In this document: positions 1-24,249 of the stretch, one piece after another
How positions within the stretch are numbered: the stretch's first letter is position 1
How the letters are laid out: every line of letters begins with the position of its first letter
IMG/VR virus record: IMGVR_UViG_3300014656_000137
Location: 1-24,249 of that record
Strand: one strand, 5' to 3'
Length of the DNA: 24,249 nt
Source: a virus
Lineage: Duplodnaviria; Caudoviricetes
The notes under the pieces: generated by a model
Databases searched by the model: none
Told to the model about the DNA's origin: nothing
Seen by the model: only the letters and a program-made list of their open reading frames with translations
Position numbers and translations under genes: made by a program

Positions 1-75
1 CATCGGAGTTAGTGGGATGATCATGACGACTATAATCATTTGCATAAGGTATTGAATCCCCTTTAGGCACTTCAT
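1..75 (-). CDS. 5' end of a gene running off the window; N-terminus resembles a signal peptide
   Basis: AAGGAGG RBS upstream of ATG at 75. Hand translation gives MKCLKGIQYLMQMIIVVMIIPLTPM (basic then hydrophobic). Not in the ORF track. Confidence 0.7.
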   Translation of the reverse strand, partial: MKCLKGIQYLMQMIIVVMIIPLTPM

Positions 76-86
76 GAACCCCTCCT

Positions 87-968
87 TTAAGCTGCGTTAT
101 CAATCAAGCAAGTGTCTGACATTAGAAGATATGAAATCTTCCCCGCCGTGTAAGACGTATTGAATCGCATTAAACCATAAAGATTAGAGGTGAATGATCC
201 ATTCGCCCATATACAAGTGTCTATTGCTGTGAGCCTTTGATTGGTTGGAAAATCACTCCATTTTGTAGGCTGACCATTAACTCCACTTCCCGCCGCTGTC
301 CAACCACACCTAACATACGTTCCGTCAGAGAACCAACACGCATAAACTATTCCTGATATCGCAATCGGTGTTGTAAGTGTTGTATCGATTATTTTATGTC
401 CACTCGATTCCCATACCTGCCAAGTGTTTTGAAAAGCCCCTAAAGTATGACCGTCCGTCCCTTCGTATATATAAAGAGGACAAGCGTGCCCTGCTGTTTG
501 TGCTTCCGTTATATCCAGTCCCTTAATAATTAACGTCCATATTGACGTCCCGTTGCTAACTATATCGTAGGTAGCTTGAGACCATGACATCCAGTCGTCT
601 GTTCCATCAAATTCCCGAGTAGGAGGACTTCCAGTTGCAGCAGCCAAACCCCCATGCTGCGTACCCACAAGATCTGCCCCTGTGAGTGGAACCGTCCTAC
701 TATCAACCCCTGTTTCGTTTGCGGCCGCTCCACCTTCCATTAACCAGACAGCGGAATTCGATACTATCTCCGTATTTTCCTTCCATGTGGCGTATGTCGG
801 CGTCGAAGATCCGCCCGCGTGCCCATTGATAAAAATATTGGCCGCCTGGGCCTCCTTGACAAGGGAGACCCCTCCGAGCCGGTGAAGGACCTGGAAGGCC
901 TCCCATCCTCCAACAACACCGGCCGCCTTCAACGCGCCGATTATAAATTTACGCCGATCGAGATCCAT
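87..968 (-). CDS. Tat-signal protein with a probable ConA/LamG-like lectin domain (tail-distal, candidate receptor-binding/accessory protein)
   Basis: N-terminal DRRKFI twin-arginine motif, hydrophobic stretch and AQA cleavage-like site. FDGTDDW is typical of LamG-like domains. TAATG overlap with the upstream gene. Confidence 0.65.
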   Translation of the reverse strand: MDLDRRKFIIGALKAAGVVGGWEAFQVLHRLGGVSLVKEAQAANIFINGHAGGSSTPTYATWKENTEIVSNSAVWLMEGGAAANETGVDSRTVPLTGADLVGTQHGGLAAATGSPPTREFDGTDDWMSWSQATYDIVSNGTSIWTLIIKGLDITEAQTAGHACPLYIYEGTDGHTLGAFQNTWQVWESSGHKIIDTTLTTPIAISGIVYACWFSDGTYVRCGWTAAGSGVNGQPTKWSDFPTNQRLTAIDTCIWANGSFTSNLYGLMRFNTSYTAGKISYLLMSDTCLIDNAA

Positions 969-2086
969 TACGGCCTCGCTCCCATATACCGGCCCACGAT
1001 CTCGATGGCGATCCAGTCCGGTGTGCCAATACCATAATCCAGTAAAATAGTGCGATCCTGCGGGACCGCAGAGACGCCGGTATTATACTCCTTGGAATAA
1101 ACTGATGTGCCTGCCGTGGTCATATTAACGAAATTGAATAGGGTCACCCCCGCCCCGAATTGAAAATTTATCGGCGTCGATGAATAGCTGATCCCCTCGA
1201 TGCTGTTTCCGGAGGTGCTGCAATAAAACGTAGCGCCGGTAATATAGAGGGTCTGACCGGTCAGGTTTTTCCAGATCGGCTGCTGGTTTTTATTGTCCAG
1301 GAGATCCGGGCTGGTGATGATGACGTAGATGCGCTCTTCCAGCGGCAAATTGTAGCCGGCCCCGCTAACTCCCACCTGCAATGATTTGTCATTGGTATCC
1401 ACGTATATAGCGCCGCTCTGTGTCGCCGTGGGGCTCGTGCCTGATGGGCCGGTCAAGCCGCTGCGGGCGTTGATTTTCGCAGCGTCCGCCATGTCGCTGA
1501 TATACGCGCCCTGGAATATGGGTGTGGCCCCGGAATGGACGTTCTGGTCCATGTTGTATTTCGGCATCGGCATATACCGGAGGTCCTTGAGCCTGACGAT
1601 GTCTCCGGCCTCCGTCCATGCGACGGCAATCGGAACGTGCGCGAACCCGGAGGCCCCTGACGGGATGTCATATTCCGTGGATCGTGCCTGGATAGTCGCA
1701 CCGGAAGAAACGCTCGCCGTCACGGCAGAGAGCCAGCTCATGGTGTTATTCGCCAGGGTCGTTGCGCCACTCGGGAGATATTTAGAGACGCCGCTGAACT
1801 GCACCCATCCCGCACTCCAGGAAAGGCTCAGCCCTCCGCCATCCGAGGGCGTGGCACCGGAGAAAACCAGGTTGCCCTCCAGCACCGGCATTATAGCGAC
1901 CTCGAATATTTTGTGATTTATCCGGAACGCATCGTCCCATCCCACGTCCCCCTGGGCGGGCATCTCCAGACCGAACTTATCGGTGTAGGTGGACGTGCCG
2001 AATGCCCAGTAAGGTGATGACAAAATTGCTGCGAGAAAAAGCACAACAAAAACGAGGTATGCGAATAATGCTTTATCTTCTTTCAT
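968..2086 (-). CDS. Tail fibre-like protein preceded by a Sec-type signal peptide
   Basis: MKEDK plus a hydrophobic run ending AFG, then TYTDKFGLEMPAQGDVGW, which resembles the N-terminal attachment motif of many phage fibre proteins. Ser/Thr/Gly-rich. Located in the tail-tip cluster. Confidence 0.6.
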   Translation of the reverse strand: MKEDKALFAYLVFVVLFLAAILSSPYWAFGTSTYTDKFGLEMPAQGDVGWDDAFRINHKIFEVAIMPVLEGNLVFSGATPSDGGGLSLSWSAGWVQFSGVSKYLPSGATTLANNTMSWLSAVTASVSSGATIQARSTEYDIPSGASGFAHVPIAVAWTEAGDIVRLKDLRYMPMPKYNMDQNVHSGATPIFQGAYISDMADAAKINARSGLTGPSGTSPTATQSGAIYVDTNDKSLQVGVSGAGYNLPLEERIYVIITSPDLLDNKNQQPIWKNLTGQTLYITGATFYCSTSGNSIEGISYSSTPINFQFGAGVTLFNFVNMTTAGTSVYSKEYNTGVSAVPQDRTILLDYGIGTPDWIAIEIVGRYMGARP

Positions 2087-2088
2087 TT

Positions 2089-2145
2089 AAATCCCCCTCA
2101 ATCCCCCTTTACAAAAGGAGGAAGGGCATGTCCCCCTTTAGAAGT
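2089..2145. repeat. CCCCCTTT-nn-AAAGG(G)GG palindromic repeat, copy 1 (intergenic)
   Basis: aatccccctcaatccccctttacaaaaggagg...tccccctttagaag. Related copies at 15886-15918 and 23556-23621 are in the opposite orientation. Confidence 0.8.
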
Positions 2146-2150
2146 GAAAA

Positions 2151-2714
2151 CTAACTGAACGTAATTGTCCATGTCAGAACCATCGAGTCCCCGGCGCCCT
2201 TATTTTTTACAGAAAAGACGGACCGGCAGAGCATGACGCCCGCACTGGCCTGATTAAATATTCCCGCCTCGGTCAACGCGCCCGTGCCGTCCCCGGCCGC
2301 CCACGTGCATATATAGATGACGCCCGCGCCGCTCTGTGTGGTGCTGTCGAGGGCGTTTCGGTCGAGCTCAGTCACCAGGGCCGTATCCGATGCGGCGGCT
2401 GCCGTCGTGCCCGTGCCGACCGACATGTGCGTCATGGCGGCGTTGCCCTGGTCGCTCATCTGGTCGGCGACATGCTGCAGCCCGACCGTCACGACCAGAT
2501 TGGGAAACTGATCGCAGACCTTCAGCGCACCGTCCGGCCCCCAGATCCGGAGATCCACGTCGCCCACGACATTGATGCCGTGTTTCAGAAAATGCTCCAG
2601 GTTGCCCTTGCCGGACAGGAGCAGCCGGATCACCTTCGCGGCATAAGCCACATCCTGGGTTCTGCGCCAGGTGTCGTTCAAAACCTTCAATAATATCTTT
2701 TGCGTACCGTTCAT
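2151..2714 (-). CDS. Tail-tip/baseplate fibre-attachment protein
   Basis: NLVVTVG...MSVGTGTTAAAASDTAL...LTEAGIFN...W-I-F pattern common in phage upper-baseplate/collar proteins. Start moved to ATG 2714, which overlaps the upstream stop (ATGA). Confidence 0.7.
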   Translation of the reverse strand: MNGTQKILLKVLNDTWRRTQDVAYAAKVIRLLLSGKGNLEHFLKHGINVVGDVDLRIWGPDGALKVCDQFPNLVVTVGLQHVADQMSDQGNAAMTHMSVGTGTTAAAASDTALVTELDRNALDSTTQSGAGVIYICTWAAGDGTGALTEAGIFNQASAGVMLCRSVFSVKNKGAGDSMVLTWTITFS

Positions 2715-3001
2715 ATCCACCCCCCATCCGTCTTGATTATCGGCCGTCCGTTCAGCCGCGCTGTAAATATATTTCCGCATCCCGGGCAGAACATATCCGG
2801 CCTCACCGGATAGCCCGCCTCGCAGGGTGCGAACTCATGCACCCCGTCATCGGATTTCTTTAAATAATAGATGTGTCTCCCACAAATTGAGCAAAAAACG
2901 CGCGGCGCTTTATCCATGTGCACGTCCAGCTTATCAAGCGTGGTGACCCGGTCATTGACCCCGCTTACTGCCCTGATAAAGTTTTTAACCGCTTCTCTCA
3001 T
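2711..3001 (-). CDS. Small Zn-finger protein (CSIC...CPGC)
   Basis: Two CxxC pairs. Start placed at MREAVKNF (3001) because the upstream extension in the ORF track is tandem-repeat DNA. Confidence 0.65.
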   Translation of the reverse strand: MREAVKNFIRAVSGVNDRVTTLDKLDVHMDKAPRVFCSICGRHIYYLKKSDDGVHEFAPCEAGYPVRPDMFCPGCGNIFTARLNGRPIIKTDGGWI

Positions 3002-3004
3002 TGC

Positions 3005-3091
3005 GTGTCCGTTATCCGTGTCCGTTATCCGTGTCCCTGTCTGCGTTCGGTAACGCACAGGCAGGCGTTGTCCGTGCCCGTTGTCCGTGTC
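3005..3091. repeat. Intergenic 13-bp tandem repeat (GTGTCCGTTRTCC) interrupted by a 30-bp palindromic element at 3036-3065
   Basis: gtgtccgttatcc x2, gtgtc[cctgtctgcgttcggtaacgcacaggcagg]cgttgtcc, gtgcccgttgtcc. Confidence 0.9.
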
Positions 3092-3100
3092 GCTTTCCGC

Positions 3101-6100
3101 TTACCGTCCAAACGGCTCCGCCCCGAATCCTTCACCCTCTGTCCAGGGCGATCCGAATCCGCTGCTAAATAGGATCGTGTCCGTGACCGTGACCGTGTCC
3201 GACAATACGGCGCTGAGGGCCGAAACCAGCTCATCCAGCACGGCCACGAACTCCTCCGGGTTGGCGTCGAACTCATTCATGCTCCCGAACCGATCCAGTC
3301 CGAACTGCCCCAGGCCGAACCCGGCCCCGATTGCCTTATCCAGGTACCCGGTGACGGTGACGCTGTCGCTCAGCGCGACGCCCATGTTTGCGACAAGCGT
3401 GTCCGTGGCCGTGACCGTATCCGCCTGGGAAATCACCCAGGCCGTTACGATGGCCAGGGCCTCGGAGACGGTGACCTCATCGTCGTAATTAAAACCGAAC
3501 TGGAGCAGGTCGCTCACACCCACCTGGTTGATAATCTGATCCGCAAAAAGGAAATCGATATGGAGCAGATCCGCCACCTTGACCGAGTCGCCTTTCGCAA
3601 TCCGGATCAGGCGGTACCAGGTCTCGGCTATGATACGGAGGAGGTTCATGCGTTTCAGTTTTCCGCTCCCGAAAATCCTCTCGATGTCCGCCACCCGCAT
3701 GGCCGCCTTGCTGAGGCTCATGAAATCATGGGTCAGCTCGAAATGGTCCTCTTTTTGCAAATCGAAATAGGGCAAGAACGTATCGATGGTATAAAACTGC
3801 GACAGGGCACCGTCCTCCAGGTAAAACTCGGCGAGATCCGCCGCCATTGTTGCGTCGCGCACCAGGTCGAACGTGAACCGGTCGTTCCTCTCCCTGATCC
3901 CGTGCAGATAGATGCTCTCGTTATTCTGCCGGGTGGTCATGGAGAGATAACCCTCCACCCCGGCCGTTTCTTTCGTCCAGTCCCTGTAATAATAAAGGTT
4001 GGCCCGGTTGACCATGTCCATGACGTTTTTCCGCTGCATGGCCGTGCCCTTCATCCGGATGGCCGACGTTGATTGTGTCAGGGACTTGTCGATGGTCCAG
4101 TCGTCGTGAACCTCCTTTAATTTCATGAAGGCCTTGCCCGCGTCCCAGAACCAGCGCGACCGGCATTCCCTGGCCAGCTTCTTGTCCGCCTCCCTGACGG
4201 TCATGGCGCCGTCGAGTACTCCGTCAAACGTGTAATCCAGTGCCGCGTATCTCACGCCTGCGGCCGTAAATGATGCGGAATCGATCAGGCTCGCGGGCAG
4301 ATCGCCCCGTGCCATGAGGAGCCATTTGCGCACGTGGTCGGGCCGGGTGATGACGGCGTTCGCCGTGTCCGTGTAGGTGCCGTCGTCATCATCGATCAGG
4401 CCATCCACGTCCACCGTCACCTCGTCGCTGAAGAGCCGCTCACTCCTGCGGAATTCAATGTCAAAAAAAACATGCAAAATAAACACGGTCACATCGTCCA
4501 CCGTTCCATCGTATGCGACGCGGATCTCCTTGTCCGTAAACCAGCCCCATTCCAGGGCCACATAATCGGTGATGTCGAAGAGTTCCACAACGGTCCTGGT
4601 GGGCAGGCCGGAGTCGATCACCTCCATAGCGACGTTATCGGTTGCAAGGTCATTGACGTCCGTGACCGTTTTGTCCGAATCAAGTGCCAATGCGCCGGAG
4701 CTGACCATATTCATGCCAACACCGGTATAGGCCATATCGATGGACGTGTTGGTAAGGTAATCGATATAAATCTCGAATACCATGAGCTGGATATTAGGGA
4801 ACGGGGACCCCAGCCATTTAAAATAAATCGTCACGGTCCCTGATCCTGGGCTGATTGAAAAATTTGCATCTCCGCTGCCACCCTGGATCCATGCTCCGCC
4901 GCCGACCTTGAACCCGCACCCGTAATTGGGAGAAGTCCGAAAGTGAAGTGTCGCCCCGGAAAAGCCGGCCGGTCCCGGCACGGTCGTCGATTTAACATCC
5001 GTGCCGTTCATGGATACCGATACCTGGCTCGTCGCATGGACCCTTTGCGTAACACTCAATCCGCTCGATCCATGCAGATGGGGGTCTTCTTGGGTTGCAT
5101 AGGTCGGATCGGAAAATAAATGCCTGTGCTCTCCGCTGATACTGTGGCTGTGGCCGTGGTCGATGTCCACCTCGGCATCCAGGGAGAGATTGTCGTCTTC
5201 ATTCGGGAATTCCAGGTAACCGAGGTCGCCGATCCCGACGATGCTCACCTTGACCCGGTCATGCGTCAGGGCGATGCCATCCGCCCACCACTCCACCGCC
5301 AGGTAGGCCTTGACGATCTCGCCCCGGTCCGGGTTGACGGTCTTTTGCTGGACCGCCAGCAGGGAATAGGTCTCGTTGATCTGGGCGGCCGATGTGACCG
5401 CCGCATCGTCATAGGCGAGATGCGGCTGGATGGCCGTGTTGACGGCCTGATTAACCGCGTCGAACTGCATCTCCAGGAACGTGGAGCCGCGAGAGTAATC
5501 CATTGCATAGGGTTTCTCGGAAAAGACGAGCCGGGCGGGATCCAGGGCCGTGTACGCGGTATAAATCGAGGAGGGCGCGGGCAATCCGGCCACCTTGACG
5601 CCGTTGACGGCGGAGATGCCGCCCTTGCCTATGATATAGGTGAAGTCCGTCACGTGCTCCTGGATCTCCTCCTGGTTCAGATGCTCCGCCGCCGTGGTGC
5701 CGTCCGCCCCGCGCTGCGAGATGATGAAGTCGTTTTCCGTGCGGGACGAGTAGGTCATGCGCTCGCCGCCGATCTGGATGGTGCCGGACTGCGGGAATCC
5801 CTCCGCGTCCAGGTCCTCGTTTGACGTGACCGCGACCGTGTCCGTTAAGATGGAACCGTCGAGCGTTGCCTTGGGCGCCGTCCGGGCAACCAGAGTGCGG
5901 ACATAGCCGGGCGATCCGATCACGACGGGGATATATTTCCCGATATCCTGCTCCCTGGCATTCGGCCAGTTGGCAAGTGTGAGCAGATCCCCGACCGGGT
6001 TATCATAGAGCATGCCGATGCTGACCAGGTCGATCCTGAGGAGGCGGCTCACCTCATCCGCCTGAATGGGGTCCTGGCAGACGAAGGTGTCGATCAGGGC

Positions 6101-6451
6101 CTTGTTTGATTCCGCGATCCCGTAAAACCACTGGTAGACATCCACCAGGATGTCCTCCGGGTCCTCATCAAGAAAATAATCGGAAAAGGGCGTCGTCCCC
6201 CCGTTCCAGAGCGTGATGATCATCTGCCGGATTTCGGATGCCTCCGGGCTCATGGGATCCCCGGCGCCCCGCAGGTCGCCCCAGTCCTCCACCAGGGCGC
6301 TGTATTCATCGGCCAGCCCGTCCGTCGCGCCCAGGGCCTGGTCGCTCACATGGACGTCCCCCGCCGCGAAATGGAACACGGCCAGCAGCCGGGGCCTGCG
6401 CCCGGATGCGCTCATGGCGTTCTGGAAGGGTGTGGTCAGGTCAGTGCGCAT
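3101..6451 (-). CDS. Large tail-tip protein (hub/central fibre-like, multi-domain)
   Basis: About 1116 aa, directly after the TMP and Dit-like genes. Internal HxH cluster and C-terminal D-x-V-x-V-x-D and FG repeats. Start placed at MRTDLTT (6451). Confidence 0.75.
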   Translation of the reverse strand: MRTDLTTPFQNAMSASGRRPRLLAVFHFAAGDVHVSDQALGATDGLADEYSALVEDWGDLRGAGDPMSPEASEIRQMIITLWNGGTTPFSDYFLDEDPEDILVDVYQWFYGIAESNKALIDTFVCQDPIQADEVSRLLRIDLVSIGMLYDNPVGDLLTLANWPNAREQDIGKYIPVVIGSPGYVRTLVARTAPKATLDGSILTDTVAVTSNEDLDAEGFPQSGTIQIGGERMTYSSRTENDFIISQRGADGTTAAEHLNQEEIQEHVTDFTYIIGKGGISAVNGVKVAGLPAPSSIYTAYTALDPARLVFSEKPYAMDYSRGSTFLEMQFDAVNQAVNTAIQPHLAYDDAAVTSAAQINETYSLLAVQQKTVNPDRGEIVKAYLAVEWWADGIALTHDRVKVSIVGIGDLGYLEFPNEDDNLSLDAEVDIDHGHSHSISGEHRHLFSDPTYATQEDPHLHGSSGLSVTQRVHATSQVSVSMNGTDVKSTTVPGPAGFSGATLHFRTSPNYGCGFKVGGGAWIQGGSGDANFSISPGSGTVTIYFKWLGSPFPNIQLMVFEIYIDYLTNTSIDMAYTGVGMNMVSSGALALDSDKTVTDVNDLATDNVAMEVIDSGLPTRTVVELFDITDYVALEWGWFTDKEIRVAYDGTVDDVTVFILHVFFDIEFRRSERLFSDEVTVDVDGLIDDDDGTYTDTANAVITRPDHVRKWLLMARGDLPASLIDSASFTAAGVRYAALDYTFDGVLDGAMTVREADKKLARECRSRWFWDAGKAFMKLKEVHDDWTIDKSLTQSTSAIRMKGTAMQRKNVMDMVNRANLYYYRDWTKETAGVEGYLSMTTRQNNESIYLHGIRERNDRFTFDLVRDATMAADLAEFYLEDGALSQFYTIDTFLPYFDLQKEDHFELTHDFMSLSKAAMRVADIERIFGSGKLKRMNLLRIIAETWYRLIRIAKGDSVKVADLLHIDFLFADQIINQVGVSDLLQFGFNYDDEVTVSEALAIVTAWVISQADTVTATDTLVANMGVALSDSVTVTGYLDKAIGAGFGLGQFGLDRFGSMNEFDANPEEFVAVLDELVSALSAVLSDTVTVTDTILFSSGFGSPWTEGEGFGAEPFGR

Positions 6452-6475
6452 TGTTCGTGTCCGTTGATCGTTGTT

Positions 6476-6518
6476 TCGCAACCGGGAGGTTTATCCGCCT
6501 CTGGAGGGTTGCTCCTAC
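6476..6518 (-). repeat. GTAG-type REP palindrome carrying an internal insertion
   Basis: Minus strand reads GTAGGAGCAACC-CTCCAGAGGCGGATAAACC-TCCCGGTTGCGA. Uninterrupted copies at 11799-11822 and 23040-23063. Confidence 0.8.
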
Positions 6519-6548
6519 GCTTTGCGCTCACCGCTCTGCGTTCTGCGC

Positions 6549-6926
6549 CTATGGTGTCGAAATAATCTCCAGCGTGATCGCGTCCGGGTCGTTGCGGTTA
6601 TACGATGTCCGTGGCGCCCGGAACGTATCGTCGATCCATCTGACCGTGTGGCTCGTAGAGTCCTCGTCAATGAGTGTGAACGTGTTGACGGCCCCGTTGG
6701 CCACCGTGTCATGCCAGGTCCTGAAAAGGGCCGCCTCCGCATCGGTCAGCCTCCGCATCGGCAGCACGCGCGTGTAGATCGTCACGCCCAGTTCCTCCAC
6801 CTGGAGCGCGCCCCCGGCCGTCCGGTCCAGCACCTGGACCTTTTCCTGTGGCCGGTCCAGGCCGTAGATGACCTTGCTCAGGGTGAGGTCGCTGTATCCC
6901 GATTTTACGAAAGTAATATTCGGCAT
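6549..6926 (-). CDS. Distal tail protein (Dit/lambda gpM-like position)
   Basis: 125 aa immediately after the tape measure gene. DRTAGG...F-W...NG...FT pattern typical of small distal tail proteins. Confidence 0.6.
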   Translation of the reverse strand: MPNITFVKSGYSDLTLSKVIYGLDRPQEKVQVLDRTAGGALQVEELGVTIYTRVLPMRRLTDAEAALFRTWHDTVANGAVNTFTLIDEDSTSHTVRWIDDTFRAPRTSYNRNDPDAITLEIISTP

Positions 6927-8240
6927 CTATCGGCTCTCCTGCCTGGCAAGTTGTGATGCGATATCGATTATCTGGTTTTTGCTGAGGTTCTGATTGAAAT
7001 AATTATTGACCGTTGTGGACCCTTTATTCTGTAAATATTCCTCCCAATACTGCTGCGACCCTTTTGCGGGCGGCGGCCCGAACCCATCTGAAAGGTTTGT
7101 AGAGGATGATACGCCCCCGGAATTCACCCAGGGCATATTCAGATTATTACCAAAAGAGCCCGCCGGTATCTGCGGGCTGGTTTCCTGCATGCCTTTGGCC
7201 AGAGCGTTAACAAAATCAGGTATGCCCAATACTGCTTTCTCGATAGCCCCGCTTAAGTTCCAGAGCCATTGTATGGGCTTTGTGATGGTATCTACAAACA
7301 ACACAAATGATTCTATATTTTTTATCATGCTTTCAAGTAGGCCGATAAATCCTTTCTCGGACCCTCCAAATATTGTTTCAATTTTTATCCAGATTGATGT
7401 CAGCCAGTTCAAAATCGTCTGGCCGGTATTGGTCGCCCAGTTCATAATCTGGTCCTTGTTCTGATCGAGATATTCGGTCCACGTTTTGAATTTCTCCGTG
7501 ACAGCATCGATGGCCTTCAGGACCACCGGGTTTTTGATAATCATGTCGCCGATCTTTTCCAGCAGGTCGCCGAAATAACTCTTCATCATCCCGATTTTTC
7601 CCGCAAAGGTCTCCGCCTGGGCAGCCGCCTGGCCCCCGAACTCCATGTTGATCTCTTCCAGCACGGCCTGGAAACCTTTTGCCTTATAAGCCGCCTCATC
7701 CACGATGATGCCGTACCGGCTCAGCATGCCCGTCTCACCGACCGCAGCCTTGCCGACCAAAATAGCCGCGCTCATCAGGTCCTGACCCGTAGCCTTGGCC
7801 AGGTCCAGGGTCGCCTTTGTGGCGTCTTTCAATACGTCCTCTTCCAGCTTAAACGTTTGCAGCATGGCCATCACCCCCAAAATCGTCTCGTCCCCGATGG
7901 CCGTCGTCGCCTGAAGGGCGGAGGCATAGGTTTTAAATGAATCCATGAGGTTGACATTATACCTCCCCGTGCTCCTCATGGCCGCCTCCAGCTTCTTTTC
8001 AGCCAGCTCCTGTGCCGATGCCAGCTCAATCACCTTTTTCGTGAGGAGCCCGATCCCAGCGGTACCCGCGAGCATGCCGATAATGGTGCGCCAGTCCGTA
8101 AACACCCGAAGAACCCCCTTGGCCTTGTTCGCGAGGGTATCGAGGTGCCCCTTGATCTTGTTCGTGATTTTTCCGAAATCGGAAGATGCCTTGTCTTCTA
8201 CGGCTATGGTTAGATTTATAGCTCCGGTATTCGCAGCCAT
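6927..8240 (-). CDS. Tape measure protein (short, about 437 aa)
   Basis: Ala/Gly-rich helical protein with the ASALQATTAIGDE...ATLDLAKATGQDL...LSRYGI...FGGQAAAQAETFAGK TMP signature. Follows the chaperone pair. Start at MAANT. Confidence 0.88.
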   Translation of the reverse strand: MAANTGAINLTIAVEDKASSDFGKITNKIKGHLDTLANKAKGVLRVFTDWRTIIGMLAGTAGIGLLTKKVIELASAQELAEKKLEAAMRSTGRYNVNLMDSFKTYASALQATTAIGDETILGVMAMLQTFKLEEDVLKDATKATLDLAKATGQDLMSAAILVGKAAVGETGMLSRYGIIVDEAAYKAKGFQAVLEEINMEFGGQAAAQAETFAGKIGMMKSYFGDLLEKIGDMIIKNPVVLKAIDAVTEKFKTWTEYLDQNKDQIMNWATNTGQTILNWLTSIWIKIETIFGGSEKGFIGLLESMIKNIESFVLFVDTITKPIQWLWNLSGAIEKAVLGIPDFVNALAKGMQETSPQIPAGSFGNNLNMPWVNSGGVSSSTNLSDGFGPPPAKGSQQYWEEYLQNKGSTTVNNYFNQNLSKNQIIDIASQLARQESR

Positions 8241-8491
8241 GATTCCACCTTCCCTACGTCTTCCCACTCCTCCGGGGTGAGATCATTCGCCCCGAATGGA
8301 TATCCTGCAAAGCGGAGGAGCCTGAGCCTCAGTAATTTTATGGTATATGGATTCAATTCCAGGTCCTCGATCGTCCGTTTCTTTTCGCAGTGCTCACAGG
8401 CCCAGTCCAAATTGTCTCCAAACTCGGCCCGGCATTTACCCTGCTCCTCTTCATTGCAGACCCCCCGGCGTATGGCCAGGAGATCTTCCAT
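8216..8491 (-). CDS. Tail assembly chaperone C-terminal extension (lambda gpT-like frame), Cys-containing
   Basis: -1 frame relative to the upstream chaperone. Slippery A AAA AAC immediately before its stop. Located just before the TMP. Confidence 0.75.
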   Translation of the reverse strand: MEDLLAIRRGVCNEEEQGKCRAEFGDNLDWACEHCEKKRTIEDLELNPYTIKLLRLRLLRFAGYPFGANDLTPEEWEDVGKVESWLRIPEL

Positions 8492-8898
8492 TAGTTTTTT
8501 TCAGGGTCCTCCTCCTCGTCATCACCAGTCTCCGTCGATCTTTCGAAGACGTGGATGGCCAGCGCCTCTATGATATCCGGGGCATACTGTTTAATCACCT
8601 CTTTCCACTCCGGCCAGTAATGCTCGGACGTTTTATCGCTCGCCATCGGCACGTAACGGTCCCCGTCCATCCTCTCGAAATCGCCGGTCCTGAAACCCTC
8701 CAGGATTTCCGCCCCGAGCTTCTGGCGCGTCTCTCCGAACTGGATCACGATCTTGTTCTTCTTCCTCTGGGTCAGCTCATTGGTATACCGGATAGCCTCC
8801 TTCGATGTCGGCATCCGGTAATGGAGCAGGATCCGGCTCCCCGATATATTATCCTCAATCCACAGCTCGTTGAGTTCGTCGCTTAATCGTCGTGGCAT
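8491..8898 (-). CDS. Tail assembly chaperone (lambda gpG-like)
   Basis: Between tube and TMP. Acidic end DDEEEDPEKN encoded by ...GAA AAA AAC TAA. AAGGAG RBS. Confidence 0.8.
   Translation of the reverse strand: MPRRLSDELNELWIEDNISGSRILLHYRMPTSKEAIRYTNELTQRKKNKIVIQFGETRQKLGAEILEGFRTGDFERMDGDRYVPMASDKTSEHYWPEWKEVIKQYAPDIIEALAIHVFERSTETGDDEEEDPEKN
8494..8500 (-). promoter_or_regulatory. Programmed -1 ribosomal frameshift heptamer A AAA AAC
   Basis: X XXY YYZ motif in the correct phase. A -1 shift reads ...EKKLMEDLL into the 8216-8491 frame. Confidence 0.8.
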
Positions 8899-8916
8899 GG
8901 TTTGCTCCTTTCAGTC

Positions 8917-8975
8917 GCCGTGTCCGTGGTCCGTGATTTCTCTTTGACGGCCACGTGACACGGTTCACGGTCACG
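8917..8975. repeat. Imperfect inverted repeat built from GTGTCCGT-family units (possible mRNA hairpin)
   Basis: ccgtgtccgtggtccgt...acggccacgtgacacgg between the tube and chaperone genes. Confidence 0.55.
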
Positions 8976-8979
8976 ATTT

Positions 8980-10668
8980 TTACGCCGCGTATGTCGACTG
9001 CAAATTTTTCACCCGCGCGATCACCGATCCAAAAGTACTGTCCTCCAGGACCCGCAGGTCCCCGGCCTCGGCAAGCCGCTTGCCGTCCACCGATATGGGC
9101 GCGGCGATGATGCTCACCGCCGGGAAGACCAGCTCCACCTGGTAGTAATGCGGGTTATCCGCCAGGGCGCCCTTGGCCAGGATGTAGAGCCCCAGCTCGT
9201 CATTGTCGTCGATATGCTGCTGCAGGATATATTCGCGAAACTCCCTGTCCAGCTTGATGGTCTGCGCCCTGCCTTCGCGAAGCGCCCTGGATGCGTAGGC
9301 CGCCCCGGCCCCCGGCGTAAACTCGGGCTCGATCTTGTTTTGACAGGTCCACTCGATCTGCTTGATCTCCGCCGTCATCTCGCGCCCGCCCTGGAAACTG
9401 CACACGCTCACATCATCCACGTACCAGTCTCCGGAGATGCTCGCCCCGCTGTCGATCTTGATGTAGGCCCCTGCGCCGCCTGCCGTCTCGGTGTAGGAAA
9501 AGACAATCTTGTTCCAGGTGTCCTGCGTAACGGTAAAGGACTGGTCGAAGATGTCCGCGCTGTTCGCGCCGTTGCGAACGGTGACGGTCACGGTCGTGCC
9601 GTCGTCCGGATAGACCCAGAGCGAGACAAGGTAGTTGCTCCCGGTCACCGTCGTAAAGACATTCCCCTGGATCCCTTCATTGGCGGCGTCCGGCGTGAAC
9701 TTCCGGCTGTAGGTCCCGCCGTGCACCTGGGTGGCTGACCGCGCGTTGGCCGCCGGCGTCCCGACATCCGCCCAGTTGCTGTCCGCCTCCATCGTGCCGT
9801 TGGTGACATACTCGATATAGGCCCCGCCCAGCTTGAGCGTCATCTCCGAGATCCTGAGCGGCGTCTCGGTCACCCGTGCGGGAAACGTCATCCAGCCCGT
9901 CTCCTTGACAATATAATCGGCCTCGTATGTAATGCTTGCCCCGGCGCCCCCGACCGACGTGATGGTAATCACTGCCGGTGTAGCGGCGGACACGGCCGAG
10001 TATGCCACGTCACGCCATGCGCTGTTATAATAGGCCCGGATACGCTGGACGTTTGCAAGCCGCGTGGCCGCATCGGATCCCTCCACGGCATTGGCTGTCA
10101 GCGTCAATGAGGTCACATTGTCATTCGCAGTTATGGATTCGTTCACTGCATTGTCCGCGACCAGCCCCGTGCCCCGAATGGTGGCCGACAATTTCAGCCA
10201 ATCATCACGGCTGAACGTGGCCTTGAAATCGCTCACGAACATGGAGGCAAACCGTCGCTTGAGCACCGTCTTGCCGAACCGCTGCGCGGCCGTAAAGGAC
10301 GGGTTTGAGCGGTCGGCGTCCAGGTCTCCGGCAATGGGCAGGCACTCGTGCTCGTAGGCCGAGCCGATGGCGGAGCTATTGCAGGTACCCAGGGCATACG
10401 CCATGATAAAGGCAAAATGCTGAGGCTGAGCCTTGGGGAAGTTGAGCTCTCCCCCCGCCTTGTTTCCCAGGGCATAGACCAGGTCCGGCTCTTCGTATCC
10501 CGTAGCCTCGTCCTCGTTGGGCTCCCGCCTGGGCTCAAGGTTGATCACGTCTGTCAAGGCTGCCAGCAGCGTCACGTCCAGGGTTTGCACCGTGTTGATG
10601 GCCGTCTCCCGGCTGTTGGCCGAAACGGCAATCATGTTGTGGGTTGCCATGAAATTTCGAGTGCTCAT
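8980..10668 (-). CDS. Major tail (tube) protein with an inserted CBM4/9-like carbohydrate-binding domain
   Basis: Position before the chaperones and tube-like N- and C-terminal parts. Insert at about 9400-9811 with VTNGTME...W...VHGGTYS...YLVSLWVY...W...WYVDDVSV. Confidence 0.8.
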   Translation of the reverse strand: MSTRNFMATHNMIAVSANSRETAINTVQTLDVTLLAALTDVINLEPRREPNEDEATGYEEPDLVYALGNKAGGELNFPKAQPQHFAFIMAYALGTCNSSAIGSAYEHECLPIAGDLDADRSNPSFTAAQRFGKTVLKRRFASMFVSDFKATFSRDDWLKLSATIRGTGLVADNAVNESITANDNVTSLTLTANAVEGSDAATRLANVQRIRAYYNSAWRDVAYSAVSAATPAVITITSVGGAGASITYEADYIVKETGWMTFPARVTETPLRISEMTLKLGGAYIEYVTNGTMEADSNWADVGTPAANARSATQVHGGTYSRKFTPDAANEGIQGNVFTTVTGSNYLVSLWVYPDDGTTVTVTVRNGANSADIFDQSFTVTQDTWNKIVFSYTETAGGAGAYIKIDSGASISGDWYVDDVSVCSFQGGREMTAEIKQIEWTCQNKIEPEFTPGAGAAYASRALREGRAQTIKLDREFREYILQQHIDDNDELGLYILAKGALADNPHYYQVELVFPAVSIIAAPISVDGKRLAEAGDLRVLEDSTFGSVIARVKNLQSTYAA

Positions 10669-10692
10669 AATATAATTTTCCTCCGAAAAATT

Positions 10693-10878
10693 TTATACCG
10701 CGCGGCTCCGCCGCTTGCTTTCCTTTTCCGCCGGCATTGCCGGACTGACCGGCTCAAATTTCTTCGCCTCCTCAAGCGGGATCTCCGCGTATTCCTTGCC
10801 TTTTTCGAATTTTCTCCCCGCAAAAGGCCCGTCCACCACCTGAAACCCCTCAACGCTTTTTTTTAATTGATAAGCCAT
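10693..10878 (-). CDS. Small hypothetical protein preceding the tail tube
   Basis: MAYQLKKSVEGFQVVDGPFAGRKFEKGKEYAEIP..., fills the gap between the terminator and tube genes. Confidence 0.65.
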   Translation of the reverse strand: MAYQLKKSVEGFQVVDGPFAGRKFEKGKEYAEIPLEEAKKFEPVSPAMPAEKESKRRSRAV

Positions 10879-10906
10879 AATTTTCATTCCCTTTATTCCC
10901 GTCCCG

Positions 10907-11344
10907 CTAAGGATACTCAACATCATATTCGTACTGGATGCGCACTTGTATATCGAAATATCCTACTGGATCATGGGCACCGCCCTCGTATACCGTGCCA
11001 TCGTCAATAAATGTGAAGGCATAATATGACCAGGCTGTCGAAGACATAAGCCTCTGCTCCACCGCCTGCATAAGATCGTCAAGGTTGTCATAATCTCCTG
11101 GCTGGATATCCACATAACCATATATAAGTATAGAAAGTTCCCGCTCCGCCCATCCGCCTGCCAGGTCTTTCCGCATCAATTTCGTGTTCGTGAACCCCAG
11201 CGCCGGTCGGTTCGGCATCTCATCGGGGAGGTGTATCCCGCGCTTGACCTCGTTCACCCCGATGGCGTATCCGTTGGCCACCGTGACGCCCTCCAGGCAG
11301 GTCTTGAGCGCTTTCAGAATGGTCTCCCGGTTCGATGCCGCCAT
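10907..11344 (-). CDS. Tail terminator/completion protein (lambda gpU-like)
   Basis: Size and position. RETILKALKT-L N-terminus and LDDLMQAVE motif. TGATG overlap with the upstream gene. Confidence 0.7.
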   Translation of the reverse strand: MAASNRETILKALKTCLEGVTVANGYAIGVNEVKRGIHLPDEMPNRPALGFTNTKLMRKDLAGGWAERELSILIYGYVDIQPGDYDNLDDLMQAVEQRLMSSTAWSYYAFTFIDDGTVYEGGAHDPVGYFDIQVRIQYEYDVEYP

Positions 11345-11796
11345 CAGATCGCCTTAAATGCCTCCTCAATCCTTTTCGTAATTATTTCCCCGATATCCTT
11401 GACATTGTCCTCCAGCGCGGGCCGCAGGTAGGGCCTTGCCGGAATGGTCACTGATTTGGCCATCCGCCACCCCACACCGGGGATATTAAACCTCAGATAC
11501 TGCGCCTGCCTGGGTTTGATCACGCCGCCCAGCTCATGGATGCGGCCGTAAATAACATTGGTTCCGATCCGTCCCACCACCTTGTTTCCCTCGATCTTCA
11601 CATCATGGGTGATGCTGTTTCTAAGCCTGCCCGTCCTCCGCTGGAGCACCCGGCCCGAAAGATTGAGCCGCGCGTCCCGATCGGCCAGGACCATGCCCTT
11701 TTTCATGCCCTTGTAGATGGCGGGCTTAACCAGCTCCGGCATCTTTTTCAGCAGCGCTTTCGATTTCTCGCTCAGCTTCAGCTCTATTTTCAACAT
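11344..11796 (-). CDS. HK97 gp10-like neck/virion morphogenesis protein
   Basis: RTGRLRNSI...IGTNVIYGRIHELGG...IPARPYLRPAL motifs. Confidence 0.88.
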   Translation of the reverse strand: MLKIELKLSEKSKALLKKMPELVKPAIYKGMKKGMVLADRDARLNLSGRVLQRRTGRLRNSITHDVKIEGNKVVGRIGTNVIYGRIHELGGVIKPRQAQYLRFNIPGVGWRMAKSVTIPARPYLRPALEDNVKDIGEIITKRIEEAFKAI

Positions 11797-11798
11797 CT

Positions 11799-11822
11799 GT
11801 AGGAGCAACCTCCTGGTTGCGA
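11799..11822 (+). repeat. GTAG-type REP palindrome
   Basis: GTAGGA GCAACC TCCT GGTTGC GA, filling the intergenic gap. Confidence 0.8.
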
Positions 11823-11826
11823 TTGC

Positions 11827-12441
11827 CTAAACCGCAAACCGCCTTTTATGCCTGTTTAAGACCATTTTAACGGTCGCTAAAAGGTCCTTTGTCGTGTACG
11901 ATATTGACCCGTCGGGCATGGTCTTGGCCGATACGCCCAGCAGGGCGCTGCCCGCACCCGACTCCCGGAACGCCCAGGCCGCCTGCTCGATGCAGGCCTG
12001 TTCCAGGTCCTCCGGCACGGTGCTGTATCCGGCGTTATAGACCAGCTCCACGTTCCGCAGGCCTTTTCCGAAGATATATCCGGCCAGTCGGATGATGCCG
12101 CTTGCCTTGTCCAGCACGTAGCCCGACTGGTTGACGCCCCCCCGCGCGTCGATCTCCATCGTGTCCACCCGCAGGGTGGTCAGGGAATTGATGGGGAACT
12201 GGGGCGCCGGAATGGCATCCCGCCCGTTGCCGTCGATGGTCGCGTTGTCCGAATCATAGGCGGCGGCCGTGCTGATGTAGCTGTAATCCCTGGCCTTCAG
12301 CTTGCGGTTTGTAAAATTCTCAAACAGCTCTGTGGTCCGATCGATAAGATTCTCCAGCAGCGTGTCATGCGTTGCAACCGACAGATTGAGATACGATTTA
12401 AGGTTTGCCGATGATGTCAGGGCGTATGTTCCGACTCCCAT
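11827..12441 (-). CDS. Head-tail connector (HK97 gp6/SPP1 gp15-like adaptor)
   Basis: LKSYL...DTLLENLI...FENFTNRKL...VELVYNAGYSTVPEDLEQAC pattern and position after the capsid genes. Confidence 0.85.
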   Translation of the reverse strand: MGVGTYALTSSANLKSYLNLSVATHDTLLENLIDRTTELFENFTNRKLKARDYSYISTAAAYDSDNATIDGNGRDAIPAPQFPINSLTTLRVDTMEIDARGGVNQSGYVLDKASGIIRLAGYIFGKGLRNVELVYNAGYSTVPEDLEQACIEQAAWAFRESGAGSALLGVSAKTMPDGSISYTTKDLLATVKMVLNRHKRRFAV

Positions 12442-12488
12442 AATAAAATTTTCCTTCGTAAAATTTTATATAACGCGACTCCGTCGCT

Positions 12489-12674
12489 CTATTTCTTCTC
12501 CGGCGCCTTTTTGGCCGCCTTGTCCTCCGGAGGACCATCCGGTGCTTTTTCCTCTTCCTTCGCCGTTTTCTTCGCAAGCCCCTCCGCGATCCAGAACTTT
12601 CCGTCCGCGTCACTGGCCTCGAAGACCTCGCCGGGGTTGTGATGGTTGAACCGTTTCAATGCCTTTAAAAACAT
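12489..12674 (-). CDS. Small capsid-adjacent protein
   Basis: PGEVFE...WIAEGLA core with a PPEDKA Lys-rich tail, typical of small post-capsid genes. GGGAGG RBS. Confidence 0.7.
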   Translation of the reverse strand: MFLKALKRFNHHNPGEVFEASDADGKFWIAEGLAKKTAKEEEKAPDGPPEDKAAKKAPEKK

Positions 12675-12698
12675 AGCCGTATCCTCCCTTTTTTTAAG

Positions 12699-12720
12699 CG
12701 CCCCCTTTGTCAGGGGGCGC
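12699..12720. other. GC-rich hairpin (possible terminator or mRNA stabiliser)
   Basis: cgccccct-ttgtc-agggggcg. No long U-tract follows on the coding strand. Confidence 0.45.
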
Positions 12721-12750
12721 GTTGCATAAAATCCGCATCAGCGCATTTTA

Positions 12751-13518
12751 TTATTTGTACCCCACCGTTACTGTATGGATCGTCACGCCCGTGGTGGCGT
12801 CCTGGTTTACGACGAAAATCGGGCTCCCCTTACTCGCTGCGAATAAACCTGTATTATTGTCTTTGGCTGTATTCGAGTTAGCGGTTGTGATCGGCATGGT
12901 TCCGATTTTGACTAACGGAAAAACCCTCGCCCCCACTGGATATGTAACTCCGGAAAGGTTCGGCGTGTTGCCTGCAGGTGAACCCATGTTGCTCGCGCCG
13001 GCCTTGAAAATCAGGCCATACGCTCCGTTATTGAGGTTCTTTCCGTGCGCCAGCTCGGCCCACCCGCAATTTCCGGCGCCGTTATCGATAACGACGTAAC
13101 TGACCCCGGAAGTTACCTGAGTCATACTGGCATCGGCAACCCTGGCCTGGACGGTCGTTCCTCCGCAATAGGCCGTGAGTAGAGTGGTATACGTGGTGAC
13201 GTTGCTGATGTAGGCATAGACGTCCACCGGGTCCCCGTCTGTATTGCCGGTTGCCTCGATATAATAAATCACCGGCTGAGCATTGCTGTCATAGGGAAAC
13301 GCCACGCCCCTGGTGTAGCTCCCCGCTCCGTCCGTGCCGGTTAACGTAGTGGCAAGGGGTGGTGTCGCCGTCCAAACCCTATCCCCCTGCTGCCCGGCCA
13401 GCGCATCCGTATTTTTCTGCGGGTTATATATGGCAATGAGCCCGATGATCAAAAAAACGATCATCACGAGCAGTCCCGCCAGTGAAAAGCCCTTGTTCCG
13501 TTTAATAAGATTTCCCAT
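12751..13518 (-). CDS. Exported or membrane-anchored protein in the capsid-decoration slot, with a prepilin-like leader
   Basis: KRNKG-FSLAGLLVMIVFLIIGLIAI leader and a later ALA site. Thr/Gly-rich beta-type body. AGGAGG RBS. Confidence 0.65.
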   Translation of the reverse strand: MGNLIKRNKGFSLAGLLVMIVFLIIGLIAIYNPQKNTDALAGQQGDRVWTATPPLATTLTGTDGAGSYTRGVAFPYDSNAQPVIYYIEATGNTDGDPVDVYAYISNVTTYTTLLTAYCGGTTVQARVADASMTQVTSGVSYVVIDNGAGNCGWAELAHGKNLNNGAYGLIFKAGASNMGSPAGNTPNLSGVTYPVGARVFPLVKIGTMPITTANSNTAKDNNTGLFAASKGSPIFVVNQDATTGVTIHTVTVGYK

Positions 13519-13622
13519 CTTGATCCTCCTCTAAATTTCTATTCTGAGGCCCTGGGAGGCCCCAGGTTGCGATTTTATGTCATGGTTCTGGGTTTCCTAC
13601 GCACCGCATTGAATTCCGCCTC

Positions 13623-14849
13623 CTACTGGGTCGGGAATCCGGAGAGGATGCTAAAAACCGACTCCTTGCTGATCTGGAACCCCTTCCGGAACTCGGCCAG
13701 GAAAATGGTCTGGTTCGTGGGGAATCCGTCGCCCCAGGGGTTGGCCTTGATCACGATCTGGTTCCGCGAGCCCACGTACCCGTAATTGGCAAAATCCCCC
13801 GCGTAGACCTTGGTCTTGTCCGAGTTCGTGCCGCTGGTCGTGGTGATATTGTTGTCTCTGCGCCACGGCTCGCCCCAGAGGCTCCCCACCCCTTTCGGAT
13901 CGAGCGGCCTCTTGTAGACGTACTGCCCGTCGTTGTCCTTAACCTTGAGGAGCACGCGCTCCGCCTTGGTGTGGCCCAGGATGTCAATGGTGGTCGTGCC
14001 CCCGTCGGTGTTGTCGAGGCATGAATAAATCAGGTCCACGATGTCGTCGAAATCGGCAAGGGCGCCGGTGGTCAGCAGGTTGGTTGTGACCAGCGAGTCC
14101 AGGCCGTAAACCGGGTCCGTGGCCGCGCCCGTGCCACCGAGGCAGGCGATATCGAAATACTTGCCCAGGGTCTTCCCGAAGATGTTATAGAGGACCTGGT
14201 CGATGCTCGGGTCGCTGTCGTCTAAGAGCTGGTTACTGACGTAAACCAGTATGGCCAGGACGTGGGTGGTGATCGTCATTGCCGCGAAGGTGGGCGAGCT
14301 TTCCACCTTTGCCCCCGTTGCCTGGGTGCTCGGAATGGCCGTCTGGGCCTCCGGGATCCAGTAGGCGGTCAGCCCGCTCGTGAGGGTCGGGAAGGTGATC
14401 TGGTTGGTCCGCATAGGCACCGCCTGGCAGAGCCCCTCTATCACGGCCCAGTTGGTGGTGAGATCCAGCAGGATCCGGGCCTCCTCCGTGGGCACCAGGT
14501 ACCCGCCCGCCGAATCGGTCGCCTCGTAAAGGCTCTTGCGGGCCTCCGGGGCGAGGGCCGCCAGGTATTTGGGATTGATGCCGGTGACGCCCTTGATGAA
14601 CGCCGATTCTGTGTTTTTCGTGAATAGCGCCGGGGCCCCCTTGCTCACCCGCACCAGGTCTCCCAGCCATTGGCTGAACGTGACCCCCGGCCCTTTGTCC
14701 ACGGTCACGTCCCCCACGATGACCTGGCTCTTGTTGAGAGGGGCCAGGTGGGCCTTGAGCTTGTCGTCGATTATCTTGCCGATGGTGTCCTCGTTGAACT
14801 TTTTATCGAGGGCCTGCTCGACTAACGATATGATATCCTTGATTTCCAT
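13623..14849 (-). CDS. HK97-fold major capsid protein
   Basis: DSAGGYLVPTE, VSNQLLDDS and LKVKDNDGQYVY motifs. GGAGG RBS before ATG 14849. Confidence 0.95.
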   Translation of the reverse strand: MEIKDIISLVEQALDKKFNEDTIGKIIDDKLKAHLAPLNKSQVIVGDVTVDKGPGVTFSQWLGDLVRVSKGAPALFTKNTESAFIKGVTGINPKYLAALAPEARKSLYEATDSAGGYLVPTEEARILLDLTTNWAVIEGLCQAVPMRTNQITFPTLTSGLTAYWIPEAQTAIPSTQATGAKVESSPTFAAMTITTHVLAILVYVSNQLLDDSDPSIDQVLYNIFGKTLGKYFDIACLGGTGAATDPVYGLDSLVTTNLLTTGALADFDDIVDLIYSCLDNTDGGTTTIDILGHTKAERVLLKVKDNDGQYVYKRPLDPKGVGSLWGEPWRRDNNITTTSGTNSDKTKVYAGDFANYGYVGSRNQIVIKANPWGDGFPTNQTIFLAEFRKGFQISKESVFSILSGFPTQ

Positions 14850-14886
14850 AGCTTCCTCCAATGTCCCGTTTAATGATTAATCCTGA

Positions 14887-15867
14887 TTACTCCATGATGC
14901 CGAGGTGGTATTTCAACCGACTGTCCACGGCATCAGCGATTCGCCTGTCTATGCCCTGAAGGGCCTCGGTGACGGCCTTTGTGATTGCGTCAGGGGAAAG
15001 GGTTTCTGAATGCAGAATGGGGAATTCGGAATGCGGAATGGCATCCGGTTCCGTACTCTGGGTTTCATCGGCCTCAATGGAGGCGGTTTCGTGTTGAGGG
15101 TCATGGATGCGCTCCACGTGGACCTTGCCCATGAGGATGATGAGCGCATCGAGTTTTTCGCCGATATTGTCAAGCCGCTTTTCGATCGCCTGCGGTTCAT
15201 CTAAGGGAGGCGATAACAAAAGCGGTTCGTTGTTTTCGTGTCCGTTGTCCGTTGTCCGTTGTCCGTTGCTCGTCCCGGCGGAGCCGCCAGGCGAAGCCGG
15301 ATCCGTGTCGCTCTGCGCTTCCCGCCCTGCGCTTTCCGCTCTGCGCTCTGCGCCTCCAACCTCAAACTTTTTCATCTCCTCATCGCTGATAATCCCCTGC
15401 GCCTTGGCCGCAACCAGGGCATTCGGGTTGCTCGGGATGGTGCACGCGCTGATCTCCCACAGCTCCTGTTCCATATAGTCGTAGCCCCGGATCCCTTTTC
15501 CCCGGTCCACGATCTCGCGCCGGATGGGCCGGAAACCCACGCTGAAGGCCTTGAGGAAACCGCCCTTGTAGAGCTTCCAGATGGTCTCCGCGTAGGGGTA
15601 GGCGTCGGGCTCCGGAAACTTGGGCCTGAACATCAACCGCCCGTCCTCCACCCATATATCCTCTGCCCTGGCCACGGGAGGCTCGCTGTAGTTATGCGCC
15701 CAGGGGATGACGGGGTTTTTCAAGTAATTGTCCATGTTCCACCCCGCAGACATGATCCGATCTCCGTCGCGGTCTATATCCTCGGTGGAGGCCACGGCCA
15801 GGAACGAGCGCTCCTCGTCGTCGATGTCCTTGATCTCGATGTTCAGGGTCTTCAGTATCTTTTCCAT
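14887..15867 (-). CDS. HK97-family prohead protease with a repeat-derived C-terminal extension
   Basis: ASTEDIDRDGD, KNPVIPWAHN, FSVGF and ELWEISACTIPSNPNA motifs. AAGGAG RBS before MEKILK (15867). The longer ORF-track N-terminus overlaps the portal gene. Confidence 0.93.
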   Translation of the reverse strand: MEKILKTLNIEIKDIDDEERSFLAVASTEDIDRDGDRIMSAGWNMDNYLKNPVIPWAHNYSEPPVARAEDIWVEDGRLMFRPKFPEPDAYPYAETIWKLYKGGFLKAFSVGFRPIRREIVDRGKGIRGYDYMEQELWEISACTIPSNPNALVAAKAQGIISDEEMKKFEVGGAERRAESAGREAQSDTDPASPGGSAGTSNGQRTTDNGHENNEPLLLSPPLDEPQAIEKRLDNIGEKLDALIILMGKVHVERIHDPQHETASIEADETQSTEPDAIPHSEFPILHSETLSPDAITKAVTEALQGIDRRIADAVDSRLKYHLGIME

Positions 15868-15885
15868 TATTAGCTCCTTTTCTCT

Positions 15886-15918
15886 TCCCCCTTTGCAAAG
15901 GGGGATCGAGGGGGATTT
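15886..15918. repeat. CCCCCTTT-nn-AAAGGGGG palindromic repeat, copy 2
   Basis: tccccctttgcaaagggggatcgagggggattt, beginning at the TAA of the extended portal gene. Confidence 0.8.
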
Positions 15919-18004
15919 ATTCTTTCCTGACGACCGGCAGGATGGAACATCGTCAGTTGATATCCTCCTCCGGCAGGCCGATGTTTCCAGGCGCAGGTCC
16001 CCGCCCCGCCCCCACATGAAAATCCTCGTCGATGGGGATGGCGCCGTTGCCGGTGTATCGGTTCTCGGCGTCCTGGTGCGTGGGCCGCGCTCCGGGGCCT
16101 GCGATCCACTCTTTTTTCGCCACGACGCCGCTCTGCTTATAGCCCTCGAACGTGCCGAAATTGACCCCGGCGTTGGTCTCGGTCTGGGCGATCCGGAGGG
16201 ACCGCACCTTGTCGGCGTTGTCGAACACCTGGTTGATCCTCGCCGCCATCTGCTGCATGGTCTCGCCGGACTCAAACCCCTGCCTGAGCTGATCCCTGAG
16301 CAGGTCCTGGGTGGTCCGGTTCGCGTCTCTGATCCTGGCCAGGTGATCCCCCAGGTATCTCCTGGCGCGCTCGGAATAGAGGTCGAAAACGATGTCCTGG
16401 GCGCCCACCTGGTTGAGGGCCAGCTCTCCCGCAAATATCAGGTTGTTTTCGAGATAGGGCCTTGCCGCGTCGGTAAGCTCGGTGTCCGCCGCCTGGATAT
16501 TGAATAAAATCCGCTCGGTCATGTCCTTGTGCTCGTCGAGCCAGAGTTTCGTTTTCTTGATTGACATACCCGCCAGGACGCCCTCGATCCTCGGGAATAC
16601 CTGATCCAGGTTCCGGAGGGTCTCCTGTTTTTGTTTGTTAAACAGCTTGCGAAGCCTGGCGCGGAATGGCCTGATGCGGCTCGCGACGCGCCGGTCATGG
16701 GTCAGCCTGGTGCGGTCGCGGGAGGCCTTCGGGATCACCGGGTCCAATTCCGGTTTGACCGGTGCTGCATCGACCGATAGGGTCGCCTCCGGGTTCAGCT
16801 CGTAGGGTGATTCGCCGTACTGGATCTCGGCGATGGATATCCAGGGGACATTCCCCCATTCCACGTCCTCCAGCCCGATCTTCTGCCGCTCCTCGTTGAT
16901 GGAGGTCACCTTGTTCCGCAGGTTGCTCTCCCGCTCGCGGAGATCGAAATCCTCATCGCGCGGCACGCACTCGTCATGCAGGAGGTAAAGCCTGGGGTCG
17001 AAATCGGCTGCCAGAAAACGGGAGACCGTCTCGTCGAAAAACCCGAGCTTGGGCTTGATGCACTCGGAATTGAACGTGATATCCAGGGCCACGCCGTTGG
17101 CTCTGTTCACATCCGCCACCGTCCCCAGCTTGCCGGGCGGTACGTTGTAGGCCTCCAGGATATCCTCCTTGGTCCAGTTGGCCAGGCTCACGAACTCCAT
17201 ATCCTTGGCGTTGGAGCTCAAAATGTTAGCCTTGAGGCCCTTATCCAGGACGGCCGGTTCCCAGGACCTGTTGACGCCCTGGTGCACCCCCTTCCACTCG
17301 ATCAGGAGCCTGCGGGCGTCCTCCGGGCTGATCTCCTGGTCGCTCTCGAAAATCATGTCGGGACGTGCGCTGTTCTGGAAAAAGTTGCGCTGGTAGATCC
17401 GCGATGCCAGGTCAATGTCATAGCTGTAGGCCATCGCCTGGATCGGGCTCGCCCCCTCCAGCCAGTAGATGGGGTGCGGATAATGGAAATAGACGATCTC
17501 CGATGGGGCGTAATTGACGGCGGCGCCCGTGTCGGTCAGGAATTCATAGGACACCAGCTCGCTGCGGGTATCGTTCAGGACGAACCGGGAGAAGAGGGCC
17601 GGAGACAGGGGCCACAACTCCGCAGGCCTGCCCAGGCCGTTTCGAACCTTTAGCCAGAAGGCCATCCCGGTGAGATCCATGTGCATCTGGGTGATGGCGA
17701 TGAGAAACGCCCCGCTCATGTAGGGATTGGGCGACCATAAAAGATCCAGGAGCGGGTGGCGTGTCACCTCCTCGTCATCCTCGTTTCTCTCCACATACAG
17801 CCTATAGGGTATGGACATGACGCGGCGGTAGATGACGCTCACGCATTTGTACACGTGGTTCTGGTAGGCCTTGAGCTGCTCGGTCCGGCTCCCCACGTTG
17901 GTCCAGCCTAAAAACCCGCCATAGCCGCCGCCGGATCCCGAGGCCCCAGGGATCTTGATCCATCCGCGGCGCGCCATCCATTGCTCTATTATGCGTTTGA
18001 TCAT
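15917..18004 (-). CDS. HK97-family portal protein fused to a MuF/SPP1-gp7 head morphogenesis domain; in-frame TGA at 15953-15955 probably decoded as selenocysteine
   Basis: Portal motifs (HPLLDLL..PNP, GASPIQA, NFFQNSARP, INEERQKIGL) followed by MuF motifs (RSLRIAQTET, KKEWIA...R-TH). Ends EDIN-TGA-RCSILPVVRKE-TAA. Confidence 0.9.
15920..15955 (-). promoter_or_regulatory. Candidate bacterial SECIS hairpin directly 3' of UGA
   Basis: UGA CGAUG UUC CA UCCUG C CGGUC G U CAGGA AA GAA. Stem UCCUG/CAGGA starts at +11, with a GGUC-containing apical loop at +17 to +21. Confidence 0.6.
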
Positions 18005-18010
18005 CGTGTC

Positions 18011-18040
18011 CCTATCTGCGTTCGGAAACGCACAGGCAGG
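18011..18040. repeat. 30-bp palindromic element, copy 2
   Basis: cctatctgcgttcggaaacgcacaggcagg inserted in gtgtc^cgtgtccgtg. Confidence 0.9.
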
Positions 18041-18058
18041 CGTGTCCGTGATTTTTTG

Positions 18059-19594
18059 TCATGCCGCCTGCCTCTCTCTTTCGGCTGCCAGTAGGCCCGC
18101 TAATGTATAAATATTAGGCGCCATCCCTCCCTGCAACCCGGCCACCGCCCCCTCCAGCGCGTCCGGGCCGTCATCGTTGACGTTGGCATCCATGATGTAA
18201 ATAAGCTGCTCCACCAGCAGGTCCTGATCGCTGTTTCCCCGCACGAACCGCAATTTCCCGAACTCCACCAGGGGGGATATCCGGTTGATGATCCGGGCGA
18301 TCTTGTCCGTGGCGTGATTGATCTTATTGAGCCGCACAAAACTACCCACACGCTCCGCGTGGCTGCGGTATGAATCGATCAGGAAATCCTGAAACATATT
18401 GATCTCGATGCCCATCGCGCAGCCGAACTCCTCGCAGACCTGCCACACCCTCACCCACATCTCATTGACCGTGGCGTGCCTGATCCAGGCATGGAGCACG
18501 TCCATTTTGCCGGTGTCTTGTGCCTTGCCCACCGCCACGATCGCCTTGTAATCATTGGTCTCCCCGCTCTTGCCGGAGGGATCCAGGAAACTGGATATGG
18601 CCCAGGTCTTCCGGATCAACAATTCAACCGCAGGAACGTAGATAATCCAGTCCTCCTTGATGGGGCTGTCCTCGGCGCCCACCAGGTTGCGCATCTCCTT
18701 GTTGAACCGCACCGTCCCCATCTGGCGACGGCGCCGCTCGATCCGCTCCTCCGGCCACAGCCCAGGCCAAAGGGGCCGCTGCTCCGGCTTCTTGTAGTCG
18801 ATCCAGCAGTCATAAACCCTTGCGTGCGGATAGAGCTTTCCCCCGGTCTCCTCGTCGATCATGTTGATGAGCTGGGAGAGCACGGATCTGGGCGAGAACA
18901 GATTGCCCACCATGAGCATGCTGTACCCGTCTGCCAGCGATCCCAACACGGCCATGAGCAACCAGTCCAGGGCCTCCTTGACCAGCTTCGGGTTTTTGAC
19001 GTTCTTGTCGTTCTCCAGGTCGTCGATGATCACCCGGTCGGGCCTGTATTGCATATTCTTCAACCCACGCACCTTTTCGCCCCGGCCCCTGGCCAGGATC
19101 CGCACGCCGGCGGCGGTCGTGAAATCCGCATCACGCCATTTGCGGCCCCTGAACTCCCCGAAATCATGAATCAGCCGGGGGTTCTCCTCCAGCTCGATCT
19201 TGATCGGCAGGGTGAAGCCCGTGGCCTGGTCGTTGGAATCCGACACGATCATCACGAAATGTTTCATTGCGAAGGCGGCGTCATGGATCGGCACGCCGAA
19301 TGAATAAAAGGTCGATTTCGCGTGCTCCCTGGGCGCTGCCACCGGCACGATCTCGTCGTGGATATCCGCCAGGTCGCTCCACTCCTCATGAAACGGCTCA
19401 AAGGGTTTGGAGAAATAGTGCGGCAGATAGGTCTTGAAAAAGAAGAGCCGGTCCCACCGCGCTCGATCCTTGCGCTCGGCCTGCTTCTCCGTCGTGTCGG
19501 CATCAAACGGCGATACGCTCGCCTTGATCCACTCGCGGAGATCCGATGCCCATTGATCGAACTTATATTCAGTGAGCCTGGGCCGCTTTTTCAT
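18059..19594 (-). CDS. terL: Terminase large subunit
   Basis: Walker A-like APREHAKST, Walker B IIDDLE, nuclease acidic motifs FLDPS...DYKA and DDGPDALEGA. Confidence 0.93.
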   Translation of the reverse strand: MKKRPRLTEYKFDQWASDLREWIKASVSPFDADTTEKQAERKDRARWDRLFFFKTYLPHYFSKPFEPFHEEWSDLADIHDEIVPVAAPREHAKSTFYSFGVPIHDAAFAMKHFVMIVSDSNDQATGFTLPIKIELEENPRLIHDFGEFRGRKWRDADFTTAAGVRILARGRGEKVRGLKNMQYRPDRVIIDDLENDKNVKNPKLVKEALDWLLMAVLGSLADGYSMLMVGNLFSPRSVLSQLINMIDEETGGKLYPHARVYDCWIDYKKPEQRPLWPGLWPEERIERRRRQMGTVRFNKEMRNLVGAEDSPIKEDWIIYVPAVELLIRKTWAISSFLDPSGKSGETNDYKAIVAVGKAQDTGKMDVLHAWIRHATVNEMWVRVWQVCEEFGCAMGIEINMFQDFLIDSYRSHAERVGSFVRLNKINHATDKIARIINRISPLVEFGKLRFVRGNSDQDLLVEQLIYIMDANVNDDGPDALEGAVAGLQGGMAPNIYTLAGLLAAERERQAA

Positions 19595-20039
19595 GCCTCT
19601 CCTTGAAACGCTCTACAATGATCTCAAACGATCTTGCCAGTATTTTAAGCCCTTCCGGATCGATATCCTTCAGGGTCTCGATGATAAACTCCACGTTTTC
19701 CAGAAACAGCTTCGGGCGGTCGATCTCCGCCGCCGGTCCGACGTCCTTCTTCGTTCGGGATGCCATCGCCTCCAGCCTTGTCGCCGCGTAAATGTCCTGG
19801 GGGTCCAGGCTTTGCAGGGCCTTGGCGATCAAATTCTTCCGGAGGGTCACGGTATTCCTCTTGATGGCGGAGATGGATTTCCGGTACTCCATCCGCTTCT
19901 CGACCCACCCGTCCTCGGCCGACCAGTTGCTCACCGTTCGCTCCGGGACGTCCACCTCCCTGGCCACCTGCTCCAGGGTCATGCCGTCCAGGACAAACAG
20001 CTCCTCCGCCTGCTCCCTGACCTCCTGATCGTGGGCCAT
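19569..20039 (-). CDS. Probable terminase small subunit, HTH (DUF1804-like, as in Mu-like prophages)
   Basis: AEELFV..GMTLEQVAREVDVPERTVSNW..EDGW HTH. Overlaps the terL start. Confidence 0.75.
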   Translation of the reverse strand: MAHDQEVREQAEELFVLDGMTLEQVAREVDVPERTVSNWSAEDGWVEKRMEYRKSISAIKRNTVTLRKNLIAKALQSLDPQDIYAATRLEAMASRTKKDVGPAAEIDRPKLFLENVEFIIETLKDIDPEGLKILARSFEIIVERFKERHEKAAQAH

Positions 20040-20042
20040 ATA

Positions 20043-20291
20043 TTATTCTTCTCTCCCCAAGGCCTTCTTGATCGATTCAATGACGGCCAGCGCCGCCCTG
20101 TATCCGCCCTGTGTCTTTGCGAATTCGAGGGCCTCGCTCGCGATAACATCGCCGTCGATATCAAACACGTCCTCGAACGGGTCCAGTTTGTCCCTCAGCG
20201 CGTCCTTGAGCCCGATGAGCCTCAGCCTCAGCCGCTCGGCATCCATCCTTTTCTCCTGGAGCCGCCCCTGGAATTTCAGCCGCTCATTCAT
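20043..20291 (-). CDS. Small helical hypothetical protein
   Basis: 82 aa, coupled to the upstream gene by an ATGA overlap. Confidence 0.75.
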   Translation of the reverse strand: MNERLKFQGRLQEKRMDAERLRLRLIGLKDALRDKLDPFEDVFDIDGDVIASEALEFAKTQGGYRAALAVIESIKKALGREE

Positions 20292-20626
20292 TCGACCCTC
20301 CCAGGTGATAATTTTTCCAGCCGTATGGCCGGGCAGAACTGGTTCGTTTTTATGGCCTGCACCAGTTCAGTATTGACCTGTATGTTGAGCATAATCACGT
20401 CCTTGAGATCCCGCGCCATATTCTCGTAATTTTTCACCAGCATAGCGTTGTTTTCGTACATCACCACGACCGCATCGAAACGCTTGCGATAGGACCAGGC
20501 AAGCATGACGCTGAGGAGCCACGGCCCGATGATGATCACAAAAAACAACAGCCCGAACGGCCAACCGGCCATCTTATCCATGATCGACAATAACGATGTC
20601 AGTGCCACAATCTGATCCGGGCTCAT
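20288..20626 (-). CDS. Membrane protein with a C-terminal coiled coil (lysis-module/holin-like)
   Basis: One clear TM segment (WPFGLLFFVIIIGPWLLSVMLAW). TAATG overlap at 20626. Confidence 0.7.
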   Translation of the reverse strand: MSPDQIVALTSLLSIMDKMAGWPFGLLFFVIIIGPWLLSVMLAWSYRKRFDAVVVMYENNAMLVKNYENMARDLKDVIMLNIQVNTELVQAIKTNQFCPAIRLEKLSPGRVE

Positions 20627-20856
20627 TATTTCCCCCCCTTGCACTCTTCCAGATCGCGTTTCAGTTCCATCTCAAACCGGTACCGCTCCTGCAGCCACGC
20701 GGGCGACACCTCGTAATTGCCGTTAGGGAGCGGCCTGACCATCCGGTCCGCCGGGATCACCGTCACCCTTCGGGCGCAACTCGTTAAAGGCACGGCTGAT
20801 CCGCTCAGCATCGCCGCGAGCAATAGCGCCGTCCATATCCTCGATGGCCGCCTCAT
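20626..20856 (-). CDS. Outer-membrane spanin (Rz1-like lipoprotein)
   Basis: Lipoprotein signal ending LTSC. Overlaps the i-spanin gene in another frame. Confidence 0.75.
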   Translation of the reverse strand: MRRPSRIWTALLLAAMLSGSAVPLTSCARRVTVIPADRMVRPLPNGNYEVSPAWLQERYRFEMELKRDLEECKGGK

Positions 20857-20947
20857 AATACCGCCGCCTCCGGTTCTGTTGGCTCCAGATATCCGCCAGG
20901 ATCGGCAGGATGAGCCCCAGCAGCATGGCCGTGACTTCCCACCACAC
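20723..20947 (-). CDS. Inner-membrane spanin (Rz-like)
   Basis: N-terminal TM plus short helical domain. Lies between the holin and the lipoprotein and overlaps the latter. Confidence 0.7.
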   Translation of the reverse strand: MWWEVTAMLLGLILPILADIWSQQNRRRRYYEAAIEDMDGAIARGDAERISRAFNELRPKGDGDPGGPDGQAAP

Positions 20948-21339
20948 TACGGCTCCTTTATGCCGGAAACGGCCTGCTCGATCTTGCCGCCGAGATATTG
21001 CTCAAGGTTCTTGATCCCCGCAGTCGCCATGACGCCGAGGGCCTGGGGTATTTGGCTCATAATCCGGGTCTTTGCCAGAGACTTCAATTCGCGGGCCTCC
21101 TCCTGGCTCAGCTTGCCGTCCGTCATGTATTTCCGGATCTCTTTTTCAATTTCCCGAACCGTCGTCTCCGTCACCTCGCTCACCTGCAGGAGCGCCGTCT
21201 CCAGCGTCTCGTTCTCGATCTTCACCCGGATCCAGTCGTTCAGCCGCTTCATGGCCAGCCCGAAAAGCGCCGCCAGGATCCCGATCACCGCCGGCAAGAT
21301 CGCCGCAATGATCTGTGACATAATGCTGTTTGTTTCCAT
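20947..21339 (-). CDS. Holin (LL-H-like single-TM type)
   Basis: N-terminal TM, then V..VE...DGKL...A...IEQAV pattern. Located in the lysis cassette. Confidence 0.7.
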   Translation of the reverse strand: METNSIMSQIIAAILPAVIGILAALFGLAMKRLNDWIRVKIENETLETALLQVSEVTETTVREIEKEIRKYMTDGKLSQEEARELKSLAKTRIMSQIPQALGVMATAGIKNLEQYLGGKIEQAVSGIKEP

Positions 21340-21370
21340 CAAATTTCCCTCCGAAAACCATCATTGATCA

Positions 21371-21928
21371 TTAAATCCCCCGCTTCACCTGCCCCAGCCA
21401 GTAATTGATCTCCCGCTCGAACCGGGCCTGCGCCTCTTTCTGTGCCGGGTCAAACCATTCCCGATTCAACAACCCTTCCGGGTATTGCGGCATCACGATA
21501 AGATTGTCCCTGCCTACAATGGTATAATCACGGGACCAGCTATCTAAAAACCCGTCCATGTCCATGTCCACAAAGATCCAGATCACAAATCCCCGGTTGT
21601 CCCCAGACACAAACTCCTGATATTCCTTGATCACGATCGTCAGATAGGCCGCCCAGGGGTTTTGCTCGTTGTAGGTAGCCGTCACAAAATGGAGATCATA
21701 GCGCCAGTCAAAATTATCATGCTCGGCGCGGTTCTCCTTACTCGCAATCGTGATGTGAATGACATCGGGGATTCGCGCGTCGGGCGCGGTCCTTTTTTCA
21801 AGTGCCTTCGAATCGGGCGACCGGATGAAATCATAAATCATGCGCATACCATCGGCATCCGCCGCAATAGCGACCCCCGCCCACAAAACCAGCGCCACGA
21901 TCACCATCACCGGTAAATACTTCTTCAT
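21371..21928 (-). CDS. Secreted protein of unknown function inserted in the lysis cassette
   Basis: Clear Sec signal MKKYLPVMVIVALVLWAGVAIA. DMDMDG Ca-binding-like motif. Confidence 0.75.
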   Translation of the reverse strand: MKKYLPVMVIVALVLWAGVAIAADADGMRMIYDFIRSPDSKALEKRTAPDARIPDVIHITIASKENRAEHDNFDWRYDLHFVTATYNEQNPWAAYLTIVIKEYQEFVSGDNRGFVIWIFVDMDMDGFLDSWSRDYTIVGRDNLIVMPQYPEGLLNREWFDPAQKEAQARFEREINYWLGQVKRGI

Positions 21929-21975
21929 TTTTTATTGCCTCTAACCTCCAACCTCAAACCTATGGCCGCTCTGCT

Positions 21976-22524
21976 CTACTTCAGCACCCTCCCGATAAAC
22001 CCCCGGAGCTGTTTCGGGTTCGTGCCATAGTAATAATTAATAATGAGGAGTTGCAGCTTGCAGTGCAGCAATGCCATGTCAGGATGATTATTAATAGCGT
22101 CGATGCTGCGAGGGCCGAGAATGCCGTCGATCTTGAGATTCGATCCCCCTGATTTAAAGACCGCCACCTGCAACAATGAATTTGCCGCCCTCGGATTCTT
22201 ATGGACAGCGAACTCGAAAACCTCCCGCCTGACATCCTCATCGATGATCGTTGAATAATGCGGCGTCCAGTACTCCTCGAGATAAAACCGCCGCGCCTCG
22301 TCCTCCTGCTCTTCCTCCGGGAGGTCAAAAATTTTGGCCTCCGGGTGCCACCTTATCGATATCCCGTAACGGGTCTCCCCGCCCGGATCAGCAGGATCAT
22401 TCGAATATTTCCCCTCTAATTCGATGAGGTGATCAAAATCGCCTGAAAATCTCTCATTATCCTCCAACCTCTGACCTCCAACCTCCAACCGTTTAACCGT
22501 ATAAATTCCTGGCGATTCGCTCAT
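21976..22524 (-). CDS. Endolysin, glycoside hydrolase family 108 with a peptidoglycan-binding C-terminus (start uncertain)
   Basis: EGKYSNDPADPGGETRYGIS catalytic motif, FY...YW and DGILGPRS motifs. Confidence 0.9.
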   Translation of the reverse strand: MSESPGIYTVKRLEVGGQRLEDNERFSGDFDHLIELEGKYSNDPADPGGETRYGISIRWHPEAKIFDLPEEEQEDEARRFYLEEYWTPHYSTIIDEDVRREVFEFAVHKNPRAANSLLQVAVFKSGGSNLKIDGILGPRSIDAINNHPDMALLHCKLQLLIINYYYGTNPKQLRGFIGRVLK

Positions 22525-22636
22525 AACCCCTCGTCAACCACCTGACCCATTTTTTCCTCAGATGCAAATCCATCAACCGGCAGTAGACATGCAGCGCGTT
22601 GAATTTATGCTGCATCCACATCCTCATTATCCTCAT
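22493..22636 (-). CDS. Small 47-aa hypothetical protein (below the ORF-track cutoff)
   Basis: Hand translation gives MRIMRMWMQHKFNALHVYCRLMDLHLRKKWVRWLTRGYERIARNLYG. Fills the gap before the endolysin. Confidence 0.6.
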   Translation of the reverse strand: MRIMRMWMQHKFNALHVYCRLMDLHLRKKWVRWLTRGYERIARNLYG

Positions 22637-22670
22637 TTATTCTTTGCGGCCTCTGCGCCTTTGCGAGCAA

Positions 22671-23000
22671 TTATTCTTCCTTCGGATCCAGATGAAGCCC
22701 CGGCGGATCTCTTTTAATAAACCGCCTCCAAAAATACCGCACCCTCTCCGGATTCAGGCTCATCACCAGGGCGCCGATCCCTCCCAGCAGCGGCACAAAC
22801 AACTGAGCGCAAAACGCCTTCATCTCCCGCCAGATCATATTTTTCGCCGTATCATCCAGGTGGTACAATTCATGCACGATCACACTCATTCTAACCCATT
22901 TCGGCAAATCCTCCCGGACAAACACTATCCGCGACAGCGGCAGGGCCCACCCAAAATAAGGCCCCATCTTCCCTTTTTCTTTAAACCTAATTTCGATCAT
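22671..23000 (-). CDS. Small HExxH (zincin-like) protein with a C-terminal hydrophobic segment
   Basis: IVHELYHL followed by a downstream Glu (WREMKA). Start placed at MIEIRF because the upstream extension is repeat DNA. Confidence 0.65.
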   Translation of the reverse strand: MIEIRFKEKGKMGPYFGWALPLSRIVFVREDLPKWVRMSVIVHELYHLDDTAKNMIWREMKAFCAQLFVPLLGGIGALVMSLNPERVRYFWRRFIKRDPPGLHLDPKEE

Positions 23001-23039
23001 TCTCTGCGTCCTCTGCGTCTTTGCGGTGAATCCATTTAT

Positions 23040-23063
23040 GTAGGAGCAGCCTCCCGGCTGCGA
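23040..23063 (+). repeat. GTAG-type REP palindrome
   Basis: GTAGGA GCAGCC TCCC GGCTGC GA, with a compensatory base-pair change relative to the 11799 copy. Confidence 0.8.
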
Positions 23064-23086
23064 TCTCTTTCGTCTCCGGCCCAAAC

Positions 23087-23136
23087 AAAAAACGGCCCAT
23101 GAGCGATCGAGAAAATTTTTCTCGGCTCGTGGGCCG
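23087..23136 (-). terminator. Intrinsic terminator/attenuator ahead of the late operon
   Basis: CGGCCCACGAGC-CGAGAAAAATTTTCTCG-ATC-GCTCATGGGCCG followed by TTTTTT on the coding strand. Confidence 0.75.
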
Positions 23137-23241
23137 CATGGGCCGGAGTTGGTTATTTCGGGGTCCGCATGGGACCGCTGCGCGTTTATAGGCTGCCCTG
23201 GCAGCCGAGTCTACCCATACCGGGTGAGACTCCGCGAATTA

Positions 23242-23275
23242 TGTCAATAATTGCAGGTTACTCCTTGGATGTCAA
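23242..23275 (-). promoter_or_regulatory. Possible sigma70-type late promoter
   Basis: Perfect TTGACA overlapping the Com-like stop codon. The sequence 17 nt downstream (TGC-AATTAT) is only a weak -10 match. Confidence 0.35.
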
Positions 23276-23478
23276 CATTTTTTTAACAGTACCCACTGCT
23301 CGCATTTTGGGCATTTTCGGAGGAATATTTTCCCGTCGGTCTCCCCCAGGGCGAACTTGCACTGGGGGCACAGGTGCGGCGTCAACCCCTGCACCACGGG
23401 CCTGGTTCGGGATCTCCTGGCCGTCCACCCCGGATTGATCCTCGATCTCCAAAACGGCAGCCGCTTCAATTCCCCCAT
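23272..23478 (-). CDS. Com-like Zn-ribbon regulator
   Basis: CPQC...L...KCPKC spacing as in the Mu Com family. Immediately upstream of a structured leader. TAATG overlap. Confidence 0.65.
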   Translation of the reverse strand: MGELKRLPFWRSRINPGWTARRSRTRPVVQGLTPHLCPQCKFALGETDGKIFLRKCPKCEQWVLLKKC

Positions 23479-24062
23479 TATTCCTCCGTCTTCCCTATAC
23501 GTTCCGCCAAACTCTCGATCCCCTTCCGGCGTTTAAATTCCTCCGCCGTGATGTCTCCCCCCTTTACCAAAGGGGGGCCGGGCCTGTCTGCGTGCGGAGA
23601 CGCACAGGCAGGGGGGATTTTCCTGCCGACTGCCGACTGCTTACTGGCTACTTCTTTCTTCCTTTGTTCCCTCTCCGCCCTCTCCCTTCCCTCCTTCAAC
23701 TCCACATCCGCTACATCAATCATCACCCGTTTTAGATAATTATGGTTTTGTAGCGGACCGCTGAACTCCTTATTACACACGGTTATCAGGCTTTCCATAA
23801 TCCCGCGTTTGCTTACCTTGTAACGCTTCTTTTGGTACAAAAACGCCTCGGATTGATACAAGGCCGAAACCTCTTGAAGCAGTCTCAACAGCTTTTTCGT
23901 CTTGCTCCGGATCGGCGTCACCCCGAACAGCTCGCAGTACTCGAACACCAGCTTTCCATGCCCCTCGAACCTCGGCAGCAGGCCGATGATATCCCGCAGC
24001 TCCGAATCCGCAAAGGCCTCGCCCAGGCTGAATTCAAATTTACATTTAGGGCATTTTATCAT
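23478..24062 (-). CDS. Mu-like prophage hypothetical protein (N-terminal CPxC) with a repeat-derived C-terminal segment
   Basis: MIKCPKC..FSL...Y..LF...K..RLL.E...NHNYLKRV pattern that I associate with transposable-phage genes. GAGGAG RBS. Confidence 0.75.
   Translation of the reverse strand: MIKCPKCKFEFSLGEAFADSELRDIIGLLPRFEGHGKLVFEYCELFGVTPIRSKTKKLLRLLQEVSALYQSEAFLYQKKRYKVSKRGIMESLITVCNKEFSGPLQNHNYLKRVMIDVADVELKEGRERAEREQRKKEVASKQSAVGRKIPPACASPHADRPGPPLVKGGDITAEEFKRRKGIESLAERIGKTEE
23556..23651. repeat. Composite repeat inside a CDS: CCCCCTTT/AAAGGGGG palindrome containing the 30-bp element (23583-23612), next to (C)TGCCGA heptamers
   Basis: tcccccctttaccaaaggggggccggg[cctgtctgcgtgcggagacgcacaggcagg]ggggattttcctgccgactgccgactgcttactggctact. 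Confidence 0.88.
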
Positions 24063-24106
24063 AATAAAATCGCTCCTCGATTTTATAAAACACGGCTCTG
24101 CCGCTC

Positions 24107-24249
24107 TTACTCCATCAAATGAACATCAGACGCCAAAATGAATGCATCGCACTGATTATTGGGGCTGATCCGGTAAGCTCTGCCTGCATTCAACCCTATC
24201 TCCTTGCATCGCGGCTGATACCTCCCGGTGGTGTCCCACCGAAATCTCA
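24107..24249 (-). CDS. 3' end of a Cys-containing hypothetical protein starting outside the window
   Basis: Open frame ...YQPRCKEIGLNAGRAYRISPNNQCDAFILASDVHLME-TAA. Confidence 0.6.
   Translation of the reverse strand, partial: RFRWDTTGRYQPRCKEIGLNAGRAYRISPNNQCDAFILASDVHLME

What the first reader, a model, noticed from the sequence alone, without database searches (positions are those of the whole stretch)
15917..15975. Candidate phage-encoded selenoprotein: UGA replaces the first Cys of the MuF/gp7 N-C-R-C motif and is followed by a SECIS-like hairpin
Seen: the portal-MuF frame reads GAG GAT ATC AAC TGA CGA TGT TCC ATC CTG CCG GTC GTC AGG AAA GAA TAA, i.e. EDIN*RCSILPVVRKE. The intergenic palindrome starts only at the TAA, not at the TGA. 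The mRNA after UGA can fold as UCCUG-C-[CGGUC]-G-U-CAGGA starting at +11, with a lower UUC/GAA stem. An alternative 6-bp pairing UGACGA/UCGUCA would sequester the codon itself. Established: MuF/SPP1-gp7 domains end in an N-C-R-C motif followed by a short hydrophobic strand. Bacterial Sec insertion needs a SelB-binding hairpin just 3' of UGA. As I recall it, the E. coli fdhF element has a GGUC-containing loop at nearly the same distance (verify). Other genes here end in TGA (e.g. 2711, 11344, 18059, 20288), so this is not global stop-codon reassignment. Inference: the phage borrows host SelABC/SelD to make a U-x-C version of a head protein fused to its portal, possibly tying full-length MuF synthesis to selenium status.
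Basis: partly seen in the sequence, partly recalled or inferred. Interest (0 to 1): 0.92.

Follow-up and report, generated by a model that had tools for sequence, protein, structure and literature searches.

The report
Likely selenocysteine codon in phage MuF
An uncultured phage's portal-MuF head gene has a UGA exactly where relatives have an invariant cysteine, coding continues after it, and the codon is most likely read as selenocysteine, which I found reported for no natural bacteriophage protein.

Summary
The portal-MuF gene (minus strand, 18004-15956) meets TGA at 15955-15953, then 11 in-frame codons (RCSILPVVRKE) and TAA. The TGA replaces the first Cys of N-C-R-C, an invariant column in 47- and 60-sequence alignments.

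It is not a one-off. Ten distinct MuF sequences stop at this codon. TGA was read in all 7 with DNA. Two of those lie in bacterial genomes that carry SelA and SelB. One genome also has tRNA-Sec(UCA) and a SelD gene with its own in-frame TGA.

Coding continues after the TGA: 10-12 conserved codons in five loci, 234 codons carrying a PBECR2 nuclease domain in one, and at least 156 codons in another.

All 7 have a hairpin fitting the published bacterial SECIS consensus if one mismatch is allowed (6 of 7 without), against 21 of 111 Cys controls. The window's loop is GGUC at +21-24. E. coli fdhF has GGUC at +22-25.

TGA ends 5 other ORFs here, so the code is not reassigned.

Weak points: this phage's host is unknown, the window's hairpin is marginal, one Cys relative keeps the same hairpin, and nothing is tested at the bench. 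The scan noted the same phenomenon on other DNA (e1-6036874).

The parts
15956..18004 (-). Portal-MuF fusion ORF up to Asn683. HK97-type portal at residues 50-375; MuF domain from about residue 569.
   Evidence: The closest solved portals match by sequence.
15953..15955 (-). In-frame UGA at the first Cys of the N-C-R-C motif. This is the predicted Sec codon.
   Evidence: The column is invariant Cys in alignments A2 (47 sequences) and A3 (60 sequences). Other MuF genes have TGA at the same column.
15920..15952 (-). Eleven in-frame codons, RCSILPVVRKE. They are predicted to form the last beta-strand of the MuF core.
   Evidence: strand at model residues 219-224, block pLDDT about 96. Also.
15917..15919 (-). 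TAA, the predicted true stop of the full-length protein.
   Evidence: Relatives stop at a similar distance.
15919..15948 (-). SECIS-like stem-loop inside the tail-coding sequence. Upper stem 15942-15925; GGUC loop 15935-15932.
   Evidence: Compared with E. coli fdhF.
15887..15904 (-). Intergenic 18-nt palindrome between the TAA and the next gene. It lies outside the recoding signal, has no U-run after it, and its role is unknown.
14887..15867 (-). Next gene, head maturation protease. ATG at 15867 is preceded by AAAGGAG. Given for context.

Best explanation
The UGA at 15955-15953 is most likely decoded as selenocysteine by the host's SelA/SelB/SelD/tRNA-Sec system, which would give a 695-residue portal-MuF protein with U-R-C in place of the family's invariant C-x-C.

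Shown:
- The codon, the open tail and the hairpin are in the sequence.
- The same codon is TGA in other, diverged MuF genes whose downstream reading frame is conserved.
- Two such genes sit in genomes that carry Sec machinery.

Inferred:
- SelB would bind the +14 to +31 stem-loop (GGUC loop at +21-24) as the ribosome reaches UGA and deliver Sec-tRNA.
- Ribosomes that fail to recode would release a 683-residue product lacking the last predicted core beta-strand.
- The replaced Cys would be the reactive (redox, nucleophilic or metal-binding) residue of the MuF domain, as in other Sec/Cys pairs.
For: (a) Position. Of the 58 non-self hits, 53 have [N/S/C]-C-x-C, 4 end on the residue just before it (P0006, P0014, P0018, P0019), and 1 has an unrelated C-terminus.

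(b) DNA. TGA was seen at that codon in all 7 distinct loci for which DNA was available:
- the window;
- L002, identical to L003 and L014;
- L012;
- L212 and L224;
- L188 and L201 in bacterial genomes.
The same motif with TGA at the second Cys gave 1 stretch in IMG/VR, and that was a chance match.

(c) Local alternatives. Each of the 7 loci has 3-5 other one-step mutational routes to a stop in the 8 flanking codons (5 before, 3 after), yet all 7 stops are at the first Cys.

(d) Downstream frame.
- Tails are RCSILPVVRKE, RCTMLPVVRE, RCTILPVVRAE and RCAALPVVIGEE.
- Window against L012: the 9 tail codons are 1 identical, 7 synonymous, 1 non-synonymous. The upstream 60 codons are 14, 32 and 14.
- L188 continues for 234 codons and gives Phage_Mu_F plus PBECR2. 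That is a known single-polypeptide architecture (passages of PMC5512222). The gene sits next to a Mu-type portal gene.
- L212 stays open for at least 156 codons.

(e) Hairpin. The bSECIS consensus is quoted from PMC13188914.
- Strict reading: 6 of 7 TGA loci pass, against 15 of 111 Cys controls.
- One irregularity allowed: 7 of 7, against 21 of 111.
- Fisher test on the first five loci (5 of 5 against 21 of 111) gives p = 4e-4.
- L169, a Cys copy with the same tail peptide as L012, has lost the hairpin through synonymous changes.
- L002 and L012 share 6 of 9 tail codons, against 11 of 60 upstream.

(f) Hosts.
- G049 has SelA, SelB, tRNA-SeC(tca) at 77.5 bits, and a SelD with an in-frame TGA whose SECIS loop GGGAU starts at +23.
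- G284 has SelA and SelB.

(g) TGA ends 5 other ORFs in the window.

(h) The tail is a confident beta-strand of the MuF core in the model, pLDDT 94.3.
Against: - The host of this phage is unknown, so the required machinery is not shown for it. No tRNA gene lies in the window, which holds about 41% of the genome.
- The window's hairpin fails my strict reading of the consensus. It passes only a relaxed rule that I wrote after seeing it.
- Folding energies are unremarkable for 3 of 5 loci: z = -0.79, +0.38 and +0.24. A true SECIS, fdhF, also scores only z = +0.10.
- One Cys-bearing relative (L161) has the very same 8-bp GGU hairpin as L012. The P-V-V-R codons favour part of the pairing in any case.
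- In the quick tree the 5 TGA rows are scattered, with at least 4 switches. Single alleles could therefore be young, which weakens the tail-conservation argument.
- SelB is present in 375 of 401 genomes of that phylum, so its presence in G049 and G284 meets only a necessary condition.
- G284 showed no SelD over the cut-off and no UCA tRNA-Sec.
- No RNA, protein or selenium data exist.
Confidence: 0.75

Rival explanations
1. The TGA is a true stop. These are truncated MuF alleles, either recurrent loss-of-function mutations or tolerated or selected truncations, and the tail is an untranslated relic.
For: - TGC/TGT to TGA is one mutational step.
- TGA rows are scattered in the tree, so alleles may be young.
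- MuF copies broken by other stops exist: 2 with TAG and 1 with TGA elsewhere among the matches.
- The window's hairpin is marginal.
Against: - All 10 distinct truncated or TGA sequences stop at the same codon. There is none at the second Cys or at the neighbouring one-step codons.
- The event recurs in three unrelated MuF architectures: portal-MuF fusion, Mu-like MuF-PBECR2, and a 331-residue read-through frame with a C-terminal MuF domain.
- A true stop would cut off a 234-codon PBECR2 region in L188, at least 156 open codons in L212, and a core beta-strand here.
- Tails keep frame, length and residues.
Confidence: 0.1
2. The UGA is read through without selenium. Either a near-cognate tRNA (Trp or Cys) reads it at low level, perhaps stimulated by the hairpin, or a SelB-like factor delivers a Cys-charged Sec-like tRNA. 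Either route would set a ratio of short to full-length protein.
For: - The frame is conserved after the UGA.
- A hairpin could stimulate read-through in general.
- G284 carries a 93-nt tRNA-Sec-like gene that ARAGORN reads with a GCA (Cys) anticodon, which shows unusual Sec-type tRNAs in that lineage.
Against: - Generic read-through has no reason to sit on the one invariant Cys codon in every case.
- The hairpins fit the SelB-type consensus in spacing and G-containing loop.
- A GCA anticodon would not read UGA.
- The genomes concerned have SelA and SelB.
Confidence: 0.1
3. The TGA is a sequencing or assembly error, or the phage or host uses a code in which TGA is a sense codon throughout.
For: A single metagenomic contig could carry an error. 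Recoded phages are known (recalled, from no call).
Against: - An independent run's contig matches 15500-16216 with 0 differences.
- L002, L003 and L014 are three separate records with an identical TGA region.
- TGA ends 5 other ORFs in the window and ends the tails of L002, L201 and L224.
Confidence: 0.02

Closest known systems
Bacterial selenoprotein genes with an in-ORF SECIS read by SelB (prototype E. coli fdhF)
   Same: - An in-frame UGA aligned with Cys in homologues.
- A stem-loop just 3' of the UGA inside the coding sequence.
- A GGUC apical loop at +21-24 here, against +22-25 in fdhF.
- Spacing and G-in-loop as in the published consensus.
   Different: - The gene belongs to a phage and encodes a virion (portal-MuF) protein, not a redox enzyme of cellular metabolism.
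- The stem has a C.U mismatch instead of fdhF's bulge.
- SelB binding and Se insertion are untested.
- The motif is U-x-C, near the C-terminus.
MuF / SPP1 gp7 / Mu gp30 head-morphogenesis domain (Pfam PF04233)
   Same: - The Pfam match is over the cut-off once the UGA is read through.
- The family's C-terminal N-C-x-C motif and the hydrophobic strand after it are present.
- The fusion to a portal is a known architecture (annotations; PMC5512222 passages).
   Different: - The first Cys codon is UGA.
- No biochemical role of the C-x-C was found in the passages read.
- No solved structure resembles the domain. Foldseek gave no match at E <= 0.001. The best VIA Z for the 73-residue C-x-C subdomain is 2.9.
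Poxvirus glutathione peroxidase selenoproteins (molluscum contagiosum, fowlpox)
   Same: A virus-encoded gene with a UGA read as Sec by host machinery. In fowlpox the SECIS lies within the coding region (passages of PMC8310308).
   Different: - Those are eukaryotic viruses with captured cellular GPx genes and eukaryotic SECIS elements.
- This is a bacterial-type element in a native phage structural gene.
tRNA-Sec genes reported in huge phage genomes (PMC10747093)
   Same: It points to Sec use by phages (passages read).
   Different: - That paper names tRNA genes only and no phage selenoprotein.
- This window has no tRNA gene and would rely on the host.

Membership tests
Bacterial-type selenoprotein gene (UGA + bSECIS) | In-frame UGA aligned with a conserved Cys in homologues (Sec/Cys pair) | tested here: met
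   The column is invariant Cys in the 47- and 60-sequence alignments.
Bacterial-type selenoprotein gene (UGA + bSECIS) | [quoted passage not shown] | tested here: met
   Seven distinct DNA loci, plus 3 proteins that end at that column.
Bacterial-type selenoprotein gene (UGA + bSECIS) | Reading frame and residues conserved after the UGA | tested here: met
Bacterial-type selenoprotein gene (UGA + bSECIS) | Stem-loop meeting the bSECIS consensus: loop 3-9 nt, upper stem 4-16 bp, G in the first two loop positions, spacing 16-37 nt, MFE <= -7.5 | tested here: inconclusive
   The window fails if the upper stem must be contiguous. It passes with one 1x1 mismatch allowed: GGUC loop, spacing 17, 6 bp, -9.4. 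The other 6 TGA loci pass the strict reading.
Bacterial-type selenoprotein gene (UGA + bSECIS) | Host encodes selA, selB, selC and selD | not testable with these tools
   The host of this phage is unknown. For TGA-type MuF genes in genomes: G049 has all four. G284 has SelA and SelB only.
Bacterial-type selenoprotein gene (UGA + bSECIS) | Selenium incorporated at the UGA | not testable with these tools
   This needs 75Se labelling or mass spectrometry.
Phage_Mu_F (PF04233) | Pfam score over the gathering cut-off | tested here: met
   38.9 bits against 29.6 on the read-through product, and 33.9 bits in the six-frame search. The table-11 product P0001 carries only PF04860 in the precomputed list.
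HK97-family phage portal (PF04860) | Pfam score over the cut-off, and sequence match to solved portals | tested here: met
   196 bits. PDB portals match at E = 1e-66.
E. coli fdhF-type SECIS | GGUC apical loop about 22 nt after the UGA, on a short helix with a bulged U | tested here: inconclusive
   Loop sequence and distance match: +21-24 against +22-25. The bulged U is replaced by a C.U mismatch. SelB binding could not be tested.

The most novel reading that the evidence does not exclude
MuF/gp7 head-morphogenesis domains are a natural bacteriophage selenoprotein family, spread over several phage lineages that infect Sec-using anaerobes. The Sec/Cys pair marks the first Cys of the invariant C-x-C as a reactive catalytic or redox centre. 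If so, this 'structural' minor head domain of unknown function is really a thiol/selenol-dependent enzyme or sensor carried in the capsid, and production of complete virions depends on the host's selenium supply.
Probability: 0.4. Interest if true: 0.9.

Novelty: new member of a known kind. Interest (0 to 1): 0.8.

Why it matters
- If true, this would add a phage virion protein to the known selenoproteins. The searches and two selenoproteome reviews I checked name none. The only viral selenoproteins named in the review passages read are poxvirus GPx.
- Gene callers truncate or split these genes, so phage and prophage annotation is affected. Here 12 residues are lost. In L188 a whole PBECR2 nuclease region (234 codons) is cut off.
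[quoted passage not shown] The finding therefore points to one specific residue as the functional centre of a widespread domain whose biochemical role is unknown and which has no solved structural relative.
- It also predicts a link between selenium availability and phage production in anoxic habitats.

Tried and rejected
Sequence and family searches that gave nothing useful
- Single-protein search of IMG/VR: 8 pattern matches, none a relative.
- Rfam: 0 matches at gathering scores. Only weak chance-level rows around the site at E <= 10.
- Isolated phages in GenBank: no close relative, best 24.8% identity.
- The 50%-identity representative library added only one more truncated protein (P0068), because TGA and Cys forms fall into the same clusters.

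Chance matches dropped
- Metagenome pattern scan: 11 of 14 stretches were chance.
- I-N-TGA-R-C pattern scan: 17 of 21 stretches were chance.

Structure
- Foldseek against the PDB found nothing at E <= 0.001 for the 227-residue model or the 73-residue model.
- VIA wide gave only generic helical bundles (Z <= 8.5, residues 11-159) for the large model. The best Z was 2.9 for the C-x-C subdomain.
- My recollection that MuF might resemble ADP-ribosyltransferases found no support and is dropped.

Hairpin energy
- Folding-energy z-scores do not separate these hairpins from shuffles in 3 of 5 loci. A true SECIS (fdhF) does not stand out either.

Host evidence
- Association with host Sec machinery could not be tested, because SelB is in 375 of 401 genomes of the sampled phylum.

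Reads and expression
- No RNA holder was listed among the sequencing runs.
- The second, narrow read-laying (15880-16030) did not complete: all reported the machine busy.
- Whether the roughly 94-96% variants in runs X5 and X6 keep the TGA therefore stays open. No difference at 15953-15955 appears among the rows shown, but 62 rows were not shown.

Tree
- The careful tree search did not finish, so the quick tree was used. P0005 and P0022 were left out, and only P0001-P0035 were included.

Not obtained or not read
- DNA for P0006, P0014 and P0019 could not be fetched.
- Supplementary tables of selenoproteome surveys were not read, so a MuF entry could be hidden there.
Full report
1. WHAT IS THERE

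The window is a whole IMG/VR virus record of 24,249 bases, estimated at about 41% of a genome. It has 56.5% G+C.

Its minus strand carries a tailed-phage late module:
- small and large terminase;
- a portal-MuF fusion;
- a head maturation protease and a major head protein;
- head-tail adaptor, neck and tail-terminator proteins;
- tape measure and a tail fibre protein;
- holin and endolysin.

The portal-MuF ORF runs from 18004 to a TGA at 15955-15953 (683 codons). In the same frame follow CGA TGT TCC ATC CTG CCG GTC GTC AGG AAA GAA TAA, which is RCSILPVVRKE and a stop.

Read through, the protein matches Phage_portal (196 bits) and Phage_Mu_F (38.9 bits against a cut-off of 29.6) up to profile position 111 of 112.

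2. THE CODON IS THE FAMILY'S INVARIANT CYSTEINE, AND THE STOP RECURS THERE

Conservation. In an alignment of 47 relatives only four columns of the MuF part are invariant. Two of them are the C-x-C cysteines. In a 60-sequence alignment of the last 73 residues the invariant columns are W11, C62 and C64. In the wider representative library two proteins have Glu at the first position (N-E-R-C), so the Cys is not absolute across all MuF.

Protein termini. One search gave 59 proteins including the window's own. Of the other 58:
- 53 have [N/S/C]-C-x-C;
- 4 end on the residue just before it (P0006, P0014, P0018, P0019; 52-60% identical to the query);
- 1 has an unrelated C-terminus.

DNA. Where DNA could be read, the codon is TGA in every case.

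| Locus | Source | Reading after the TGA |
|---|---|---|
| Window | this record | RCSILPVVRKE, then TAA |
| L002 = L003 = L014 | three separate records, identical here | RCTMLPVVRE, then TGA |
| L012 | metagenome contig | RCTILPVVRAE, then TAG |
| L224 | IMG/VR | RCAALPVVIGEE, then TGA |
| L212 | IMG/VR | RCGILPVVIGAEKPPPP..., open for at least 156 codons |
| L188 | bacterial genome G049 | RCGATS..., 234 codons |
| L201 | bacterial genome G284 | RCCWLPREAAPK, then TGA |

L188 and L201 came from a Pfam search of 401 genomes of the phylum of a Deltaproteobacteria MAG: 66 genomes had a match, and 3 matches had an in-frame TGA. L188 reads ...WYPPNGYR-TGA-RCGATS... and L201 reads ...IIPVHTF-TGA-RCCWLPREAAPK-TGA. 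The third TGA match (L202) has its TGA elsewhere.

Frequency. In IMG/VR the motif EEDIN-Cys-R-C occurs in about 200 stretches, of which 120 were listed. The TGA form occurs in 2 stretches, to which the window's own record adds one more.

Controls for position.
- The same motif with TGA at the second Cys gave one stretch, and that was a chance match.
- Each of the 7 loci has 3-5 other one-step routes to a stop in the 8 flanking codons.

3. THE FRAME AFTER THE UGA IS MAINTAINED

The lineages are old. Window against L012: the 60 codons upstream are 14 identical, 32 synonymous and 14 non-synonymous. The nine tail codons are 1, 7 and 1.

L188's read-through product is Phage_Mu_F (71-183) followed by PBECR2 (292-412). 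It lies next to a Mu-type portal gene. MuF-PBECR is a described single-polypeptide architecture and includes Mu gp30 itself (passages of PMC5512222).

In the AlphaFold model (pLDDT 94.3) the tail residues SILPVV form a strand of the small sheet of the MuF core. The 73-residue subdomain model agrees (pLDDT 94.2). A product ending at the UGA would lack that strand.

4. THE HAIRPIN

The published bacterial SECIS consensus, from the Fig. 2 legend of PMC13188914 (passages), requires:
- an apical loop of 3-9 nt;
- an upper stem of 4-16 bp;
- G in the first two loop positions;
- 16-37 nt between the UGA and the loop;
- MFE <= -7.5 kcal/mol.

I coded this and applied it to the TGA loci and to 111 unique Cys-bearing EEDINCRC loci.

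| Reading of the consensus | TGA loci passing | Cys controls passing |
|---|---|---|
| Contiguous stem of at least 4 bp | 6 of 7 (the window fails) | 15 of 111 |
| One mismatch or bulge allowed | 7 of 7 | 21 of 111 |

A Fisher test on the first five loci gives p = 4e-4. The relaxed rule was written after I had seen the window's hairpin, so it is post hoc.

There are five different designs:

| Locus | Apical loop | First loop position |
|---|---|---|
| Window | GGUC | +21 |
| L002, L012 | GGU | +24 |
| L212, L224 | AGUU | +24 |
| L188 | GGC | +27 |
| L201 | CGGG | +22 |

For comparison, E. coli fdhF has GGUC at +22-25. The selenoprotein SelD of G049 has GGGAU at +23.

Matched comparisons point both ways.
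- L169 (the same record as L005) encodes the same tail peptide as L012 but has lost the hairpin through synonymous changes.
- L161, a Cys copy, keeps the identical hairpin.
- L002 and L012 share 6 of 9 tail codons against 11 of 60 upstream. That suggests selection on the RNA itself.

Energy z-scores are unremarkable for three of five loci, and equally so for fdhF.

5. SEC MACHINERY

- G049 has SelA, SelB, tRNA-SeC(tca) at 77.5 bits, and a SelD that itself has an in-frame TGA.
- G284 has SelA and SelB. No SelD over the cut-off was found. Its best tRNA-Sec-like gene has a GCA anticodon.
- SelB is present in 375 of 401 genomes of that phylum. This meets a necessary condition and is not an association.
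- The window's own host is unknown. The runs that hold the window are labelled groundwater metagenomes.

6. ALTERNATIVES

- Global reassignment is excluded. TGA ends five other ORFs here and ends the tails of L002, L201 and L224.
- Assembly error is unlikely.
- Plain truncation does not explain why every stop is on this one codon in three MuF architectures, nor the long open regions after it.
- Selenium-independent read-through cannot be excluded by sequence alone.
- The TGA rows are scattered within one 17-row clade of the quick tree of 33 rows, with at least 4 switches. This is typical of Sec/Cys families, but it also means single alleles may be young.
- L002 and L012 (75% identical, same hairpin) may share the TGA by descent, as may L212 and L224 (67%). 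This is not proven, because L168, a Cys copy without the hairpin, is as close to L224 (72%).

7. WHAT IS KNOWN

My full-text searches found no natural bacteriophage selenoprotein (listings and abstracts only).
- Two reviews of prokaryotic selenoproteomes contain no occurrence of phage, virus or viral. The 2026 review also has no occurrence of PF04233 (term searches of the main text).
- A recoding review names only poxvirus GPx (passages).
- One paper reports tRNA-Sec genes in huge phages (passages).
- Supplements were not read.

Two others (e1-6198567, e1-6206538) are negative cases elsewhere.

The MuF domain has no solved relative by sequence and none that the structure searches found. Its C-x-C has no role described in the passages I read.

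8. VERDICT

This is most likely a genuine Sec codon in a phage head protein. It would be a new selenoprotein family using the ordinary bacterial mechanism. Confidence for this window is about 0.75. The recurring recoding at the MuF cysteine is better supported than the claim for this one phage.

Noticed in passing
L204:155-247 (genome G284, contig 6): A 93-nt gene scores 52.6 bits on the tRNA-Sec model (over the cut-off), but ARAGORN reads its anticodon as GCA (Cys). It is a Sec-like tRNA with a Cys anticodon, in a genome that also has a TGA-type MuF.
   Followed up: partly
L202 (genome G379, contig 32, 45-377, minus strand): A MuF domain has one in-frame TGA right after a C-A-Y-C motif. This is not at the C-x-C of the C-terminus. 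It could be a broken gene, an error, or another recoding site.
   Followed up: partly
L161 (IMG/VR; Cys form, tail CRCTTLPVVRAD): This Cys-bearing relative carries the identical 8-bp GGU-loop hairpin of the TGA-bearing L012 (CTGCCCGTGGTACGGGCAG). It may be a recent Sec-to-Cys switch, or the hairpin may have another role.
   Followed up: partly
window 15887-15904: An 18-nt perfect palindrome, CCCCCTTTGCAAAGGGGG, lies between the TAA of portal-MuF and the ribosome-binding site of the protease gene. No U-run follows it. Its role is unknown.
   Followed up: no
window 18005-18061: The large terminase ORF ends in a TGA that lies in the same frame as the portal-MuF ORF, 18 codons before its ATG. This is probably coincidence.
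   Followed up: no
P0067 and P0075 (representative library): Two MuF proteins have N-E-R-C, with Glu in place of the first Cys. The residue is therefore not absolutely required in all MuF lineages.
   Followed up: no
L212 (IMG/VR), after the TGA: The frame stays open for at least 156 codons: a Pro-rich linker (PPPPKPPEPKPPEP) and then a further region of unknown family that runs off the locus.
   Followed up: no
L232:8900-8950 (E. coli fdhF SECIS): The textbook SECIS scores z = +0.10 in the dinucleotide-shuffle folding test (103 of 200 shuffles fold as well). That test cannot be used to reject SECIS candidates.
   Followed up: yes
window 14887-16434: The mechanical ORF list gives a 515-aa TTG-start ORF that overlaps the portal-MuF tail. 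The protease gene more likely starts at the ATG at 15867, behind AAAGGAG.
   Followed up: partly
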